Below, piece after piece: positions 1 to 64,000 of a stretch of DNA of 64,000 bases. The notes below the pieces were generated by a model. The model searched no databases and was not told the origin of the DNA. It saw only the letters and a program-made list of their open reading frames with translations. The position numbers and the translations under genes are program-made. Positions within the stretch are counted from its first letter, which is position 1, and the number at the start of each line of letters is the position of its first letter. The DNA is taken from NCBI GenBank assembly GCA_012523135.1, contig JAAYJD010000295.1, forward strand, positions 20,366-84,365, given 5' to 3'. The stretch comes from Clostridiaceae bacterium (GTDB lineage: Bacteria > Bacillota > Clostridia > Saccharofermentanales > UBA5734).

Positions 1-49
1 AGATTGCTTGATTTCATCAGCCGTCGCGCCTGGCCTGACGCCAAGCACG

Positions 50-952
50 TCATAAGGTGATTTTGCCATGCTCGATTCCTTTCGGGGACTTGTGCCGTCT
101 GCCTGGATGTTGTCCGGCCAGAACCTGGCGGCGGATTTCCGGCAAACCCAAGGTAAACAGGTTGGCCAGCAGGCCGCTGTCGCGGACATAAGGCATCAGG
201 GCCGCCGTGCGGTCCATCGATTCCTCCAGCCCGGTCAGCGCGGGTTCCGCCCGCAGGCGGGCCGCAGCCAGGTCGGTCCGGCCAAACGGATTCCATGTCT
301 TATTATTGCAGTCGTCCTGCCAGTCGTCAATCGCGTCGATCAGGTACACCCAGCGGCCCAGGTCCCGCGCCAGGCAGCCGACGGCAGCGTGGATGGCCGC
401 GGGCAGCGCCAGGGGCTTGGCTGCCTGTCGGGCCAGCGCCTCGAGCATGCGGCCGAAGATGTCCGCCGCCGCCAGGTCAGGCGGGCCGTTTTCCAATTGG
501 TGGAGCTCGGCGAGGCGCTCCCGGATGATCGTCTCCACGTCCGGCCAGCGCCGGCTCGCGCGACGCCAGGCGCGCCAGAAAGCCAGCCGGGCCAACCGTC
601 CGCCCAGCGGATGGCCGTCCCGGATCTGGTCGCCGGCCTTGTGCCAGGCCAGCTGGACCGCCAGGGCCGCACAGGCCTCGAGGACCGGCCCTCCCGCGAG
701 CATGGGCTTTTTACGCAGCGGATCCAGGACGCAGCCGGCCATCTGCTCGGACGGCTGGCTGTCGGTCAAGGCCAGCAGGAACAGCGCCAGGAAGGTCAGG
801 TCATACGAGACAGCCAGGCGCGGCAGCTGCCCGTAGTCAAGGCGGATCTGCCGGCACAGGCCGCAATAGACCGCCCGGTAGCGGGCGTACTCCCGGATCA
901 GGAGTTCGGGTTTGTAGGGGCACACATAGCCAAACATGGCCGGTATCATCAC
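50..952 (-). CDS. DUF5685-like uncharacterised protein
   Basis: 300-aa ORF. N-terminus FGYVCPYKPELLIREYARYRAVYCGLC resembles the conserved start of the Firmicute DUF5685 family (recalled, not searched). The overlapping 329-aa + strand ORF is Arg/Gln/Gly/Pro-rich antisense noise. Confidence 0.75.
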   Translation of the reverse strand: MMIPAMFGYVCPYKPELLIREYARYRAVYCGLCRQIRLDYGQLPRLAVSYDLTFLALFLLALTDSQPSEQMAGCVLDPLRKKPMLAGGPVLEACAALAVQLAWHKAGDQIRDGHPLGGRLARLAFWRAWRRASRRWPDVETIIRERLAELHQLENGPPDLAAADIFGRMLEALARQAAKPLALPAAIHAAVGCLARDLGRWVYLIDAIDDWQDDCNNKTWNPFGRTDLAAARLRAEPALTGLEESMDRTAALMPYVRDSGLLANLFTLGLPEIRRQVLAGQHPGRRHKSPKGIEHGKITL

Positions 953-1078
953 CTTCTGCTAAAAGGCCGGCAGGCCGCCGCCTTCTGTCAATCTCAATCA
1001 CTCTATGGTATCATATGTGGCAACAAAACAGGTGAACAGTTCAAAACAAAATCATGAACACGACCAGGAGGTCACCCT

Positions 1079-2554
1079 ATGGATACGACTGTGGTCCGCA
1101 CCCGGTATGCGCCCAGCCCGACCGGCATGATGCATATCGGCAACTTGCGCACCGCCCTTTACGAGTACCTGATCGCCCGCTCCCTGGGCGGCCGCTTTAT
1201 CCTGCGCATTGAGGACACCGACCAGGAGCGGTTGGTGGACGGGGCGGTCGACGCCATCTACAAGACGCTGCGCGCGGTCGGCCTGCGCCACGACGAGGGA
1301 CCGGATATCGGCGGCCAATACGGACCTTATGTCCAGAGCGAGCGGCGCCGCCTCTATCGCCCCTACGCCGAACAGCTGGTGCGCGAAGGCAAGGCCTACT
1401 ACTGCTTCTGCACCCGGGAGCGGCTCGAACAGCTAAAAGCCACTGCGCCGGGCGAAGTCGTCGGCTACGACCGCCACTGCCGCGATCTGCCCTCCGGCGA
1501 GGTGCAGCGCCTGCTCGACGCCGGCACCGCCTGTGTCATCCGGCAGAAAATGCCGCTGAGCGGATCGAAGACGTTTCAGGACGCCGTCTACGGCGCCATC
1601 ACGGTCGACAACCGCGAGCTCGAGGACCAGGTGCTGCTCAAGTCCGACGGCTTCCCCACCTACAATTTTGCCAACGTGGTCGACGACCACCTGATGGCGA
1701 TCACCCACGTGGTGCGCGGCTCGGAGTACTTGTCCTCGACACCCAAATACAACCTGCTCTACGATGCGTTCGGCTGGCAGGTTCCGACCTATGTCCATCT
1801 GCCCCTGATCATCGGCAAGGACGGGCGCAAGCTGTCCAAGCGCCACGGCGCGACCAGCTTCGAGGCGCTGGTCCAGGAAGGTTACCTGCCCGAGGCGATC
1901 GTCAACACGATCGCCCTGCTCGGCTGGTGCCCCAAGGACAACCGCGAGCTCTTCTCGCTCGACGAGCTCAGCGCAATCTTTTCGGTCGACGGAATCAGCA
2001 AGTCGCCCTCCGTCTTCGACTATGACAAGCTGGCCTGGTTTAACGGCGAATACATCCGGGCCATGCCGGCCGGGCGCTTCCAGGCATGGATTCATCCGGC
2101 GCTGACCCAGGTGTTCGGCGAACCGGTGCCCGAACCGGCCCTGCTGGCCGAACTGCTGCAGCCGCGCATCAGCCGCCTGGCGGAAATCCCGGAGATGGTG
2201 CGTTTCCTGACCGCGCGCCAGCCATACGAACTGGACTTGTTCAGCAACAAGAAGAACAAGGCCAGCCCGGAGAGCGCCGCCCGCATCCTGCCGCTGCTTT
2301 ACGACGCGTTGGCTGGCCTTGCACCCTGGACGCGCCAGGCCGTGCATGACCGGGTCATGGCACTGGCCGCCGGCCAGGAACTGAAGACGGGCCAGGTGAT
2401 GTGGCCGCTGCGTATCGCCCTGTCCGGACAAGCCGTCACACCCGGCGGTGCGATCGAGATCGCCGTCATTCTCGGCCGGGACGAATCGCTGGCCCGGCTC
2501 AACATCGCGCTTGAGCGGCTGGCTGGAGCCAGCGCGGAAAAAGGAGATGCCTGA
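1079..2554 (+). CDS. gltX: glutamate--tRNA ligase
   Basis: 491 aa. Class I HIGH region PSPTGMMHIGNLRTAL and KMSKS-type KLSKRHG. AGGAGG SD 8 nt upstream of ATG. Confidence 0.95.
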   Translation: MDTTVVRTRYAPSPTGMMHIGNLRTALYEYLIARSLGGRFILRIEDTDQERLVDGAVDAIYKTLRAVGLRHDEGPDIGGQYGPYVQSERRRLYRPYAEQLVREGKAYYCFCTRERLEQLKATAPGEVVGYDRHCRDLPSGEVQRLLDAGTACVIRQKMPLSGSKTFQDAVYGAITVDNRELEDQVLLKSDGFPTYNFANVVDDHLMAITHVVRGSEYLSSTPKYNLLYDAFGWQVPTYVHLPLIIGKDGRKLSKRHGATSFEALVQEGYLPEAIVNTIALLGWCPKDNRELFSLDELSAIFSVDGISKSPSVFDYDKLAWFNGEYIRAMPAGRFQAWIHPALTQVFGEPVPEPALLAELLQPRISRLAEIPEMVRFLTARQPYELDLFSNKKNKASPESAARILPLLYDALAGLAPWTRQAVHDRVMALAAGQELKTGQVMWPLRIALSGQAVTPGGAIEIAVILGRDESLARLNIALERLAGASAEKGDA

Positions 2555-2556
2555 AC

Positions 2557-4248
2557 ATGGACAGCACAACCCCCTTTGATCCGGACCGGATCGAGACCAC
2601 CCATTTCATCGACGAAATCATCAAGGAAGACCTGCGCGAGGGCGGCCGCACGGCCGGCAAGCAGGTGCACACGCGCTTCCCGCCCGAGCCCAACGGGTAT
2701 TTGCACATCGGGCACGCCAAAGCCATCGTCATCGATTTCGGCACAGCTGAGCGGTTCAGCGGGCTCTGCAACCTGCGCATGGACGACACCAACCCGAGCA
2801 AGGAAGATGTCGAATACGTCGACTCGATCCGCGAGGACATCCGCTGGCTCGGCTACGACTGGGGCGACCGCTTCTATTACGCGTCCGATTATTTTCCCGA
2901 GATGTACGAACTGGCCTGCCAGCTGATCCGCAAGGGCCTGGCCTATGTCTGCGCCCTGACCGCCGAACAGATGCGCGAAACGCGCGGCACCCTGCCGACG
3001 CCGGCGACGCCCAGCCCCTGGCGCGACCGCCCGGCCGCTGAGAGCCTCGACTTGTTCGCGCGCATGAAGGCCGGCGAGTTCCCGGACGGCGCGCTGACGC
3101 TCCGGGCCAGAATCGACCTGGCCTCGGGGAACTTCAACATGCGCGACCCCGTGCTCTACCGGATCCTGCGTGCCCGCCACCATCGCACCGGCGACCAGTG
3201 GTGCATCTACCCGATGTACGACTACGCCCACCCGATCGAGGACGCGCTCGAGGGCATCACCCACTCGCTCTGTTCGCTGGAGTTCGAGGACCACCGCCCG
3301 CTCTACGACTGGGTGATCGACAACCTGGACGGTCTGCCGTCGCGTCCGCGCCAGATCGAGTTTGCCCGGCTGGGCATCAACTACACCGTCATGAGCAAGC
3401 GCAAGCTGCGCCTGCTGGTCGAAACCGGCCGGGTTTCCGGCTGGGACGACCCGCGCATGCCGACACTGTGCGGTCTGCGCCGGCGCGGCTACACACCGGC
3501 CTCGATCCGGTCGTTCATCGAGCGGATCGGCGTCTCCAAGGTCAACAGCACCGTCGATTTCGCCTTCCTGGAGCATTGCCTGCGCGAAGACCTCAACCAG
3601 AACGCCCGCCGCATCATGGGCGTGCTCCATCCGGTCAAGCTGGTGATCACCAACTACCCGGAAGGCAAAAGCGAGACTTTCGCCGTGGAGAACAACCCGG
3701 AACAGCCGCAAGACGGCACGCGCGAGGTGACCTTTTCGCGCACCCTCTGGATCGATGCGGACGATTTCATGGAGGAGCCGGCCAAAAAGTACTTCCGCCT
3801 GTTCCCGGGCAACGAAGTCCGGCTCAAGACGGCCTATATCGTGCGCTGCACCGGCTGCCGCCGCGACGCAAACGGCAATCTGCTCGAGGTTACCGCCGAA
3901 TACGATCCCGAATCGCGGGGCGGCAACGCGCCCGACGGCCGCCGGATCAAGGGCACCATCCACTGGGTGGACGCCCAAACGGCCGTGGAAGCGGAAGTCC
4001 GGCTGTACGACAACCTCTTCAATGTCGCCGACCCCGACGCGGCGGAGCGCAATTTTCTCGACCACCTGAGCCCCGACTCGCTGGTCACGCTGCAGGGCTG
4101 CAAGATCGAGGCGGCCGTCGCCGGCATGCAGGTGCCCGCCGCGTTCCAGTTTTTGCGCCTGGGCTATTTTTGCCTGGACAAGGACAGCCGGCCGGATCGC
4201 CTGATCTTCAACCGGTCCGTATCCTTGAAAGACAGCTACCGCACCTGA
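2557..4248 (+). CDS. glnS: glutamine--tRNA ligase
   Basis: 563 aa. HIGH region PEPNGYLHIGHAKA and VMSKRKL motif, GlnRS-like throughout. ATG lies 2 nt after the gltX stop. Confidence 0.95.
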   Translation: MDSTTPFDPDRIETTHFIDEIIKEDLREGGRTAGKQVHTRFPPEPNGYLHIGHAKAIVIDFGTAERFSGLCNLRMDDTNPSKEDVEYVDSIREDIRWLGYDWGDRFYYASDYFPEMYELACQLIRKGLAYVCALTAEQMRETRGTLPTPATPSPWRDRPAAESLDLFARMKAGEFPDGALTLRARIDLASGNFNMRDPVLYRILRARHHRTGDQWCIYPMYDYAHPIEDALEGITHSLCSLEFEDHRPLYDWVIDNLDGLPSRPRQIEFARLGINYTVMSKRKLRLLVETGRVSGWDDPRMPTLCGLRRRGYTPASIRSFIERIGVSKVNSTVDFAFLEHCLREDLNQNARRIMGVLHPVKLVITNYPEGKSETFAVENNPEQPQDGTREVTFSRTLWIDADDFMEEPAKKYFRLFPGNEVRLKTAYIVRCTGCRRDANGNLLEVTAEYDPESRGGNAPDGRRIKGTIHWVDAQTAVEAEVRLYDNLFNVADPDAAERNFLDHLSPDSLVTLQGCKIEAAVAGMQVPAAFQFLRLGYFCLDKDSRPDRLIFNRSVSLKDSYRT

Positions 4249-4266
4249 TCGAGGAGGAAGATGCCC

Positions 4267-5502
4267 ATGAACAGCTTTGAATACTACAGCCCCACCCGCT
4301 TTGTTTTCGGACCCGGCCGGGAGAGCGAAGTCGGCGCACTGTGCCGGTCCTTGGCCGCCAGCAAGGTCCTGATCCACTACGGCGGCGGTTCGGTCGTGCG
4401 CAGCGGCCTGCTCAAGCGGGTCGAGACTTCCCTGGCCGAAGCCGGTATCGCCTGCCTGACCCTGGGCGGCGCCGTGCCGAACCCCCGCGACGAACGGGTC
4501 TACGCGGGCATCGAGCTCTGCCGCCGCGAACAGGTCGATTTTGTCCTGGGCATCGGGGGCGGCAGCGCGGTCGACTCGGCCAAAGCCATCGCGATCGGGG
4601 CCTGCTACGATGGCGACTTTTGGGATTTCTACAGCAACCAGGCCAAACCGGAGCGCCGGCTCGGCCTGGGCACGATCGTCACCTTGCCGGCCAGCGGAAC
4701 CGAAGGGTCGAACAGCTCTGTGATCACACGCACCGCCGACTGGCTCAAGCGTGGCCTGCGCTCCGATCTCAACCGACCCGATTTCTCGATCCTGAACCCC
4801 GACCTGACCGCTTCCCTGCCCGCCTGGCAGACCGCCTGCGGCGCGGCCGACATCCTGTCCCACGTCTTCGAACGTTATTTCACCAATACGCCCGGCGTCC
4901 TGCTGACCGACAACCTGTGTGAGGCGGTCATCGCCACGGTCATCGAAACCGCGCCCCGGCTGCTGGCCGATTCCCCGTCACAGGACGACCAGGCCAACCT
5001 GATCTGGTCCTCGACGCTGGCCCACATCGGGCTGCTGGGCAACGGCCGCCAGGAGGACTGGAGCGTCCACGCCCTGGAGCACGAGCTGAGCGCCCTCTAC
5101 GATGTCGCGCACGGCGCCGGTCTGGCCGCGCTGTACCCAGCCTGGATGCAGTACACCCTGCCCCACGACCCGGGACGCTTCGCGCGCCTGGCCGTGCGCG
5201 GACTGGGCGTCGCGCCGCAGCCGGTATCGGACATGGCGCTGGCCCGGGAAGGCATCCGCTGTCTGGCGGATTTCTACCGCCGCCTGTCTTTGCCGGTCAA
5301 CCTGCGCGAACTGGGCGTCAATGAGGCCGACCTTCCCCGCCTGGCTGCCAAGGTCAAGCGCAACCCCGACAACAGCTGCGGCTTTTTCCTGCCTTTGCAG
5401 GACCAGGACATCCTGGCCATCTACCAGCTGGCGATGGACTGGCAGCCCGAGATGCTCGGGGACGAAGCAAACAAGCCCGCCCGAACAAAAGAAGAGGATT
5501 GA
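4267..5502 (+). CDS. iron-containing (group III) alcohol dehydrogenase, butanol-DH/YqhD-like
   Basis: About 411 aa. GGGSVVRSG and GIGGGSAVDSAKAI motifs typical of Fe-ADH. GGAGG SD is 9 nt from the ATG at 4267; the alternative ATG at 4261 is only 3 nt from the SD. Confidence 0.88.
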   Translation: MNSFEYYSPTRFVFGPGRESEVGALCRSLAASKVLIHYGGGSVVRSGLLKRVETSLAEAGIACLTLGGAVPNPRDERVYAGIELCRREQVDFVLGIGGGSAVDSAKAIAIGACYDGDFWDFYSNQAKPERRLGLGTIVTLPASGTEGSNSSVITRTADWLKRGLRSDLNRPDFSILNPDLTASLPAWQTACGAADILSHVFERYFTNTPGVLLTDNLCEAVIATVIETAPRLLADSPSQDDQANLIWSSTLAHIGLLGNGRQEDWSVHALEHELSALYDVAHGAGLAALYPAWMQYTLPHDPGRFARLAVRGLGVAPQPVSDMALAREGIRCLADFYRRLSLPVNLRELGVNEADLPRLAAKVKRNPDNSCGFFLPLQDQDILAIYQLAMDWQPEMLGDEANKPARTKEED

Positions 5503-5528
5503 CCCGCAGGGTCAATCCTCGTCTTTTG
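5494..5528. terminator. bidirectional rho-independent terminator between convergent adh and galM
   Basis: Perfect 12-bp stem GAGGATTGACCC / GGGTCAATCCTC with loop GCA. T-run GTCTTTTG follows on the + strand and TTCTTTTG follows on the - strand. The stem overlaps the adh stop codon. Confidence 0.75.
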
Positions 5529-5550
5529 CAGGCCGCTGGCCTGACAGCTC

Positions 5551-6615
5551 CTAATCGCGTTTGACACCGAACTGGTATACGGTCGTGTGCCGGTAGGGCT
5601 GCCCGGGCTCAAGAACCGGACTGGGAAAACTGGGGCTGCGCGGCGCGTTGGGATAGTACTGGGTCTCCAGGCAGAAACCGTTGCGGTAATCGTAGCGGAC
5701 CCCTTCCTTGCCGGCATCCGTCTTCATGAAATTGCCGCTGTAAAACTGCACGGCAGGCATGGTCGTCTCAACCGCCATGGTCCGGCCGCTGCGCAGGTCG
5801 TGCACGCGGGCACAGGGGCGCAGCGTGCCGGCCTGGCCGCGCAGGATAAAGTTGTGGTCATAGCCCTGGCCGGCCCGGACCATCGGGTCGTCGCTGTCGA
5901 TGCGGTCCCCGATCCGGCGCATCTGGCGAAAATCGAGCGCGGTTCCGGCGACCGGTGCGATGCGGCCGTCGGGCAGGCAGGCCGAGTCGATCACGGTGAA
6001 CTGGTCTGCTTCCAGCTGCAGCTCATGGTTCAGGATGCTGCCGGAGCCCTGGCCCGCAAGGTTGAAATAGCTGTGGTTGGTGAGGTTGACGATCGTCTTC
6101 TTGTCCGTCAGCGCCTCGTAGCGGATAACGAGGGCATGGTCGGCCGTCAGCGTGTAGGTAACCTGGACATCCAGGTTGCCGGGATAGCCCTCCTCCCCGT
6201 CCGGACTGAGATAATAGAAGCGCACAGACGGCCCTTCGGCCGACTCGAAGGGGTCGGCCAGCCAAACGGCGCGGTTGAACCCTTTCAGACCGCCGTGCAG
6301 GTGGTTCTGCCCGTCGTTGGCGGCTAATGGGTAGGTCACGCCGTCCAGGGTGAAGGACGCTTCCGCAATGCGGTTGGCAAAGCGGCCGACCAGGGAGCCG
6401 TGGTAGGGGTTTGACGGCTTTTCATAGGAAACCAGGTCATCATAGCCCAGGACGATGTCCTGCAGCTGGTTGCCGCGGTCGGGCATCAGCAGACGCTGAA
6501 GGGCGCCGCCGTAGCTGATCAGGGTGCAGAATGTCCCGTCCGGATGTCCCAGCGTGTAGCTGCTGACTGGCTTTCCCTCTTGTGTTTCCCCGAAGGGCTT
6601 GACGACAATACTCAT
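5551..6615 (-). CDS. galM: aldose 1-epimerase (galactose mutarotase)
   Basis: 354 aa with mutarotase-like motifs (NHLHGG, NLTNHSYFNL, GFCLETQ). GAGGTGG SD. Its ATG overlaps the upstream gene stop (ATGA). Confidence 0.9.
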   Translation of the reverse strand: MSIVVKPFGETQEGKPVSSYTLGHPDGTFCTLISYGGALQRLLMPDRGNQLQDIVLGYDDLVSYEKPSNPYHGSLVGRFANRIAEASFTLDGVTYPLAANDGQNHLHGGLKGFNRAVWLADPFESAEGPSVRFYYLSPDGEEGYPGNLDVQVTYTLTADHALVIRYEALTDKKTIVNLTNHSYFNLAGQGSGSILNHELQLEADQFTVIDSACLPDGRIAPVAGTALDFRQMRRIGDRIDSDDPMVRAGQGYDHNFILRGQAGTLRPCARVHDLRSGRTMAVETTMPAVQFYSGNFMKTDAGKEGVRYDYRNGFCLETQYYPNAPRSPSFPSPVLEPGQPYRHTTVYQFGVKRD

Positions 6616-7640
6616 TGTTCCACCTCGCGTTTTTCATTCAGGCCGCAAGCCTGGTTTGTTTTCTTCAGCTGGCTGCCGAACCCGATATGGATGGCACCTT
6701 CCGGGCAGACGGCCGCACATTCGCCGCAGCGGATGCATTCAGGTCCGTTGCCGTCGTAGGGGATCGGCACCTGCATCGGGCATTGCCGGGTGCAGCGGCC
6801 GCAATGGGTGCAGAGCTGCGGATCGACCGTGATGCGGTAAAGGCTGATCCGGTTGAATAAGCCGTATATCGCGCCAAGCGGACACAGGTAACGGCAAAAC
6901 GGACGGTAAATCAGGACGGACAGCACCATGACAGCCAGCAGGACGGACATCTTCCAGCTGAACAGCCAGCCGGCCAGGCTGCGCAAACCCTCGTTGGCCA
7001 ACAGCAGCGGGATACCGGCCATCAGGGTTCCGGAAGGGCATACATAGGTGCAGAAGGCCGTGATCCCGTAACCGGTCAGCCAGCGCAGCAGCAAAGGCGT
7101 CAGGATGACCAGACCGGCCAGCATGGCGATTTTGCCTTGCAGCAGGATCTGGTGCAGCCGCACATGCGACCGGGCCAGTTTCAGCTTGGGGCTCTTGATC
7201 TTGTGGAGCCATTCCTGGAACCAGCCGAACGGGCACAGCCAGCCGCAGACAAAGCGGCCCAGCAGCAGGCCGAACAGGCTGAGCAGGCCGAGCACGTAAA
7301 ACGGGATCCGCCAGAACGGGTCCGCCAGGCCATTCTGCAGGCTGCCGATCGGGCAGGCGCCCAGGGCGCCGGGACAGGAATAGCAGTTGAGACCGGGCAG
7401 GCAAACACGTTTGAGCGGTCCCTGGTAAATGGTGCCGGTCACAAATCCGGACACGTTGGCGTTGCCCAGCAGGAAAGCCAGGGCCTGAACGATGTTGCGC
7501 TTGGTTTTTTGCCGCTTCAGGTTAGCCAATGCCGATGCACCCCAGGCAAATCTGGATGGCCCGCTGCAGGACCAATCGGGTTTCGTCACGCAACAGGCCG
7601 ACCAGCAGGGCAAGCGCGGTGACCGCGCCCAGCAGGACAC
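6612..7640 (-). CDS. polytopic membrane 4Fe-4S ferredoxin-type protein (NapH/MauN-like)
   Basis: Several hydrophobic segments with CxxCP-like motifs (CYSCPGALGACP, CPFG, CPSG, CPLG). C-terminal double ferredoxin motif CTHCGRCTRQCP .. CIRCGECAAVCP. The start is uncertain: GTG at 7640 has no SD, and an in-frame TTG at 7529 is an alternative. Confidence 0.8.
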   Translation of the reverse strand: MSCWARSPRLPCWSACCVTKPDWSCSGPSRFAWGASALANLKRQKTKRNIVQALAFLLGNANVSGFVTGTIYQGPLKRVCLPGLNCYSCPGALGACPIGSLQNGLADPFWRIPFYVLGLLSLFGLLLGRFVCGWLCPFGWFQEWLHKIKSPKLKLARSHVRLHQILLQGKIAMLAGLVILTPLLLRWLTGYGITAFCTYVCPSGTLMAGIPLLLANEGLRSLAGWLFSWKMSVLLAVMVLSVLIYRPFCRYLCPLGAIYGLFNRISLYRITVDPQLCTHCGRCTRQCPMQVPIPYDGNGPECIRCGECAAVCPEGAIHIGFGSQLKKTNQACGLNEKREVEQ

Positions 7641-7691
7641 GCACGCGCGTTTCGGCGTGAGTCAGCTGGCGAATCGGCGGATGCGGCCGCG

Positions 7692-9023
7692 TCATGGGTC
7701 TGCCTCCTGGACGGGCTCTTCGCTTGCCGGTTCCGTCATGACCTCCACCTGTTCGACCGGACGGGGCCGGCGGATCAGGCTGGCCTGCTCCTGACCGGAA
7801 GACGGGCTGGACCAGTCAAACCAGCGCATCATCAGCATAAACACGGCAAACCCGATCACAGCCAGGACGACGCCGATCACCAGCAGCCAGACCGGGCGCG
7901 TGGCCAGCGGCCAGAAGCTGAGAAAATCGGCCAGGCCGGCCGAAAAAGAAAAGCCATGCAGGATCTGCAGCTGGGAGGCCAGCAGCAGCGACAAACCGGC
8001 CAGCAGCGCGTAGAACAAGTAGAGGAACGGCGAGACCAGGAGAATCAGCCAGTCGGCGGCGTCGGTCAGACCGCCCAGCAGGGCCGCGGCGGCCGCAGCC
8101 AGTACGAGCAGGGCAGGCTGGCCCTGGCTGCGGGGGCGGGAGGCCAGGAAAATGGCCAGCAGCAACGCCGGCACGACCAGCAGCATCAGGGGATAAAAAC
8201 CGGCACCAAACCGGCCGGCTGTCGGATCACCGGCTAAAAAGCGGGCGATATCCCCGGTAACCAGCGTCCCGTTCTGGGTTGTGAACTGACCCCAGTGCTG
8301 CCATAGGGCGTCATCCAGAATGTGATGCAGACCAAGGGGGAGAAGCAGGCGGTTGCAGATCCCGTAAACAAGTAACCCCTGCGCCCCTGCTTCGGGTATC
8401 CACTGAGCCAGCCGGAGCAGTCCGGTTCGGGCCGCCAGCCAGGCCAGTGCAGACAAGAAGCCGCCCAAAACAGCGAGCGGCTGCAGCCACAGGACCAGCG
8501 TGCGCGGATTAACCAGGGCGGCCAGGCGCGGCGCGCGGATATGACGCTCCGTCACCCGGTAGAGCGCGACCGTCAGATAGCCAGCCGCGAAACCGGGCAG
8601 CCAGCCAAGGTTGAACAGTGCGTATTCGCCGCTGCCGGACAGCGCGCCGACTGAAGCCGAGGCGGTTGTCAGCCAGGTCAGGGATGACAGCGCGGCGGTC
8701 AGGACAGCCAGGCCTTTTTCGTGGACGATCAGGCTGTTGGCCAGACTGACCGCCAGCACCAGCGGAATCAGGCGTGTCAAAACCTGGCCGGATTCAAACA
8801 AAACGGCGGCACCATGCAGTCCCATCCGCTGCATGGTATCCGCCAGGATCAGCATGAGACTGGCCAGGGTCAGAACATTCAAAGGCAACAGGGCGATGCT
8901 GCCCAGCTGGGCCAGGCGGCGCCGGTAACGGGACAGATGGTCAGCCGGCTCCAGATCCAGCGGCCGGGCTTCTTCCCCGGACGGTTTTTTCCGAAATGAG
9001 ATCCAGCTGAAAATGGACATCAT
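7692..9023 (-). CDS. PTS EIIC-domain membrane protein (glucose/NAG family), with no EIIB or EIIA domain
   Basis: Carries the family signature GLHHILDD..GDIARFLAGDPTAGRFGAGFYPLMLL (compare GDxxRFxAGDPTAGxF of PtsG/NagE). About 10 hydrophobic helices and an acidic Pro-rich tail. ATG-ATG at 9023/9020 lies downstream of GGGAGG. The track start at 9056 is a TTG. Confidence 0.75.
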   Translation of the reverse strand: MMSIFSWISFRKKPSGEEARPLDLEPADHLSRYRRRLAQLGSIALLPLNVLTLASLMLILADTMQRMGLHGAAVLFESGQVLTRLIPLVLAVSLANSLIVHEKGLAVLTAALSSLTWLTTASASVGALSGSGEYALFNLGWLPGFAAGYLTVALYRVTERHIRAPRLAALVNPRTLVLWLQPLAVLGGFLSALAWLAARTGLLRLAQWIPEAGAQGLLVYGICNRLLLPLGLHHILDDALWQHWGQFTTQNGTLVTGDIARFLAGDPTAGRFGAGFYPLMLLVVPALLLAIFLASRPRSQGQPALLVLAAAAAALLGGLTDAADWLILLVSPFLYLFYALLAGLSLLLASQLQILHGFSFSAGLADFLSFWPLATRPVWLLVIGVVLAVIGFAVFMLMMRWFDWSSPSSGQEQASLIRRPRPVEQVEVMTEPASEEPVQEADP

Positions 9024-9139
9024 GCGTCTGCTGTGCCTCCCGCGTCCTCGCCGCAACGGACAAGAGCTGTGCTGTCGGCGGCCTGTATTCAGGCATTTCT
9101 ATTCTGACACAGGCCGGGCGGGGATGCAAGCAAACGGGG

Positions 9140-9628
9140 TCAGGAGAGGTTCTTGTCCAGCATCTGGCGCAGGTCGTCCTGCATGAATTCCGCGTAGCCG
9201 GCGATGCTTTCGCTGAGCGCGCCGCCGACAAAGACGCTGAACTGGGGGATACTCTGCGCCCCGTAAAGACGAGCCAGATCGCTCGCCTGGTCAACATCGA
9301 CTTTGACGATGATGGCCCGGCCGTCATATTCCAGGGCCAGCTGCTCGATAAACGGCGCGGCCAGGCGGCACGGCGGGCACCACTCGGCCCAGAAATCGAC
9401 AAAAACCGGCTTGTCGGCGGCTTTGACAAAAGCCTGGAAATCGTCGACCGGCTCATGCCGGACTGTACCGTCGGTCACAACGAGCTGGACGACGGCATCG
9501 TTCGCCACGGTCGTCTGCCGCGTTCCCAGCTTGAGCGTGCCGTCCTGGAAAAGGACCACCAAAACGATCGCGGCGATCAAAAGGACCAGGACCGCCACGA
9601 GGATAGGAAACGCTTTTTTCTGGATCAT
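9140..9628 (-). CDS. membrane-anchored thioredoxin-fold protein (WCPPC active site)
   Basis: 162 aa. N-terminal TM helix FPILVAVLVLLIAAIVLVVLF, then a thioredoxin domain with FWAEWCPPCR. AGGAGG SD. Confidence 0.88.
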   Translation of the reverse strand: MIQKKAFPILVAVLVLLIAAIVLVVLFQDGTLKLGTRQTTVANDAVVQLVVTDGTVRHEPVDDFQAFVKAADKPVFVDFWAEWCPPCRLAAPFIEQLALEYDGRAIIVKVDVDQASDLARLYGAQSIPQFSVFVGGALSESIAGYAEFMQDDLRQMLDKNLS

Positions 9629-9649
9629 AACAACCTCCTGATATGTTGA

Positions 9650-9683
9650 GCGGGGATCCGGGTCTGGCGACCGGAGATCCCCG
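9650..9683 (-). terminator. GC-rich hairpin downstream of the acyl-CoA ligase gene (possible terminator)
   Basis: GCGGGGATC..GATCCCCGC 9-bp stem extended by CGG/CCG with one bulge. No clear U-tract on either strand. Confidence 0.35.
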
Positions 9684-9748
9684 CTGCATCATGCGCTTTC
9701 AGCATAACAGGACTGGACGGATGGAACTGTAATAAAATCACATAAAAC

Positions 9749-11500
9749 TCAGTAGGCACGCTTGATCTTCTTCGATGTTGTCTTCTCGAATTCCGTGTCG
9801 CGTAGAGTGAACTGGCGAATGTACTTGTATGTGGTCAGGGTGTGGTTGACTTTACGCACCTCTTCCCCGATCAGCTGGCGGACGGCGTCGCCGGCCAGCG
9901 GCACATCGCCGAGCGTTTCCTTGATCTTCTCTTCGTTCGGGAAGATCTCGGCCTTGACATATGTTTCGCCTTCTTCGTCCTCTGCACCCGACACCAGGCT
10001 TTCCTGGATATAATCGCTCTGGCTGAGCAAAAATTCGATTTCCTCGGGGAAGATGTTCTTGCCGTTCTTGGTTACAATGACATTTTTCTTGCGTCCGGTG
10101 ATGATCACGAAACCATCCTTGTCCAAGTACCCCAGGTCGCCCGTGTGGAAGAACCCGTCCGCATCCATGACCTCCTGCGTCGCCTCATCGTTCTCGTAGT
10201 AGCCGAGCATGACATTCGGCCCCTTGCCGATGATCTCGCCGATGCCGTTCTCGTCCTTGTCGACGACCCGGATCTCGACGCCCGGCAAGGCCAGGCCGGC
10301 AGCCCGGTCGTTGTACCAGACGTCCCGGTTCAGGGCCAGGATCGGCGCGCATTCTGTCAGGCCATAGCCCTGGATGCTGAAGATCCCCAGGTCGCGCATC
10401 CCCTTGAGCACGGCTGGGTCGATGGCGGCTCCGCCGGCAATCAGGAGGCGCAGGTGGCCACCGAAGGTATCGTGGATCCGCTTGAAAAGCGTCTTGCGCT
10501 TGTCGACGCCGATCTTGCGCAGGCCGTTGCTCAATTTCAGGCCGATTCTGAACTTTTTGGCCAGCTTCGGATCGGCGGTGGCGGATTTGAGGATGCGCTT
10601 GTAGAACAGCTCGACCATCAGGGGAACGGCCAGCATGACGGTGACCTGAGATTCCTGCATGTTGCGGGTGATGTGGCGCAGGCCTTCGCAGACCGCCACG
10701 GTCGCGCCGCGGTAGATCGGGCACAAAAAGCCGCAGGTGCACTCGTAGGTGTGGTGCAGGGGCAGGACGGACAGGAAGACATCGTCCGGGACGATGTCAA
10801 CCATCTGGCACATGGCCATCAGGTTGATGCAGATGTTGCTGTGCGACAGCATGACGGCCTTGGATTTGGCAGTCGTTCCGGAGGTGAACAGCAAAATACT
10901 CAGTACGGACGGGTCGATCGGAGCTTCCAGGAACCGCTTGTCGCCGCCTTGGAGCGCTGTCTGGCCCTCATCCAGCCAATCCCAGAACGAATGGTCCTGG
11001 CCGCCGGCCTCTTCCGGATCCATCGAGACAAAATAACGCACGGACGGAACCTGGTCCCGGATCGCATCCACTTCTTTCCGCTTGCTCGGAGCGTAGACCA
11101 GGATATCCGCGTGTGACCGGTTGAGCAGGCTGGCGATTTCCGCCGTCGGCAGTTCCTTGTCCAACGGGACCACAATGCCGACTCCGTTGACGGTCGCCAT
11201 GTACGTGACATACCACTCGTAGCGCGTCTCAGCCAGGATGGCCACCCGGGCGGATTCCAGCGGCAGACTGCTAAGGTACGTACCCAGCGTGTCGACATCC
11301 TGGCCGAATTGCCGGTAGGTGACCGGCAGATACGGCTGATTCTTGTCCGTCGGCGCACCTGCCAAGGCAGCGTCGCGCTTCAGCACATGCGGATCCTTGA
11401 TCAGAAAAGCTGTCGTATCGCCGTAATGCTTGACACTTTGCCTGAGCATATCGCGCAAATCCCGAATTGTTCTGACATCGTACAGGGGTATGTTTTTCAT
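9749..11500 (-). CDS. AMP-dependent acyl-CoA synthetase (long-chain-fatty-acid--CoA ligase-like)
   Basis: 583 aa. AMP-binding motif LFTSGTTAKSKAVMLSH, YGLTEC, TGDLGYLDKDGF. Confidence 0.9.
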   Translation of the reverse strand: MKNIPLYDVRTIRDLRDMLRQSVKHYGDTTAFLIKDPHVLKRDAALAGAPTDKNQPYLPVTYRQFGQDVDTLGTYLSSLPLESARVAILAETRYEWYVTYMATVNGVGIVVPLDKELPTAEIASLLNRSHADILVYAPSKRKEVDAIRDQVPSVRYFVSMDPEEAGGQDHSFWDWLDEGQTALQGGDKRFLEAPIDPSVLSILLFTSGTTAKSKAVMLSHSNICINLMAMCQMVDIVPDDVFLSVLPLHHTYECTCGFLCPIYRGATVAVCEGLRHITRNMQESQVTVMLAVPLMVELFYKRILKSATADPKLAKKFRIGLKLSNGLRKIGVDKRKTLFKRIHDTFGGHLRLLIAGGAAIDPAVLKGMRDLGIFSIQGYGLTECAPILALNRDVWYNDRAAGLALPGVEIRVVDKDENGIGEIIGKGPNVMLGYYENDEATQEVMDADGFFHTGDLGYLDKDGFVIITGRKKNVIVTKNGKNIFPEEIEFLLSQSDYIQESLVSGAEDEEGETYVKAEIFPNEEKIKETLGDVPLAGDAVRQLIGEEVRKVNHTLTTYKYIRQFTLRDTEFEKTTSKKIKRAY

Positions 11501-11604
11501 CGCTGACTACCTCGTCCTCTTCAGTTTCGGTTTGTCTCTTGTTCCGGCATCATCCTGTTGATCAGGTGATATGGTATTATTATACCGGATTTGGTTCCTG
11601 AATA

Positions 11605-11623
11605 AAACGTGCCGTTCACGTTT
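11605..11623. promoter_or_regulatory. inverted repeat AAACGTG-N5-CACGTTT upstream of the metzincin-like gene
   Basis: 7-bp perfect arms, 30 nt upstream of the ATG at 11653. Operator or small hairpin. The statistical weight is low. Confidence 0.3.
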
Positions 11624-11652
11624 CACCCGGAGCAAGCGCTGAAAGGACCCGT

Positions 11653-12372
11653 ATGCAAGCCATTCCCACGAATTTCGTCTATCGCCGGCCTAACCGCACC
11701 CCGATCCAGCTGTCCTGGGTCGGCACGACCCTGATGGTGGATTGCTGCCTGCGCTTCAACCGGCGCGCCCTGGCCAGCGGCCCGGCGGACAGTCCGGAGC
11801 AAACTTATGCCGGACTGATCCTGGCGGGCATCGAGCAGGCCTGGAACGGAACCTACGATCTTGGCACGGCAGGCATGCCGGAGCCGGTGACCGTGGCGGT
11901 CCGTTTTCAGCCGGACACCGTCCGCAAAGCGGCCGCGGTGCGGGTGCACCGGCTGCTCGTGATGCCGGCCCATGTGATCAGTCCGCTCTACCGCCGTATC
12001 TGGGGCATCTTGCGTACCGGTCAGCTGGAAAGCATGGGACTCAACTGGACGCCGCGTAACCCGGGGGCCATTGTCATGCCGCCTTACGAACAGGCCAGGC
12101 TCGTCCGGGACGTGGCGGCACACGAATTCGGCCATCTCCTCGGGATCGGCGACGCGTACGGCGCGCTCTACCGCTTCTACAGCGCCGCACCGGGAACGGG
12201 CCGCTACATGATGCACAGCAACGGCCAGGTCCAGCCCGAGGAAATCCGCATGCTGATCCAGGCGCATCGGCGCGGCCGGATGCAGTTTTTTCCCAGGCGC
12301 TGGCAGGCCCGGGTCTTCTGGGAAGGCCTGCGGCGCGAATTTCGTCAGCTCATCAAACGGTGCAGGCAATAG
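11653..12372 (+). CDS. small metzincin-like zinc peptidase candidate (HExxHxxGxxD)
   Basis: 239 aa. HEFGHLLGIGD zinc-binding signature followed by RYMMH (possible Met-turn). No signal peptide. AAAGGA SD. The competing 271-aa - strand ORF is Arg/Gly/His/Pro-rich and was rejected. Confidence 0.6.
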   Translation: MQAIPTNFVYRRPNRTPIQLSWVGTTLMVDCCLRFNRRALASGPADSPEQTYAGLILAGIEQAWNGTYDLGTAGMPEPVTVAVRFQPDTVRKAAAVRVHRLLVMPAHVISPLYRRIWGILRTGQLESMGLNWTPRNPGAIVMPPYEQARLVRDVAAHEFGHLLGIGDAYGALYRFYSAAPGTGRYMMHSNGQVQPEEIRMLIQAHRRGRMQFFPRRWQARVFWEGLRREFRQLIKRCRQ

Positions 12373-12445
12373 AAAGAGCCCCGGGCCGAAGCTGCTGCAT
12401 CGCGTCCCGGGGCCAGATCCAAGCAGGATATCAGTCACGATCGCA

Positions 12446-13699
12446 TTAAGCTTCCGGTTTCTCCATCAAGCCGATAAACACCGGCAGCCCGCTGCGCGCA
12501 TCGGCGATGCCGAACAGGAACGGCCGGTCGAATCGCAGGATTTTGTCGTAAACCGGCAGGCTAGTCAGCTGCATCTCAACCGAGGTCACAGCCGCTGCTT
12601 CGGACCCTTTTTCATCTACCCGGAAATAGGTCTTGTGCTTGACTTCGCTGATCATCAGGTCCGTGCTGCCGTCGCTGCGCATGCGGGAAAAGTCCGCGCC
12701 CCCCGTAAAGGCCACCGCCATGCCCAGTTGGCTGAGCGCGTCGACCAGGCTAATCTCGTAATCGAGCTCGAACTTGGGCAGGGACAAGTCGACCAGTGCG
12801 CTGTGGCGGCTGTTCAGCCAGGCCGCCAGCGTCTGACCGTCCAGGCCGGCAGCCCAGCTGCGGGCCGCTTCTTCCGAGTCGGGCAGGATGGCGAAGAATG
12901 CGTAGGACGGGTCGGTGTAGGGCAGCCAGACGCCTTTGACGCCCTCACCCTCGATCAGGTCCATTTGGCCGAGCCGGTTCATGAAAGCGGCATCGGCAGG
13001 GCCATCGGGCGACTGGAAGGGTCCGTCATAGGTTTTTGCCGCCTCAAACGGATTTTGCCAGTCCGACTTGAAATAGATGGCGTTGATCAGGTACATCATC
13101 ACGTCCGGTTCGATCTGCTCGACGATCTTGTCGATCTTGGCGCGCGTCGCCTTGCTGACCCAGTCGTTGATCGTGTCCGGTGCGGTCGGCAAGCTGAAAT
13201 CGAGCGCCGTGGCCGATGCGCGGAAAAAATCGGCGTTGCGCTGCAGGAACGCCGGCGCGACCGGGTAGCCTTCCCGCAGCCAGATGGAATTGGCGATGAA
13301 CAGTTCCGTCTTGTCGCCAGTATCCTCCAGTAGGGCGATCCAGTCGCGGCTGGCCTGGTTGATCTGCGCTTCTTCCAGTCCGGCCGAAGACAAGGCGGCC
13401 CGCATCGCCTCAAGCGTCTCGCCGGAAGCACCGTTGAGCGTCATGGCCAGCGCGAAATAGACCGACGCCGGAGAAATGAGGACATTGCCCGGTCTGTCGA
13501 GCGTCTCGGCCAGCAGTTTGAGGGAAAAGTCGGCGACAGCGTCGCGGTACGGCTGGGGCGGGGGTTCCGGGTTGAGCGGCCGTTCGCCCGCCTGGACCTG
13601 GGCCATCAGGTCATGGGCTGCCGGAGCTGCACAGGCCGCCGTCACGAGCAGGACGGACGACAGGATGCTGAGCAGGGCCATCAATCGGTTTTTAAACAT
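12446..13699 (-). CDS. serpin family protease inhibitor, secreted (possible lipoprotein)
   Basis: 417 aa from the ATG at 13699 (GGAGG SD 9 nt upstream). Signal peptide MFKNRLMALLSILSSVLLVTAAC. Serpin hinge EKGSEAAAVTS and C-terminal FDRPFLFGI..GLPVFIGLM. Confidence 0.88.
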   Translation of the reverse strand: MFKNRLMALLSILSSVLLVTAACAAPAAHDLMAQVQAGERPLNPEPPPQPYRDAVADFSLKLLAETLDRPGNVLISPASVYFALAMTLNGASGETLEAMRAALSSAGLEEAQINQASRDWIALLEDTGDKTELFIANSIWLREGYPVAPAFLQRNADFFRASATALDFSLPTAPDTINDWVSKATRAKIDKIVEQIEPDVMMYLINAIYFKSDWQNPFEAAKTYDGPFQSPDGPADAAFMNRLGQMDLIEGEGVKGVWLPYTDPSYAFFAILPDSEEAARSWAAGLDGQTLAAWLNSRHSALVDLSLPKFELDYEISLVDALSQLGMAVAFTGGADFSRMRSDGSTDLMISEVKHKTYFRVDEKGSEAAAVTSVEMQLTSLPVYDKILRFDRPFLFGIADARSGLPVFIGLMEKPEA

Positions 13700-13796
13700 A
13701 TTCACGCACCTCCTGGTGTTCGAGCACATGCGGATATCCGTGTTGTTTTGACGCGCCCCGAGCTGAAAATGTTCCCGCAGTGCCGGTCAGGACACG

Positions 13797-13825
13797 TTGC
13801 AGGACACCCATGACTGGTGTATCAT
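13797..13825 (+). promoter_or_regulatory. sigma70-type promoter for the pseudopilin gene
   Basis: TTGCAG -35, 17-nt spacer, TATCAT -10, about 35 nt upstream of the GGAGG SD. Confidence 0.45.
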
Positions 13826-13860
13826 GATTTAGGTTATATTATGACAACGGAGGTGCCACG

Positions 13861-14280
13861 ATGCAGACACACACACCTCAAACGCGCCGCCGCAACGGCT
13901 TTACCCTGATCGAACTGGTTGTGGTTATCGCGATTTTGGGCATCCTGGCCGGCATCCTGATCCCGACCGCCGGGAGCCTGATCCGCAAGGCCAACGAACA
14001 GGCCGATATCTCGCATGCCCGGCTGCTCCTGGTCGCGACGACCATCGCCTTCGGCTCGGACAAGCTGGGCAACGGCAGCTACACCGCCATCGAAGCGGGC
14101 GCAGCTCCCCTGCCCTATCGCGAACTGCTGGGAGCCGCCTGGCCGCGCTCGCGCGTCGGCGGTGATTATTTCACCGTAAACGTCGACTTCACCTTGGGTC
14201 CCGACGACGCCATCCAGATCACGCGGATTGTGGACAGTGCGGTGCAAGTCTACCAACCCGGAGAGGCCAAATTCCAGTAA
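13861..14280 (+). CDS. prepilin-type N-terminal cleavage/methylation domain protein (type IV pilin / pseudopilin)
   Basis: 139 aa. Canonical RRNG|FTLIELVVVIAILGILAGILIP class III signal. Confidence 0.88.
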   Translation: MQTHTPQTRRRNGFTLIELVVVIAILGILAGILIPTAGSLIRKANEQADISHARLLLVATTIAFGSDKLGNGSYTAIEAGAAPLPYRELLGAAWPRSRVGGDYFTVNVDFTLGPDDAIQITRIVDSAVQVYQPGEAKFQ

Positions 14281-14320
14281 CACGATTACCTGGCCTTCCC
14301 TGCCAGGCATGGAACGCCGG

Positions 14321-14349
14321 TTGACAGCCAGCGTGTCGCGTGGCATTAT
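14321..14349 (+). promoter_or_regulatory. sigma70-type promoter for the amino-acid ABC operon
   Basis: Consensus TTGACA, 17-nt spacer, CATTAT. Followed by a TTTCGTT..AACGAAA leader hairpin. Confidence 0.55.
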
Positions 14350-14405
14350 TTCGTTAGCGTGCTAGCAAACGAAAGCGCGTTAGAAACACGGAGGAACACG
14401 ACAGC

Positions 14406-15215
14406 ATGAAAAGAGGACTCGTTATAATCCTGATCACCCTGATGGTCTTGTCCCTGGTCTCCTGTGCCGCGGACAACAAAGGTGAGCCAACCGAGCAGTT
14501 CACGCTCAAAGTCGGCTTTGACGCCGAATACCCGCCTTTCGGCTACATCGACGACGCCGGCGCATACGACGGATTTGACCTGGCACTGGCCGAAGAAGCC
14601 TGCGAACGGCTGGGCTGGAAAATGGAAAAAGTCGCCATCGCCTGGGACTCCAAGGACGCCGAGCTGCAATCCGCCAACATCAACTGCATCTGGAACGGCT
14701 TCACGATCAACGGGCGTGAGGATGACTACACCTGGACCGTCGGCTATTACGACAACTCGATCGTCATGGTCGTGCGCGCCGACAGCGGCATCAAGACGCT
14801 CGCCGACCTGACCGGCAAGACCGTCATCACCCAGGCCGGATCGTCGGCCCTGACCGCCCTGGAAGGCGACAGCAAGGACCTGACCGCGACATTCGCCAAA
14901 CTGCTGGAAACCGCCGACTACAACAGCGCCTACATGGAGCTTGACGCCGGAGCGGTCGACGCCATCGCGGTTGATGTCGGTGTGGCCAACTACTACATGG
15001 CCAGCAAGTCCGGCAGCTACGACATCCTCGACGAAGTAATCGCGTCCGAGCAGTACGGCATCGGCTTTTTGAAGGGCGACACCGAGACGATGTACGCCGT
15101 CCAGGGCGCCCTGCTGGAAATGGCGGCAGACGGCACCATGGATGCGATCGCCGCCAACTACACCGGGATGGGCCTGGTCGTAGAAAGCCTGGTCTACCCC
15201 AAGGCATTTGACTGA
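14406..15215 (+). CDS. amino acid ABC transporter substrate-binding lipoprotein
   Basis: 269 aa. Lipobox LSLVSC. Family 3 SBP-like motifs (GFDAEYPPFGY, GFDLALAEE, WDSKDAEL). Confidence 0.9.
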   Translation: MKRGLVIILITLMVLSLVSCAADNKGEPTEQFTLKVGFDAEYPPFGYIDDAGAYDGFDLALAEEACERLGWKMEKVAIAWDSKDAELQSANINCIWNGFTINGREDDYTWTVGYYDNSIVMVVRADSGIKTLADLTGKTVITQAGSSALTALEGDSKDLTATFAKLLETADYNSAYMELDAGAVDAIAVDVGVANYYMASKSGSYDILDEVIASEQYGIGFLKGDTETMYAVQGALLEMAADGTMDAIAANYTGMGLVVESLVYPKAFD

Positions 15216-15237
15216 TTGCCAACCTGCGGACCGCTGC

Positions 15238-15270
15238 AAAGGGCGGGCTTTGGCCCGCCCTTTGATTGTT
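15238..15270 (+). terminator. intra-operon rho-independent terminator/attenuator after the SBP gene
   Basis: AAAGGGCGGGC-TTTG-GCCCGCCCTTT, an 11-bp perfect stem followed by TTTGATTGTT. Confidence 0.6.
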
Positions 15271-15287
15271 AAGCAAGAGGTGTCCGG

Positions 15288-16001
15288 ATGAGCCTGGAAA
15301 CGATCATCATCCAGCTGGCCATCGGCCTGCTGAAATCCATCGCGATCTTCGCCCTGACGCTACTGGGCTCCCTGCCGCTGGGCCTGCTCGTGGCCTTTGG
15401 CCGCATGTCCAAATGGGCGCCCCTGAAAAGGCTCACCCTTACGGGCAACGGGCGCTTCAAGCAAAGCCTGGCGGGGATCCGGCCGCTGCAGATACTCGTC
15501 AAGCTGTACATCTCCCTGATGCGCGGCACGCCCCTGATGCTGCAGCTGATGGTCGTTTATTTTGGGCCGTATTACCTTTTCAAGATCCCGATCGGGCAAA
15601 ACTACCGGTTTACCGCCGTGGTCATCGGCTTCGTGCTCAACTACGCCGCCTATTTCGCGGAAATCTACCGTTCCGGCATCGAGTCGATGCCGGTCGGCCA
15701 ATACGAGGCCGCCGCCGTACTCGGCTATTCCCGCCCGCAGACTTTTTTCAAAATCATCCTGCCGCAAGTGATCAAGCGCATCCTGCCCTCCATCACCAAC
15801 GAGGTGATCACGCTGGTCAAGGACACCTCGCTGGCCTTCGCCATCTCCTACTCCGAGATGTTTACCATGGCCCGCAAGATCTCCTCTTCCCAGTCGACCC
15901 TGGTGCCCTTCGTCGTGGCCGGCATCTTCTACTATCTGTTTAACCTGATCATGGCCTATGTGATGGAACGGGCCGAGAAGAGCCTGAGTTACTTCAGGTA
16001 A
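15288..16001 (+). CDS. amino acid ABC transporter permease
   Basis: 237 aa. His/Glu/Gln/Arg-type permease with an EAA-loop-like YEAAAVLGYSRPQTFFKIILPQ. Confidence 0.9.
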   Translation: MSLETIIIQLAIGLLKSIAIFALTLLGSLPLGLLVAFGRMSKWAPLKRLTLTGNGRFKQSLAGIRPLQILVKLYISLMRGTPLMLQLMVVYFGPYYLFKIPIGQNYRFTAVVIGFVLNYAAYFAEIYRSGIESMPVGQYEAAAVLGYSRPQTFFKIILPQVIKRILPSITNEVITLVKDTSLAFAISYSEMFTMARKISSSQSTLVPFVVAGIFYYLFNLIMAYVMERAEKSLSYFR

Positions 16002-16027
16002 AGCTTAGGACGCGTCCGAGGTGTCAG

Positions 16028-16798
16028 ATGAACGTATTGGAACTATGCAACATCCGTAAAAGTTTCGGCAGCCTGGCGGTGCTGCGCGGCATCACCGTCA
16101 CCGTCGGCAAAGGTGAGGTCGTCGCGGTCATCGGGCCTTCCGGTTCCGGTAAATCGACCTTGCTGCGCTGTGCCACCCTGCTGGAAACGGTCGATTCCGG
16201 CGAGATCAACTACCTGGGTGACTACGTCGTCCGGACCGGGCCGGATGGCCAGGCCCAGTACAGCCCGCCTGCCGATCTGAAACGCATCCGCCGCTATTTC
16301 GGACTCGTCTTCCAGAACTTCAACCTCTTTCCCCATTATTCCGTGATTAAGAACGTCACCGATCCCCTGATCCATGTGCATAAGCGCGGTAAAGAAGAGG
16401 CCTATGCACAAGCGCAGGCCCTGCTCGCCAAAATGGGGCTGGAGGACAAGGCGGACAGCTACCCGTACCAGCTTTCCGGCGGCCAGCAGCAGCGGGTCTC
16501 GATCGTGCGCGCCCTGGCCATGAAGCCTGAGGTCCTCTTTTTCGACGAACCGACCTCGGCACTGGATCCGGAACTGACCGGTGAAGTGCTCAAGGTGATC
16601 CGCAGTCTGACCGATGAACACATGACAATGGTCATCGTGACCCATGAAATGCAGTTTGCCCAGCACGTCGCCGACAAGGTCTACTTCATGGACGAGGGCC
16701 TCGTGGTCGAGCAGGGAACGCCGGACGAGGTGTTCGGCCGGCCTCAGGAGGAGCGCACCCGGCGATTTTTAGAGCGCTACTCCCCGTCCGCGCCATGA
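16028..16798 (+). CDS. amino acid ABC transporter ATP-binding protein
   Basis: 256 aa. Walker A GPSGSGKST, signature LSGGQQQR, Walker B VLFFDEPTS. Confidence 0.93.
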   Translation: MNVLELCNIRKSFGSLAVLRGITVTVGKGEVVAVIGPSGSGKSTLLRCATLLETVDSGEINYLGDYVVRTGPDGQAQYSPPADLKRIRRYFGLVFQNFNLFPHYSVIKNVTDPLIHVHKRGKEEAYAQAQALLAKMGLEDKADSYPYQLSGGQQQRVSIVRALAMKPEVLFFDEPTSALDPELTGEVLKVIRSLTDEHMTMVIVTHEMQFAQHVADKVYFMDEGLVVEQGTPDEVFGRPQEERTRRFLERYSPSAP

Positions 16799-17598
16799 CG
16801 CTGCGCGTGGTCCGCGCCGACCCGGCCGGCAACATCACACTGCTGGTGCTCGATCCGGTCGCGGAGGCGGACCGTGCGGCCGTTGCCCGCCAGCTGCTGG
16901 CCATTCCGGATCTGGCCGCGGAACAAGTTGGGTTCATCCTGCCACCGAGCGAGGGCGGCGTCCTGCGCCTGGCCATGATGGGCGGCGAATTCTGCGGCAA
17001 CGCCCTGCGCAGTGCCGGCGCCTGGTTCGCCCGGCAGGCCGGCCTGGACGCTGAAACGTCTTTTCATCTTGAAATCAGCGGCTGCAGCGGCCTCCACCAG
17101 GTCATAACCGAACTGGCGCATGGGACGGCCTGGGCTGAAATGCCGCTGCCCGAGCGGATCGAGGAGACTTTTTCCAGTCCTGCAACAGCGGACTGCCCAC
17201 AGGCGGTCGTCGTCTGTTTTCCCGGCATCGCGCACGCCCTGCTGCCCGGCTGCGTGCCGGACATGCTGCCAGCCAAACGCATCACGAGCTGGTTGTGCCG
17301 CCAGTTCCAAACACCTGCCGCCGGCGCCCTTTACCTGGATGTGCTGCTGCGGAAGATGCAGCCGGCGGTCTATGTGCGCGCCACCGACACGCTCGTCTTT
17401 GAGCGCAGCTGCGCTTCAGGCAGTGCCGCGGTTGCCGCCTGGCTGAGCCGGTCGCGGCCGGACGACCTGTGCACCTACGACATCTGCCAGCCGGGCGGCA
17501 CCATTTCGGCCCAGGTCCGGCGCCGGAACGGCAGCATCGTGACGCTGTCAGTCGGCGGTCCTGTCGCGCTGGGGCCGGTCCAGACGCTCTCGTTGTGA
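16795..17598 (+). CDS. diaminopimelate-epimerase-fold (DapF-like) two-cysteine epimerase/racemase
   Basis: 267 aa. Two Cys motifs at DapF-like positions (GGEFCGNALRS and ERSCASGSAAVA). The ATG overlaps the ABC ATPase stop (ATGA). Confidence 0.7.
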   Translation: MTLRVVRADPAGNITLLVLDPVAEADRAAVARQLLAIPDLAAEQVGFILPPSEGGVLRLAMMGGEFCGNALRSAGAWFARQAGLDAETSFHLEISGCSGLHQVITELAHGTAWAEMPLPERIEETFSSPATADCPQAVVVCFPGIAHALLPGCVPDMLPAKRITSWLCRQFQTPAAGALYLDVLLRKMQPAVYVRATDTLVFERSCASGSAAVAAWLSRSRPDDLCTYDICQPGGTISAQVRRRNGSIVTLSVGGPVALGPVQTLSL

Positions 17599-17604
17599 AA
17601 AAAT

Positions 17605-18369
17605 CTAGGTGACCGCAGCGCGGTAGCGGCCGCTGTACGGGTGGTCAGGTTCGGCGGGCGCCAGCTGTTCCAGCTCACCGGCTGCGACCATCACCTGCAT
17701 GCGCAGGTACAGCCAGCCGTCGCCGACACCGGGCAAAGCAAGCAAAGCTCTGCCGATCAGCTGGGCTGCGTGAAACGCCCGATCGGGCATCACGCGGCGC
17801 AGCACAAAATCGTAAAAGTTTTCGGGCACGCTCAGCACGCGCCCGTTGACCACGGCGCGCAGCGGCGCGTTTTCCCCGACCAGCGTCTGCCACTCCCGGG
17901 CACCTGCTTCGATGGTTTCGCAGGACACGTGCTGCGCCAGCAGGATCAGGCTGGCAAATTGCTCCGGAACGATTTCACCGGTGCTGTGCAACGGTTCGGG
18001 CACAAAAACGGCCAGGAGCGGCACACGGCTCGCGCCAAGCAAATGGCAAACAAACAGGAACCCGCACCATTCCGCCGGATCGCTCCGGCTGACCCAGATC
18101 CGAACCGGTTCCCTTCTGCCCTGGCACTGGCGCAGGTGCGCCAGCGACCGGCGATTGGCCGCCGCCAGGGCGGTCACGACACCGTCCGCATCGGGAAAAT
18201 GCTGAAAAAGGCGGCGCAGCACCGATATACGGTCAAGCACCGGCTCGTCCAGACGGCCGATATCCAGCGCCAGCGTCAGCGGGCAAATCGTCCCCAGCCG
18301 GTTTCCCAGCACACCCTTGGCCGCCTTTAAGGCGCCGGCCGGGCTGTCCCCGAACAGCACATCGATCAT
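17605..18369 (-). CDS. DUF1835-type uncharacterised protein
   Basis: 254 aa. The N-terminal IDVLFGDSPAGALK matches the DUF1835 start as I recall it. GGAAGGAAAAG SD. Confidence 0.7.
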   Translation of the reverse strand: MIDVLFGDSPAGALKAAKGVLGNRLGTICPLTLALDIGRLDEPVLDRISVLRRLFQHFPDADGVVTALAAANRRSLAHLRQCQGRREPVRIWVSRSDPAEWCGFLFVCHLLGASRVPLLAVFVPEPLHSTGEIVPEQFASLILLAQHVSCETIEAGAREWQTLVGENAPLRAVVNGRVLSVPENFYDFVLRRVMPDRAFHAAQLIGRALLALPGVGDGWLYLRMQVMVAAGELEQLAPAEPDHPYSGRYRAAVT

Positions 18370-18404
18370 GGGCTTTTCCTTCCTGTCCGCGCCGCCCGAT
18401 CCGG

Positions 18405-18944
18405 TCAGCCCGGTTTACAGACATCGACCCAGCCAGCTGACCGGGCATGCTGCTGGAGTTCCGGCAGGCTCAGTTCGATGGCGCTGCTCGAGCTGCCGCA
18501 GGCGGGAAAGACCGTCGCAAAGCGCTGCAGCGAGACATCCAGATAGACCGAAGCGCCGGCCGAGACGGCAAACGGGCAGACGCCACCCGCCGGATGGCCG
18601 GTACGCGTTTCGGTCTCGTCACGTGCCAGCATCCTGGGCTTGATGGCAAACTGCTCCTTGAATTTCCGGTTGTCGACCCGGACATCCCCGGCTGCAACGA
18701 CCAGGAGCACGCGGTCACCCGCGTCGAAGGCCAAGGTCTTGGCGATGCGGCTCGGTTCACAGCCCAGAGCGCGCGCCGCCAGCGCGACGGTTGCGATCGA
18801 GTCGGAACAGGTGATGATCCGCTCTTCCATGCCCTGGTTTAGAAAATAGTCTCTGACACGTTCAGCTGACACGATCCAAACATCCTCCGTCCAGTAAATG
18901 ATACGTTCCATCTTGCCACAAACAGCTGTCCTTGTCATGCTCAC
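18405..18944 (-). CDS. YbaK/EbsC-type aminoacyl-tRNA deacylase domain protein
   Basis: Core SIATVALAARALGCEPSRIAKTLAF and GGVCPF. The start is uncertain: GTG 18944, ATG 18938 or 18911, or GTG 18872 downstream of a GGAGG. Confidence 0.72.
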   Translation of the reverse strand: MSMTRTAVCGKMERIIYWTEDVWIVSAERVRDYFLNQGMEERIITCSDSIATVALAARALGCEPSRIAKTLAFDAGDRVLLVVAAGDVRVDNRKFKEQFAIKPRMLARDETETRTGHPAGGVCPFAVSAGASVYLDVSLQRFATVFPACGSSSSAIELSLPELQQHARSAGWVDVCKPG

Positions 18945-18992
18945 CCAAAAAAGATGGTCTTCCTGGTGCGCGGGGATGAGGCAACGTCAAGA

Positions 18993-19520
18993 TCAACCGG
19001 GCCAGCGGATGGCCGCCGGATTGGGTTCGTCGGCGACTGAGACGGCGCGCAGCGCGTCCAGCATGCGGGCGCAATGGCCGGCTGCACAACGCTCGAGCAG
19101 CGCCCAGGGCGAAGCGGCGCCGAATTCGTCATAGGCCAGGGCCAGCGCGCCGTACAGCGCCAGCCCGATGCTGTGCCGCGGTGCGTGGATCGTTGCGGCA
19201 CATTGCCCGATTGCCCGGGCGGCCGCCTGGGCAGTTGGGTCCGCCGCCCTCTCGCGCGCGGCCGCGTGGCAGGCCAGGATGGCCGCCTTGGCCGGCCCCA
19301 GCCTGATGCGGCCGGCCAGCCAGTCGTGTGCCAAGGCCAGCGCCTGCTGCGGACGCGGATCTTCCGGAACGACGCGCCGCACCCAAAGCGCCAGCAGCTC
19401 GCGCTCGGCGAAGTCAAGCGCCCAGTTCGCCAGCGTCGCTTTGCTCTGGCCCTCGATCTGACGCATCAGCGCCTGGATGCAGGGGGCGTTCCAGTCACTA
19501 AGCAGCTTTCGCGTCTTCAT
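18993..19520 (-). CDS. putative Imm-5-like immunity-type protein (uncharacterised)
   Basis: 175 aa from the ATG at 19520, 8 nt after a GGGAGG SD. All-helical, Ala-rich. The family assignment is from memory only. The 124-codon upstream extension in the track is Arg/Gly/Pro junk. Confidence 0.6.
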   Translation of the reverse strand: MKTRKLLSDWNAPCIQALMRQIEGQSKATLANWALDFAERELLALWVRRVVPEDPRPQQALALAHDWLAGRIRLGPAKAAILACHAAARERAADPTAQAAARAIGQCAATIHAPRHSIGLALYGALALAYDEFGAASPWALLERCAAGHCARMLDALRAVSVADEPNPAAIRWPG

Positions 19521-19660
19521 CTGCTGCCTCCCGTTGAATGAGCACAACCCGCAGGGCCTGCGGCTGATCCATGCAACGCCGCTGCCATGGCCCAACAGCG
19601 ATGCGGATCGCGCCTGACTTGGACCCATGTTAGAAAAATCTTGCCTGGCCAAGGGCGCGT

Positions 19661-22219
19661 TCATGGCAGCGGATCCACCTGGGCCATCCGCAGGATTGCC
19701 GGCTGACCGGCCCCTCCGGATACGCGGACGGTCCGGCTTTCGCCCGGCAGCAGCGCGAAAAAGTTGTCGTCCAGATCCAGGTCCGGATCGGAATCGAGCC
19801 AGGCCGCCGCGACAAAAGTCTCGGCCTGCACCGTCACCAGCCGGTCCGGCCCTTCGTCGCGTTCGTCCCGGATCACTGCCCGGGGCGGGCAAAGAGCCAG
19901 TTCGCGATAGGGCGTGTCCAGCAGGAAGGCCGGGATGACCGTCGCTTCGCCGCTCACTTCCCCGGGCCAGGCCATGTACAGGCCGCCCGCCTCCGGCATG
20001 TCTTCGTCAAAACGCACCAGCAGCTCGCGGGATTGTGCCGGCAGTGTGACCGGGTTCCCAGTCGTCCGGCGCGTCTGGCCGTCGTAGGTTATCCAGCCAG
20101 TCTCGAGGTTCATCGTGACCGCGTTCTGGCTGTCATTGCAGCCCATGACCACAATCTGGCCGCCCGACCGGCGCAGGATCAATCGCACCGGCATCAGGGC
20201 CCGGCGAACCGCGTGGTAGGCGATTTTGCGGCGGACGAAGCTGTCGACGATCGTCCAGCCGATTTCGCCCCAGCAGTCATTGTACATCCAGAACAGGGCG
20301 CCGCCGCAGCGCGCTTTAAAGCGCAGCGCCTCCAGTGAGTAGCCGAGCATGAGTCCCTGGACCAGGCCGGCGTAGAGGAGATACCCGTCCAGGTCGAGCG
20401 GCCGGTCCGTGAAATGACGCCGGATGCCGGCCTCGACGGTCAGCTTTTCGAACGTGTTGGTATGCTTTTGCCAGATCTTGCCGCCTCGTTCGACCGGATG
20501 GCCGTCGAAATAGCGCTCGACGCTGCGCCGGACCGGCGGTCCGGGGTAGCCGTATTCGGAGACGAAGGCGGCGTCGATCTGGTCATACTGGCGCGGGTCG
20601 ATGCGCCGGAGCATGTCCGGGTTCATCATAGCCTCGCGCCAGTAGTGGATGTCGCCCACGGCCGGGTCGTTCGGCTCGGATCCGCCGTAGGGCGAGCTGT
20701 TCCAGTACGGGATCCAGGGCGCGTTCTTGCTAAGGATGTCCGGCAACATGGCGTTGGCGGTGTACAGGCCGTATTGTCGGTCCTGGGTCAGGAGCTCCCG
20801 TAGACGGCGGCCGTAGATCCAGTGGTTTTCGTTGTTGCCGCAAAACAGGGCCAGGCAGGCGTGGTTCCTGAGTTTTTTGGTCTGGTGGTCAAATTCGCGC
20901 CAGACCAGGGCGCGGAAGTCGTCGCGGTGATCCGGGTAGGCCGCGCAGCTAAACATCATGTCCTGCCAGACCAGGATGCCGGCGCGGTCGCAGGCCTCGT
21001 AAAAGGCATCCTGCTCGTAAAGCCCGCCGCCCCAGATGCGCAGCATGTTGAAATGGGCCAGCTGCGCCTGGCGGATCAGGGCGGCGTATTTTTCCGGCGT
21101 CACGCGGGCGTAGATCGAATCGGCCGGAATCCAGTCCGCCCCTTTGCAGAACATGGGCACCCCGTTGACGACCAGGCGAAAACGGCGGCGCTGATCGTCC
21201 TGGCGGCTCGTGTCCAGGCGGATCAGGCGCAAGCCGACGGCAAAAGGCGGGAACGCGACGGTCCGCCCCTCGTGGCTCAGGTTGACCGCCACGGTGTAGA
21301 GCGGCTGTTCGCCCATCCCGTTGGGCCACCAGATCCGGGCGTCCTGTACGGTCAGGTCGAACGCGATCTGGTTGAGGCCGGAACGCAGCAGCAGATCGGT
21401 CTGGACGGCGATGGCTTCGTCGTCGCCGCAGCTGACATGGACCGCGGCATCGGCGTCCGCCGTAGCCAGCAGGTTGAGGTTGTCGATGTCGGCGACGATA
21501 TGCAGGTCGGCTTCGCAGCGGCCGTCCACGGCCCGGATCTGGCGTGTCTCGACCGACACGGCCCGGATCGCCAGCGACCGGTGGTACTCCAGCCAAGCCG
21601 GCTTGACGATGCCGCAGGTGCCGATACGCGGGCACCAGTCCCAGCCGTAAACATAGGTCGGCTTGCGCACGCAGGCGCGGCGCTTGTCACCCCGCTCCGG
21701 GCAGCCGTTTCCGGCTTCGGTCGAGACGGCAAAGTCCAGTTCTGCCAGATCGGCATCGCAGACGGTTTCCAGTCCGCTGGTCAGGCGGATCAATAGCTCG
21801 TTGTCACCGTCGTGCAGCCAGGGTCGGACGTCCGCGCGAAAAGGCACGTGCGCACTGGCCTGGTGGCCCAGCCACCTGCCGTTGAAAAAGATGTCGGCGT
21901 GCACGTCGAGCGACTCCAGGACGAGTTCGACCGTGTCGCAATCCGTCCAGCCTGTTTCGGGCCGGATCAGGCGGCGGAACCACCAGGAGCGCTGCTCGAC
22001 CCAGGCCGCGTCGTCGCTATAGTCGGCCAGGACCGGGTCCTTGATCCGGCCGGCCACGATCAGGGGCTGGTGGACGTCGCAGGGCAGCGTCAGGCCCTCA
22101 AACCAACCCGTTTCCTGGCGGCTGATCCAGCCGGATTGTTCCGCGGTACAGTCGAGCGGCGCTTCGCGCAGCATCCAGTTGTCGTTCAGGTCTTGTCTTG
22201 TCATGATCATTCGCCTCAT
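19661..22219 (-). CDS. glycoside hydrolase family 2 beta-mannosidase
   Basis: About 850 aa. GH2 layout with GNNENHW (acid/base Glu) and FVSEYGYPG (nucleophile Glu). No signal peptide. The ATG overlaps the sialidase stop (ATGA). Alternative ATGs at 22210 and 22204. Confidence 0.88.
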   Translation of the reverse strand: MRRMIMTRQDLNDNWMLREAPLDCTAEQSGWISRQETGWFEGLTLPCDVHQPLIVAGRIKDPVLADYSDDAAWVEQRSWWFRRLIRPETGWTDCDTVELVLESLDVHADIFFNGRWLGHQASAHVPFRADVRPWLHDGDNELLIRLTSGLETVCDADLAELDFAVSTEAGNGCPERGDKRRACVRKPTYVYGWDWCPRIGTCGIVKPAWLEYHRSLAIRAVSVETRQIRAVDGRCEADLHIVADIDNLNLLATADADAAVHVSCGDDEAIAVQTDLLLRSGLNQIAFDLTVQDARIWWPNGMGEQPLYTVAVNLSHEGRTVAFPPFAVGLRLIRLDTSRQDDQRRRFRLVVNGVPMFCKGADWIPADSIYARVTPEKYAALIRQAQLAHFNMLRIWGGGLYEQDAFYEACDRAGILVWQDMMFSCAAYPDHRDDFRALVWREFDHQTKKLRNHACLALFCGNNENHWIYGRRLRELLTQDRQYGLYTANAMLPDILSKNAPWIPYWNSSPYGGSEPNDPAVGDIHYWREAMMNPDMLRRIDPRQYDQIDAAFVSEYGYPGPPVRRSVERYFDGHPVERGGKIWQKHTNTFEKLTVEAGIRRHFTDRPLDLDGYLLYAGLVQGLMLGYSLEALRFKARCGGALFWMYNDCWGEIGWTIVDSFVRRKIAYHAVRRALMPVRLILRRSGGQIVVMGCNDSQNAVTMNLETGWITYDGQTRRTTGNPVTLPAQSRELLVRFDEDMPEAGGLYMAWPGEVSGEATVIPAFLLDTPYRELALCPPRAVIRDERDEGPDRLVTVQAETFVAAAWLDSDPDLDLDDNFFALLPGESRTVRVSGGAGQPAILRMAQVDPLP

Positions 22220-23286
22220 TCCGGTTTGTTGTCCAGCCAGGCCCGGTTGATGCGGGCCAGAACCAGCGCTTGCGGGCAGATGCCGGTCGGATCCGCCCGG
22301 CCTTGCTCATAAAAGCAATAGAGATCGTTGCTGTCGGCAGCCAGATCCGAGTAGCCGGCCACCGGTTCCAGCAGCCGGCCCTGTGGCCAGCTGCGGCCAT
22401 CGTCCCGGCTGACCCGGATGGTCAGGTCGGTTCGCTGCGGCCCCTCGGTGGCGCAGTTGCTGAACGCCACGACATCCGGTTCGCCCCTGTTTTGGGACCA
22501 GACGGCCATCCCGGCACAGCAAACCGGGTCCGGCAGGCGGTCGTCCAGCCAGGGCGCGGACCATCCGCCGGTGCCTTGATCCGAAACGGCCAGCGCCCGG
22601 CGCCGCACCGCCGTCTCATGGCGCATGTTGATCAGGATCCGCCCGTCTTGGCGCTCGACCAGCGCGGATTCATTGGGATTGACCAGCATAACACCCTGAT
22701 CGGTTGTCCGGGGCAAGATCTCACCGCAGAACCAGGTCCGCCCGCCATCTGCGCTGACCAGCGTGGCGACCACCGAAGGCCGGTGCGCCCGGCCGCCGCC
22801 GTTGCAGAGCCAGACCGGTACGAGCAGCCGGCCGTCCCGGGTCTCGATGCCGTGGCCGGGGCCAAGTCCAAAGGCTGTCCAGGCGTAGCAGGACCGCAGG
22901 CCGGCCAGAACAGATGTCTGTTCAACCGGCTCCGACCAGGTCAGGCCGTCATCGCGGCTGACCTGGTGAAAAAAGCGTCGGTAACCGGTTTCCCAGAGAA
23001 AATGGACCGGACCGGAGCGGGTGGCGATCATCACCGGGTTGTTGATCGTCTGGCCGCTGCCCGGCACGACCAGTTCGAGCCGGGGCGACCAGCTCACGCC
23101 GCCGTCGGTGCTACGGCGCAGCCCGATGCCGCAGGCGTTCCAGTCATCGGCGTCACGGCGGATCTCATAGTAAGCCAGCAAGGTTCCGGCCGCCGTGACG
23201 ACCAGGCCGGGGATGCGATAGCGCCAGCCGTCGTCGCCGGCCTGTTCGAGGATGGTCTTGTCACAAACGGCTTTCACGTGATCCAT
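22216..23286 (-). CDS. GH33 exo-alpha-sialidase (BNR/Asp-box), cytoplasmic
   Basis: 356 aa. YRIP motif (WRYRIPGL) plus four Asp-boxes (STDGGVSW, SRDDGLTW, SADGGRTW, SRDDGRSW). No signal peptide. Confidence 0.88.
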   Translation of the reverse strand: MDHVKAVCDKTILEQAGDDGWRYRIPGLVVTAAGTLLAYYEIRRDADDWNACGIGLRRSTDGGVSWSPRLELVVPGSGQTINNPVMIATRSGPVHFLWETGYRRFFHQVSRDDGLTWSEPVEQTSVLAGLRSCYAWTAFGLGPGHGIETRDGRLLVPVWLCNGGGRAHRPSVVATLVSADGGRTWFCGEILPRTTDQGVMLVNPNESALVERQDGRILINMRHETAVRRRALAVSDQGTGGWSAPWLDDRLPDPVCCAGMAVWSQNRGEPDVVAFSNCATEGPQRTDLTIRVSRDDGRSWPQGRLLEPVAGYSDLAADSNDLYCFYEQGRADPTGICPQALVLARINRAWLDNKPE

Positions 23287-24340
23287 GCTCCTCAGCGTCT
23301 CCTTCTTGTTCTGCCTGTTGCCAGAGCACCCCGAACCTGTTCAGGACGAGCAGCGCCTTGAGCGTGATCCACTTGGACGGTTCGCCTTTCTGTTCGATGG
23401 ACAGATTCATTTTACCATTGAACGTGTTCTCCAGCTTCCAGCGCCCGTCCGGAAGCCGCCTGGCCAGCAGAAGGTCCATGGCCTCCCGCAATCGCTCGTC
23501 CCACAGGCCGAGTTGCGCAAAAAGGCCCAGCAGTTCGAGGTTGTCGGTCTGGTACATCAGGGGAAAGCCGGGTTTTTGCCAGCCTGGTTTGGCGATTTCG
23601 GCCAGGTTATGGCTCTTCTTGAAGAGGTGGTGGATCAGGAAATATTCCGTCAGCTGGGTAAGCTTGGCGCGTACCGCCGGCGTGCGCCGCGCTTCGGGAA
23701 TGGCGGCCATCGCCTTGAGGGCTTTGGCCACACCCATATGGCAGCTGTGCCGGCCCCAGCACATCGGGAAACGGCTGTAATCCGGGTCGTCCGGGGGCGC
23801 CTCGCGCCCGTCGTCTGCCCGCTGCAGACGCACGATCCAGTCGATGGCCTGCCAGATGCGTGTATCCTCGAGGAAACCCAGCCGGATCAGGCTGTAAACC
23901 ATGTTGCCGGTCAGGCACGGGATGGTGCCGCTGTCCAGGCCGGTTCCGGCTTTGCTGCTGCTTGTCATCGAGAAGCCGCCGCATTCCGGGTGCCGGCTGT
24001 GCGCGAGGATGAATTCAGCAGCCCGGCGCACCGCCGGATGAGCTGGATCGGCAGCCAGCTCGGCCAGGATCAGCAACGACCAGACAGTCCCGGTGTACTT
24101 GGCCGTATAGAAGCGGCGCGGATCGCCCCAGGATCCGTCTGGATTCTGCAGCGCGAGCAGTTCGGCCACAGGGCCCGCGCGCATCAGGGCCGAACGGGCG
24201 GCGATGACATCCGGAGCATCGTGAGGCATATGCAGCAAATCGGTCAAAACCGCGTAACGGACAGCGGGGTCGTTTGGCTCAAGCAGCCAGGCGATCACAG
24301 GATCCGAAACACGATTGGATGCGGTCAGGTCAGGCACCAT
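23261..24340 (-). CDS. uncharacterised alpha/alpha-toroid (prenyltransferase/terpene-cyclase-repeat-like) protein
   Basis: 359 aa. NPDGSWG and LPDGRWK repeats typical of squalene-cyclase/prenyltransferase-type repeats. GGGGAGG SD. Its 3' end overlaps the sialidase start by 26 nt. Confidence 0.6.
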   Translation of the reverse strand: MVPDLTASNRVSDPVIAWLLEPNDPAVRYAVLTDLLHMPHDAPDVIAARSALMRAGPVAELLALQNPDGSWGDPRRFYTAKYTGTVWSLLILAELAADPAHPAVRRAAEFILAHSRHPECGGFSMTSSSKAGTGLDSGTIPCLTGNMVYSLIRLGFLEDTRIWQAIDWIVRLQRADDGREAPPDDPDYSRFPMCWGRHSCHMGVAKALKAMAAIPEARRTPAVRAKLTQLTEYFLIHHLFKKSHNLAEIAKPGWQKPGFPLMYQTDNLELLGLFAQLGLWDERLREAMDLLLARRLPDGRWKLENTFNGKMNLSIEQKGEPSKWITLKALLVLNRFGVLWQQAEQEGDAEEHGSRESRL

Positions 24341-24418
24341 CCGAGGACCTCCCCTCTGCCATGCAAGAACACCAACAGCTTAGCACAGCCGGCATGCGTC
24401 GGCAATTGGACCCGGGGC

Positions 24419-24447
24419 TTGGCTCACCGGACCGGATGCGCTAAGAT
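24419..24447 (+). promoter_or_regulatory. candidate promoter of the GNAT gene
   Basis: TTGGCT, 17-nt spacer, TAAGAT. Confidence 0.4.
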
Positions 24448-24470
24448 ACCCATGAGGAAAACCACAGATC

Positions 24471-25061
24471 ATGAAGCGAGGTCAGACCATGAACGTTTCG
24501 ATTCGGGCCTACCAGGAGCAGGACCTTGACACCATGCTCGCTATCTGGAACGAAGTCGTCGCTGAGGGAATTGCGTTTCCCCAGACCGAACGGCTTGACC
24601 GCCGGGGCGGGGCAGCATTTTTTGCCAGCCAGAGCCTGACCGCCGTTGCCGAAACGGACGGCGTTGCCGTCGGATTGTACATCCTGCACCCAAACAACAT
24701 CGGCCGCTGCGGCCACATCGCCAACGCCAGCTATGCCGTCCGCTCCGCCGACCGGGGACTCAAGATCGGCGAACAGCTGGTGCGGCATTCCCTGGCCATG
24801 GCCAGAGAACTGGGGTTTCGCATCATGCAGTTCAACGCGGTGGTCGCGACTAACGGCCCGGCCATGCACCTGTACGATAAGCTGGGGTTTGTCCGCCTGG
24901 GCACGATTCCGGGCGGTTTCCGGATGAAAGACGGCCGTTTCGAGGATATCGTTTTGTTTTATCATCTGTTGGGACGAGATCAGCCAGGCAGTCAAAACTG
25001 CCTGGCTGAAACGCCTGGTATGCCGCCCGATGAAGGTTGCGGATCAGACCGATGGGCCTGA
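24471..25061 (+). CDS. GNAT family N-acetyltransferase
   Basis: 196 aa. Acetyl-CoA motif region RGLKIGEQLVRHSLAMARELGF. Alternative ATG at 24489. Confidence 0.85.
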   Translation: MKRGQTMNVSIRAYQEQDLDTMLAIWNEVVAEGIAFPQTERLDRRGGAAFFASQSLTAVAETDGVAVGLYILHPNNIGRCGHIANASYAVRSADRGLKIGEQLVRHSLAMARELGFRIMQFNAVVATNGPAMHLYDKLGFVRLGTIPGGFRMKDGRFEDIVLFYHLLGRDQPGSQNCLAETPGMPPDEGCGSDRWA

Positions 25062-25103
25062 TGCGTGGGTTCTATCCGTCGGAGAAAACCACAATCGGGC
25101 CGG

Positions 25104-26018
25104 TTATTGCCGCCGGATGGTGCCAAACAGCGGACAGAACACCGCTTCCGATTCAATCCCTTCCCCGCGTTCGTAACGGTAAAACCGGTCCGGACGGATA
25201 GACGATTCGCCGGGTGCGTTCATCGCCGCCAGCATCTGGCGGACCGATTTGGCGTCGTCCCGGATCCAGCTTTGCTCCAACAGGGCGTTTGCCCGAAAAT
25301 ACTTCTCCAGGCGGCCGGTCGCCGCGCGCGTCCGGATCTCGGCAGGCTTTTGTCCCAGGCTTTCATCGGCGGCGATATCCGCTTCGATCTGGCGGGCAAC
25401 ATCCTGCAGGGCTTTGGCTCCGAGGTCATCGCGGGAAACAAACAGCGGTTTCATGGCCGCGATCTGCATGGCCAGTTCCCTGGCGACGCTCTCCCACTGG
25501 GCCGGTCCGATGCTGTCCGGTCCGGTCAAACTCAGGATGACCCCGATCTTCCCGTCCTGGTGCATGTAGGCATAGGGCATGGATCCGGACAGCGTGGCAA
25601 AACGCCGGATCACGATGTTCTCGCCGTAGGTGATGACCATCTTTTGCACCAGCTCGCCCACCGTCATCCCATGCTGCGGCAAGCGGATACGCTGGAGCGC
25701 AGCCACGTCGTCCGGCAGATGCAGGGCGATCGCCTCGGCGATGGTTTCGACCTGGGTCCTGAAAAGCGCGTTTTGGACCACAAAATCGGTCTGCGTGTTC
25801 ACTTCGAGCAGCACGGCGCGCCGGCCGTACATCCTGGCCAGCGCGAGGCCGTCAGCGGCTGTCCGCTCGGCTTTCCGCTCAGCCGTCCGGGCGCCCTTCT
25901 GCAGCAGGCTCGAAATGGCCTTAGCCATATCGCCGTCGTGTTCCGCCAGGGCCGCCCGGCAATCGGCCAGACCGGCACCCGTCTCGCGTCGCAAGGTCTG
26001 AATCGCTTCAATGTTCAT
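25104..26018 (-). CDS. tsf: elongation factor Ts homologue (divergent; paralogue or relocated tsf)
   Basis: 304 aa from the ATG at 26018 (GGAG SD). UBA-like N-terminus LRRETGAGLADCRAALAEHDGDMAKAI and EF-Tu-contact motif VNTQTDFVVQN. The ATG overlaps the PadR stop (ATGA). No rpsB is upstream. Confidence 0.82.
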   Translation of the reverse strand: MNIEAIQTLRRETGAGLADCRAALAEHDGDMAKAISSLLQKGARTAERKAERTAADGLALARMYGRRAVLLEVNTQTDFVVQNALFRTQVETIAEAIALHLPDDVAALQRIRLPQHGMTVGELVQKMVITYGENIVIRRFATLSGSMPYAYMHQDGKIGVILSLTGPDSIGPAQWESVARELAMQIAAMKPLFVSRDDLGAKALQDVARQIEADIAADESLGQKPAEIRTRAATGRLEKYFRANALLEQSWIRDDAKSVRQMLAAMNAPGESSIRPDRFYRYERGEGIESEAVFCPLFGTIRRQ

Positions 26019-26554
26019 GGGTTCGACTCCGTTCTCTGCTGCCATTCGGTCAGGGCCTGCCTGGCCCAGTCCAGCTCCGCCTGGTAAAAACGGTCCAGGT
26101 TTTTGTAAAGCTGGCGATCCAGCCATGACGCGCCGGCAAGGCTGCGGCGCCGGTGGCGCTCGTGTTCCATCGCCTGGCGCATCGCCAGTTCCTCCCGGTA
26201 TCGCTCCAGCATCGCCCGCACGCGTCCGGGTGCGGCGGTGACAGCCAGGGACAGCTGCACCAAAAAAGGATTGCGGAATTCAGGCGGTTCCACCGGCGCG
26301 GATTCGAGCCAGGCGGACAGGGCCTCACGCCCCGCATCTGTGACCGCGTAGACCTTCTTGGACGGCGCGCCGTCCTGGTGGATCGTTTCGCTGCTCAGGC
26401 AGGCCTGGCCAACCAGGCTTAGCAGCGCCTTGTAAATCTGGTTGTTGTTCCCGGACCAATACAGGCAGCTGGAAGCGGCTATGACCTTCTTGAGGTCGTA
26501 ACCGGTCATCGGTTTTTCGGACAGCAGCCCGAGGATGGTGTATTCGAGCAACAT
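26015..26554 (-). CDS. PadR family transcriptional regulator
   Basis: 179 aa. Winged-HTH start LLEYTILGLLSEKPMTGYDLKK. GGGAGG SD 7 nt upstream. Confidence 0.9.
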   Translation of the reverse strand: MLLEYTILGLLSEKPMTGYDLKKVIAASSCLYWSGNNNQIYKALLSLVGQACLSSETIHQDGAPSKKVYAVTDAGREALSAWLESAPVEPPEFRNPFLVQLSLAVTAAPGRVRAMLERYREELAMRQAMEHERHRRRSLAGASWLDRQLYKNLDRFYQAELDWARQALTEWQQRTESNP

Positions 26555-26572
26555 GACATAACCTCCCGTTAT

Positions 26573-26594
26573 CTTATGTTACTTGTAACATAAG
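26573..26594. promoter_or_regulatory. PadR-type operator (perfect palindrome)
   Basis: CTTATGTTAC-TT-GTAACATAAG with 10-bp perfect arms. It contains ATGT-N8-ACAT, the motif described for PadR operators. It overlaps the predicted -10 of the padR promoter. Confidence 0.65.
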
Positions 26595-26610
26595 AAATCA
26601 CACGTGTCAA
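26582..26610 (-). promoter_or_regulatory. promoter of the padR-tsf-like operon
   Basis: On the - strand: consensus TTGACA, 17-nt spacer, TACAAG. The -10 and spacer are buried in the palindrome. Confidence 0.55.
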
Positions 26611-26625
26611 GCAGCGATGGACCCG

Positions 26626-26655
26626 TTGGCATCTCGGACCCGGAAGCGGTAAGAT
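26626..26655 (+). promoter_or_regulatory. candidate promoter of the URO-D-like gene
   Basis: TTGGCA, 18-nt spacer, TAAGAT. Confidence 0.4.
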
Positions 26656-26689
26656 AGACGCAACAGACGACGTGCCCGAGGAGGTCCTT

Positions 26690-27748
26690 ATGTCATACAC
26701 AGACGGTATGGCCGCAATCCACCTGGAGATGCCGGCCCGCATTCCCCGCACCGAGTACTCGGCAGACAGCCTTTGGGAACTGGTCTCCGCCGTGACCGGC
26801 CTGGCCGTCAGCCAGGCCAGCCCGGATGACGTCAAGGCGCGGGCCCGCCAGGCCTTCATGAAAGCCTGGTCCTACGACTTGCGCTGGTCAATCTTGATCG
26901 GCAGACAGGAATTCGGCGACCGACGCACCCGCATGGGGCATGCCGTCTATGCCGCGGAAGGCACTGACTACGACGACCGGATCTCGGTCCTGTTCGATGA
27001 CCCGGAAGCGGCCCTTGCCTTCGATCCCCTGTCGCTGTACGGCAGCCAGGATCAGGCGATGCTGGTCAGGCGCTTCAACGAGCACTTTGCGGCCAACTGC
27101 GCCTTCTTCCCGGACGCGGTCAACATGACCGGCGTCTACATCACCTGCATGTCCGGCCTGATCGATATCTTCGGCTGGAACACCCTGCTGACGGCTGCCG
27201 GCATCGACAGCGAGGCCTTCGGCCAGATGACCAACCGCTACGCCAACTGGATTCTGCCCTATTTCGAAGCGCTGGCCCTGTCCGACACGCCCGTCGTGAT
27301 GGTGCACGACGACATTGTCTGGACCAGCGGCGCGTTCATCCACCCGCAGTGGTACCGGCGGTTCATCTTCCCCAACTACCGGCGGTTCATGCGGCCGCTG
27401 CTGGATTGCGGCAAAAAGGTCCTCTTCACGTCGGACGGCACGTATACGGAATTCATTGCGGACTTGGCCGCCTGCGGCTTTCACGGGTTCGTCTTCGAGC
27501 CCACGACCGACCTGGCGCTCTTGGCCGAACAATACGGCCAGACGCATGTCCTGGTCGGCAATGCCGATACGCGTATCCTGCTGCTGGGCGACCGGGCGGC
27601 CATTCGCGCCGAGGTGGCCCGCTGCCTTGCAATCGGGCGGCACTGCCCGGGGTTTTTCCTGGCTGTCGGCAACCACATCCCGGCCAACACCCCTGTGGAC
27701 AACGCCCTCTACTACCAGGCGGTCTACGAGGAGCTCTGCCGGCGCTGA
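26690..27748 (+). CDS. uroporphyrinogen-decarboxylase-fold (URO-D / MtaA-like) family protein
   Basis: 352 aa from the ATG at 26690 (GAGGAGG SD 5 nt upstream). The C-terminal half resembles the URO-D / methylcobamide methyltransferase family. The assignment is tentative. Confidence 0.6.
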   Translation: MSYTDGMAAIHLEMPARIPRTEYSADSLWELVSAVTGLAVSQASPDDVKARARQAFMKAWSYDLRWSILIGRQEFGDRRTRMGHAVYAAEGTDYDDRISVLFDDPEAALAFDPLSLYGSQDQAMLVRRFNEHFAANCAFFPDAVNMTGVYITCMSGLIDIFGWNTLLTAAGIDSEAFGQMTNRYANWILPYFEALALSDTPVVMVHDDIVWTSGAFIHPQWYRRFIFPNYRRFMRPLLDCGKKVLFTSDGTYTEFIADLAACGFHGFVFEPTTDLALLAEQYGQTHVLVGNADTRILLLGDRAAIRAEVARCLAIGRHCPGFFLAVGNHIPANTPVDNALYYQAVYEELCRR

Positions 27749-27807
27749 CTGCGGTTTTCGGTGTGCGCAGGCGACGTGCATATTTATTGTTAAATATTAA
27801 TATTTTA

Positions 27808-27836
27808 TTGACATTCGATAAATAATGGTGTATGTT
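27808..27836 (+). promoter_or_regulatory. promoter of the DUF2975-XRE operon in an AT-rich patch
   Basis: Consensus TTGACA, 17-nt spacer, TATGTT. AT-rich UP-like tract upstream (27780-27807). Confidence 0.55.
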
Positions 27837-27849
27837 ACCCCTATGTAAC
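27834..27849. promoter_or_regulatory. inverted repeat GTTAC-N6-GTAAC between -10 and SD
   Basis: 5-bp arms. Candidate autoregulatory site of the downstream XRE regulator. Weak on statistics alone. Confidence 0.3.
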
Positions 27850-27864
27850 CAAGGAGGTGGCTAT

Positions 27865-28350
27865 ATGCCTTTTTCAAACGCGAACCGTATCCTGACCTTG
27901 ATCCTGATGGCCGGACTGCTGGCGCTTATCTTTGTCAGTTTCGTGGGCGGTGTCGTCCTGCGCGATATCTCGTTCGATGTCGCCCGTGCCAACCCGGAGC
28001 TGGGGCATCTGCGCGTTCCGGTTCTGGCGAGCGGCCTGAGCCTGATTGGCATCTTCATCGTCTGCCTTGTTCTCGGTGAAATCCTGCTGGGCCGGATCGT
28101 CCAGGGCCGCATTTTCACAGAGTCGAGCGTCCGCCTGCTCAAGGCGATCAGCTGGCTGTTCGTGTCGGGCATCCTGCCCCTCGCGGCGCTCTATGTCCTC
28201 ACCGAACGAAATGTCAGCGGATCGATCACCCAAATCTATGTCATCCTTTTCGCGGTGGTCTACGTGACAGCCGGACTGGTCTTTCGGCTCTGGGCCAACC
28301 TGATCCGCGACGCGTCACGGTTCAAGCAGGAGGTGGATCTGACCGTATGA
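27865..28350 (+). CDS. DUF2975-type membrane protein
   Basis: 161 aa from the ATG at 27865 (AAGGAGG SD). Four hydrophobic helices. Has the usual partner gene arrangement with a YozG-like HTH. Confidence 0.8.
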   Translation: MPFSNANRILTLILMAGLLALIFVSFVGGVVLRDISFDVARANPELGHLRVPVLASGLSLIGIFIVCLVLGEILLGRIVQGRIFTESSVRLLKAISWLFVSGILPLAALYVLTERNVSGSITQIYVILFAVVYVTAGLVFRLWANLIRDASRFKQEVDLTV

Positions 28351-28583
28351 CAACAGATGCAAAAACTGTCGTGGTCAACCTGGATGTGGTCATGGCCAAA
28401 CGGAAAATGTCCCTGACCGAACTGTCCGAGCGCGTCGGAATCACGCTGGCCAACCTGTCCAACCTGAAGACCGGCAAAGCGCGCGCCATCCGCTTTTCCA
28501 CCCTCGCCGCGCTCTGTGACGCGCTGGACTGCCAGCCCGGAGACCTGCTGGAATACCAGGACGGCGAACAGAAACAACCCTGA
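28347..28583 (+). CDS. XRE-family HTH transcriptional regulator (YozG-like)
   Basis: 78 aa. NLDVVMAKRKMSLTELSERVGITLANLSNLKTGKARAIRFSTL. The ATG overlaps the upstream stop (ATGA). Confidence 0.9.
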   Translation: MTTDAKTVVVNLDVVMAKRKMSLTELSERVGITLANLSNLKTGKARAIRFSTLAALCDALDCQPGDLLEYQDGEQKQP

Positions 28584-28599
28584 GGCAGACAATATCCGG

Positions 28600-29229
28600 T
28601 CAGGACTCATCGTGCTTGAGCAGACCGAGCACAAAACCGGCCAGGAAAGCCGCCTGAAGCTGGCGTATCGGTTCCGTGAAATGGACATGGTCGGCATAGA
28701 GGTCGGCGCCGAGCTGTTCCGTGAAGGCGCCCAGATCGGCAACCGGGATGCCGGCCAGTCGGGCCTGTTCGGCCGCGGCTGCGTTATAACGACGCAGATC
28801 CGCCTGGTGACGGATAAATCCCGGGTTGAACCGCTGGTGACGTTCGTCGTCAACCGGCGTGGAGCTGACCCAGACCGGATGCGTGGCCACACGCTTGGCA
28901 AGCAGCAAAATACGGGCCAGGTTGTCCGTGTACGCGACCAGCGGCACCTGGATGGCCCCTGTCAGGGGATCGGTCTTGATGTCGTGCAGGCCGCAGTTCA
29001 GGAGCAGAACGTCGTGATGCCAGCGCTCAGTTGCGCTCATGTCCTCGAGATAGTCCAGAACATGGCGGCTGTCGCCGCCATTGGCACCCAATGCCTGATT
29101 GAGGTCGTGCAGCGCGGCATCCAGCCCGCTTTTACGCCCGTAGTGAAAAACATCCGCTGTCATCCGGGCCAAATAGGGCCCATAGTGGATCGAGATGCTG
29201 TCTCCGAGAACAAACAAGGATCGTTTCAT
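28600..29229 (-). CDS. SGNH/GDSL hydrolase family protein
   Basis: 209 aa from the ATG at 29229 (GGGAGGA SD). Blocks I (FVLGDSIS), II (GANGGDS), III (NCGLHD) and V (DHVHF). Confidence 0.85.
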   Translation of the reverse strand: MKRSLFVLGDSISIHYGPYLARMTADVFHYGRKSGLDAALHDLNQALGANGGDSRHVLDYLEDMSATERWHHDVLLLNCGLHDIKTDPLTGAIQVPLVAYTDNLARILLLAKRVATHPVWVSSTPVDDERHQRFNPGFIRHQADLRRYNAAAAEQARLAGIPVADLGAFTEQLGADLYADHVHFTEPIRQLQAAFLAGFVLGLLKHDES

Positions 29230-29467
29230 GGCCATTCCTCCCAGGTGTATTCGTTGTAACCCGAAAAGGCGACAGGTGTCAAGCCATGGCAAAGTCATCA
29301 ATATGGACGTGACACTGACAGCCAATACCTGCTATCTTAAGCTGATCATATTCCGTCTGCAGGGACGGTTTTCAGCAGGATTCGCAAAATGGGTAAGCTA
29401 ATCAACAAACATTGATCAGACATCAATAACGAAGTGCTAGACCGGCAATGGCAATTTTCGATAAGTC

Positions 29468-29497
29468 TTGCCAAATCTATACCAATTATGGTATATT
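29468..29497 (+). promoter_or_regulatory. abiE promoter (extended -10), apparently leaderless
   Basis: TTGCCA, 18-nt spacer containing TGg, then TATATT. The -10 ends 6 nt before the abiEi ATG (29504) and there is no SD in between. The -35 is the right arm of TGGCAA-N13-TTGCCA. Confidence 0.55.
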
Positions 29498-29503
29498 TTT
29501 GAC

Positions 29504-30055
29504 ATGAGTTATTACGATAAAATCTACGAAATTGCAGCAGATCAATATGGTCTCGTCACAACTGATGAAGCCCGTGATTTTGGCATACCCACAATCGAGC
29601 TTGTAAAACTAGCTCACCGCGGCAAACTGAAGCATCTCGGAAATGGGTTATATCGCTTGTCCAGATATCTATCGACGTCGTTCGATGCTTATGCCGAAGC
29701 AGTTAAAAGGGTAGGAACCGGAGCCTGTCTTTTCGGCGAGTCGGTTTTAGCATTTCACAATTTAGTTCCGACTAACCCTTCATTCATATATGTTGCTTCC
29801 CCAATGAGAATTCGTAAAAAATTACCTGGACATATTCGCGTCATCAAGAGACACATTGCCGACGATAAGGTCTATTACGAAGGAATCCCTTCGCAAACCG
29901 TCGGATGCGCAATCCGATCTTGTATGAGTTCGATCATGAAAGAGCGATTAATCGACGCAATACACGAGGCGAGACGAATAGGAATCATAACGAACAGCGA
30001 AGCGACAAAATTGACGCAGGAGTTGGTAAATGACAGAAAAACGACCGAACAGTAA
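29504..30055 (+). CDS. abiEi: type IV toxin-antitoxin / abortive infection antitoxin AbiEi
   Basis: 183 aa. The N-terminal wHTH IAADQYGLVTTDEARDFGIPTIELVKLAHRGKLKHLGNGLYRL is typical of AbiEi_4. The track start at 29468 is a TTG inside the promoter. Confidence 0.85.
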   Translation: MSYYDKIYEIAADQYGLVTTDEARDFGIPTIELVKLAHRGKLKHLGNGLYRLSRYLSTSFDAYAEAVKRVGTGACLFGESVLAFHNLVPTNPSFIYVASPMRIRKKLPGHIRVIKRHIADDKVYYEGIPSQTVGCAIRSCMSSIMKERLIDAIHEARRIGIITNSEATKLTQELVNDRKTTEQ

Positions 30056-30869
30056 GCGGCATCTAGATTTAGCTATCGAACGTGCTTTCGGGCGTTCATC
30101 CAATCCATTGCAGATCAGAGGAATAATGGCCAATACAATTATTGGCCAGCTGTTGCCTTCGGGTGCTGTGAAAGGCGGAAGTGCCCTGAAATTGCGATAT
30201 GGTTATGCCATGACTCGTTTTACAACTGACCTGGACACTGCACGCAACGCAAATTTATCCGAGTATACAGCTGATTTAGAGGCAGCTCTAAAAAAGGGAT
30301 GGAATGGCTTCACGGGGCGGCTTGTCACGAAAAAGCCAGCCAGTCCTAAAAACATACCTGCTGAATATGTCATGAAGCCCTATGAAGTCAAGCTGGAATA
30401 TAACGGGAAATCATGGATAACCGTACCTCTTGAAATAGGACACGATGAAATTGGTGATACTGCTCAACCAGATTTTTTGATTACAGATGATGTTGTTAGC
30501 ATCTTTTCCAAATTAAGTTTTCCTGATCCCATGCCGGTTCCACTGCTGCCTATCCATCATCAGATCGCTCAAAAGCTGCATGCACTGAGTTCGACAAAAA
30601 GTGAAAGGGCGCATGATTTAATCGATTTACAATTGATAATCAAGCGAGAGACGATCACTTATCCCTTATTGAATGCGACGTGTTATAGATTATTCAAGTC
30701 CAGGCATCAGCAAGAATGGCCACCTGTTATTACAAAAGGTGCCAGTTGGGATAACTTATACACATCACAAACAGGTGATCTGCCCGTGATCAAAAATGTC
30801 ACTGATGCTCTGGTCTGGGTCAATAGCCTCATATCAGAGATCTGTCGATCTAGTGATTGCGTGCTTTAA
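30030..30869 (+). CDS. abiEii: nucleotidyltransferase toxin AbiEii/AbiGii
   Basis: 279 aa. NTase motif GGSALKLRYG..RFTTDLDTA. GGAG SD 7 nt upstream. Overlaps abiEi by 26 nt. Confidence 0.85.
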   Translation: MTEKRPNSKRHLDLAIERAFGRSSNPLQIRGIMANTIIGQLLPSGAVKGGSALKLRYGYAMTRFTTDLDTARNANLSEYTADLEAALKKGWNGFTGRLVTKKPASPKNIPAEYVMKPYEVKLEYNGKSWITVPLEIGHDEIGDTAQPDFLITDDVVSIFSKLSFPDPMPVPLLPIHHQIAQKLHALSSTKSERAHDLIDLQLIIKRETITYPLLNATCYRLFKSRHQQEWPPVITKGASWDNLYTSQTGDLPVIKNVTDALVWVNSLISEICRSSDCVL

Positions 30870-30910
30870 TATTCTGATTCAGATAACGGATCTTTTTGAA
30901 TTTCCAGGTA

Positions 30911-30965
30911 AGAAAATGGACAGGTTCTGCGTAGAATGTATCACCATTCGACCGGAACTCTGTCC
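30911..30965 (-). terminator. candidate terminator of tRNA-Ala
   Basis: On the - strand: GGACAGAGTTC..GAACCTGTCC (10-bp stem with one bulge and a large 27-nt loop), followed by ATTTTCTT. Confidence 0.4.
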
Positions 30966-30972
30966 ACTTATC

Positions 30973-31048
30973 TGGTGGAGCATAGGGGACTTGAACCCCT
31001 GACCCCCACACTGCCAGTGTGATGCGCTCCCAACTGCGCTAATGCCCC
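30973..31048 (-). tRNA. tRNA-Ala (anticodon GGC), CCA encoded
   Basis: Hand-folded cloverleaf: acceptor GGGGCAT/ATGCTCC with the G3:U70 alanine identity pair; D arm GCGC-AGTTGGGA-GCGC; anticodon arm TCACA-CTGGCAG-TGTGG; T arm AGGGG-TTCAAGT-CCCCT; 3' ACCA. Confidence 0.93.
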
Positions 31049-31084
31049 ATGTTGCGCTGCCAGATGTGTCCTGCAGCGTGTGTG

Positions 31085-31113
31085 ATTATAGTATAGGCCA
31101 ACTGGCCTGTCAA
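31085..31113 (-). promoter_or_regulatory. consensus sigma70 promoter of tRNA-Ala
   Basis: On the - strand: TTGACA, 17-nt spacer, TATAAT (both hexamers perfect). The -10 ends 36 nt upstream of the mature tRNA 5' end. Confidence 0.7.
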
Positions 31114-31123
31114 GTCTTTTTCG

Positions 31124-31146
31124 ACCGGCCGGCAGGCCGGTTTTTC
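31124..31146 (+). terminator. hairpin with T-tract between nagA and the tRNA promoter
   Basis: ACCGGCC-GGCA-GGCCGGT, then TTTTT on the + strand. On the - strand (the nagA sense) only A-tracts follow, so it is formally a + strand terminator. Confidence 0.45.
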
Positions 31147-31190
31147 GGGATTAACCGCATGTCATATGGCGTTGCCGGTCGCTTGTTCTC

Positions 31191-32369
31191 TTAACGCTGG
31201 TAGACGATCCGGCCGCCGATCATGGTCAGCTGGACATCGATATTCCCGTCGAACAGCACGAGATCGGCGTCCAGACCCGGTATAATACGGCCTTTCGTCG
31301 GCAGCTTCGCGATCGCTGCCGGCGTGGTCGATGCCATGCGCACGGCATCGAGCAAGGGCACGCCCGCCTGCTGCACCATGGTCCGGACCGTGCGGTTCAT
31401 GGTGGCGACGCTGCCGGCAAATGCGGTGCGGTCCGGCAGCCAGGCGACACCGCCCTCGATCAGGACCGTCTGGCCGTTTTTCTTGCTGCCGAGCAGGCAG
31501 GTTGTGAGGTCGGTGCCCGCGCCCCGCATCGCGTCGGTGACCAGCGCGGTCCGGGTTGGCCCGATGCCCTTGTAGACTTGCTTCAGCAAGGCCGGCGGAA
31601 TATGCATCCCGTCAGCGATCACCTCGACCGTCAGGTCGTCCGAAATGTAACCGCTCTCGACAACACCCGGACGGCGGATGCCGTTGATCCGGCGCAGGCC
31701 GGACATGCCGGAGTAAAAATGGGTCAGGTGTGTAAAGCCGATCGCCGCGGCCGCCTCAATATCTTCGTAAAACGCGTCCGTATGGGCGACAGACGGCAGG
31801 ATGCCCCGCTCGGTCAGAGCCCTGGCAAATTCTGCCGTACCCGGCAGTTCCGGAGCCGAGCTCCAGCGCCGGATCCATTGCCCCCAGCGTTCCAGGATCG
31901 GGCCGTAATGGGCCGGGTCCGGGTTGCGGATGAAGCGCGGGTCCTGGGCACCCCGCTGCTCCATGGAGAAATACGGTCCTTCCAAATGGATGCCGGCCAT
32001 GGTTGCGCCGTCTGTGTTGTGCTTGTTCGCCTCCAGAAAAATGGTGAACATATCGGTCAGCTCATCGTCTGTGCAAGCCAGGGTCGTCGGCATCAGCGTC
32101 GTGGTGCCGAAGCGCGCATGGGCTTGGGTGACGCCGAGAAAAGCTTCGACCGTGCCATCCATGAAGTCATGACCGCCGCCGCCATGCAGATGCAGGTCGA
32201 TGAACCCCGGAGCCAGATACAAACCGCTGCCGTCGATGACACGTGCACCAGGCTCTTCGAGTGCTTGGCCGACCGCGGCGATCCGGCTGTCGTTGACCAG
32301 CACATCCAGCGGCTGAATCAGGCTTGTGGCCGTAATCACGCGTGCCTGGCGAAAAAGAAAAGCTGACAT
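31191..32369 (-). CDS. nagA: N-acetylglucosamine-6-phosphate deacetylase
   Basis: 392 aa. Metal-binding HLHGGGGHDFMD. The amidohydrolase fold is conserved throughout. GAGGAGG SD. Confidence 0.93.
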   Translation of the reverse strand: MSAFLFRQARVITATSLIQPLDVLVNDSRIAAVGQALEEPGARVIDGSGLYLAPGFIDLHLHGGGGHDFMDGTVEAFLGVTQAHARFGTTTLMPTTLACTDDELTDMFTIFLEANKHNTDGATMAGIHLEGPYFSMEQRGAQDPRFIRNPDPAHYGPILERWGQWIRRWSSAPELPGTAEFARALTERGILPSVAHTDAFYEDIEAAAAIGFTHLTHFYSGMSGLRRINGIRRPGVVESGYISDDLTVEVIADGMHIPPALLKQVYKGIGPTRTALVTDAMRGAGTDLTTCLLGSKKNGQTVLIEGGVAWLPDRTAFAGSVATMNRTVRTMVQQAGVPLLDAVRMASTTPAAIAKLPTKGRIIPGLDADLVLFDGNIDVQLTMIGGRIVYQR

Positions 32370-32470
32370 GGGCTGCCTCCTCTAGCGGTTTTCTGTTCCT
32401 CACCAGTATAGTCCCGTGCTTATACCCTGGCAAGCAGATGACAAATCGCGCCGGCTGTGCTATCCTTTAT

Positions 32471-32488
32471 TATAAATTATAATTTATA
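32471..32488. promoter_or_regulatory. perfect 18-bp AT palindrome with face-to-face TATAAT boxes (nagA / gntR divergent region)
   Basis: TATAAATTATAATTTATA. It reads TATAAT on both strands (32478-32483 on +, 32481-32476 on -). Confidence 0.4.
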
Positions 32489-32511
32489 TTATTTATGATT
32501 GGGGTCGAACC

Positions 32512-33150
32512 ATGAAGCACCCAAGTCTCAAGGAAATCGCCTACCAGGCGATTCGGGAAAAAATACTGGCCGGGTCGTTCCCGCCCGGAGACCGGATACG
32601 CGAAGACCAGCTGGCCGCCGAGATCTCAATGAGCCGGACCCCTGTCCGCGAGGCAATCAACCAGCTGGCTGCCGAAGGGCTGGTCAACAACATCCCCCGG
32701 CGCGGCATCTACCTGCGCGCCATCAGCCCGGAACAGCTCGCCGAACTGCTCGACGTCCGCAAAGCCCTTGAAACGCTCTCGGTCCGGCGCTGCGCCGAAC
32801 GGGCCGACCACGAAACGGTCAGGCAGCTGGAAGCGATCCAGGAAGACTTCGCCCGGGCGCTAGCTGAGCATGACTACAGCGCCTGCAACCAACTGGACAG
32901 CTGCTTTCACCGCGAAATCGCCCGGCTCTCCGGCAATGGCGCGCTGGCGCGTTTTTTAGCCTACATCGAGGACACGATGCTGATTGCCCGCCAAATTGAA
33001 AAGCGTACCGATTCGGAGCGCAAAAACCAGATCACCCTCGAAGAGCATGCCCGGATTCTGGCCTGCGTCGCGGCCCGCGACGCGGACGGTGCCGTCCGGG
33101 CCGTAATTGCCAACCTCAACCGCATGCAGCTGAATCTCAAACCCCAATAA
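32512..33150 (+). CDS. GntR family (FadR/FCD subfamily) transcriptional regulator
   Basis: 212 aa. wHTH ISMSRTPVREAINQLAAEGLV and a helical FCD-like C-terminal domain. Confidence 0.9.
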   Translation: MKHPSLKEIAYQAIREKILAGSFPPGDRIREDQLAAEISMSRTPVREAINQLAAEGLVNNIPRRGIYLRAISPEQLAELLDVRKALETLSVRRCAERADHETVRQLEAIQEDFARALAEHDYSACNQLDSCFHREIARLSGNGALARFLAYIEDTMLIARQIEKRTDSERKNQITLEEHARILACVAARDADGAVRAVIANLNRMQLNLKPQ

Positions 33151-33167
33151 GGAAAGGAAGATGCCAG

Positions 33168-34079
33168 ATGAAAGAACCCATGAGCCGTTACATGAATGTC
33201 GGACTGATTCACTTTATGGCCTATCCGGAAACGATGAAAGGCGAGGGCCCCATCCTGGAGACCGTGCGCAAGATTGCCCTGGACGACTATTTCCAGGTGA
33301 TTGAGCTAACCTGGATCAAGGACGACGCAACCCGCAAAGCCGTGCGCAAGATGGTGGACACCGCCCACATGCGCGTCGCCTTCGGCGGCCAGCCGATGTT
33401 GCTTTCGACCGGCCTCAACATCAACGACCTCGACGAGGCCAAGCGCCAGGCGGCTGTCGCCCTGCTCAAGCAGGGCATCGACCAGGCCACTGAACTGGGC
33501 GCCTTCGGATTTGCTTTCCTGAGCGGCAAATACGCTGAAGCGACCCAGGAGGAATCCCTGCAGGCCCTGGTTCGCTCGACCCGCGAATTATGTGACTACG
33601 CCAGGGAAAAAGGCGACATGAAGGTTGTGCACGAGGTCTTCGACTACGACGTCGACAAGAAGAGCCTGATCGGGCCGGCTTCCCTGGCCCGGCGTTACGC
33701 GGAGCTGGTCTGCCAGACGCACGACAATTTCGGCCTGATGGCCGACTTGAGCCATCTGCCCCTGCTGCGCGAAACCGCCGAACAGGCGATCGTGCCGATC
33801 AAGGAATACCTGGTGCACGCCCACATGGGCAACTGTGTGGTGCGCGACCCGTCCTTGCCGGCTTACGGCGATGCCCATCCCCGCTTCGGCTTCCCGGACA
33901 GCGAGAACGATGTCGACCAGCTGACCGATTACTTGCGCATTCTGTTTAAAGTCGGCTACCTGAATCCGGAAAACCCGCCGGTGGTCAGTTTTGAAGTCAA
34001 GCCTTTCGGCGACGAAGACCCCGACCTGGTGATCGCCAACGCCAAGCGCGTGCTCAACCTGGCCTGGGCCAGGCTGTAA
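33168..34079 (+). CDS. sugar phosphate isomerase/epimerase (xylose-isomerase-like TIM barrel)
   Basis: 303 aa with AP-endonuclease-2 / TIM-barrel family character. GGAAAGGAAG SD 7 nt upstream. Confidence 0.8.
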   Translation: MKEPMSRYMNVGLIHFMAYPETMKGEGPILETVRKIALDDYFQVIELTWIKDDATRKAVRKMVDTAHMRVAFGGQPMLLSTGLNINDLDEAKRQAAVALLKQGIDQATELGAFGFAFLSGKYAEATQEESLQALVRSTRELCDYAREKGDMKVVHEVFDYDVDKKSLIGPASLARRYAELVCQTHDNFGLMADLSHLPLLRETAEQAIVPIKEYLVHAHMGNCVVRDPSLPAYGDAHPRFGFPDSENDVDQLTDYLRILFKVGYLNPENPPVVSFEVKPFGDEDPDLVIANAKRVLNLAWARL

Positions 34080-34107
34080 AGCAAACAGGAACAGATTGGA
34101 GAGCCCT

Positions 34108-35067
34108 ATGAAAATTGTTGTTTTAGACGGTTATACCTTGAATCCTGGCGATCTGAGCTGGGACGGCCTGAACGCCTTTGGCGATGTGTCGATCTACGAT
34201 TATACCTCCGCTGACCAGATCGTGGCCCGCGCCCGGGGCGCCGAGATCCTGTTCACCAACAAGACGCCCCTGCAGGCTGCCACGCTTGCACAGCTGGACG
34301 GGCTTACCTACATCGGCGTACTGGCCACCGGCTATAATGTCGTCGACGTCAAGGCGGCAGCCGAACACGGCGTCACCGTGACCAACATCCCCACCTACGG
34401 CACAAACTCCGTCGCCCAGATGGTCTTCGCCCTGCTCCTGGAGCTCTGCCACCATGTCCATCTGCACAGCGACGCCGTGCTGGCCGGCGAATGGAGCACC
34501 AACCGTGATTTCTGTTTCTGGAAGACGCCGCTGATCGAACTGCAGGGCAAAACGATCGGGATCGTCGGCTTCGGCCGCATCGGCCGCCAGGTGGCTAAGA
34601 TCGCCGATGCGTTCGGCATGCGCGTCCTGGCCCAGGACAAGTTCCAGGGTCCGGCGCCGGATCTGGCTGACTTCCGCTGGGCCGAACTGGACGAACTGCT
34701 GGCCCAGTCCGATGTGGTCAGCCTGCATTGCCCGCTCTTCCCGGATACGGCCGGCCTGATCAGCAAAGAGTCGCTGGCCCGGATGAAAAGCAGCGCGTTT
34801 TTAATCAACACCTCGCGCGGCGGCCTGATCGTCGACCAGGACCTTGCCGACGCCCTGGACCAGAACCGGATCGCCGGAGCGGCCCTGGATGTACTGTCCG
34901 TCGAACCTCCGCCGGCGGACAATCCGCTGCTCAAGGCCAGGAACATCCTGGTCACGCCCCACATATCCTGGGCGACGGCCGAGGCGCGCGCGCGCCTGAT
35001 GGGGATTGCGGTCGACAACCTCAACGCTTACCTTGCGGGCAAGCCGATCAACGTGATCAGGATCTGA
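34108..35067 (+). CDS. D-2-hydroxyacid dehydrogenase (glycerate/hydroxypyruvate reductase-like)
   Basis: 319 aa from the ATG at 34108. NAD motif GIVGFGRIGRQVAKIA. Catalytic region NTSRGGLI..TPHISWAT. Confidence 0.9.
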   Translation: MKIVVLDGYTLNPGDLSWDGLNAFGDVSIYDYTSADQIVARARGAEILFTNKTPLQAATLAQLDGLTYIGVLATGYNVVDVKAAAEHGVTVTNIPTYGTNSVAQMVFALLLELCHHVHLHSDAVLAGEWSTNRDFCFWKTPLIELQGKTIGIVGFGRIGRQVAKIADAFGMRVLAQDKFQGPAPDLADFRWAELDELLAQSDVVSLHCPLFPDTAGLISKESLARMKSSAFLINTSRGGLIVDQDLADALDQNRIAGAALDVLSVEPPPADNPLLKARNILVTPHISWATAEARARLMGIAVDNLNAYLAGKPINVIRI

Positions 35068-35932
35068 CAACGGCCGGTGTGTTCCCGCCCGGAACCTGCT
35101 GGTCGGGGAAACGGCTCGGCGGCACCCCGAAGCGTGACCGGAACAGCCGGCTGAAATAGAGCTGGTCGGCATAGCCGACCGTCTGGGCGATCTGCTTGAC
35201 AGACAGGTCCGTCCGCTGGAGCAGCTCCATGGCCATGTCCAGGCGCATCCGGATGATGTACGCCTGCGGCGAAAGGCCCATGCAGGCACGAAACAGCGCC
35301 GCGTAGCGGCTGACGCTGAGATGCTCGAGATCGGCCAGCTCGCGCACCGAAATCGGCCGGCTATACTGCTGGTGAATCAAGGCCAGGGATCGGCTGATCC
35401 GTTCAGGCGACAGTTCATGTTTCGTGAGCTGTCGCCTGTTTATGCTGCGCCTCAGCTTGACGACGATCTGGCCCGCCAGGGCTGCCGCGGCCGGTTCCAG
35501 GTACGCGTCGCGATACAGGAAATTGTCAAACAGGTGATGAAAATCGTCCAGCACCGCCTGGCTGACGCCGGCATCGTAGACACGGCCGGTTGCCAGGCTG
35601 CAGGCCTCCAGCAGCGCCGGAACACCTTTGCCGCTGACATGCAGCCAGTAGTAGGCCATGTCCTGGCTGTCGCTTTTGATATACTTGGTTTCGGCGCCAG
35701 GTGCGAACAGGATCAGCTGGCCCGGGCGGATCACCTGCTGGAGCAGCGGCAGTTCCAGTTCGCCCTCGATCATGTACATCAGGTAATAATCCTGCCGGCC
35801 GCAGGGCCGCCAAGTCGTAAACGGATAGTCGATCGCGATGACACCCGTGCAATTGACGACCAGTTCACGGTCGGTGATGCGAATATCGCAGTCGTGCGCG
35901 TCCTGCAGCCGGTAAAAGGACTGGCTGTTCAT
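35057..35932 (-). CDS. AraC family transcriptional regulator
   Basis: 291 aa. Cupin-like N-terminal domain and C-terminal double HTH (VKQIAQTVGYADQLYFSRLFRSRFGVPPSRF). Its 3' end overlaps the convergent dehydrogenase gene by 11 nt. Confidence 0.9.
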   Translation of the reverse strand: MNSQSFYRLQDAHDCDIRITDRELVVNCTGVIAIDYPFTTWRPCGRQDYYLMYMIEGELELPLLQQVIRPGQLILFAPGAETKYIKSDSQDMAYYWLHVSGKGVPALLEACSLATGRVYDAGVSQAVLDDFHHLFDNFLYRDAYLEPAAAALAGQIVVKLRRSINRRQLTKHELSPERISRSLALIHQQYSRPISVRELADLEHLSVSRYAALFRACMGLSPQAYIIRMRLDMAMELLQRTDLSVKQIAQTVGYADQLYFSRLFRSRFGVPPSRFPDQQVPGGNTPAVVRS

Positions 35933-36023
35933 GAAGCACCTCTCATTGAAGCGATCGGTCCATATGCTTAACCTGATCCTGCATAGCTATTAAACGAACA
36001 CAGTTTATCATGAAAAGAGGGAT

Positions 36024-36037
36024 AAGAACATGTTCTT
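36024..36037. promoter_or_regulatory. perfect 14-bp palindrome AAGAACATGTTCTT in the araC / TIM-barrel intergenic region
   Basis: Lies between a TATCAT -10-like box (36006-36011) and the GGGAGG SD. 7-bp arms are expected a few times by chance in 64 kb. Confidence 0.3.
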
Positions 36038-36069
36038 TCCCAGAAAGCGTACATTCGGGAGGTATCGCC

Positions 36070-36900
36070 ATGAGAATCGCCATGAACGCCTGGTCCATAC
36101 CGGCCCACATCCCGTTCGATGAGATGTTCGCCCAGATCGCCGCGGCGGGTTTTTCCGGTATTGAGCTGAACCTCGACCGCGCGGATGCGTCGGCCCACAG
36201 CCTGACCGCCGATACAGACGCCCGGACCATCCGGCAGATCCGGACGCTCAGCGAACAGCACCAGCTGCCGGTCTGCAGCGTTTCAACCTCGCTTTACGGT
36301 TCAAACCAGCTCGGATCCGCCGACGCCGCACAGCGGCGCCGCGGTCAGGATATCCTCAGGCGCCAGCTGGAGCTGGCTCGCGGTCTGGACGCCGGCGCCA
36401 TCCTGGCTGTCCCCGGCGGCAACAGCGACCAGGTGCCGCGCCTGGACGCCTATGCCTACGCCAGGCAGACGCTGCTGGAGATCAAGGGCGAAATCGAAGC
36501 GTCTGGCATCCAGGTCGGCCTGGAAAATGTCTGGAACAGCTTCTTCCTCTCCCCTGCCGACCTCAGCGGCTTCATCGCCGACCTGGCCAGCCCGGCGATC
36601 GGCGCGTACTTCGATGTCGGCAATGTCGCCGTCTTCTCACGCCCCGAAGACTGGATCGACGCGTTGGCCGGCCGGATTTTCCGCATCCATATCAAGGACT
36701 TCAAGCGGGGTGCCAGCTGGTACAGCGGCCACTTCGCCAACCTCTACGAAGGCAGCATCAACTGGGCCAGCATCATGGCCAGCCTGCGCCAGGCCGGGTA
36801 TGACGGCTGGATGACGGCCGAGCTCGCGACAATGCCGCAGCATCCCGAACTGCTTTACCAGATGACCGCTTCTGCCATGAACCACATGCTTGAGACCTGA
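36070..36900 (+). CDS. sugar phosphate isomerase/epimerase (TIM barrel)
   Basis: 276 aa from the ATG at 36070 (GGGAGG SD). Motifs GFSGIELN, GLENVWN, HIKDF. Confidence 0.85.
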   Translation: MRIAMNAWSIPAHIPFDEMFAQIAAAGFSGIELNLDRADASAHSLTADTDARTIRQIRTLSEQHQLPVCSVSTSLYGSNQLGSADAAQRRRGQDILRRQLELARGLDAGAILAVPGGNSDQVPRLDAYAYARQTLLEIKGEIEASGIQVGLENVWNSFFLSPADLSGFIADLASPAIGAYFDVGNVAVFSRPEDWIDALAGRIFRIHIKDFKRGASWYSGHFANLYEGSINWASIMASLRQAGYDGWMTAELATMPQHPELLYQMTASAMNHMLET

Positions 36901-36932
36901 AACCAGAACGATCGCACTAGGAGGAACCGAAC

Positions 36933-37997
36933 ATGAAAAAACTCGCCCTGATCGGCTGCGGCGGCATCGGCCGCTACCATTTGCAGCATTTCCTGCAGTT
37001 CAAGGACATCCGGCTTGCCGGCTTCTGCGACCTGATTCCCGAACGGGCTGCCAGCTTCGCCGCCGAAGCCGGCGGAGCCGCCTTCACCGACTTCCGCGAG
37101 ATGTACGATACCGTCCAGCCGGACATGGTGTTCATCGGGATCCCGCCGACCGCCCACGGCGAGATCGAGCTGGAAACCATCCGGCGCTCGATCCCCTTCT
37201 TTGTCGAAAAGCCGGTCGCGCTCGACCTTAGCCTGGCCAAGCAAATCCGCGACGCGGTCAGTAAGGCCGGCCTGATCACGGCCGTCGGCTTCCAGTGCCG
37301 CTACAGCAATCTGGCGGAAGTGACCCGCGACTATGTCCAGCAGCATGAGATCGCCCTGATCCAGTGCGCGCGCATCGGCGGTGTGCCCGAGGTCGCCTGG
37401 TGGCGCGACAAGAGCCTGTCCGGCGGTCAGATCGTCGAGCAGACCATCCACCAGTTCGACCTGATCCGCGCCGTCTACGGCGAGCCCGTCAGTGTAAGCA
37501 CCATGGGAATGCGCGGCCTGGTCACCGAGGTTCCCGATTACGACACCGACGACCTGTCGGTCAGCGTGATCCGCTTTGCCGGCGGCGCGCTGGGCAGCAT
37601 CGCAACCGGCTGCTACGCCCTGGACAGCGCCTCCTTTGACAGTAAGATCACCTTCGGCAGCCGCAAATCCCGCCTCGACCATTACCTGCTCCAAAAAGTC
37701 GACCAATACGGTGAACTGCCGGCCGGCGATGCAAGCACCTCATCCGAAGGCCTGATTTTCAAGGGCGACGGCACGATGGTGCAGTCCGGCCGCGAACAGG
37801 GGCTGTCTGTCAAGGAAAGCGGCGACGCCGGCCTGCGCTGCGACCGCACCTTTATTGACGCCGTCCTGAGCGGCGACGGCAGCAAGATCCGCTCCCCCTA
37901 TGCCGATGCCGTCAAGTCCCTGGCCTTCACGCTCGCCTGCAACCAGTCGATGGCCAGCGGCCAGACGATCGACATCCAGGCCCTGCTTGCCGAATAG
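36933..37997 (+). CDS. Gfo/Idh/MocA family oxidoreductase
   Basis: 354 aa. Rossmann start KLALIGCGGIGRYH. AGGAGG SD. Confidence 0.9.
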   Translation: MKKLALIGCGGIGRYHLQHFLQFKDIRLAGFCDLIPERAASFAAEAGGAAFTDFREMYDTVQPDMVFIGIPPTAHGEIELETIRRSIPFFVEKPVALDLSLAKQIRDAVSKAGLITAVGFQCRYSNLAEVTRDYVQQHEIALIQCARIGGVPEVAWWRDKSLSGGQIVEQTIHQFDLIRAVYGEPVSVSTMGMRGLVTEVPDYDTDDLSVSVIRFAGGALGSIATGCYALDSASFDSKITFGSRKSRLDHYLLQKVDQYGELPAGDASTSSEGLIFKGDGTMVQSGREQGLSVKESGDAGLRCDRTFIDAVLSGDGSKIRSPYADAVKSLAFTLACNQSMASGQTIDIQALLAE

Positions 37998-38074
37998 GCG
38001 GCCTGGCCGGGGATTGACGCCTCATTTCCCAGCGTGTTATCGTGTGCTGAAAAGCAAAGAAACGAGTGGGGATT

Positions 38075-38842
38075 ATGACGCCTGTTGAGATGCTCCTGAT
38101 CGTATGCCCTCTGATCTTCTTGGCGAGCTTTATCGACAGCATCGCCGGCGGCGGAGGGCTGATCAGCATCCCGGCCTATTTATTGACCGGCATCCCCACC
38201 CACATGGCCTTCGGCAGCAACAAGCTTTCCGCCAGCGCCGGCACGGCGTTCGCGACGCTGCGTTTTTATCGCCATGGTAAAATCCACCTGCGCGGCGCGC
38301 TCATTTCGGCGGCCCTGGCCCTGGCCGGAGCCGCCTTGGGAGCGCGCCTGAATCTATTGATCGACGCAGCCGTTCTCAAGAAAATCATGCTGGTCATCGT
38401 GCCGGCGGTTGCCGTGTTCGTCCTGATTAGGGGCCGAAACGGCAAAAGCCGCCCCCAGCAGCTGGAGGGGCGGCCGCTCGACCTGGTCTGCGCCCTGGCC
38501 GGTTTCGTGATCGGCATGTACGACGGCCTGGTCGGCCCGGGCACGGGCTCCTTCCTGATCGTCGCCTACACGGCGGCAGCCGGTTACGACCATGTCACGG
38601 CCAGCGGCAACGCCAAGGTCGTCAACCTGGCCTCCAACCTGGCCAGCCTGGCCGTATTCATCGCCTCCGGCCAGGTGCTCTATTGGCTGGCCCTGCCGGC
38701 TGCGGCCTGCGGTATCCTGGGCGGCTGGACCGGCAGCAAGCTGGCGATCCAAAAAGGCCGCCGCATGATCCAGGCTGTCCTGATCCTGGTTATGCTCGGG
38801 ATCATCGTCAAATTAGCTGTGGATGTCCTGCTGTCGAACTGA
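38075..38842 (+). CDS. TauE/SafE family anion (sulfite/organosulfonate) exporter
   Basis: About 255 aa and polytopic. DSIAGGGGLISIPA motif. The alternative GTG start is at 38066. Confidence 0.85.
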   Translation: MTPVEMLLIVCPLIFLASFIDSIAGGGGLISIPAYLLTGIPTHMAFGSNKLSASAGTAFATLRFYRHGKIHLRGALISAALALAGAALGARLNLLIDAAVLKKIMLVIVPAVAVFVLIRGRNGKSRPQQLEGRPLDLVCALAGFVIGMYDGLVGPGTGSFLIVAYTAAAGYDHVTASGNAKVVNLASNLASLAVFIASGQVLYWLALPAAACGILGGWTGSKLAIQKGRRMIQAVLILVMLGIIVKLAVDVLLSN

Positions 38843-38854
38843 CCGATCCGTTCT

Positions 38855-39901
38855 TCAATCAAAGACCAGCACCGATTTGACGATTTCGGCCTTGTTGCGG
38901 GCGCTTTCCGCCATGGCCCGCCCGATGTCGTCAAAACGGTAGGTGTTGGTGACAATTTTCCCGGGGTCGATCAAACCGTCCGCGACCGCCTGGATGGCCA
39001 CCGGATAGACATGGCGGTAGCGGAAGACGCTCTTCAGGGTCAGTTCCTTGTCCAGAATCTGGCTGACCGGTAGCTTCAGCTCGCCGCCGGCGCTGTAGCC
39101 GACCAGCACGATGGTTGACCCCTTCTTGACCAGCCGGATGGCCTGGCGCGTCGTCGTTTCCGTCCCGGCCGTCTCGAAAGCCAGGTCAAAGCCCCGCCCG
39201 CCGGTCAGGTCCGTCAAACGCTGTTCGACATCGCCGTCTCCAGCCTGGATGACATGGCGTGCGCCCAGCTCGCGCGCTTTGGCCAGCCGGTTTTCCAGGA
39301 TATCGACGACCGTCACGTCGTGGATGCCGCTGGCGCGCAAGGCCAGCAAGGTCATCAGTCCGATGCAGCCGGCGCCGAATACGATTGCAGACTGGCCCAG
39401 TACCGCCTGCCCCTGGCGGATTGCGTGGAACCCGACCGCCAGCGGTTCGATCAGGGCGCCCGCCACCGCGTCGACAGATTCCGGCAGCTTGAAGCAAAGC
39501 GCGGCATCGTGCGCGACATATTCCTGGAAGACGCCGTCGACCGGCGGGGTGGCGAAAAAGACGACATCCGGGCACAGGTTATAGCGTCCGGTGCGGCAGA
39601 ATTCGCAGGTCCCGCACGTTTTGCCGGGCTCCAGGGCCACCCGGTCGCCCGCTTTCAGGTGGCTGACCGCCTCGCCCGCGCGCACGACGACACCGGCACA
39701 CTCGTGGCCCAGCACAAATGGCGGTTCGACAATAAAATCGCTGATCCGCCCATGTTCGTAATAATGAAGATCGGAGCCGCAGACCCCGACCGCCTGGATC
39801 TTGACCAGAACCTCGTGATCCTGGGGCACCGGAACTGGCCGTGTTTCCCAGGCCAGCTGCCCGATCCCGGTCATCACGGCCGTACGCATGGTTTGATTCA
39901 T
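38855..39901 (-). CDS. zinc-dependent alcohol/polyol dehydrogenase (sorbitol/threonine DH-like MDR)
   Basis: 348 aa. Catalytic Zn GHECAGVV, structural Zn CGTCEFCRTGRYNLC, NAD motif VFGAGCIGL. GGGAGG SD. Confidence 0.92.
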   Translation of the reverse strand: MNQTMRTAVMTGIGQLAWETRPVPVPQDHEVLVKIQAVGVCGSDLHYYEHGRISDFIVEPPFVLGHECAGVVVRAGEAVSHLKAGDRVALEPGKTCGTCEFCRTGRYNLCPDVVFFATPPVDGVFQEYVAHDAALCFKLPESVDAVAGALIEPLAVGFHAIRQGQAVLGQSAIVFGAGCIGLMTLLALRASGIHDVTVVDILENRLAKARELGARHVIQAGDGDVEQRLTDLTGGRGFDLAFETAGTETTTRQAIRLVKKGSTIVLVGYSAGGELKLPVSQILDKELTLKSVFRYRHVYPVAIQAVADGLIDPGKIVTNTYRFDDIGRAMAESARNKAEIVKSVLVFD

Positions 39902-39953
39902 CTAGATCGCCTCCCTGTTGTGCCAATAGCTTGTGCTGCCATTATACCGCCAG

Positions 39954-41006
39954 TCACCGCTCTCTGGCCAGAAAATCCCGTACGAACGCGTCGTCGTTGA
40001 GATGGGGGTACTGGCGCTGGATGCGATCCAGCGCTGCGCCCTGGCCGGGGGACAGACCGGCACCGGGTTCAAGGGTCCAGATCCCGTCCATGAGTCCTTG
40101 CCGGCGCAAAACCTCGTGGATGCCCGTGATGCAGCCGGCAAAACGGTTGGCCGTGTCGAAGACGGCGCTGTTGCAGTCGGTCACCTGGCTGGCCAGGGTC
40201 AGCCAGTCCGTCTTGACCGAGTCCGCTTTCAGCTCCGCCTTGAGCTGCCGGAACAGCGCCACCGCCTGATGCGTCCAGACCGCCCAGTGGCCGAGCAGCC
40301 CGCCGGTAAACCGGGCCGTATAAACCCGGCCGTCCTGCTCGAAGCGGTGCTCGGTCAGCAGGTCGAGCAGGATGTGGTCGTCGTTGCCGGTATAGAGGGC
40401 GATCTGGCCGGCCCGTTCGCTCAGGGCGGCGGCACGCAGCACGTCGAGGGTCAGGTAGCGGTCGAAGGGCGCGGCCTTGATCGCGACCACGTTCCCGATC
40501 GCGCAAAGCTGCTGCCAGTAGGCAAAGCTGAACACGCGGCCGCCGACAGCCGGCTGAAGGTAGAAGCCGATCACGGGCATCCGGGCCGCGACCGCCCGCG
40601 TCCGTTCCAGCAGCTCGGCTTCGCTGAGCCCGGCCAGGCCGCCGGGGCTGAGCAAAACGGCGTCATAGCCCAGGTGGCGGGCCAGGTCCGCCTCGCGGAC
40701 GGCCTGATCGGTCGGCCCACAGGCACCGGCGACGCGGACGATGGCCTGGCCGGTCCTCTGCTCATGGCGCTGGATTTCATCGGCCGCCAGGGCGAGCACC
40801 GGTTCGAACAGGCCGATCCCCTCCTGGCGGATCTCAAACTGGGTGGTGTGGACGCCGACCGCCAGGCCGCCGGCGCCGGCAGCCAGGTAATAGCGGATCA
40901 AGCGCCGCTGACCGGCGGAATCGAGCGTGCGGTCCGGGCGGATGACCAGCGGCATCGCCGGAATGACCGTGCCTTCGGCAAGGATACGGGCAGCTTCTTG
41001 TCGCAT
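39954..41006 (-). CDS. dihydrodipicolinate-synthase-like (DapA-fold aldolase family) protein
   Basis: 350 aa. TIM-barrel aldolase-like (AGAGGLAVGVHTTQFEIR). Its ATG shares one nucleotide with the upstream stop (TGATG). Confidence 0.65.
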   Translation of the reverse strand: MRQEAARILAEGTVIPAMPLVIRPDRTLDSAGQRRLIRYYLAAGAGGLAVGVHTTQFEIRQEGIGLFEPVLALAADEIQRHEQRTGQAIVRVAGACGPTDQAVREADLARHLGYDAVLLSPGGLAGLSEAELLERTRAVAARMPVIGFYLQPAVGGRVFSFAYWQQLCAIGNVVAIKAAPFDRYLTLDVLRAAALSERAGQIALYTGNDDHILLDLLTEHRFEQDGRVYTARFTGGLLGHWAVWTHQAVALFRQLKAELKADSVKTDWLTLASQVTDCNSAVFDTANRFAGCITGIHEVLRRQGLMDGIWTLEPGAGLSPGQGAALDRIQRQYPHLNDDAFVRDFLARER

Positions 41007-42022
41007 CAGAATTGTCCCTCCCGTTCGTCAAAATGCGTCGGTTTGTTGCGAGAGCGCCCGCCCTCCAGCAGCCATTCGGCCTGCCAGCGGATCAAGGTCT
41101 CGGCGCTGACCTGCGGATAGCCGAACAGGCGCATGCAGCGGCCGGCATGGTTCAGGTATGCCCGATCGGTCGCGTCGTCGAGCAGGATGGGCTGCCGGCC
41201 CAGGTGCTCGCCCAGCAGGCGGGCCGTATGGCGGACAGACAAGGTTTCCGGTCCGGTGACATTCAGCCGGACCGCCGGGCTGTCCGCCAGGAGCAGGCCG
41301 CGGATGGCAACCTCGTTGGCATATCCCTGCCAGACACAGTTGAAGCAGGGTGTCTTTTGGGATATCGGCTCGCCGGCCTGGATTTTGGCGGCGATGTCGT
41401 GCAGCACGCCGTAGCGCAGGTCGACGGCATAATTGAGGCGGTAGAGCAGCACCTTGCTGCCATACGCCTGGGCGGCGTGCTCGAACAGGCGTTCGCGCGC
41501 CAGGCAGCTCATGGCGTACTCGCCGACCGGGCCCGTCGGGTCCTCTTCGCTGCAGCCGCCACCGGCCAATGGCGACAGCGGATACACATTGCCGGTCGAG
41601 AACACGACCAGGCGAGCCTCGCGGAAGCGGCGGCCGACCAGAGTCGGCAGGGCCGCGTTCAAGGCCCACGTGCCGGCCTCCTGTCCGGTCGTACCGAACT
41701 TGCGTCCCGCCATGTAAAGGATGTTGGGCGTCTCCGGCAGCCTGTCCAGCGCCCCGTCGGACAGCAAGTCGCACGGCAGCACCTCGACGCCGGAGCGGGT
41801 CAGGTAGTCGGCCGCTTCAGGTTCGGAGAAGCGGGACACCGCGATCACCCGACCGGCAGTCCGGCTGGCCGAACGGGCCTTTTGGGCCAGCACCGCCAGG
41901 GTCGGACCCATCTTGCCCCCGGCACCCAGGACCATGATGTCGCCCTCGATGTTCTCCATGTCCGCGATCAGCTGCGCCGACGGCGTCGTCAAGATCCGGT
42001 CCAGTTCCTTTTCGGTCCACAT
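41006..42022 (-). CDS. NAD-dependent epimerase/dehydratase family protein
   Basis: 338 aa from the ATG at 42022 (GGAAGGAAG SD). Rossmann motif MVLGAGGKMGPTL. Confidence 0.82.
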   Translation of the reverse strand: MWTEKELDRILTTPSAQLIADMENIEGDIMVLGAGGKMGPTLAVLAQKARSASRTAGRVIAVSRFSEPEAADYLTRSGVEVLPCDLLSDGALDRLPETPNILYMAGRKFGTTGQEAGTWALNAALPTLVGRRFREARLVVFSTGNVYPLSPLAGGGCSEEDPTGPVGEYAMSCLARERLFEHAAQAYGSKVLLYRLNYAVDLRYGVLHDIAAKIQAGEPISQKTPCFNCVWQGYANEVAIRGLLLADSPAVRLNVTGPETLSVRHTARLLGEHLGRQPILLDDATDRAYLNHAGRCMRLFGYPQVSAETLIRWQAEWLLEGGRSRNKPTHFDEREGQF

Positions 42023-42047
42023 CGCGCATCTTCCTTCCATCGGCCGG

Positions 42048-42668
42048 TTACAGGCACAGATAAGCCAGCAGCATGGCGCGGGTCTCAATCTTACGCTGTT
42101 CGATCTGCTCCGCGCAGCACAGATCGCGTTCGAACAGGTGTGACAAGGTATAACAGTTGGAAAAATTAGCGAAACAGGCGGTGATCAGGGACAAGGCCAC
42201 ATCCTGCTCGTCCAGCTCGGGGCGAAAAACCCCCAGGGCTTTGCCCGCGGCGACAGCATCCCGGATGTAGGCAAAAGCCGGTCTTTCCAGGTCCTGGACG
42301 GGCAGTGCCTTGAGATAAGCGGCTTTGTTGAGGTTTTCCCACATGACGATGCTGACAAACTGAGGATCGCCGGCCAAAAAATCAAAATAGAGATCGATCA
42401 CGGCCCCGATCAGGTCCCGGCCGCCCAGCCCGTCCGCAACCAGCTGTGCCTCGGCACGCTCCATGCGCTTGTAGACCGCCTGCAGGACACTCATGTAGAG
42501 CGCCTCCTTGCTGCCGAAGTAGGCGTAGATCATGCGCTTGTTGATACCGGCCAGGGCGGCGATCTCATCGACGCGCGCCCCATAGAGCCCCTTGCTGGCA
42601 AATTCCGCTTCGGCCGCCTGCAGGATATCCAGGCGTGACTGCTCCGCGTTGCGTTCCCGTTTGCTCAT
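42048..42668 (-). CDS. TetR/AcrR family transcriptional regulator
   Basis: 206 aa from the ATG at 42668 (GAGGTG SD). HTH GLYGARVDEIAALAGINKRMIYAYFGSKEALY. Confidence 0.9.
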   Translation of the reverse strand: MSKRERNAEQSRLDILQAAEAEFASKGLYGARVDEIAALAGINKRMIYAYFGSKEALYMSVLQAVYKRMERAEAQLVADGLGGRDLIGAVIDLYFDFLAGDPQFVSIVMWENLNKAAYLKALPVQDLERPAFAYIRDAVAAGKALGVFRPELDEQDVALSLITACFANFSNCYTLSHLFERDLCCAEQIEQRKIETRAMLLAYLCL

Positions 42669-42698
42669 CGTGCACCTCATCAGGCTTGCTCACATTTA

Positions 42699-42718
42699 GT
42701 AACTCACCAGTTAGTTAC
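42699..42718. promoter_or_regulatory. candidate TetR operator
   Basis: GTAACT-N8-AGTTAC (also TAACT-N4-AGTTA), 31 nt upstream of the tetR start. Confidence 0.4.
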
Positions 42719-42761
42719 ATTTTAAACGCGCCAACACGCCTGTCAAGTGGCCGCAGACGCT

Positions 42762-43952
42762 TCAGGCCAGGATGCGGATCGGCAGATCTCCGCCGGTCAG
42801 GCAGCGGCAGCCGGTCGCGGTGATCTGGTAGGTCTCCTCGACACCGACCATCCCTTCGCCGGGCACGGCGCATTTCGGCTCCAGGGCAACAACCATGCCG
42901 GCTTGAAGCGGCTGCCCGAAGCCGGCGGCGATCACCGGCATCTCGTCGATCTGCAGGCCGACGCCGTGGCCCAGGAAACGAACCGGGTCGTCGGGATAGC
43001 CCATGAAATGATCCTGCAGCACGTCCGGAAGATCCTTAAGGGCTTGCGCGTACAGCCGGGCCGGTATGGCGCCAGGCTTCAGGCCGGAAACCAGATTGGC
43101 CAGCACGTCCCGGCAGGCCTGGTGAACCGACCGGGCCCGCGCCGAAGGTTCGCCGCCAAAGCAGTAGACCTGCGTTTTGTCGCTGTGGTAGCCGTCCACG
43201 CCGTAGCCGACATCGACAAAGACCAGGTCGCCCCGACCCAGGCGGCGATGTCGGTCGCCGACGATCGGCACGGCCGGGGACATGCCGCGCATACCGCCCG
43301 GCCCGTTAAAATTTGTCGGGTATATGGCGTTCGTGCCAAAGCCCAGCTGACCGACAATCATCTCCATCTGGGGCATGGCAAACCGGGAGACCCCCTGGTA
43401 GCCAAGCTTGACCATGGCGGCATAAAGTTCAGCCAAAAAGTCGGTTTCGCTCATGCCCTCGCGCAGCATGCCGGGAACGAGTTCGTTAAGCAGCCGGGCG
43501 TGCTGCCGGCCGGATTCGGCGACGACCAGCAGCTCGGAGCTGCTCTTGACGGCGCGCAGGTCCAGGATGATCCGGTCGATGCCCGACTGCCGTTCAAAGC
43601 GGAAGTATTTCCGGATGCGCTCGCAGGCTGCCAGCGTCATCGTCTCCAGCTCCAGTCCGACATGGCCCAGATCCTGCGCCAGGACCGTCAGCATGTCGCG
43701 ATACGAATTAACCGGCACCACGATGTCGAGCGGGCATTCCCGGCGGGCCCGGGTCGCACTCTTGCGCACAAAATAGCGCACCAGGCCGTCCGGCCTCAGG
43801 ACGAGCAGCCCGTCCTGCATCGTGCCGGTCAGGTAAAACTGGTTGACCTTATTGATGATCAGGAGCGAGTCAAGGCCGGGCAGGACATCCTGGCAGGCCT
43901 GCCAAAGCCGGTGCTGGCGCTCGAGCAGTTCGCCGGCCGTTGGCGCGCTCAT
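42762..43952 (-). CDS. M24 family metallopeptidase (Xaa-Pro aminopeptidase-like)
   Basis: 396 aa. Pita-bread metal ligand regions DVGYGVDGYHSD, HGVGLQIDE, EETY. The ATG overlaps the galT stop (ATGA). Confidence 0.88.
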   Translation of the reverse strand: MSAPTAGELLERQHRLWQACQDVLPGLDSLLIINKVNQFYLTGTMQDGLLVLRPDGLVRYFVRKSATRARRECPLDIVVPVNSYRDMLTVLAQDLGHVGLELETMTLAACERIRKYFRFERQSGIDRIILDLRAVKSSSELLVVAESGRQHARLLNELVPGMLREGMSETDFLAELYAAMVKLGYQGVSRFAMPQMEMIVGQLGFGTNAIYPTNFNGPGGMRGMSPAVPIVGDRHRRLGRGDLVFVDVGYGVDGYHSDKTQVYCFGGEPSARARSVHQACRDVLANLVSGLKPGAIPARLYAQALKDLPDVLQDHFMGYPDDPVRFLGHGVGLQIDEMPVIAAGFGQPLQAGMVVALEPKCAVPGEGMVGVEETYQITATGCRCLTGGDLPIRILA

Positions 43953-45493
43953 GACCGGTTCACCTGCCCAATCCGGGCACCTGCGGCCTGCAGGAAGCGG
44001 ACGAGGGCGGCTTGCCCGGCAGCGTCCTGTTTCATGACGCCGGCATCCGCCAGGACGCGCAAGAACGTGTCCGTGACGCCCTGACGGACCACCTGGCGGG
44101 CCTCGTCCGCGCTGAGCGGCTGGTGCTGCTGGCGCCTGAGCTGCTCGGCCCAGGGCAGATGCGGCGGCGCGACCGTCACCGGCAGTCCCTGCAGGTAATG
44201 CTCGACCGTCTCCAGTTCCGTCAGCAGGCGGGCCGGCAGGACAGCCAGGCCCATCACCTCGATCAGGCCGATGTTTTCCTTCTTGATGTGGTGGACGTCC
44301 GCGTGCGGATGGAAGATACCCAGCGGGTGCTCGCCGCTCTGGCGGTTGTTGCGCAGGACCAGATCCAGTTCAAACGCCTGACCGCGGCGGCGGGCGATCG
44401 GCGTGATCGTGTTGTGCGGCCCCTGTTCGTCATGGGCGACGATGTCCGCTTCCCGGTCCGTATGCTCACGCCAGGCCAGCAGGATCTGTTCGGCCAGATC
44501 GGTCAGCATCTCCGGCACAGCGGCGCGCAGGCGCAGCGTGGTCATCGGCCAGTCGAGCACCTCGGCCGCGACCTCCGGCCATGCGGGCCAGCTCAGCGTC
44601 ATGACACTGCCCGCCCGGGCCATCGGCAGCTCATAGCACCCGCCCTGGTAATGGTCATGGGTCAGGATCGACCCGCCGACAATCGGCAGGTCGGCATTTG
44701 AGCCGGCGAAATAATGCGGGAAGCGCCTAACGAACGTCAGCAGGTTGGTGATGGTCTGGCGGTCGATGTGCATGTCGCGATGCTCGTGAGACAAGATGAT
44801 GCAATGTTCCGGGTAATAGGCATAGGGCGAATACTGGAAATACCAGGGTTCGCCGCCCAGCTCGATCCGGATCAAGCGGTGGTTGGCGCGGGCAGGATGG
44901 CCGATGCGGCCGGCATAGCCTTCATTTTCAAGGCAAAGCAGGCAGCGGGGATACCCGCTGCTGCGCAGGTGGCGGGCCGCGGCAATATCGCGGGGGTTCT
45001 TCTCCGGCTTGGACAAGTTGATCGTGATGTCGAGCACGCCGTAGGGCGACGGCGCCTGGTAGACCACGTTGCGGGCGATCTGGCGCGTCTGGATGTCGTT
45101 GGACGACTGGCAAAACCGGTAGAACCAGTCGGTCGCCTGCCGCGGACTCTCCCGGCAAAGCGCTTCAAAACGCTGCTGGATGACCGACGGTTTGTCCAGG
45201 AACAGGTTAATCAGGTCCGCGGCCAGGATCTCGCGTAGATCGGTCAGATCCTCCAGGACACCCCGGGCAACCGCGTCTTCGACCAGTTGCATCAGCCGTT
45301 CGGGGATCGATGTCCGTCCGGCGGCCGCCTCGGCCCGGGCCAGCAGGCGGTCCGACTCAAAGCCTTCGACCCGCAGCCGGTCACAAAGCCGGTTGATCAT
45401 GTAGACGCGGTCTTTCTCGTCGATCAGGTCCTGGCGGCCGGCCAGCACAACCAGCTGGACGATGTGTTCCTGGAGTCTGTCAGTTGCTATCAT
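43949..45493 (-). CDS. galT: UDP-glucose--hexose-1-phosphate uridylyltransferase (long, type-2 GalT)
   Basis: 514 aa from the ATG at 45493 (GGGAAGG SD). Active-site THDHYQGG. Gram-positive long-form architecture. Confidence 0.9.
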   Translation of the reverse strand: MIATDRLQEHIVQLVVLAGRQDLIDEKDRVYMINRLCDRLRVEGFESDRLLARAEAAAGRTSIPERLMQLVEDAVARGVLEDLTDLREILAADLINLFLDKPSVIQQRFEALCRESPRQATDWFYRFCQSSNDIQTRQIARNVVYQAPSPYGVLDITINLSKPEKNPRDIAAARHLRSSGYPRCLLCLENEGYAGRIGHPARANHRLIRIELGGEPWYFQYSPYAYYPEHCIILSHEHRDMHIDRQTITNLLTFVRRFPHYFAGSNADLPIVGGSILTHDHYQGGCYELPMARAGSVMTLSWPAWPEVAAEVLDWPMTTLRLRAAVPEMLTDLAEQILLAWREHTDREADIVAHDEQGPHNTITPIARRRGQAFELDLVLRNNRQSGEHPLGIFHPHADVHHIKKENIGLIEVMGLAVLPARLLTELETVEHYLQGLPVTVAPPHLPWAEQLRRQQHQPLSADEARQVVRQGVTDTFLRVLADAGVMKQDAAGQAALVRFLQAAGARIGQVNRS

Positions 45494-45552
45494 GGGCTTA
45501 CCTTCCCTGCTGTCGATTTTCGGGGCAATATCCCCAAAGCACTTTTTACAAT

Positions 45553-45581
45553 AACACAAAAAGGTCCCGCTTGAGGAGACC
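45553..45581 (-). terminator. rho-independent terminator after the DNA glycosylase gene
   Basis: On the - strand: GGTCTC-CTCAAGC-GGGACC (6 bp including one G:U), followed by TTTTTGTGTT. Confidence 0.5.
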
Positions 45582-45601
45582 GTTAACCGGTGTGAATCCA
45601 G

Positions 45602-46099
45602 TCAGGATACGACATCGAGGATAACCTGCCAGGCTTGGGCCAGATCGTCGAGTGAAAAGCGGGCATTGGCCGGGCTGGTCGATGGCAGCACGATCACCGG
45701 CAGCCGCGTCTGCGTCTGTACGTGCTGCCGGTAGAGCGTCCCGGCCTTCTGGCCGTTGGCAACCACCAGCTCGACCGGGCAGCGCGCGACCAGGTCGGCG
45801 ATCGGGTTGGCAGCCGGCGAACGGATGCTGCTGTCGGCGGAACCCTGGATCGAGCACTGCTGCAGGACATCCCACAAGGCCAGCTGGTGATCCAGGATCA
45901 GCGCACGCCTCGCTCCGGTCGTCTGCGGTACCGGACACGCAAACAGCCTGGCCAGCAAAGGCCAGAAGCGGTTGCGGGGATGGCCGTAGTAGAACTGGCT
46001 GCGCCGCGACTGCACCGACGGCATGGTCCCCAGGATCAAGACCCGGCTGGTCGCGTTCCAAACCGGTTCGAACGGATGGCAGACACATTCACCGCTCAC
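45602..46099 (-). CDS. DNA-deoxyinosine (hypoxanthine) glycosylase, UDG superfamily
   Basis: 165 aa. VLILGTMPSVQSRRSQFYYGHPRNRFW matches the family-6-type UDG start as I recall it. The GTG start lies 4 nt after the upstream stop. Confidence 0.78.
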   Translation of the reverse strand: MSGECVCHPFEPVWNATSRVLILGTMPSVQSRRSQFYYGHPRNRFWPLLARLFACPVPQTTGARRALILDHQLALWDVLQQCSIQGSADSSIRSPAANPIADLVARCPVELVVANGQKAGTLYRQHVQTQTRLPVIVLPSTSPANARFSLDDLAQAWQVILDVVS

Positions 46100-46103
46100 G
46101 CGC

Positions 46104-47267
46104 TCACCGGACCCGCCTGGGCTTGACCGGTTTGCGCCGCCGGCGACGCCCGGCCAGTCCGGCTGCGATGATCAGCGGGACCAGCAGGATAAACGCGGTA
46201 CGCCAGGGGTCGGCGCGCCAGAAGCCGTCCTTGGCCGGCGGTTCGGCGGTTCCTGTCTCCACCGGCGCTGGTTGTGTCACAGGCGCGGTTTGCGTCGGGG
46301 TCGGCAGCGGCGTGGGCGGCGCGGGTGGCGCGCTGGCCTCCGGCGCATCTGACGGCAGCGGCCCCAGGAGCTGGCGGGCAGCCTCGTGCAGCAGCGTCCG
46401 GCTGTAGATAAACGTTGAGCCGGCCCGGTCGGCATCGCGGGCGCCCAGAATGACGGAGATCAGCTCGCGGCCATCGACCAGCTCGGCGGCGGCGACCAGG
46501 CAGTTGCCGGCATAATAGGTGCTCCCGGTCTTAACCCCGGTATAGCGCGCGATGTACGCCGACTGGAAAGCGGTTTCACCGAACAGGAGCAGCCGGTTGG
46601 AATTGTTCAGCAGGCCCCAGCCCGGGTAGGGGTGCAGGTTGGTCGGCGGCATGACATACTGGCTGAGGCCCGCCAGCGCGCGGAACTGCTCGTTGTCCAA
46701 AGCATAATCGGTGAGCAGAGCCAGCTCCCGGGCAGTGGTTACATGGTTGTCGTCGTGCAGGCCGCTGGGGTTGCAAAAATGGGTCTGGGTCAGGCCAAGT
46801 TCAGTCGCCTTGCTGTTCATGCGCAGCGCGAACCGGTCGGTGGTCCCGTCCAGCGTCTCAGCCAGGACATTGGCCGCGTCATTGCCGGATGCGACCAGCA
46901 AACCGGCGATCAGGTCGCTGACCTGAACCACTTCGCCGGCCAGAAGCCCGACTTTGGAGGAAGCGGAACCCAGTGTGACGGCCTTTTCGGAGACGGTCGC
47001 CTCCAGGTCCGGCGGCAGCTCCTCCAGGGCCAGCAGCGCGGTCATGATCTTGGTCGTGCTGGCCGGATAACCGATGCGGTCCGCCTGGTGCTCGAAGACA
47101 AACTGGCCCGTGCTGCGGTCGTAAACGGCGTAGGCTTCGGCCTGGATCGCGTCGAGGGTCGGCCAACCGGCGGATGACGCGGCCGCCGGTGCGGCCGCCA
47201 GGCCCAGTACAGCGGCCAGAACAGCCGCCAGAAGACTCCATCGGGATTGTCTGCCTGTTTTCAGCAT
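46104..47267 (-). CDS. D-alanyl-D-alanine carboxypeptidase (S11, PBP5/6-like)
   Basis: 387 aa. Signal peptide. SxxK (ASTTK), SxN (SGN) and KTG motifs. Pro/Thr-rich linker, C-terminal TM helix and a polybasic tail. Confidence 0.9.
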   Translation of the reverse strand: MLKTGRQSRWSLLAAVLAAVLGLAAAPAAASSAGWPTLDAIQAEAYAVYDRSTGQFVFEHQADRIGYPASTTKIMTALLALEELPPDLEATVSEKAVTLGSASSKVGLLAGEVVQVSDLIAGLLVASGNDAANVLAETLDGTTDRFALRMNSKATELGLTQTHFCNPSGLHDDNHVTTARELALLTDYALDNEQFRALAGLSQYVMPPTNLHPYPGWGLLNNSNRLLLFGETAFQSAYIARYTGVKTGSTYYAGNCLVAAAELVDGRELISVILGARDADRAGSTFIYSRTLLHEAARQLLGPLPSDAPEASAPPAPPTPLPTPTQTAPVTQPAPVETGTAEPPAKDGFWRADPWRTAFILLVPLIIAAGLAGRRRRRKPVKPRRVR

Positions 47268-47275
47268 CGTGCCGG

Positions 47276-49036
47276 TCAGGATGCAGGTCCCGGCAGAAAA
47301 TCGCCGGATCCGGCCGGCCGGGCGTCATAAAGGCGCGCATAAAGGCCGTGGTTGGCCAGCAGCTGATCATGGCTGCCGCGTTCGACGATCCGCCCCTGTT
47401 CCAGAACCAGGATCTGGTCCGCGCGGCGCACGGTCGAGAGGCGATGGGCGATGACCACGATCGTCCGGCTGCCGACCAGCGTCTGGATGGCCTGCTGGAT
47501 CTCGCTTTCCGTTTCCGTATCGACCGAGGCGGTCGCCTCGTCCAGGATCAGGATCGGCTTGTCGCGCAGAACCGCCCTGGCGATGGCCAGGCGCTGTTTC
47601 TGCCCGCCTGACAGGCGGATGCCGCGCTCACCCACCAGGGTCTGGTAGCCCTGGGGCAATTCGGAGATGAAATCATGGGCCCGGGCAATCCGGGCCGCCC
47701 GTACGACATCCTCATGGGTGGTCTGCTCGAGCCCATAGGCGATGTTCTCTTCGACGCTGCCGTGGAACAGGAACACATCCTGGAGCACGATGCTGATCTG
47801 CTCGCGCAGGGCGTGCAGCGTCAGCTCGGCGATGTCGTTGCCGTCGATCAGGATGCGGCCAGCGGTCGGCTCGTAAAAGCGGGCCAGCAGCGAGACCATC
47901 GTCGTCTTGCCGACACCCGTCGGGCCGACGAGGGCCACCATCTGGCCGGGTTTGGCCCGGAAGGAGATATCCTTGAGTACGGCGATATCCGACGCGTAGG
48001 AAAAATCGACATGCTCGAAGACGATATCGCCCTGGACGCGCTCGATCTCCCGGGCGCCGGGACGGTCGGCCACATCCGGCTCCGCGTCCAGGACCTGCAG
48101 GACGCGCTCCGCGCCGGCCAGGGCGGTCTGGACATCCTCGGCGACGCGCGCCAGGTGGGTGATCGGCTGGTAAAACAGATTGAGGTACATCAGGAAGCCG
48201 ATGATGTCGGCGACGTTCATCCGGCCCTGCCAGGCCAGATAGCCGCCGAAACCGACGACGATGACATGGCCGGAGGCGCTGATAAACTCGATCATCGGAT
48301 GGAAGATGGCGCTCTTCTTCAAGGCGCGCAAGATGGCGTCACGCCAGCTGACGGCGGTTTTCTCGATGTTGCGGGCTTCGCGCTTTTGCTGGTTGAAGAC
48401 CTGGATTTCCTTGATGCCGGACAAGTTGTCCTGCAGTCCCGCGTTCAATTCAGCCAAAGACTGCTGGGCGGCGCGGAAATCCGGCCGGATCCGCTTCATG
48501 AAAAAGACGCTGCCAACAGCCAGAAACGGGATCGGGATCAAGGTGAGCAAGGCCAGCAGCGGCTGGATCACGAAAAGCAGGATCGCCACACCGACCAGGA
48601 TCAGGAGGTTGGTGAACAGCTCGGGGATCGCGTGGGCGATCAGGGTCTCCAGCTGGGCGGTGTCGTTGACGACCCGGCTCATCAGCTGGCCGGTCTGTTT
48701 GTCGTGGTAATAGCTGAGCGACAGGCGCTGCAGGTGGTCGTAGACCTTCACGCGCATGTCCGTGACCAGGCGCCAGGCGCCGACATGAGCAAAATAATTG
48801 CTGACGAACCTGAAGCCCGCCCGTCCCAGGTAGGTCAGGCCCAAAATGACGGCGATCTGGCCGATGCGGCGTAAAACCGCGTCATCCAGCGTTCCCAGCA
48901 GGATGTTGGTCAGGTCGCGGACCAGCCAGGGTGCCACCAGGTTGAGCGCGGTGATCATCAGGGTCGAAAAAGCAGCGAGCAGCAGGTAAAGCTTGTAGGG
49001 CGCCGCGTGGTGCAGCATGCGTCGGAAAGCAGACAC
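47276..49036 (-). CDS. ABC transporter ATP-binding/permease fusion (MsbA/multidrug exporter type)
   Basis: 586 aa. Six-helix TMD plus an NBD with GPTGVGKTT, LSGGQKQR, ILILDEATS. GTG start 6 nt after GGAGGA. Confidence 0.92.
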   Translation of the reverse strand: MSAFRRMLHHAAPYKLYLLLAAFSTLMITALNLVAPWLVRDLTNILLGTLDDAVLRRIGQIAVILGLTYLGRAGFRFVSNYFAHVGAWRLVTDMRVKVYDHLQRLSLSYYHDKQTGQLMSRVVNDTAQLETLIAHAIPELFTNLLILVGVAILLFVIQPLLALLTLIPIPFLAVGSVFFMKRIRPDFRAAQQSLAELNAGLQDNLSGIKEIQVFNQQKREARNIEKTAVSWRDAILRALKKSAIFHPMIEFISASGHVIVVGFGGYLAWQGRMNVADIIGFLMYLNLFYQPITHLARVAEDVQTALAGAERVLQVLDAEPDVADRPGAREIERVQGDIVFEHVDFSYASDIAVLKDISFRAKPGQMVALVGPTGVGKTTMVSLLARFYEPTAGRILIDGNDIAELTLHALREQISIVLQDVFLFHGSVEENIAYGLEQTTHEDVVRAARIARAHDFISELPQGYQTLVGERGIRLSGGQKQRLAIARAVLRDKPILILDEATASVDTETESEIQQAIQTLVGSRTIVVIAHRLSTVRRADQILVLEQGRIVERGSHDQLLANHGLYARLYDARPAGSGDFLPGPAS

Positions 49037-49109
49037 AGATTATCCTCCAGAACGTAAATGTCGTGTTGCCCTCATTATCCTTCAGGACAAACGTTCTGAC
49101 AAGCCAGGC

Positions 49110-49138
49110 TGACCGGGGTTCGCTCGATTTGGTATAAT
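49110..49138 (+). promoter_or_regulatory. extended -10 promoter of the fnr-like gene
   Basis: TGACCG, 17-nt spacer ending in TGg, then consensus TATAAT (49133-49138). Confidence 0.45.
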
Positions 49139-49162
49139 TGAGCTAAAAGGGAGGTGACCGCT

Positions 49163-49873
49163 TTGCCGTTAGCCTGCGGCCCGGACTGCCAGCTGTGCCT
49201 GGACAAGCTCTGCATGCAAAAGGTCCCGATTTTCGCCGACCTGGCCCGTGACGACCTGGAGACGATCGCCCGGCGCATCCTGCACCGCAGCATCCCCAGG
49301 GGAGCGGTCATCCAGGCTGCCGGAGACCGGGCGGACGCCATCACCATCGTCAACACGGGCAAGGTCAAGGCCTCCCGCTATTCAGAGGACGGCAAGGAGC
49401 AGATCGTGTCCCTGTTCAGCGAAGGTGATTTCTTCGGCGAGCACGGCCTGTTCCACGACGAGGCCGCGCCCTACCAGCTCGAGGCCCTGACCGATGTCCG
49501 CCTGTGCCAGCTCTTCCGGACCGATTTCCAGGATCTGCTCCAGGCTCACCCCAACATCGCGCTCCAGGTCCTGACGGCCTTGAGCAAGCGGCTCTATGCC
49601 CTGGAGAAAACGCTGGGCAGCCAGAGCCTGGACAGCCGCATGCAGGCACTGCTGCTCGAATTTGCCGAAAAGTACGGCCGCCGGCAATCTGCTGGCCTGC
49701 TGGTGCGTCTGCCGCTCAGCCGGGAAGGCATCGCCAGCTACCTGGGGGTCGCCCGGGAGACAGTTTCTAGGAAGTTCAGCCAGCTCGAACAGGACGGCAT
49801 CCTGCGCGCGATCGGCCACAAAAGCATCCAGATCCTCGATCTGGACGCCCTGCGGGCCAACAGCAAATTTTGA
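49163..49873 (+). CDS. FNR-type Crp/Fnr family regulator with an N-terminal Cys cluster
   Basis: TTG start 8 nt after GGGAGG; the track GTG at 49154 overlaps the SD. N-terminal C-x3-C-x2-C-x4-C plus Cys118 (track numbering) mimic the E. coli FNR [4Fe-4S] ligand pattern. cNMP-like barrel and C-terminal HTH REGIASYLGVARETVSRKF. Confidence 0.88.
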   Translation: MPLACGPDCQLCLDKLCMQKVPIFADLARDDLETIARRILHRSIPRGAVIQAAGDRADAITIVNTGKVKASRYSEDGKEQIVSLFSEGDFFGEHGLFHDEAAPYQLEALTDVRLCQLFRTDFQDLLQAHPNIALQVLTALSKRLYALEKTLGSQSLDSRMQALLLEFAEKYGRRQSAGLLVRLPLSREGIASYLGVARETVSRKFSQLEQDGILRAIGHKSIQILDLDALRANSKF

Positions 49874-49918
49874 TTCAGATCACAGAAATCCGTCCGCCCT
49901 GGCGGTATGCTGAGACCA
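49870..49918 (+). promoter_or_regulatory. predicted class II FNR/CRP-dependent promoter of the DUF438/hemerythrin gene
   Basis: TTGAT-TCAG-ATCAC (49870-49883), 9/10 to the FNR consensus, and also TTTGA-N6-TCACA, 9/10 to CRP. It overlaps the fnr-like stop codon. The TATGCT -10 at 49906-49911 puts the site centre at about -41.5. Confidence 0.5.
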
Positions 49919-50052
49919 TCAGGAAACATGGGCGAGCCGAAGATGACCGTGCAGCACCATCGTCAATACGTCGTTCCCGCCTGTTTCCCCAACTGGCCGC
50001 GGCAGCGCAGAACGGTGCCTGCCGCGACAACAAGACGAAAGGATGCCAAGCC

Positions 50053-51285
50053 ATGAGTGAACTGATCAACAACAGCCGGCAGCGCCGCGACCAGCTTAAA
50101 GCCCTGATCCAGCAGCTGCATGACGGCAAGACCGTGGACGAAGTCCGCGGCGAATTCGAGGCCCATTTCGGCCACGTGTCCGCGGCCGAAATAGCCAAAC
50201 TGGAGCAGGAGCTCGTTCAGGACGGCCTGCCGGCCACGGAAATTCAGCGCCTCTGCGATGTCCACGCCGCCGTTTTCAAGGGATCGATCGAGGAGATTCA
50301 CCGGCCGACGGAACCGGCCGAGATTCCCGGACACCCTGTCCAGGTTTTTCAGCGTGAAAACCGCCATCTTGAGCGCCTGATGGCCAAGGAGATCGAACCT
50401 CTCCTGGCCAAGCCGGCCGCTGGGGACGTTAAAGGCCGGCTGCTGGATGCCCTCGAAAAGCTTGTGTCGATCGACATCCATTACAGCCGCAAGGAGAACC
50501 TGCTTTTTCCCTACCTGGAAAAGAACGGCGTCACCGCACCGCCCAAGGTGATGTGGGGTGTGGATGACGAAATCCGCGCGCAGATCAAGGCGGTCCGCCA
50601 GGTCGTCGCCGCCTGGTCCGGCCAGCAGGAGATGACCGACGCGCTGCGGGGTCAGGTCGAGGACGCGCTGGTCCGGGTCCGGGAGATGGTGTTCAAAGAG
50701 GAAAACATCCTGCTGCCCCTGGCCCTGGAGACGCTCAGCGAAGCGGAATGGGGCCAGATCGCCCAGGAGAGCGCGGATATCGGCTATTGCCTGATCAAGC
50801 CGGAAAGCGTCTATCCCTGGCGGCCGCAAGTGCCAGCAGCTGCCGCGGGCACACCCGAGCCGGCTGGCGCGATGCCCGAGGGGATGCTGCGCCTGCCCAG
50901 CGGGATCCTCAAGCTGGACGAGATCGTCCGCTTGCTGGACACGTTGCCCTTTGACCTCACCTTCGTCGACGCCGAAGACACCGTGCGCTATTTTTCGCAG
51001 GGCAAGGACCGGATCTTCGCCCGCACCAAGGCGATCATCGGGCGCAAAGTCGTCCATTGTCATCCGCCGGCCAGCGTCCATGTCGTCGAGGAGATCCTCG
51101 ATGACTTTAAAGCCGGCCAGCGCGACCAGGCCGATTTCTGGATCCACATGGGGCCGCGCTATGTCCTGATCCGGTATTACGCCGTGCGCGACGAAAGCGG
51201 CGCCTACCTGGGCACGCTGGAAGTGACCCAGGACATCGCGCCGATCCAGGCGATCTCAGGCGACAAGCGGCTGCTGGACGGCTGA
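50053..51285 (+). CDS. DUF438 / hemerythrin-like (HHE) / PAS domain protein
   Basis: 410 aa from the ATG at 50053. The N-terminal DUF438-like region, central hemerythrin-type His/Glu helices (HYSRKENLLFPYLEK) and C-terminal PAS (TFVDAEDTVRYFSQGKDRIF..HCHPP) follow the known family layout. Confidence 0.85.
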   Translation: MSELINNSRQRRDQLKALIQQLHDGKTVDEVRGEFEAHFGHVSAAEIAKLEQELVQDGLPATEIQRLCDVHAAVFKGSIEEIHRPTEPAEIPGHPVQVFQRENRHLERLMAKEIEPLLAKPAAGDVKGRLLDALEKLVSIDIHYSRKENLLFPYLEKNGVTAPPKVMWGVDDEIRAQIKAVRQVVAAWSGQQEMTDALRGQVEDALVRVREMVFKEENILLPLALETLSEAEWGQIAQESADIGYCLIKPESVYPWRPQVPAAAAGTPEPAGAMPEGMLRLPSGILKLDEIVRLLDTLPFDLTFVDAEDTVRYFSQGKDRIFARTKAIIGRKVVHCHPPASVHVVEEILDDFKAGQRDQADFWIHMGPRYVLIRYYAVRDESGAYLGTLEVTQDIAPIQAISGDKRLLDG

Positions 51286-51289
51286 CAGC

Positions 51290-52405
51290 CTACAGGTTGG
51301 TCAATGTCAGTCGGTTGCTGACCGACAGCTCGCGGATCTCCCCGGCTGTCAGTTCGCGGCCCTGCTGCTGTGACTGGTAGATGCCCTCCTGGAGCAGCTG
51401 CGTTTGCAGGGCGATCCGGGCCGTAGGCAGCAGCGGGCACTGCCCGCTCAGGGCGGCGATCCAATGTCCCTGGCTGCTGTCGTAGACAGACTGCTCGCAA
51501 AAGACGGTGTGGTTGCGGTAGTCCATGGCCTTGATGTCAATCTCGGCTTCCAGTTCGAGGTCGTCCTGCGTGAAGAAGAAGCGCAGCGGATCGAGGCGGA
51601 TGCCGCCCAGGTCACCGAGCAGCATCGAGCCCGGAAACGGGCCCATATGCACCGCCCAGGACTCGAGGACATCCAGGGTCAGGCCGTTCTCATAGGTCGC
51701 GAAACCGCAGCCCAGCTCCTCGACGTTGAAGCCGGACAGCTGGCGGCGGCCTTCGTTCATGGCAACCCGGGCGTAGGTCGCGCCCACGACCCGTTCAAGC
51801 GCCGGCAGACCGGCCAGGTAAAGCAGCTGGGCAATGTGGTAGACCCCCATGTCGAACAGCGCGCCGCCGCCAGACGTCGTCTTGTTGACAAATTCCTTGG
51901 TGGCGTAGCCGTCGACATACGGACGGCCGCGCCGCCGCCAACCATACGAGCGCAGGTGGTACAGACGGCCCAGCCGCCCCTGATCGATCAGGCGGCGGGC
52001 CGCTTTGGTTTCCGGTTGGTACAAGGTGGCCAGCTGGATGTGCAGTTTGCGGCCGCTCGCCTCCATGGCCTCGTACATGGCCAGGGCGTCGGCGTACGAC
52101 CCGGCCATCGGCTTCTCGCAGTACACATCCTTGCCCGCTTCGAGTGCGGCGATGGCCACCGGCGCGTGCAGGTTGTTATGCAGGCAGACGTCGACCGCCT
52201 GGATGTCGTCGCGTTTGAGCAGGTCGCCGATCTGCGTGGTGCGGTCTTTTTCCGGGATATCGAATTCATCGCCGGTTTGGGCCAGCACTTGCGGGTCGAT
52301 GTCGCAGAGGGCGACGACGCGTGCCTGAGGGATCAGGCGGTAGTTGCGCAGATGCATATGGCCGATGATGCCGTTGCCGATCACGCCAATCCGAATCGGT
52401 TCCAT
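51290..52405 (-). CDS. Gfo/Idh/MocA family oxidoreductase
   Basis: 371 aa. Rossmann start IRIGVIGNGIIGHMH. GGAGGTGAGG SD. Confidence 0.9.
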   Translation of the reverse strand: MEPIRIGVIGNGIIGHMHLRNYRLIPQARVVALCDIDPQVLAQTGDEFDIPEKDRTTQIGDLLKRDDIQAVDVCLHNNLHAPVAIAALEAGKDVYCEKPMAGSYADALAMYEAMEASGRKLHIQLATLYQPETKAARRLIDQGRLGRLYHLRSYGWRRRGRPYVDGYATKEFVNKTTSGGGALFDMGVYHIAQLLYLAGLPALERVVGATYARVAMNEGRRQLSGFNVEELGCGFATYENGLTLDVLESWAVHMGPFPGSMLLGDLGGIRLDPLRFFFTQDDLELEAEIDIKAMDYRNHTVFCEQSVYDSSQGHWIAALSGQCPLLPTARIALQTQLLQEGIYQSQQQGRELTAGEIRELSVSNRLTLTNL

Positions 52406-52406
52406 C

Positions 52407-53261
52407 TTATGACCTCACCTCCTGGGGCTGTCCCTGGCGCACGCTGCGGGCGATGAAGCCTTCATCGTCTGCCGCGTCCGGGCTTTCAGCTTCAAGTTCC
52501 GCAATCTGGCTCTGCAGGCAGCCCAGCTGCCAGGCGACCCGCGCCAGTTCGTGCTGGCCGCTGTGGTGCTCGATCCTGCAGTCGCCCGCGTAGCCGCTGG
52601 CGGCCAGGCGGCGCAGGAGCGGCTTGCACCAGGTCACCGCGTCGGCCGAAAAATGGGTATGCATCAGGCTGGGCAGGCAGACCTCCAGGATTCTGGCGCC
52701 ATCCGGCTTTGTCCCGTCGCGCACATGGTACAGGTGGCCGTAGGCCGGATGGTCAACCGCGTCGCGTACCCGGCGCAGATTGTCCGGATCGCGGTCCCAG
52801 CCCCAATGGTTTTCCGGCCCGATCATCATGCCGTTGTCCTGGCAGATCCGGCAGTAGGCCCGGTACCGGGCCACGATCGCCTCGAACGCGTCCTCCGGCA
52901 TGGCCTGGTCGTCGCCGCCGAAATCGATCCGGACGCTGCGGGCGCCCAGGATGCGGGCGGCGTCCAGGTAGCGCAGCATCAATTGCTCGTGCTGTTTGCG
53001 CACGTCCGGATCCGAGTGCCAGAGATATGGTCCGTCCACGCACAGGTTGGCCAGGCCGATCTGGCGCTCGTCCAGCCAGCCGCGCACAAGCTTCAGGTAG
53101 TCGGCTTCAAGCGACTCAGGCGGCAGCAGGCCGGTCCAGATGTCCGCCCAGTGAACCTGGTAGCGCGATGACAGCAGTTCGAGGTAGCCCAGCAAGGTCA
53201 ACTGGCCTTTTCCGACCAGGCCGTGGAACGAATAAGACGCCAGGGCAACATGGAAAGTCAT
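52407..53261 (-). CDS. sugar phosphate isomerase/epimerase (TIM barrel)
   Basis: 284 aa. AAGGAGA SD. Its stop lies 1 nt before the downstream ATG. Confidence 0.82.
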   Translation of the reverse strand: MTFHVALASYSFHGLVGKGQLTLLGYLELLSSRYQVHWADIWTGLLPPESLEADYLKLVRGWLDERQIGLANLCVDGPYLWHSDPDVRKQHEQLMLRYLDAARILGARSVRIDFGGDDQAMPEDAFEAIVARYRAYCRICQDNGMMIGPENHWGWDRDPDNLRRVRDAVDHPAYGHLYHVRDGTKPDGARILEVCLPSLMHTHFSADAVTWCKPLLRRLAASGYAGDCRIEHHSGQHELARVAWQLGCLQSQIAELEAESPDAADDEGFIARSVRQGQPQEVRS

Positions 53262-53277
53262 GAGGCCATCTCCTTTA

Positions 53278-53814
53278 TCAGTCCTTGATGCGAAAGTGCG
53301 TGCGGTAAGCCTGGATGCATTTCGCGATCACCTGGCGGGCCGCTTCATGGTCTTCGACCTCCTGCAGGCTGGTCGGCGTGTGTTCGAGCGACTTGTACAC
53401 GGTGAAGAAATGCTGGATTTCGGAGAAGATATGGCGGGGCAGTTCGTTGATGTCGTGCCACTGGTTCATCTGCGGGTCCTCAAAGGGGATGGCGATGATC
53501 TTTTCGTCCAGCTCGTCGTCATCGGTCATCGAGAAAATGCCGATCGGGTAGCAGTCAACCAGGCACATCGGCTGGAGCTGTTCCGAGCACAGCACCAGGA
53601 CATCGAGCGGATCGCCGTCATCGGCCAGGGTGCGCGGCACGAAGCCGTAGTTGGCGGGGTAATGGGTCGATGTGTACAAGATGCGGTCCAGGCGCAGCAT
53701 GCCGGTCGCCTTGTCCAGCTCGTATTTCTGTTTGCCGCCTTTGGGGATTTCGATCACGGCGACAAATTTGTCCGGCCGGATCCGGCTTTCCGAAATGTCA
53801 TGCCAGATATTCAC
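53278..53814 (-). CDS. ppa: inorganic diphosphatase, family I
   Basis: 178 aa from the GTG at 53814 (AAAGGGA SD). Motifs IEIPKGGKQKYELDK, YPANYGFVP, DGDPLDVLVL. The 47-codon upstream extension in the track was rejected. Confidence 0.9.
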   Translation of the reverse strand: MNIWHDISESRIRPDKFVAVIEIPKGGKQKYELDKATGMLRLDRILYTSTHYPANYGFVPRTLADDGDPLDVLVLCSEQLQPMCLVDCYPIGIFSMTDDDELDEKIIAIPFEDPQMNQWHDINELPRHIFSEIQHFFTVYKSLEHTPTSLQEVEDHEAARQVIAKCIQAYRTHFRIKD

Positions 53815-53837
53815 CTGACGTGTCCCTTTCAGCCCGC

Positions 53838-54284
53838 TCAGGGCCAGAGCACCTGGCGGGCCTTCTGCATACGGTCCGTCAGGTCGATCCAGTCGGCCAA
53901 CTGGCCGACCGCCGGTTTGCCGCCCTCCAGCAGGGCGGCGCAGCTGATCTGGCAACAGAGGATTTCACAGCCGTGCTTTTGCAAGGCGGCCAGCAGGTCG
54001 AGCACAGGGCTTTGGCTGCCGGCGAGCAAAACGGCGCTGCCATAGAGCAGCAAGGCTGTAGGCGGTGCCGGATTGCCGGCCAGGGTGCGCAGGAAAGCGG
54101 CCATCAAGGCCTGGCCGAGTGAAGTGTCGATCGTCTGGTCGCCCAGGGTTTGTCCGCGCAGCGCGATCACGGGTCCGGCAGACGGCTGGTCTGTTATGTC
54201 CGGAAAGGGATCGGGCAGGAGCATCTGCAACGGGTTTTGCAGCGCGGTACGGGTCTTTGTTTGGCTTGCAGGTCTGCTGGTCAA
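53838..54284 (-). CDS. stand-alone DsrE/YedF-C-terminal-like sulfur/selenium-relay domain protein
   Basis: 148 aa from the TTG at 54284 (GGAGGAGG SD 6 nt upstream). The core LLLYGSAVLL..GCEILCCQISC..VGQLADWIDL..ARQVLWP parallels the C-terminal half of YedF-type proteins. No TusA/SirA domain. Confidence 0.65.
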   Translation of the reverse strand: MTSRPASQTKTRTALQNPLQMLLPDPFPDITDQPSAGPVIALRGQTLGDQTIDTSLGQALMAAFLRTLAGNPAPPTALLLYGSAVLLAGSQSPVLDLLAALQKHGCEILCCQISCAALLEGGKPAVGQLADWIDLTDRMQKARQVLWP

Positions 54285-54306
54285 CGTGAGCCTCCTCCTT
54301 TTTTGC

Positions 54307-55050
54307 CTATTCCGGTTTTTGACCGCCCCTCAGGCCGCGAATGCTGCGCGGCAGGGCGTCTTTGCTGTTCTTCCAGCTTTTGTCATGGTTGCGGTAGTCA
54401 AATTTCAAGGTGAACCACTCGACGTCATCGCGCAATTCCTTCAGGCTTTTGCTCTGGATCTCGGTCAGGTCTGCGACAAAGACAGACGCCTGATTCTGGT
54501 TCAGGTAACGTGCCGCGCCGCGCAGCAGCAAGGCCACGTGCGGCAGGCAGAAGCCGCCGACGTTTTCGAACCGGCTCTTGAATGCCGGATCGGCGCAGTA
54601 TTCGTAAAAGATGACATCCAGGTAGCGATCCATGGTCGCGTCCATGCGGTCGCAGATCACGCAGCTGTTGATCCGCCGCTCGATCTGCTCGGCGGCCAGA
54701 TTGAGCATGTCCCGGTAGTCTTTCTTGCGCCCGTTGAAAAGGCCCGACCGGGCTGCGGGGATGCTCCCCTTCATTTCCGGTTCCAGGCGATCGACGAGAT
54801 CGGCCATATGGGTGTGCAGCATCAGGCCCAGGCCCAGCCGGTTGATCTCCCGGTTGTAGAGCTGATTGAGATGCTCGCGGCAGAAACCCTTCGCATTGGT
54901 CGTCTGGCGAACGTCGGGTTCCATCAGGGACGGACCCAGATAATAGTCGAGCAGCTGCTGGTTGAGGGCCTGCTCCAGGCCGCAGAGCGCACAGCCATCC
55001 GGCTGGTTGAACGCATCGTTGACCGGAATCGTATAGATCTTTTCCTTCAT
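54307..55050 (-). CDS. Cys/His-rich uncharacterised protein (DUF6062-like) with two CxxC..CxxH modules
   Basis: 247 aa. CALC-x33-CREH and CVIC-x34-CLPH. The ATG overlaps the upstream stop (ATGA). The family name is recalled, not verified. Confidence 0.72.
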   Translation of the reverse strand: MKEKIYTIPVNDAFNQPDGCALCGLEQALNQQLLDYYLGPSLMEPDVRQTTNAKGFCREHLNQLYNREINRLGLGLMLHTHMADLVDRLEPEMKGSIPAARSGLFNGRKKDYRDMLNLAAEQIERRINSCVICDRMDATMDRYLDVIFYEYCADPAFKSRFENVGGFCLPHVALLLRGAARYLNQNQASVFVADLTEIQSKSLKELRDDVEWFTLKFDYRNHDKSWKNSKDALPRSIRGLRGGQKPE

Positions 55051-56111
55051 GACAGTCTCCTGTTTTTCTGTTCGGATGCCACGCCCGGATCCTGCTGATG
55101 AACCACGCGCCGGGCCCGCACGTTGACCGCCATCACGTTGATCGCCGTGTAGGCTTCGATCTGGCTGCTGATTTTCTCCTGCACGTCCTGAAGGACCTGC
55201 GGGGCGTTGTAACCGTAGAACAAGGCGAGGTCGATGTCCAGCACGACGCCGTAGACTTCGGTGCGGACGGTGAACTCGGTCAGTCCGGCGATGCCGCGGA
55301 CCTGGCTGACGATGATTTCGATCATCATGCGGATGGCTTCATCGGACATCGAGTAACTGCCCAGTCCGGAAAACGTCGGCCGCACGACAGTCCGGTCAGA
55401 ATCGGGCATGGGATGGCTGCGGTCCCTGCGGCGGCGCAGCCGGGCGAACGGGTCGATGAACGTGCCGGAGAATTCGTGCTTGATCTCCATGCTGGGTACG
55501 GGGATGGCGTGCTTGCCCTGCGACAGGCGCACTTCGCGGGCCTGGCGCATTTCCTCTTCCGTGCTGACATCCTCGATCCGGATCAGCATCCGCGGCGGAT
55601 TCAGCCACAGGTTCTGGCAGATCTTGGTCAGCATGCCGTCGGACGTGCCGAGGATCATCAGGGTCGATGGTTTTTGCGCCGCCAGGGCGCGGCGCATGAC
55701 AGCCGCGCGGGTCTCGTCGGCAAACAGGGCCTGCCGGACGGATTCCAGTTTGGAAGGCGCCTTTTTGGCCGACGTGCCGGAGAGGATCCGGCTGCCGTGA
55801 ATAAGCAGGCCGTCGTCGATGATGTACGCGATCTGGTACTTGCTGGCGATGCGGGTGGCATGCGTGCTTTTCCCGGTGCCGCTGGGCCCGATAAAGGCGA
55901 TCACCGTGATGTTGCCCAGAACCGAGCGCATGTCGTCGTCGGCTTTTTCAGTCGGCGACTGGCGGTTGACCACCTCCGCCAGCCGGCCCAGGGTACGCAA
56001 GGTCCGGCCCCGTTCCGGCTTGTCCGTTTCCTGGTGGTCCTGCAGGTGGTTGGCGGTCGCTTCTTCCGCCTTTCTGCGGTGCCTGTCGAATCGGATCGCC
56101 GTCTGCTTCAC
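55047..56111 (-). CDS. P-loop NTPase fused to a C-terminal Asp23/Gls24-like domain
   Basis: 354 aa. Charged 60-aa N-terminus, Walker A FIGPSGTGKST, Walker-B-like LMILGTSD. The C-terminal 110 aa (SMSDEAIRMMIEIIVSQVRGIAGL..VYGVVLDIDLALFYGYNAPQV..VNVRARRV) resemble Asp23 family proteins. GTG start just after AAGGGAG. Confidence 0.72.
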   Translation of the reverse strand: MKQTAIRFDRHRRKAEEATANHLQDHQETDKPERGRTLRTLGRLAEVVNRQSPTEKADDDMRSVLGNITVIAFIGPSGTGKSTHATRIASKYQIAYIIDDGLLIHGSRILSGTSAKKAPSKLESVRQALFADETRAAVMRRALAAQKPSTLMILGTSDGMLTKICQNLWLNPPRMLIRIEDVSTEEEMRQAREVRLSQGKHAIPVPSMEIKHEFSGTFIDPFARLRRRRDRSHPMPDSDRTVVRPTFSGLGSYSMSDEAIRMMIEIIVSQVRGIAGLTEFTVRTEVYGVVLDIDLALFYGYNAPQVLQDVQEKISSQIEAYTAINVMAVNVRARRVVHQQDPGVASEQKNRRLS

Positions 56112-56137
56112 GCTCCCTTAATCAACGTGCAACGCGT

Positions 56138-56866
56138 TCAGGCTTGGTCCCAGTTGTGGTAGACCTCCTGAACATCGTCGTGCTCTTCTAGTTTTTCGAT
56201 CAGCTTCTCCATTTTAAGCGTCATGTCCGGATCGGTCAGCGTTGTCCAGGTCACCGGCACAGGACCCAGCGAAACGTCCAGGAACGTGAATCCCTGCTGT
56301 TCCAGGGCAGCGCGCACCGCGTCGTACTGGTCGGGCTCCGTCGTGATTTCGTAGGCTTCGTCTTCTGCCGCGAAATCCTCCGCGCCGGCTTCCAGGGCTG
56401 CCAGCATCATGGTCTCTTCATCGGGCGCACCATCGCGGTCGATGATCAAGGTGCCTTTATCCTGGAACAGGAAGCCGACACAACCGGTGGTCCCGAGATT
56501 GCCGCCGAACTTGTCGAAGATATGGCGCAGATCGCCGGAGGTCCGGTTGCGATTGTCTGACAGCGTCCGCACCATGACCGCCACACCGCCCGGTCCGTAA
56601 CCCTCGTAGGTGATGTCCTCGTAGTTGTCTGTATCCGCGGCGCCGGCGGCCTTGGTGATGCTGCGCTGGATGTTGTCGTTGGGCATGTTCGCGGTTTTGG
56701 CCTTGGCGATCACGTCCTTGAGACGGTTGTTGACGTCTGGATCCGCGCCGCCGCTTCTGACGGCGACCTGGATCTCACGGCCGATCTTGGTGAAGATTGC
56801 GCCGCGCTGGGCGTCAGCGGCACCTTTTTTACGCTTGATGTTGTTCCATTTTGAATGACCCGACAT
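56138..56866 (-). CDS. YebC/PmpR family DNA-binding transcriptional regulator
   Basis: 242 aa from the ATG at 56866 (AGGAGGA SD). MSGHSKWNNIKRKKGAADAQRG start. The track's 99-codon extension was rejected. Confidence 0.93.
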   Translation of the reverse strand: MSGHSKWNNIKRKKGAADAQRGAIFTKIGREIQVAVRSGGADPDVNNRLKDVIAKAKTANMPNDNIQRSITKAAGAADTDNYEDITYEGYGPGGVAVMVRTLSDNRNRTSGDLRHIFDKFGGNLGTTGCVGFLFQDKGTLIIDRDGAPDEETMMLAALEAGAEDFAAEDEAYEITTEPDQYDAVRAALEQQGFTFLDVSLGPVPVTWTTLTDPDMTLKMEKLIEKLEEHDDVQEVYHNWDQA

Positions 56867-56907
56867 AGGTAAATCCTCCTGTTTGTCTGCGTGTGCTTCA
56901 AATCGGA

Positions 56908-57564
56908 CTAAGCCTGGGCAGGAGGAGGATCGGGCGGCGGCAGCGGCAGGTAGACCTGCTGTTGCAATTCGATGAGCGCGGCGCCGCCGGTCAGGTCGGC
57001 GCAGAGTTGGCGGAATGCATCGTCGCGTTCCAGCGGGACACGGACCGTGACGTCGACATCGATACCGAACGCGGCATCGGAACAGGGCCAGCCGGCCTGC
57101 TGCCAGGCCCGGCGCAGCCGTTCGTGGTCGGCATAGCTGACCGTGACCGCGTACTCGCGGCAAAGCCGCATCACAACCGGGCGGGCGGCCGCAACCGCCT
57201 GGGCGGCTGCCTGGCCATACGCCCGGCTCAAGCCGCCGGTTCCGAGCAGCGTGCCGCCAAAATAACGGGTCACCACGACGGCGACCTGCTCCAGATCCTG
57301 GTGCTTGAGCACATCGAGCACCGGCAGGCCGGCGGTGCCCTGCGGTTCGCCGTCATCTGAATAGCGCTGCAGACTGTAAGCGCCGCCAGTCACCCAGGCA
57401 TAAACATGATGCGAGGCGTCCGGATAAGCGCCGCGCTCAAATGAGAGAAAAGCCTGTGCCTCTGCTTCGGTCCCGACCGGGCGGCAGGCGGCAATAAACC
57501 TCGACTTTTTCTCTTCCAGCTCGATCCTGGCGGATTTTTTTACCGTTCGGTATTGTTGGCGCAT
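56908..57564 (-). CDS. YigZ (IMPACT/UPF0029) family protein
   Basis: 218 aa. EEKKSRFIA and YAWV motifs. Its ATG shares one nucleotide with the upstream stop. Confidence 0.85.
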   Translation of the reverse strand: MRQQYRTVKKSARIELEEKKSRFIAACRPVGTEAEAQAFLSFERGAYPDASHHVYAWVTGGAYSLQRYSDDGEPQGTAGLPVLDVLKHQDLEQVAVVVTRYFGGTLLGTGGLSRAYGQAAAQAVAAARPVVMRLCREYAVTVSYADHERLRRAWQQAGWPCSDAAFGIDVDVTVRVPLERDDAFRQLCADLTGGAALIELQQQVYLPLPPPDPPPAQA

Positions 57565-57986
57565 CAGGTCGATTGAACCAGCTCCTTGTATTTCTGATAC
57601 GAGAGCATCAGGAGCGATTTGTCCTGGCTGTAGGTCACTTTGTCCATGGCTTCCTCAATCGGGAAGAAGCCGGCATCCAGAAAACCAAGTGCCTCGTTGG
57701 CCGTTGTCGAATCCTGCTCGGTGGTCATGATATACCAGACAATCTTGTTGCAGACGGGACGTTGGCGGGATATCGAATAGAATTCATAGTTGGTCCGTCC
57801 TGCTGATGAAACAATGCGCGCCTTGACATTCCCCTCGAACTGAACGCGCCGGACGGCGACTTCGTCCGGAAAATCGCCGCTGCGGATGACACCTTTGGGG
57901 AACACCCACTCATGCTTGTCGTTCATCAAAAGCAAAACCCTGTCACCGGAAAAAACAACACCTCCGGAACAGTTGCGTACCAGCAT
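57564..57986 (-). CDS. NUDIX-fold protein with a degenerate Nudix box
   Basis: 140 aa. The FPKGVIRSGDFPDEVAVRRVQFEGNV region aligns to GX5EX7REUXEEXGU but lacks the REx2EE glutamates. GGGAGG SD. Confidence 0.65.
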   Translation of the reverse strand: MLVRNCSGGVVFSGDRVLLLMNDKHEWVFPKGVIRSGDFPDEVAVRRVQFEGNVKARIVSSAGRTNYEFYSISRQRPVCNKIVWYIMTTEQDSTTANEALGFLDAGFFPIEEAMDKVTYSQDKSLLMLSYQKYKELVQST

Positions 57987-58020
57987 GGCATGACCTCCCT
58001 TCCTGTGCTTTCATTCTAGC

Positions 58021-58052
58021 ATGAAAGATGGCCGCGAACAATCGCGGCCATC
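58021..58052 (-). terminator. serS terminator hairpin
   Basis: GATGGCCGCGA-(4-nt loop)-TCGCGGCCATC, an 11-bp perfect stem followed on the - strand by TTTCAT. A second hairpin, CTTTCAT-N6-ATGAAAG, abuts it. Confidence 0.55.
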
Positions 58053-58079
58053 CCGATGCACGACAGGAGCAGGGCAATC

Positions 58080-59363
58080 TCAAGGCCCGATTTGGGCCAG
58101 ACCGCCCAGCCATTTGCGCAGGATTTCCGGAATAACGACGCTGCCGTCAGCTTGCTGGAACTGCTCGACGATCGCCGGGAAGATGCGGCTGGTCGCCAGC
58201 CCGGAGGCATTCAGCGTGTGGACATAGACCGGCTTGCCGGTCTCCTGGCTGCGGAAGCGCATGTTGCCGCGCCGGGCCTGGTAGTCGCCGGCATCGGAGG
58301 CCGAACTGACTTCCTTGTAGTCGTTCATGCTGGGGATCCACACCTCGATGTCATAGGTCTTGCGCATCGAGGCGCTGCAGTCCCCGGCTGCCAGCTTGCT
58401 GACGCGGTAATGCAGCCCCAGTTTTTCGACCAGCCGGGCCGCCTTGCCGACCAGCTCCTGCAGAGCCGCTTCGGACTGGTCCGGCTTCACATACTGGAAC
58501 ATCTCGATCTTGTTGAATTGGTGGCCGCGGATCATGCCGCGTTCCTCGGCCCGGTAGCTGCCCGCCTCCTTGCGGTAGCAGGGCGTGTAGGCGAAGTAGC
58601 GCAGCGGCAGCTGGCTCTCGTCGAGAATCTCGTCGCGGTGCAGATTGACCAGCGCCGTTTCCGCGGTCGGCAGGATGAAATGGGAAAACCCCTCGCCATC
58701 GTCGCGGCGCAGTTGAAAGACATCGTCCTTGAACTTGGGGAACTGCCCTGCCGTATAGCCGCACTGCCAGGTCAGGATGTGTGGCGGCAAGATCATCTCG
58801 TAGCCGTCGGCCAGATGTTCCTCCATGAAAAAGTTGAGCAGGGCCCACTCCAGGCGGGCACCCAGGCCGCGGTAGACCCAGAAACCGTTGCCGCCCAGCT
58901 GAGCGCCCCGGCGATAGTCGATCAGGCCCAGCTGCTCGCACAGGTCGACATGGTGCCTGGGGCTGAAGGCGAAGGCCGGTTTCTCGTTGCCGCTGGCGAC
59001 GACCTGGTTGTTCTCCTTGCCGCCGGCCACGACGTCGTCAGCCGGCAAGTTGGGCAGCGCTTCCAGGAAAGACTGCTGGATCTTGTCCAGCGCATCGATC
59101 TGCTCATCGCCAGCCTTGATCTCCTCGCCGATCGCTTTCATGCGCGCCAGCAGGGGGGCCACGTCCTGTTTCTCCTTTTTCAGGATCGGGATGCGGGCCG
59201 ACGTCTTGTTCTTTTCCGCTTTGAGCTGTTCGGTCGCCGCGATCTGGCGGCGGCGTTCGGCGTCGCGCTCCAGGAAAGCGCCAAAATCGACCTCGAATCC
59301 CTTGCGGGCCAGCTTTTCTGCGACCAGGGCGGGATTGTCGCGAATCAGGTTGATGTCCAGCAT
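58080..59363 (-). CDS. serS: serine--tRNA ligase
   Basis: 427 aa. N-terminal coiled-coil arm and class II motifs (YRKEAGSYRAEERGMIRGHQF, SGLATSR). The AGGAGG SD overlaps the end of the upstream regulator gene. Confidence 0.95.
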   Translation of the reverse strand: MLDINLIRDNPALVAEKLARKGFEVDFGAFLERDAERRRQIAATEQLKAEKNKTSARIPILKKEKQDVAPLLARMKAIGEEIKAGDEQIDALDKIQQSFLEALPNLPADDVVAGGKENNQVVASGNEKPAFAFSPRHHVDLCEQLGLIDYRRGAQLGGNGFWVYRGLGARLEWALLNFFMEEHLADGYEMILPPHILTWQCGYTAGQFPKFKDDVFQLRRDDGEGFSHFILPTAETALVNLHRDEILDESQLPLRYFAYTPCYRKEAGSYRAEERGMIRGHQFNKIEMFQYVKPDQSEAALQELVGKAARLVEKLGLHYRVSKLAAGDCSASMRKTYDIEVWIPSMNDYKEVSSASDAGDYQARRGNMRFRSQETGKPVYVHTLNASGLATSRIFPAIVEQFQQADGSVVIPEILRKWLGGLAQIGP

Positions 59364-59373
59364 ATGGTTCCTC

Positions 59374-60075
59374 CTAATTTTCTGCCTGGATCAGCGCGAC
59401 CAGGCGCTTGGGGTCTATGACGGTGAAAGACGAGCGGTAGTAATCGATCAGCCTGTCCGTCTTCATCCGGCTCAGTTCGCGGGACATGGACGGCCGCGAT
59501 ACATTGAGGTAGTCGGCCAGGGCTTCCCGGTTCATCTGGGTCCGAAACGTGCAGGAGCCGTTTTGCCGGTACTGGTCATACAGGAAAGCCGCCAGCTTCT
59601 GGCGCATGCCCTTCAGGCGGATATAGCCGATCCGCTTGTTCATCAGCATGGCCTTGCCGGCCAGGATACCCAGCATGTTGGCTGCCATCACCTGGTGCGC
59701 GTCACAGGCCCGGCAGCACGGCCGGCTGATTTTTTCAAAGGGGATGAAGAGCACGGCGCCGCCGCTGTCGGCGACGACCGTATTGGGCCAGACCCCGTTA
59801 CCGGCAAAGGCAGCCACCTCGCCGAACAGGTCGCCGGCACCGAACAGACCGATGATCAGCCGGCTGCCGGCTTCATCCTCCTGCTGAACCAGGACGCGGC
59901 CATCCAAGATCAGGCCGACCGTCGTCTGGGGCTGTCCGGCCAGGCAGAGCAGGTCCCCCTTGGCAAAAGACCGTTCGATGGCGCGAAAGCAAGCCAGCAG
60001 GACATCAAGCTGTTCAGATGACAGGCCGGCAAACAGCCGGGTGTCCATCAGGACGGATTTCCAACGATCGGTCAA
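59374..60075 (-). CDS. Crp/Fnr family regulator (HcpR-like by context) with a central CCxxC cluster
   Basis: cNMP-like barrel, RPCCRACDAH at the barrel/dimer-helix junction, C-terminal HTH REALADYLNVSRPSMSRELSRM. The start is either TTG 60075 (GGAGG 6 nt upstream) or ATG 60048. Confidence 0.82.
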   Translation of the reverse strand: MTDRWKSVLMDTRLFAGLSSEQLDVLLACFRAIERSFAKGDLLCLAGQPQTTVGLILDGRVLVQQEDEAGSRLIIGLFGAGDLFGEVAAFAGNGVWPNTVVADSGGAVLFIPFEKISRPCCRACDAHQVMAANMLGILAGKAMLMNKRIGYIRLKGMRQKLAAFLYDQYRQNGSCTFRTQMNREALADYLNVSRPSMSRELSRMKTDRLIDYYRSSFTVIDPKRLVALIQAEN

Positions 60076-60099
60076 AGCGAACCTCCACGTCACAAAAGA

Positions 60100-60128
60100 G
60101 TTGCCGGGGCAACGGTTTTATTTTTCTC
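60100..60128. other. terminator-like hairpin with T-tracts on both strands in the hcpR / hcp divergent region
   Basis: GTTGCC-GG-GGCAAC, followed by GGTTTTATTTTT on the + strand and TCTTTTGTG on the - strand. It lies in the predicted 5' UTR of the regulator gene. Confidence 0.3.
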
Positions 60129-60156
60129 ATTATAGTACAATACCGCGGGAAAACAA
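60129..60156 (-). promoter_or_regulatory. candidate promoter of the hcpR-like gene
   Basis: On the - strand: TTGTTT, 16-nt spacer, consensus TATAAT. Confidence 0.45.
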
Positions 60157-60177
60157 CCGGCGGACGCGTTCGCGCTC

Positions 60178-60206
60178 TTTAATCGGGACGCGATCAACGG
60201 TATAAT
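60178..60206 (+). promoter_or_regulatory. candidate hcp promoter
   Basis: Consensus TATAAT at 60201-60206 with a poor -35 (TTTAAT), as expected for an activator-dependent promoter. I found no convincing Crp/Fnr palindrome. Confidence 0.4.
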
Positions 60207-60254
60207 GAACATCAGAAGCTGATGATGTCACGTAAACGGGAGGTTCACAACCAG

Positions 60255-61859
60255 ATGAGCAACAGCATGTTATGTTTTCAATGCGAACAGGTCGCCGGCG
60301 GCAAAGCCTGCACCCGGGTCGGGGTCTGCGGCAAACAGCCGTCAACGTCCAATTTGCAAGATGACCTGACCGTCAAGCTAATCGAGCTGGCGATGTTCAT
60401 GGAAGGCGAAGCGATGACCGACCATGCCGCCGAGCTGATGATGGAAGGCCTGTTCACCACGATCACCAATGTCAATTTCAATGACGACGATATTAAAGCG
60501 CTGACCGGTCTGATCCAGGAACAGATCGACCAGCTCAGGCCGCTCAACAGCGGCTGCGGCGCCTGCTGCGGCGCCGGCCAGGCGGACATCACCAGCGGCG
60601 ACGCCCTGTTCAGGGGCGATCCGGACGAAGTCGCCCTGCGCACCCTGTTACTGCTCGGTCTGCGCGGCATGGCCGCCTATGCCTACCACGCCTATGTGCT
60701 GGGCCGCAAGGATGCGGCGGTCACCGAAGCGCTGTTTGTCGGGATGCGCGCCGTCGGCACCCACCACAGTGTCGAGGCCTGGCTGAAAATCCTGCACCAG
60801 TTCGGCCTGGACAACTACCGCTGCATGGAGCTGCTCGACGAGGCCAACACCGGCGCCTACGGCCATCCGGTTCCGACCGCGGTCACGATGACGATCGAGC
60901 CGGGTCCGTTCATCGTCGTCTCAGGCCATGACCTGCTTGATTTGAAGATGCTGCTCGACCAGACGGCCGGCAAGGGCATCAACATTTACACGCACGGTGA
61001 AATGCTGCCGGCCCACGGCTATCCCGAGCTGAAGAAATATCCGCACCTCAAGGGCAATTTCGGCACGGCCTGGCAGAACCAGCAAAAAGAGTTCCGCAAC
61101 GTGCCGGGTGCTTTCCTGTTTACCACCAATTGCCTGATGCCGCCCAAAAAAGACTACGCCGACCGCGTGTTCACGACCGCTGTCGTCGGCTACCCCGGTT
61201 TGGTCCACATCCCGGACAGCCCGTACGGCAAGGATTTCGCGCCTGTGATCGAAAAAGCGCTGGCTCTGGGCGGCTATGACCGGCCGGTCACCATGAAGGG
61301 CGTCAACGGCGGTTCCAGCCTGATCACCGGGTTTGGCCACGAGACCGTTCTGGCCGCTGCCGGCGACGTCGTCGACGCCGTCAAGTCCGGCGCGATCCGG
61401 CATATTTTCCTGGTCGGCGGCTGCGATGGGGCCAAGCCCGGCCGCAATTACTACACCGATTTCGTCGCCGCCACCCCGCCGGACAGCCTCGTCCTGACGC
61501 TGGCCTGCGGCAAGTACCGCTTCAACGACCTCGACCTGGGCAAGATCGGGCCGTTCCCGCGCATCATGGACATGGGCCAGTGCAACGACGCCTACTCGGC
61601 CATCCGCGTCGCCGTCGCCCTTGCGGAGGTGTTTGAAACTGATATCAACCAATTGCCGCTGACGCTGGTCTTGTCCTGGTACGAGCAAAAGGCCGTCTGT
61701 GTCCTGCTCAGCCTGCTGTCACTGGGCGTCAAGAATATCCGCTTGGGCCCGACATTGCCGGCCTTCGTCTCGGAGAATGTGCTGAACGTTCTGGTCAGCC
61801 AGTTTGGTCTTTGTCCGGTTACACGGGCAGAAGACGACCTGAAGGCGGTGCTGGGATGA
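60255..61859 (+). CDS. hcp: hybrid cluster protein / hydroxylamine reductase
   Basis: About 534 aa. N-terminal cluster motif CFQCEQVAGGKAC..GVCGK. Hcp-like throughout. Alternative ATGs at 60222 and 60267. Confidence 0.93.
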   Translation: MSNSMLCFQCEQVAGGKACTRVGVCGKQPSTSNLQDDLTVKLIELAMFMEGEAMTDHAAELMMEGLFTTITNVNFNDDDIKALTGLIQEQIDQLRPLNSGCGACCGAGQADITSGDALFRGDPDEVALRTLLLLGLRGMAAYAYHAYVLGRKDAAVTEALFVGMRAVGTHHSVEAWLKILHQFGLDNYRCMELLDEANTGAYGHPVPTAVTMTIEPGPFIVVSGHDLLDLKMLLDQTAGKGINIYTHGEMLPAHGYPELKKYPHLKGNFGTAWQNQQKEFRNVPGAFLFTTNCLMPPKKDYADRVFTTAVVGYPGLVHIPDSPYGKDFAPVIEKALALGGYDRPVTMKGVNGGSSLITGFGHETVLAAAGDVVDAVKSGAIRHIFLVGGCDGAKPGRNYYTDFVAATPPDSLVLTLACGKYRFNDLDLGKIGPFPRIMDMGQCNDAYSAIRVAVALAEVFETDINQLPLTLVLSWYEQKAVCVLLSLLSLGVKNIRLGPTLPAFVSENVLNVLVSQFGLCPVTRAEDDLKAVLG

Positions 61860-62764
61860 ACGGCACATATGATGTCGTGGTCATCGGCCAGGGGCCGGCT
61901 GGCGTTTCGGCGGCCATTTACGCCGTTCGCTCCGGCTTGTCCGTGCTCCTGATCGGCCGCGACAGCGGATCGCTGGAACGGGCCGACAAGATCGAGAATT
62001 ACTACGGTTTCGTCGAACCGGTCAGCGGCAAACAACTGCTGCAGCAGGGGTTGGACCAGGCTGTACGCCTCGGCATTGGGCGGCTGCAGGACGAAGTGAC
62101 CGGCATCCGCTGGGACGATCCCTTCGTCGTTGAAACAACGTCAGGCCATGTCCAGGCGACCAGCATCGTTCTGGCCACCGGCATGCCCCGGCGCAAGGCC
62201 TCTGTTGCGGGCCTGTCAGCCTATGAAGGCCGCGGTGTCAGCTACTGCGCCACCTGCGACGGTTTTTTCTACCGGGGCAAAACGGTGGCGGTGATCGGCA
62301 ACGGCGCCTATGCCCTTAAGGAGGCCAGCGAACTCAAGCCGTTTGCGGCGACGATTTACCTTTTGACCAACGGGCGAACCCTGGATGCTGGCGACAGCGA
62401 TCCGGATTTTGTGGTCCGGACAGAGAAGATCGTCCGGCTGGAAGGCGATGAAGAAAAAGTGCGCCGCCTGGTTCTGGCCAGCGGCGAAGAACTGGCGGTC
62501 GACGGCGTCTTTGTCGCCGAAGGAACAGCGTCCGCCCTGGATCTGGCGCTCAAACTGGGGCTGGACAACGATGGCAAGGTCATTCTGACCGACCGGCAGC
62601 AGGCGACCAACCTGCCGGGCCTGTTTGCCGCCGGAGACTGCACCGGCGGCCTGCTGCAAATTGCCGTTGCTGTTGGCGAGGGCGCCCAGGCCGGCATGTC
62701 GGCCGCCGCCTATGTTCGCGGGCTGAAGGGCGAAAAGGCGCAGAAGGTCCAGTGGGGCGAGTAA
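61856..62764 (+). CDS. thioredoxin-reductase-like FAD-dependent pyridine nucleotide-disulfide oxidoreductase
   Basis: 302 aa. FAD motif VVIGQGPAGVSAA, redox-active CATCDG, NAD(P) motif VIGNGAYALKEA, GD motif FAAGDC. The ATG overlaps the hcp stop (ATGA). Confidence 0.88.
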   Translation: MNGTYDVVVIGQGPAGVSAAIYAVRSGLSVLLIGRDSGSLERADKIENYYGFVEPVSGKQLLQQGLDQAVRLGIGRLQDEVTGIRWDDPFVVETTSGHVQATSIVLATGMPRRKASVAGLSAYEGRGVSYCATCDGFFYRGKTVAVIGNGAYALKEASELKPFAATIYLLTNGRTLDAGDSDPDFVVRTEKIVRLEGDEEKVRRLVLASGEELAVDGVFVAEGTASALDLALKLGLDNDGKVILTDRQQATNLPGLFAAGDCTGGLLQIAVAVGEGAQAGMSAAAYVRGLKGEKAQKVQWGE

Positions 62765-62815
62765 ACAGCGTCAGACTCGGACAGGTCCGGACAACGGAAT
62801 GCTCCAGCTCAGGGT

Positions 62816-62856
62816 GAGTTTTGCGGATTTTCCGTACGACTCGCCTTTTCTTTTTG
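62816..62856 (+). terminator. candidate terminator after the hcp operon
   Basis: Interrupted stem GAGT..CGGA-TTT-TCCG..ACTC, followed by GCCTTTTCTTTTT. Confidence 0.4.
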
Positions 62857-62914
62857 CGGTAAGGTCCCGGTGCCGGACAAAATTCCGGCGCAGGCTACCA
62901 TTTTACCCGGATTA

Positions 62915-62923
62915 TGTTATATT
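62915..62923 (+). promoter_or_regulatory. extended -10 element upstream of rnfC
   Basis: TGtTATATT. It would give a leader of about 100 nt. Confidence 0.35.
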
Positions 62924-63031
62924 ATACGGTGGCACGTGAATTGTTCCCCAGGCGCACTGGCAGAATCGGCCGGAGAGACTGGCGAGCCATTCAACAATAA
63001 GTGAGCGACGATGTTGTCCGGGAGGTTTTTT

Positions 63032-64000
63032 GTGTTTCGTTTCGGCCATTTTTCCGGCGGTGTGCACCCGCGCGGCAATAAAAACACGCATTTTTATCCG
63101 ACAGTCCGCCTCGATAAGTTTGCTACAGTCCGTATCCCGATGAGCATGCACATCGGACCGCCCTGCACCTGCCTGGTCAAAGAGGGCGATCCGGTCAAGG
63201 TCGGCCAGCTAATCGGACGCGCCGACGCGCCGATGGCCGTCCCGATCCATTCGAGTGTCTCGGGAACCGTCAAATCGGTGCTCAAGGAAGTCGCCAGCAC
63301 AGGCAAAGCGGTCCAGGTGGTCGTCATCGAGTCCGACGGCCTGAACACGGTCGACGAGAGCGTCCAACCGCCTGTCATCACCGATCGGGCGTCGTTCCTG
63401 CAGGCAGTCTGGGACTCCGGCCTGGTCGGCCTGGGCGGCGCCGGCTTTCCGACGCACATCAAAATGCAGCCGCCGGCCGGCAAGGAACCGGATGTGCTCG
63501 TGATCAACGCCGCCGAATGCGAGCCGTACATCACGACCGATTTCCGCCAGTGTGCCGAGCATCCGGACGAGGTCATCGACGGCATCATCCAGGTCATGAA
63601 GCATCTTGGCATCCCCAAAGCCCTGATCGGCGTCGAGAGCAACAAGCCGCTGGCGATCGACGTGCTCAATTATGAGCTGATGAAACTCAAGCTGTCAGCC
63701 AACCTGGAGCCGGACATCTCGATTGTCCGCCTGAAGACCAGATACCCGCAAGGCGCCGAAAAGATGCTCATCTATTCGCTGACCGGCCGTAAAGTGCCGG
63801 CCGGCGGGCTGCCGCACGACGTCCATGTGCTTGTCCTCAATGTCGGTACGGTCCGCTTCATATCCAAGTACCTGAAGACCGGCATGCCCCTGATCCGCAA
63901 GCGCCTGACGCTCGACGGCAGCGCGGTCAAGGTGCCCTGCAACATCAACGTGCCGGTCGGGGCCCCGATCCCCGATGTCATCGAGGCGGCCGGCGGCATG
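63032..64000 (+). CDS. rnfC: electron transport complex (Rnf) subunit C, 5' part (runs off the window)
   Basis: Not in the ORF track because it has no stop in the window. GTG start 6 nt after GGGAGG. Translation gives FSGGVHPRGNK, LVGLGGAGFPTHIK, VINAAECEPYIT. 323 codons are open to the window end. Confidence 0.88.
   Translation, partial: MFRFGHFSGGVHPRGNKNTHFYPTVRLDKFATVRIPMSMHIGPPCTCLVKEGDPVKVGQLIGRADAPMAVPIHSSVSGTVKSVLKEVASTGKAVQVVVIESDGLNTVDESVQPPVITDRASFLQAVWDSGLVGLGGAGFPTHIKMQPPAGKEPDVLVINAAECEPYITTDFRQCAEHPDEVIDGIIQVMKHLGIPKALIGVESNKPLAIDVLNYELMKLKLSANLEPDISIVRLKTRYPQGAEKMLIYSLTGRKVPAGGLPHDVHVLVLNVGTVRFISKYLKTGMPLIRKRLTLDGSAVKVPCNINVPVGAPIPDVIEAAGGM

Follow-up and report, generated by a model that had tools for sequence, protein, structure and literature searches.

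EF-Ts is commonly regarded as a constitutive housekeeping factor encoded by one gene copy that is tied to rpsB, and the housekeeping tsf gene lies directly downstream of rpsB, often with pyrH and frr next. The 64-kb stretch of DNA analysed here (the window), which came from an uncultured Clostridia bacterium with an anaerobic digester as its source, contains an EF-Ts homologue, termed tsf2, immediately behind a padR regulator gene. The question was whether this gene is a housekeeping tsf that has left its usual place or an additional EF-Ts under the control of a repressor.

The cassette consisted of padR and tsf2, both on the minus strand, and its features are collected in Table 1. The tsf2 ATG (26018-26016) overlapped the padR TGA (26017-26015), as had been read from the ATGA at this junction in the first-pass annotation. 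The accompanying claim that the EF-Ts gene was not behind rpsB was also borne out. The upstream gene was padR, and neither rpsB nor a second EF-Ts gene was found within the 64-kb window. Beyond tsf2, the perfect hairpin fell within the 3' end of a convergent GNAT ORF, and the 151-nt region around it had a folding energy of -63.6 kcal/mol (z = -5.1). A classical intrinsic terminator was considered for this strong stem and rejected because the U-tract was absent on both strands, and the terminator scan called no intrinsic terminator at this position. The hairpin may mark the transcript end, and its membership of the padR–tsf2 module is uncertain. An RNA leader or riboswitch was sought in the region, and no Rfam match was obtained at E values up to 1.

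Table 1. Features of the padR–tsf2 locus in window coordinates. The gene overlap, the Shine-Dalgarno sequence and the -35 hexamer were assigned by sequence reading.
Feature	Position	Strand	Description
-35 hexamer, padR–tsf2 promoter	26605-26610	-	TTGACA
PadR-type operator (putative)	26572-26595		perfect inverted repeat, 11-bp arms, 2-bp centre: TCTTATGTTAC-TT-GTAACATAAGA
Extended -10	26582-26590	-	TGn (26590-26588) + TACAAG (26587-26582), in operator centre
padR Shine-Dalgarno	26562-26567	-	GGGAGG, 7 nt upstream of ATG
padR	26554-26015	-	179 aa two-domain PadR regulator, AphA-like / PadR-s1 type
GGAG inside padR	26027-26030	-	8 nt upstream of tsf2 ATG
ATGA overlap	26015-26018	-	padR stop / tsf2 start, translational coupling
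tsf2 (EF-Ts paralogue)	26018-25104	-	304 aa, complete EF-Ts fold, non-canonical C-terminal tail (residues 290-304)
GC-rich perfect hairpin	24980-25009		13-bp stem, ~95 nt downstream of tsf2 stop

The control region was evaluated at the level of the dyad and of the promoter. The 22-bp palindrome noted earlier, CTTATGTTAC-TT-GTAACATAAG, was present at 26573-26594 and was extendable to 11-bp arms. Its ATGT-N8-ACAT core, which also reads as ATGTTA-N4-TAACAT, was located at 26576-26591 and overlapped the -10 region. The TTGACA and TACAAG hexamers were separated by a spacer of 17 nt, and the TGn of the extended -10 (TGT before TACAAG) derived from the operator half-site. Hence, the hexamers and the spacing given in the first-pass annotation were retained, whereas the -10 was weaker than had been implied. 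TACAAG has no T at position 6, and for this reason the promoter scan tool did not call a promoter. The promoter assignment was kept on comparative grounds. Orthologous promoters carried better -10 hexamers in the same place (TATTAT, TAATAT, TAAGAT, TATCAT, TACCAT, TATAAG and TAGTAT), and the other module lineages that were examined had a TTGAnn hexamer at a distance of 16-18 nt upstream of the -10 on which the dyad is centred.

Phylogenetic footprinting showed that both the dyad and its placement over the -10 were conserved in the lineages examined, which agreed with the overlap of operator and -10 described previously. The exact ATGTTA-N4-TAACAT motif occurred once in the window and once per locus in 19 module loci, and it was just upstream of padR in every module locus for which the position was checked. 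The same core was found in none of approximately 150 rpsB–tsf control loci. No further PadR site that would hint at a wider regulon was detected in the window with two mismatches allowed. In all, the window had six perfect palindromes whose arms were at least 10 bp long and whose spacers did not exceed 10 bp; the operator palindrome was the only AT-rich one, and the remaining five were GC-rich hairpins. The chance expectation for the same palindrome geometry was 0.18 per 64 kb in first-order Markov simulations of the window and approximately 0.1 per 64 kb from composition, and the earlier figure of 0.06 was thus of the right order of magnitude. The significance of the operator stems from its conservation rather than from the chance expectation. 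The canonical PadR operator is an ATGT/ACAT inverted repeat with a spacer of approximately 8-10 nt (PMC3506622), and the window dyad agreed with it. This agreement and the conserved placement of the dyad on the -10 support the earlier reading of a PadR-type operator that gates expression.

The predicted regulator had two domains. The N-terminal winged-helix domain matched PF03551 (E 6.6e-14, residues 7-80), and the C-terminal dimerisation domain matched PF10400 Vir_act_alpha_C with 24.7 bits (cut-off 22.4, residues 94-170). The best solved relative was AphA of V. cholerae (1yg2), which was aligned over its full length with an E value of 9e-18 (PadR residues 2-170 with AphA residues 2-174), and B. 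subtilis-type PadR proteins were the second best. A related PadR subfamily was also paired with unrelated genes, for example with a GGDEF gene in locus L185.

Tsf2 was assigned to the EF-Ts family by PF00889 EF_TS (E 3e-48, 164.4 bits, cut-off 27) and by TIGR00116 tsf (206.7 bits, cut-off 104). The TIGR00116 scores of the clade members were 179-213 bits, compared with 260-427 bits for housekeeping proteins. The protein was alignable to residues 7-266 of E. coli EF-Ts (E 3e-36), and PF25025 gave a weak match of 20 bits, which was below the cut-off. The AF2 model had a pLDDT of 86 and a pTM of 0.82. It was matched by Foldseek to EF-Ts structures, most of which were solved with EF-Tu, with TM values of 0.73-0.83, and the range for EF-Ts in EF-Tu complexes was 0.76-0.83. 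For 4pc3_C, 1efu_B and 7vmx_A, the TM values were 0.73-0.85 and the E values 1e-23 to 1e-24. The view of Tsf2 as a full-length but divergent EF-Ts that keeps the UBA-like N-terminus and the TDFV motif was therefore upheld. The N-terminal segment LRRETGAGLADCRAAL was present, residues 3-49 formed the three helices of the UBA-like domain in the AF2 model, and the TDFV motif occupied residues 77-80. In the UBA-like motif TGAG...DC...AL, T13, G14, C20, A23 and L24 were invariant.

The contact surface of Tsf2 was also conserved. R10, K49, D78, F79 and H153 were invariant in the PadR-linked clade and correspond to E. coli R12, K51, D80, F81 and H147, which are established as EF-Tu-contact residues by the 1EFU complex and by mutagenesis. 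Except for R10, each was conserved in 80% or more of the housekeeping EF-Ts proteins compared. Among 87 clade-conserved positions, 46 were common to housekeeping EF-Ts, and the clade-specific substitutions were conservative. The C-terminal end was different. Residues 290-304 had an AF2 pLDDT below 50, and positions 281-293 of TIGR00116 were unmatched. The window subgroup had a conserved VFCPLF in this tail, whereas other clade members kept an ARQ(M/L)A-type helix. In E. coli EF-Ts, the helix of the C-terminal module packs on EF-Tu domain 1. This helix was not recognisable in Tsf2, which may thus interact with EF-Tu in a non-canonical way. In a distant relative (P0143), TPF was found instead of TDF.

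The genomic placement of EF-Ts genes separated tsf2 from the housekeeping gene. Among the matches listed, all of the approximately 130 EF-Ts loci with at most 38% identity and a readable upstream flank followed rpsB. Again among the matches listed, rpsB was upstream of 74/74 such loci in the GTDB genome scan and of 67/75 in the metagenome scan; the search patterns of both scans also match Ruminococcus-type EF-Ts. The remaining eight metagenome loci showed no rpsB by tblastn, and at least six of them had less than 250 bp of upstream sequence. In a phylogeny with housekeeping EF-Ts, the PadR-linked proteins formed a separate, monophyletic clade on a long branch whose stem measured 0.40 substitutions per site, with the support of 200/200 bootstraps (numpy NJ bootstrap, 200 replicates). 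Their identity to any housekeeping or rpsB-linked EF-Ts was 33-39%, and that of the Oscillospiraceae-MAG clade member to Oscillospiraceae housekeeping EF-Ts was 33-36%.

The paralogue was also rare. Among 1.84 billion representatives, only five clusters exceeded the housekeeping plateau. For SerRS, more than 110 clusters had 70-83% identity to the protein of the window organism; for the EF-Ts paralogue, the sister species was found at 77-78%, two clusters at 53-56% and approximately ten at 40-48%. With the exception of a few PadR-linked proteins, no EF-Ts counterpart above 38% was found for the more than 110 relatives defined by SerRS. As these relatives lack a counterpart, the evidence argues strongly that Tsf2 is an accessory paralogue, which would stand beside a canonical rpsB–tsf elsewhere in the genome. 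The evolutionary rate was also higher. Among 10 syntenic genes, tsf2 showed the lowest conservation towards the sister species (76.9% versus 85-94%), and its dN/dS was 0.22 versus 0.07-0.18 for its neighbours. The dN/dS of rpsB-linked tsf had a median of 0.094 and a maximum of 0.207 (n = 40), and PadR-linked EF-Ts evolved approximately twice as fast as housekeeping tsf. The value for tsf2 was well below 1, indicating that the gene is under purifying selection.

The pairing of padR with the EF-Ts paralogue was not confined to the window. A synteny comparison recovered the pair in at least 11 distinct lineages, with 40-78% identity and in at least seven unrelated genomic contexts. padR was directly upstream in the window group and in L004, L001/L002, L003/L017, L006, L013, L014, L018/L097, L096, L180/L181 and L186. 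Most of the pairs had the 4-bp overlap, which recurred in L001-L005, L180 and L182; L186 had a 12-nt gap instead. Homology between divergent loci stopped at the cassette borders. The flanks differed between lineages and no third gene was conserved beside the cassette, so its context is uninformative on the inducing condition. Among the matches listed, all EF-Ts loci with at least 40% identity were behind padR with one exception, the Syntrophomonas lineage (L015/L016), in which padR was absent and the operator dyad was kept before tsf2. Control by an adjacent PadR in cis is therefore not obligatory. The carriers were labelled Syntrophomonas, Pelotomaculum, Oscillospiraceae or Saccharofermentanales-like, and the clade is polyphyletic in its host taxonomy. 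Carriers of the cassette included the window MAG (proteins NLO37446/7), sister MAGs (MCK9252917, MDD2441406 and MDD4140937), GCA_964403755.1, DHGV01 (UBA4789), JBDKUE01, JBEHWI01, CAYNIY01 and CAYRNW01.

Taken with the conserved operator, these results make it likely that padR and tsf2 form a self-contained cassette of two genes under autoregulation, from which an accessory EF-Ts is expressed conditionally. In the proposed mechanism, an AphA-like PadR dimer would bind the 24-bp dyad (core ATGTTA-N4-TAACAT), which encloses the extended -10, 17 bp downstream of the consensus -35. With the dyad that holds the -10 occupied, PadR would block RNA polymerase and thereby repress its own bicistronic mRNA. 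A ligand would release PadR, and by analogy with two-domain PadR proteins this may be a small molecule of hydrophobic or phenolic character. After release, padR would be translated from its strong Shine-Dalgarno sequence and tsf2 by coupling through the ATGA overlap. Owing to this coupling, both proteins would rise together, and the system would be re-closed by negative feedback. Tsf2 retains the residues by which housekeeping EF-Ts opens the nucleotide pocket of EF-Tu. Most likely, it is an EF-Tu-binding nucleotide-exchange factor, which would supplement or replace the rpsB-linked EF-Ts under the inducing condition.

Other explanations were weighed against the accessory, repressor-controlled EF-Ts. 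It is scarcely credible that palindrome and gene overlap arose by chance and lack regulatory meaning. Chance would supply one such perfect palindrome 0.1-0.2 times per window, but in the module lineages examined the same dyad recurred at one and the same place in the promoter, and it was missing from the control loci; these comparative data effectively refute a fortuitous juxtaposition. It is very improbable that tsf2 is the sole tsf of the genome, a housekeeping gene that diverged fast after its move from rpsB. The protein passes the equivalog cut-off of TIGR00116, and NCBI MAGs give it the name tsf. Among the matches listed, no canonical rpsB–tsf was retrieved from a cassette-carrying genome, and no genome occurred twice. 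However, the taxonomically mixed carriers formed one clade with the same low identity to every housekeeping EF-Ts, and tsf2 was the fastest-evolving gene of its syntenic block. Moreover, it would be unusual for an autorepressed, stress-type promoter to drive an essential translation factor. The first-pass annotation had named, as evidence that would count against its reading, an only tsf that is relocated in the same way in relatives; among the relatives compared this was not seen, as the more than 110 close SerRS neighbours had no orthologue of the gene.

A more specialised role for Tsf2 was also considered. It is rather unlikely that Tsf2 is an inducible isoform for target protection or resistance, which would keep EF-Tu cycling or free EF-Tu under attack. 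The attackers on EF-Tu or EF-Ts might be elfamycin-type antibiotics or toxins that need EF-Ts, and PadR would be the sensor for the compound or for what it causes. padR–tsf2 would then be a dedicated inducible 'EF-Tu rescue' module, an equally unlikely proposal in which a poison or an EF-Ts-exploiting toxin releases PadR and the divergent isoform with its altered tail restores nucleotide exchange or displaces the inhibitor. The protection of EF-G by FusB-type proteins, which is generally known, offers an analogy. The cassette is rare, patchy and placed in unrelated contexts like accessory resistance genes, and tsf2 combines faster evolution than housekeeping tsf with a distinct C-terminal tail. 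In addition, genes for detoxification, drug efflux and resistance are typical targets of PadR-family repressors (PMC3506622). However, no biosynthetic, efflux or resistance gene was linked to the cassette, which was absent from plasmid, phage and viral collections. No literature link was found, and the clade-specific substitutions were not obviously at the EF-Tu interface. It is unlikely, too, that Tsf2 has been neofunctionalised and is no longer a general exchange factor, having become a partner or sensor for PadR, for example to link EF-Tu or nucleotide status to transcription, or a factor that specifically binds or sequesters EF-Tu or an EF-Tu paralogue. The tight translational coupling implies a co-ordinated stoichiometry of PadR and Tsf2, constraint was relaxed, the canonical C-terminal module appears to be lost, and the TPF of P0143 suggests that some members drift from catalysis. 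Nevertheless, all catalytic and contact motifs were invariant in the clade, and the pairing of the related PadR subfamily with GGDEF is expected of an ordinary repressor. The Syntrophomonas lineage retained tsf2 without an adjacent padR, indicating that Tsf2 function is independent of a neighbouring PadR.

The accessory EF-Ts and its repressor were compared with known systems. Tsf2 was similar to housekeeping EF-Ts (E. coli Tsf; PDB 1EFU, 4PC1-7) in its length class and three-part fold, which comprises the UBA-like N-domain, the TDF core and the coiled coil. The housekeeping protein is rpsB-linked, whereas Tsf2 is predicted to be repressor-controlled, is very rare, has an unmatched C-terminal module and evolves with approximately twice the dN/dS. 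The PadR-s1 systems of phenolic-acid stress (PadR-padC of B. subtilis and Lactiplantibacillus; PDB 5X11-14, 6JYI) likewise have a two-domain PadR of approximately 180 aa and an ATGT-N8-ACAT dyad on the promoter. In PadR-padC, a single adjacent effector gene is derepressed by a small ligand, and by analogy tsf2 may be the single adjacent effector of the window PadR. The effector of PadR-padC is a decarboxylase, whereas that of the window is a translation factor, which is co-transcribed and translationally coupled with the repressor. AphA (PDB 1YG2) shares the N-terminal wHTH and the C-terminal Vir_act_alpha_C dimerisation domain. It is a proteobacterial activator of virulence and quorum sensing and has no known ligand, whereas the promoter geometry indicates that the window PadR is probably a repressor. 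Duplicated or partner translation factors with special roles include tuf paralogues (Streptomyces tuf3) and FusB-type EF-G protectors; the concept of an accessory regulated copy or partner is the same, but they concern EF-Tu or EF-G and not EF-Ts. LmrR–lmrCD and bcPadR1–BC4207 are autoregulated PadR operons with an ATGT/ACAT dyad in their own promoter (PMC3506622). The repressor gene is first and the protective gene downstream, as in padR–tsf2, whereas LmrR and bcPadR1 belong to the short PadR-s2 group and have transporters or membrane proteins as their targets, and the window PadR has two domains and would control an EF-Ts.

Literature searches on PadR with EF-Ts or on EF-Ts paralogues found no regulated EF-Ts paralogue family, and tsf2 most likely encodes a switchable spare EF-Ts, a kind of gene that the literature searched does not describe. 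A conserved, fast-evolving and putatively repressor-gated second EF-Ts that travels among anaerobic Firmicutes in a two-gene cassette suggests that EF-Tu nucleotide exchange can be subject to regulation under specific conditions, or that it is a target which bacteria defend against attack. If the 'EF-Tu rescue' proposal were true, the cassette would provide target protection at the EF-Tu level; we know of no description of this resistance principle for EF-Ts. If Tsf2 were only a redundant spare copy, the known PadR regulons would be extended modestly. With one repressor, one operator and one effector, the system is small enough for direct tests, and it would permit the identification of the PadR ligand and a test of the tolerance to stress or EF-Tu-directed antibiotics that an additional or alternative EF-Ts may confer. 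TIGR00116 names tsf and the Tsf2 paralogue identically, and annotation pipelines could separate them.

A role in anti-phage defence or an origin as a phage gene was rejected: neither protein matched the PADLOC families, PadR matched only a generic regulator PHROG, and the EF-Ts protein had no PHROG match. In IMG/VR and phage records, no relative was found above the housekeeping level. The tblastn searches of PLSDB and INPHARED returned only housekeeping-like matches with at most 38% identity. Among the four 'plasmid' matches whose annotated context was inspected, three were rpsB–tsf–pyrH–frr regions (Legionella, A. baumannii and B. velezensis), and from this context they look like chromosome fragments. 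The Rhodococcus opacus plasmid pRho-VOC14-C86 carried the only other stand-alone tsf encountered, which encoded a typical actinobacterial EF-Ts unrelated to the PadR-linked clade.

The PadR gene and the EF-Ts homologue behind it (tsf2) form a compact cassette, the features of which are listed in the table below together with the related loci. PadR matched PF03551 (E 6.6e-14) and PF10400 Vir_act_alpha_C (24.7 bits, cut-off 22.4); its closest solved structure was V. cholerae AphA (1yg2, E 9e-18, full length), followed by B. subtilis-type PadR. The first-pass annotation had described tsf2 as a full-length but divergent EF-Ts homologue starting inside the padR stop codon. Both points were upheld: tsf2 matched PF00889 (E 3e-48) and TIGR00116 (206.7 bits, cut-off 104) and aligned with residues 7–266 of E. 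coli EF-Ts (E 3e-36), and the overlap was confirmed in the sequence. The flanking genes are divergent and convergent, respectively; therefore, the transcription unit comprises padR and tsf2 only. Neither rpsB nor a second EF-Ts was found within the window, and no Rfam element was found in the cassette region. The exact window proteins are NLO37446.1 and NLO37447.1, from a MAG labelled 'Clostridiaceae bacterium', and also occur in several anaerobic-digester assemblies; relatives of the window SerRS (70–83% identity) are labelled Saccharofermentanales, Ruminococcaceae/Oscillospiraceae or Clostridiales. The hairpin behind tsf2 has no U-tract. Apart from the inverted repeat at the padR promoter, five perfect palindromes in the window have arms of 10 bp or longer, and all are GC-rich hairpins; this hairpin is one of them, and the others are located among 5494–5520, 15237–15264, 58027–58052, 10778–10798 and 15673–15693.

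Features of the padR–tsf2 cassette and of related loci
Feature	Position or locus	Strand	Remarks
padR	26554–26015	minus	179-aa ORF, two-domain PadR regulator
tsf2	26018–25104	minus	304-aa ORF, EF-Ts by profile
ATGA overlap		minus	padR TGA with tsf2 ATG
GGAG		minus	inside padR, 8 nt upstream of tsf2 ATG
-35 TTGACA	26610–26605	minus	17-nt spacer to TACAAG
-10 TACAAG	26587–26582	minus	inside inverted repeat
GGGAGG	26567–26562	minus	7 nt before padR ATG
Perfect inverted repeat	26572–26595		11-bp arms; core ATGTTA-N4-TAACAT at 26576–26591
Cys/Pro-containing tail	25104–25150		(A/P)V(F/L)CPLF(G/N); residues 290–304; columns ~355–371 of the EF-Ts alignment A1
URO-D/MtaA-like methyltransferase	26690–27748	+	flanking, divergent
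GNAT	24471–25061	+	flanking, convergent
GC-rich perfect hairpin	24980–25009		13-bp stem, regional z = -5.1; 95 nt past tsf2 stop, in GNAT ORF 3' end
AbiEi antitoxin/AbiEii nucleotidyltransferase toxin	29468–30869	+	PF13338, PF08843
Cassette loci	L001/L002, L003, L004, L005, L006, L186		
Cassette loci	L013, L014, L018		GTDB genomes labelled Eubacteriales and Pelotomaculum sp. UBA4789
Cassette contig	L017		Oscillospiraceae MAG; same contig as L003
Cassette loci	L093–L097		metagenomes
Cassette loci	L180/L181		201-kb contig
Cassette loci	L182–L184		sister species
GGAAGCAAAGGGACGTTCTTTTTGCTTCC hairpin	L013:~5345–5400; L014:~5355–5395; L180:~9355–9395; L181:~1–40		two copies in L013
PadR relatives	P0361, P0364, P0368, P0403, P0426, P0428 and others		
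PLSDB 'plasmid' records	L173, L178, L179		NZ_CP083716.1, NZ_LR134438.1, NZ_CP098797.1

EF-Ts homologues among 5.8 billion proteins fell into a small group at 42–95% identity and, after a gap, Ruminococcus-type housekeeping EF-Ts at 36–38%. A PadR gene lay directly upstream in every small-group member with readable context, usually with the 4-bp overlap. Among the matches listed at 38% identity or below, rpsB was directly upstream in 74/74 genome loci and in 67 of the 75 metagenome loci; the other eight showed no rpsB match, most of them ending within 250 bp of tsf. The departure of tsf2 from the usual rpsB linkage, noted earlier, stood. By tblastx, divergent cassette loci were homologous only over padR and tsf2, and the surrounding sequence was unrelated in seven or more contexts; the pairing, a check suggested in the first-pass annotation, is conserved. 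The sole exception to the PadR linkage was found in two Syntrophomonas/Syntrophomonadaceae MAGs, in which a lone tsf2 is divergent from GerA-type germination genes and a TTGACT -35 and a PadR-type dyad, AACATATGTTACTTTTATC(A/T)TATGTTA, are kept directly upstream (L015:5929–5975, L016:5927–5975). It looks as if padR was lost or moved from an ancestral cassette and the operator was left behind. Three related lineages share, just upstream of the cassette -35, a conserved terminator-like hairpin (GGAAGCAAAGGGACGTTCTTTTTGCTTCC) with a T-rich run behind it; this element may shield the cassette from transcription arriving from upstream or may move with it. In one locus (L006:515–1389), on a contig of low coverage (cov 2.5), the PadR-linked EF-Ts is broken into 207-aa and 82-aa ORFs, owing either to an erroneous frameshift or to pseudogenisation.

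The earlier observation of a palindrome with an ATGT-N8-ACAT core over the -10 was confirmed and extended to conserved dyads at cassette promoters. The -10 hexamer lies within the inverted repeat, the left half of which provides a TGn extended -10. As for the promoter itself, the predicted hexamers and spacer are present, but TACAAG is a weak hexamer, and the promoter scanner made no call there. The other PadR-linked lineages with the upstream region read had a TTGAnn -35, 16–18 nt and a TAnnAT-type hexamer preceded by TGT. The dyad, (A)CATATGTTA-N4-TAACATATGT or a near variant, is centred on this hexamer. The exact core occurred once per locus in 19 cassette loci, just upstream of padR wherever the position was checked, and was absent from the remaining loci (about 150 rpsB–tsf loci, ~1.5 Mb). 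No further dyad copy was found within the window, even with two mismatches allowed. The canonical PadR inverted repeat is ATGT/ACAT with a spacer of 8–10 nt in both subfamilies (PMC3506622), and the cassette dyad corresponds to this motif. From its position over the -10, the dyad would let PadR repress by occluding the promoter, and padR, as the first gene, would be autoregulated; both predictions follow from this geometry and from knowledge of the family.

The AlphaFold2 model of tsf2 (28-sequence alignment; pLDDT 86, pTM 0.82) was confident outside residues 290–304, which were left disordered. Foldseek matched it to EF-Ts of E. coli and M. tuberculosis (TM 0.73–0.85, E ~1e-24), the matched chains being mostly from EF-Tu complexes. 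In the clade of PadR-linked and Syntrophomonas proteins, 87 positions were conserved in at least nine of ten lineages, and 46 of these were common to housekeeping EF-Ts, including the TGAG...DC segment, K49, the TDF motif (D78, F79), GENI and H153. The E. coli equivalents are R12, K51, D80, F81 and H147, the key contacts opening the EF-Tu nucleotide pocket according to the 1EFU structure and mutagenesis. Only 15 positions were clade-specific, with conservative exchanges. Clade members covered only positions 5–280 of the 293 in TIGR00116. In the window subgroup (window, P0001, P0002, P0004 and P0005), the canonical C-terminal helix was not recognisable and a conserved VFCPLF tail was present instead; an ARQ(M/L)A-type helix was kept in other clade members. 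A 297-aa protein of the representative library (P0143), which resembles the paralogue clade and marks the upper end of the housekeeping plateau (186 bits), has TPF for TDF and IVLQDV for IVIRRF and may be a catalytically degenerate member.

Neighbour-joining of 45 dereplicated EF-Ts set the PadR-linked and two Syntrophomonas proteins apart from housekeeping EF-Ts in a single clade (200/200 bootstraps), the stem being 0.40 substitutions per site long. Identity between the clade and every housekeeping EF-Ts, E. coli included, was 33–39% (33–36% for the Oscillospiraceae-MAG member against Oscillospiraceae housekeeping EF-Ts), whereas housekeeping EF-Ts of different Firmicutes classes shared 42–53%. 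An exhaustive HMMER search of 1.84 billion representatives gave only five clusters (212–325 bits) over the housekeeping plateau (≤186 bits). The window SerRS had more than 110 clusters at 70–83% identity, and tsf2 had only the sister species (77–78%), two clusters at 53–56% and about ten at 40–48%; therefore, the many close relatives must use a different EF-Ts. Moreover, among ten syntenic genes compared with the sister species, tsf2 showed the lowest identity (76.9% vs 85–94%; SerRS 93%). Its dN/dS was 0.22, compared with 0.07–0.18 for neighbouring genes and a median of 0.094 (maximum 0.207; n = 40 pairs, comparable dS) for rpsB-linked tsf. Thus tsf2 is under purifying selection and so functional, with weaker constraint than expected for a sole essential factor. 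We strongly infer that tsf2 is an accessory EF-Ts gene beside a canonical rpsB–tsf elsewhere in the genome; that it is the only tsf, relocated, is very improbable.

The cassette is probably an autorepressed, ligand-released operon supplying an auxiliary EF-Ts: PadR would repress padR–tsf2 via the dyad on the -10, a ligand would release the repression, and tsf2 would then serve on EF-Tu. Chance juxtaposition is very unlikely. A neofunctionalised tsf2 with a non-GEF role agrees with the changed C-terminus and the relaxed constraint, but the catalytic motifs are invariant and a Syntrophomonas version exists without padR; this role is unlikely. As a variant of the auxiliary-factor operon, the cassette might confer protection when a compound or toxin targets EF-Tu or EF-Ts; this reading would suit both the theme of PadR regulation and the patchy occurrence, and is unlikely, though slightly less so than a non-GEF role. 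PadR repressors with their dyads, and EF-Ts, are each well known. Full-text literature searches yielded no account of an EF-Ts paralogue family that is conserved and repressor-gated, and the NCBI equivalog model names the clade proteins merely 'translation elongation factor Ts'. The operon is surprising for a factor considered constitutive and present in a single copy, and testing it would be easy.

The PadR subfamily is far larger than the EF-Ts clade and is also paired with other genes. A 46%-identical PadR immediately precedes a gene for a 7TM-GGDEF diguanylate cyclase (L185, 5001–7110), and close relatives (42–48% identity) are often DUF4180 fusions of ~305 aa, e.g., in Defluviitalea saccharophila and Epulopiscium. 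PadR here belongs to an ordinary repressor lineage that has acquired an unusual target and has several different partners. Neither PadR nor tsf2 matched PADLOC families, tsf2 matched no PHROG family, and IMG/VR and the phage and plasmid collections held no relatives beyond housekeeping-like sequences. The AbiEi/AbiEii pair has a GC3 of ~0.40–0.42, compared with ~0.8 elsewhere in the window, and forms an island of horizontal origin lying 3 kb from the cassette; the equivalent place in the sister species (L182) is occupied by an HD-domain gene and a GNAT gene.

Among the best non-clade matches of the HMMER pass over representatives were proteins of 470–1130 aa in which three to five segments match EF-Ts (P0144–P0154, P0159–P0160, P0164, P0166, P0175, P0181, P0191 and P0193), which presumably resemble plastid-type polyproteins with tandem EF-Ts units. 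Three PLSDB 'plasmid' records, from B. velezensis (807 kb), Legionella adelaidensis ('plasmid 29', 63.6 kb) and A. baumannii (p2VB280821, 135 kb), carry rpsB–tsf(–pyrH–frr) next to typically chromosomal genes, map and glnD among them, and look like chromosome fragments or chromids. The Rhodococcus opacus plasmid pRho-VOC14-C86 (86.6 kb, MOBP) carries a stand-alone, typical actinobacterial tsf (L177:1477–2304) that has neither rpsB nor an obvious regulator upstream. It is an independent case of an accessory EF-Ts gene, here on a mobilisable plasmid, and at 34% identity has no close relation to the PadR clade.
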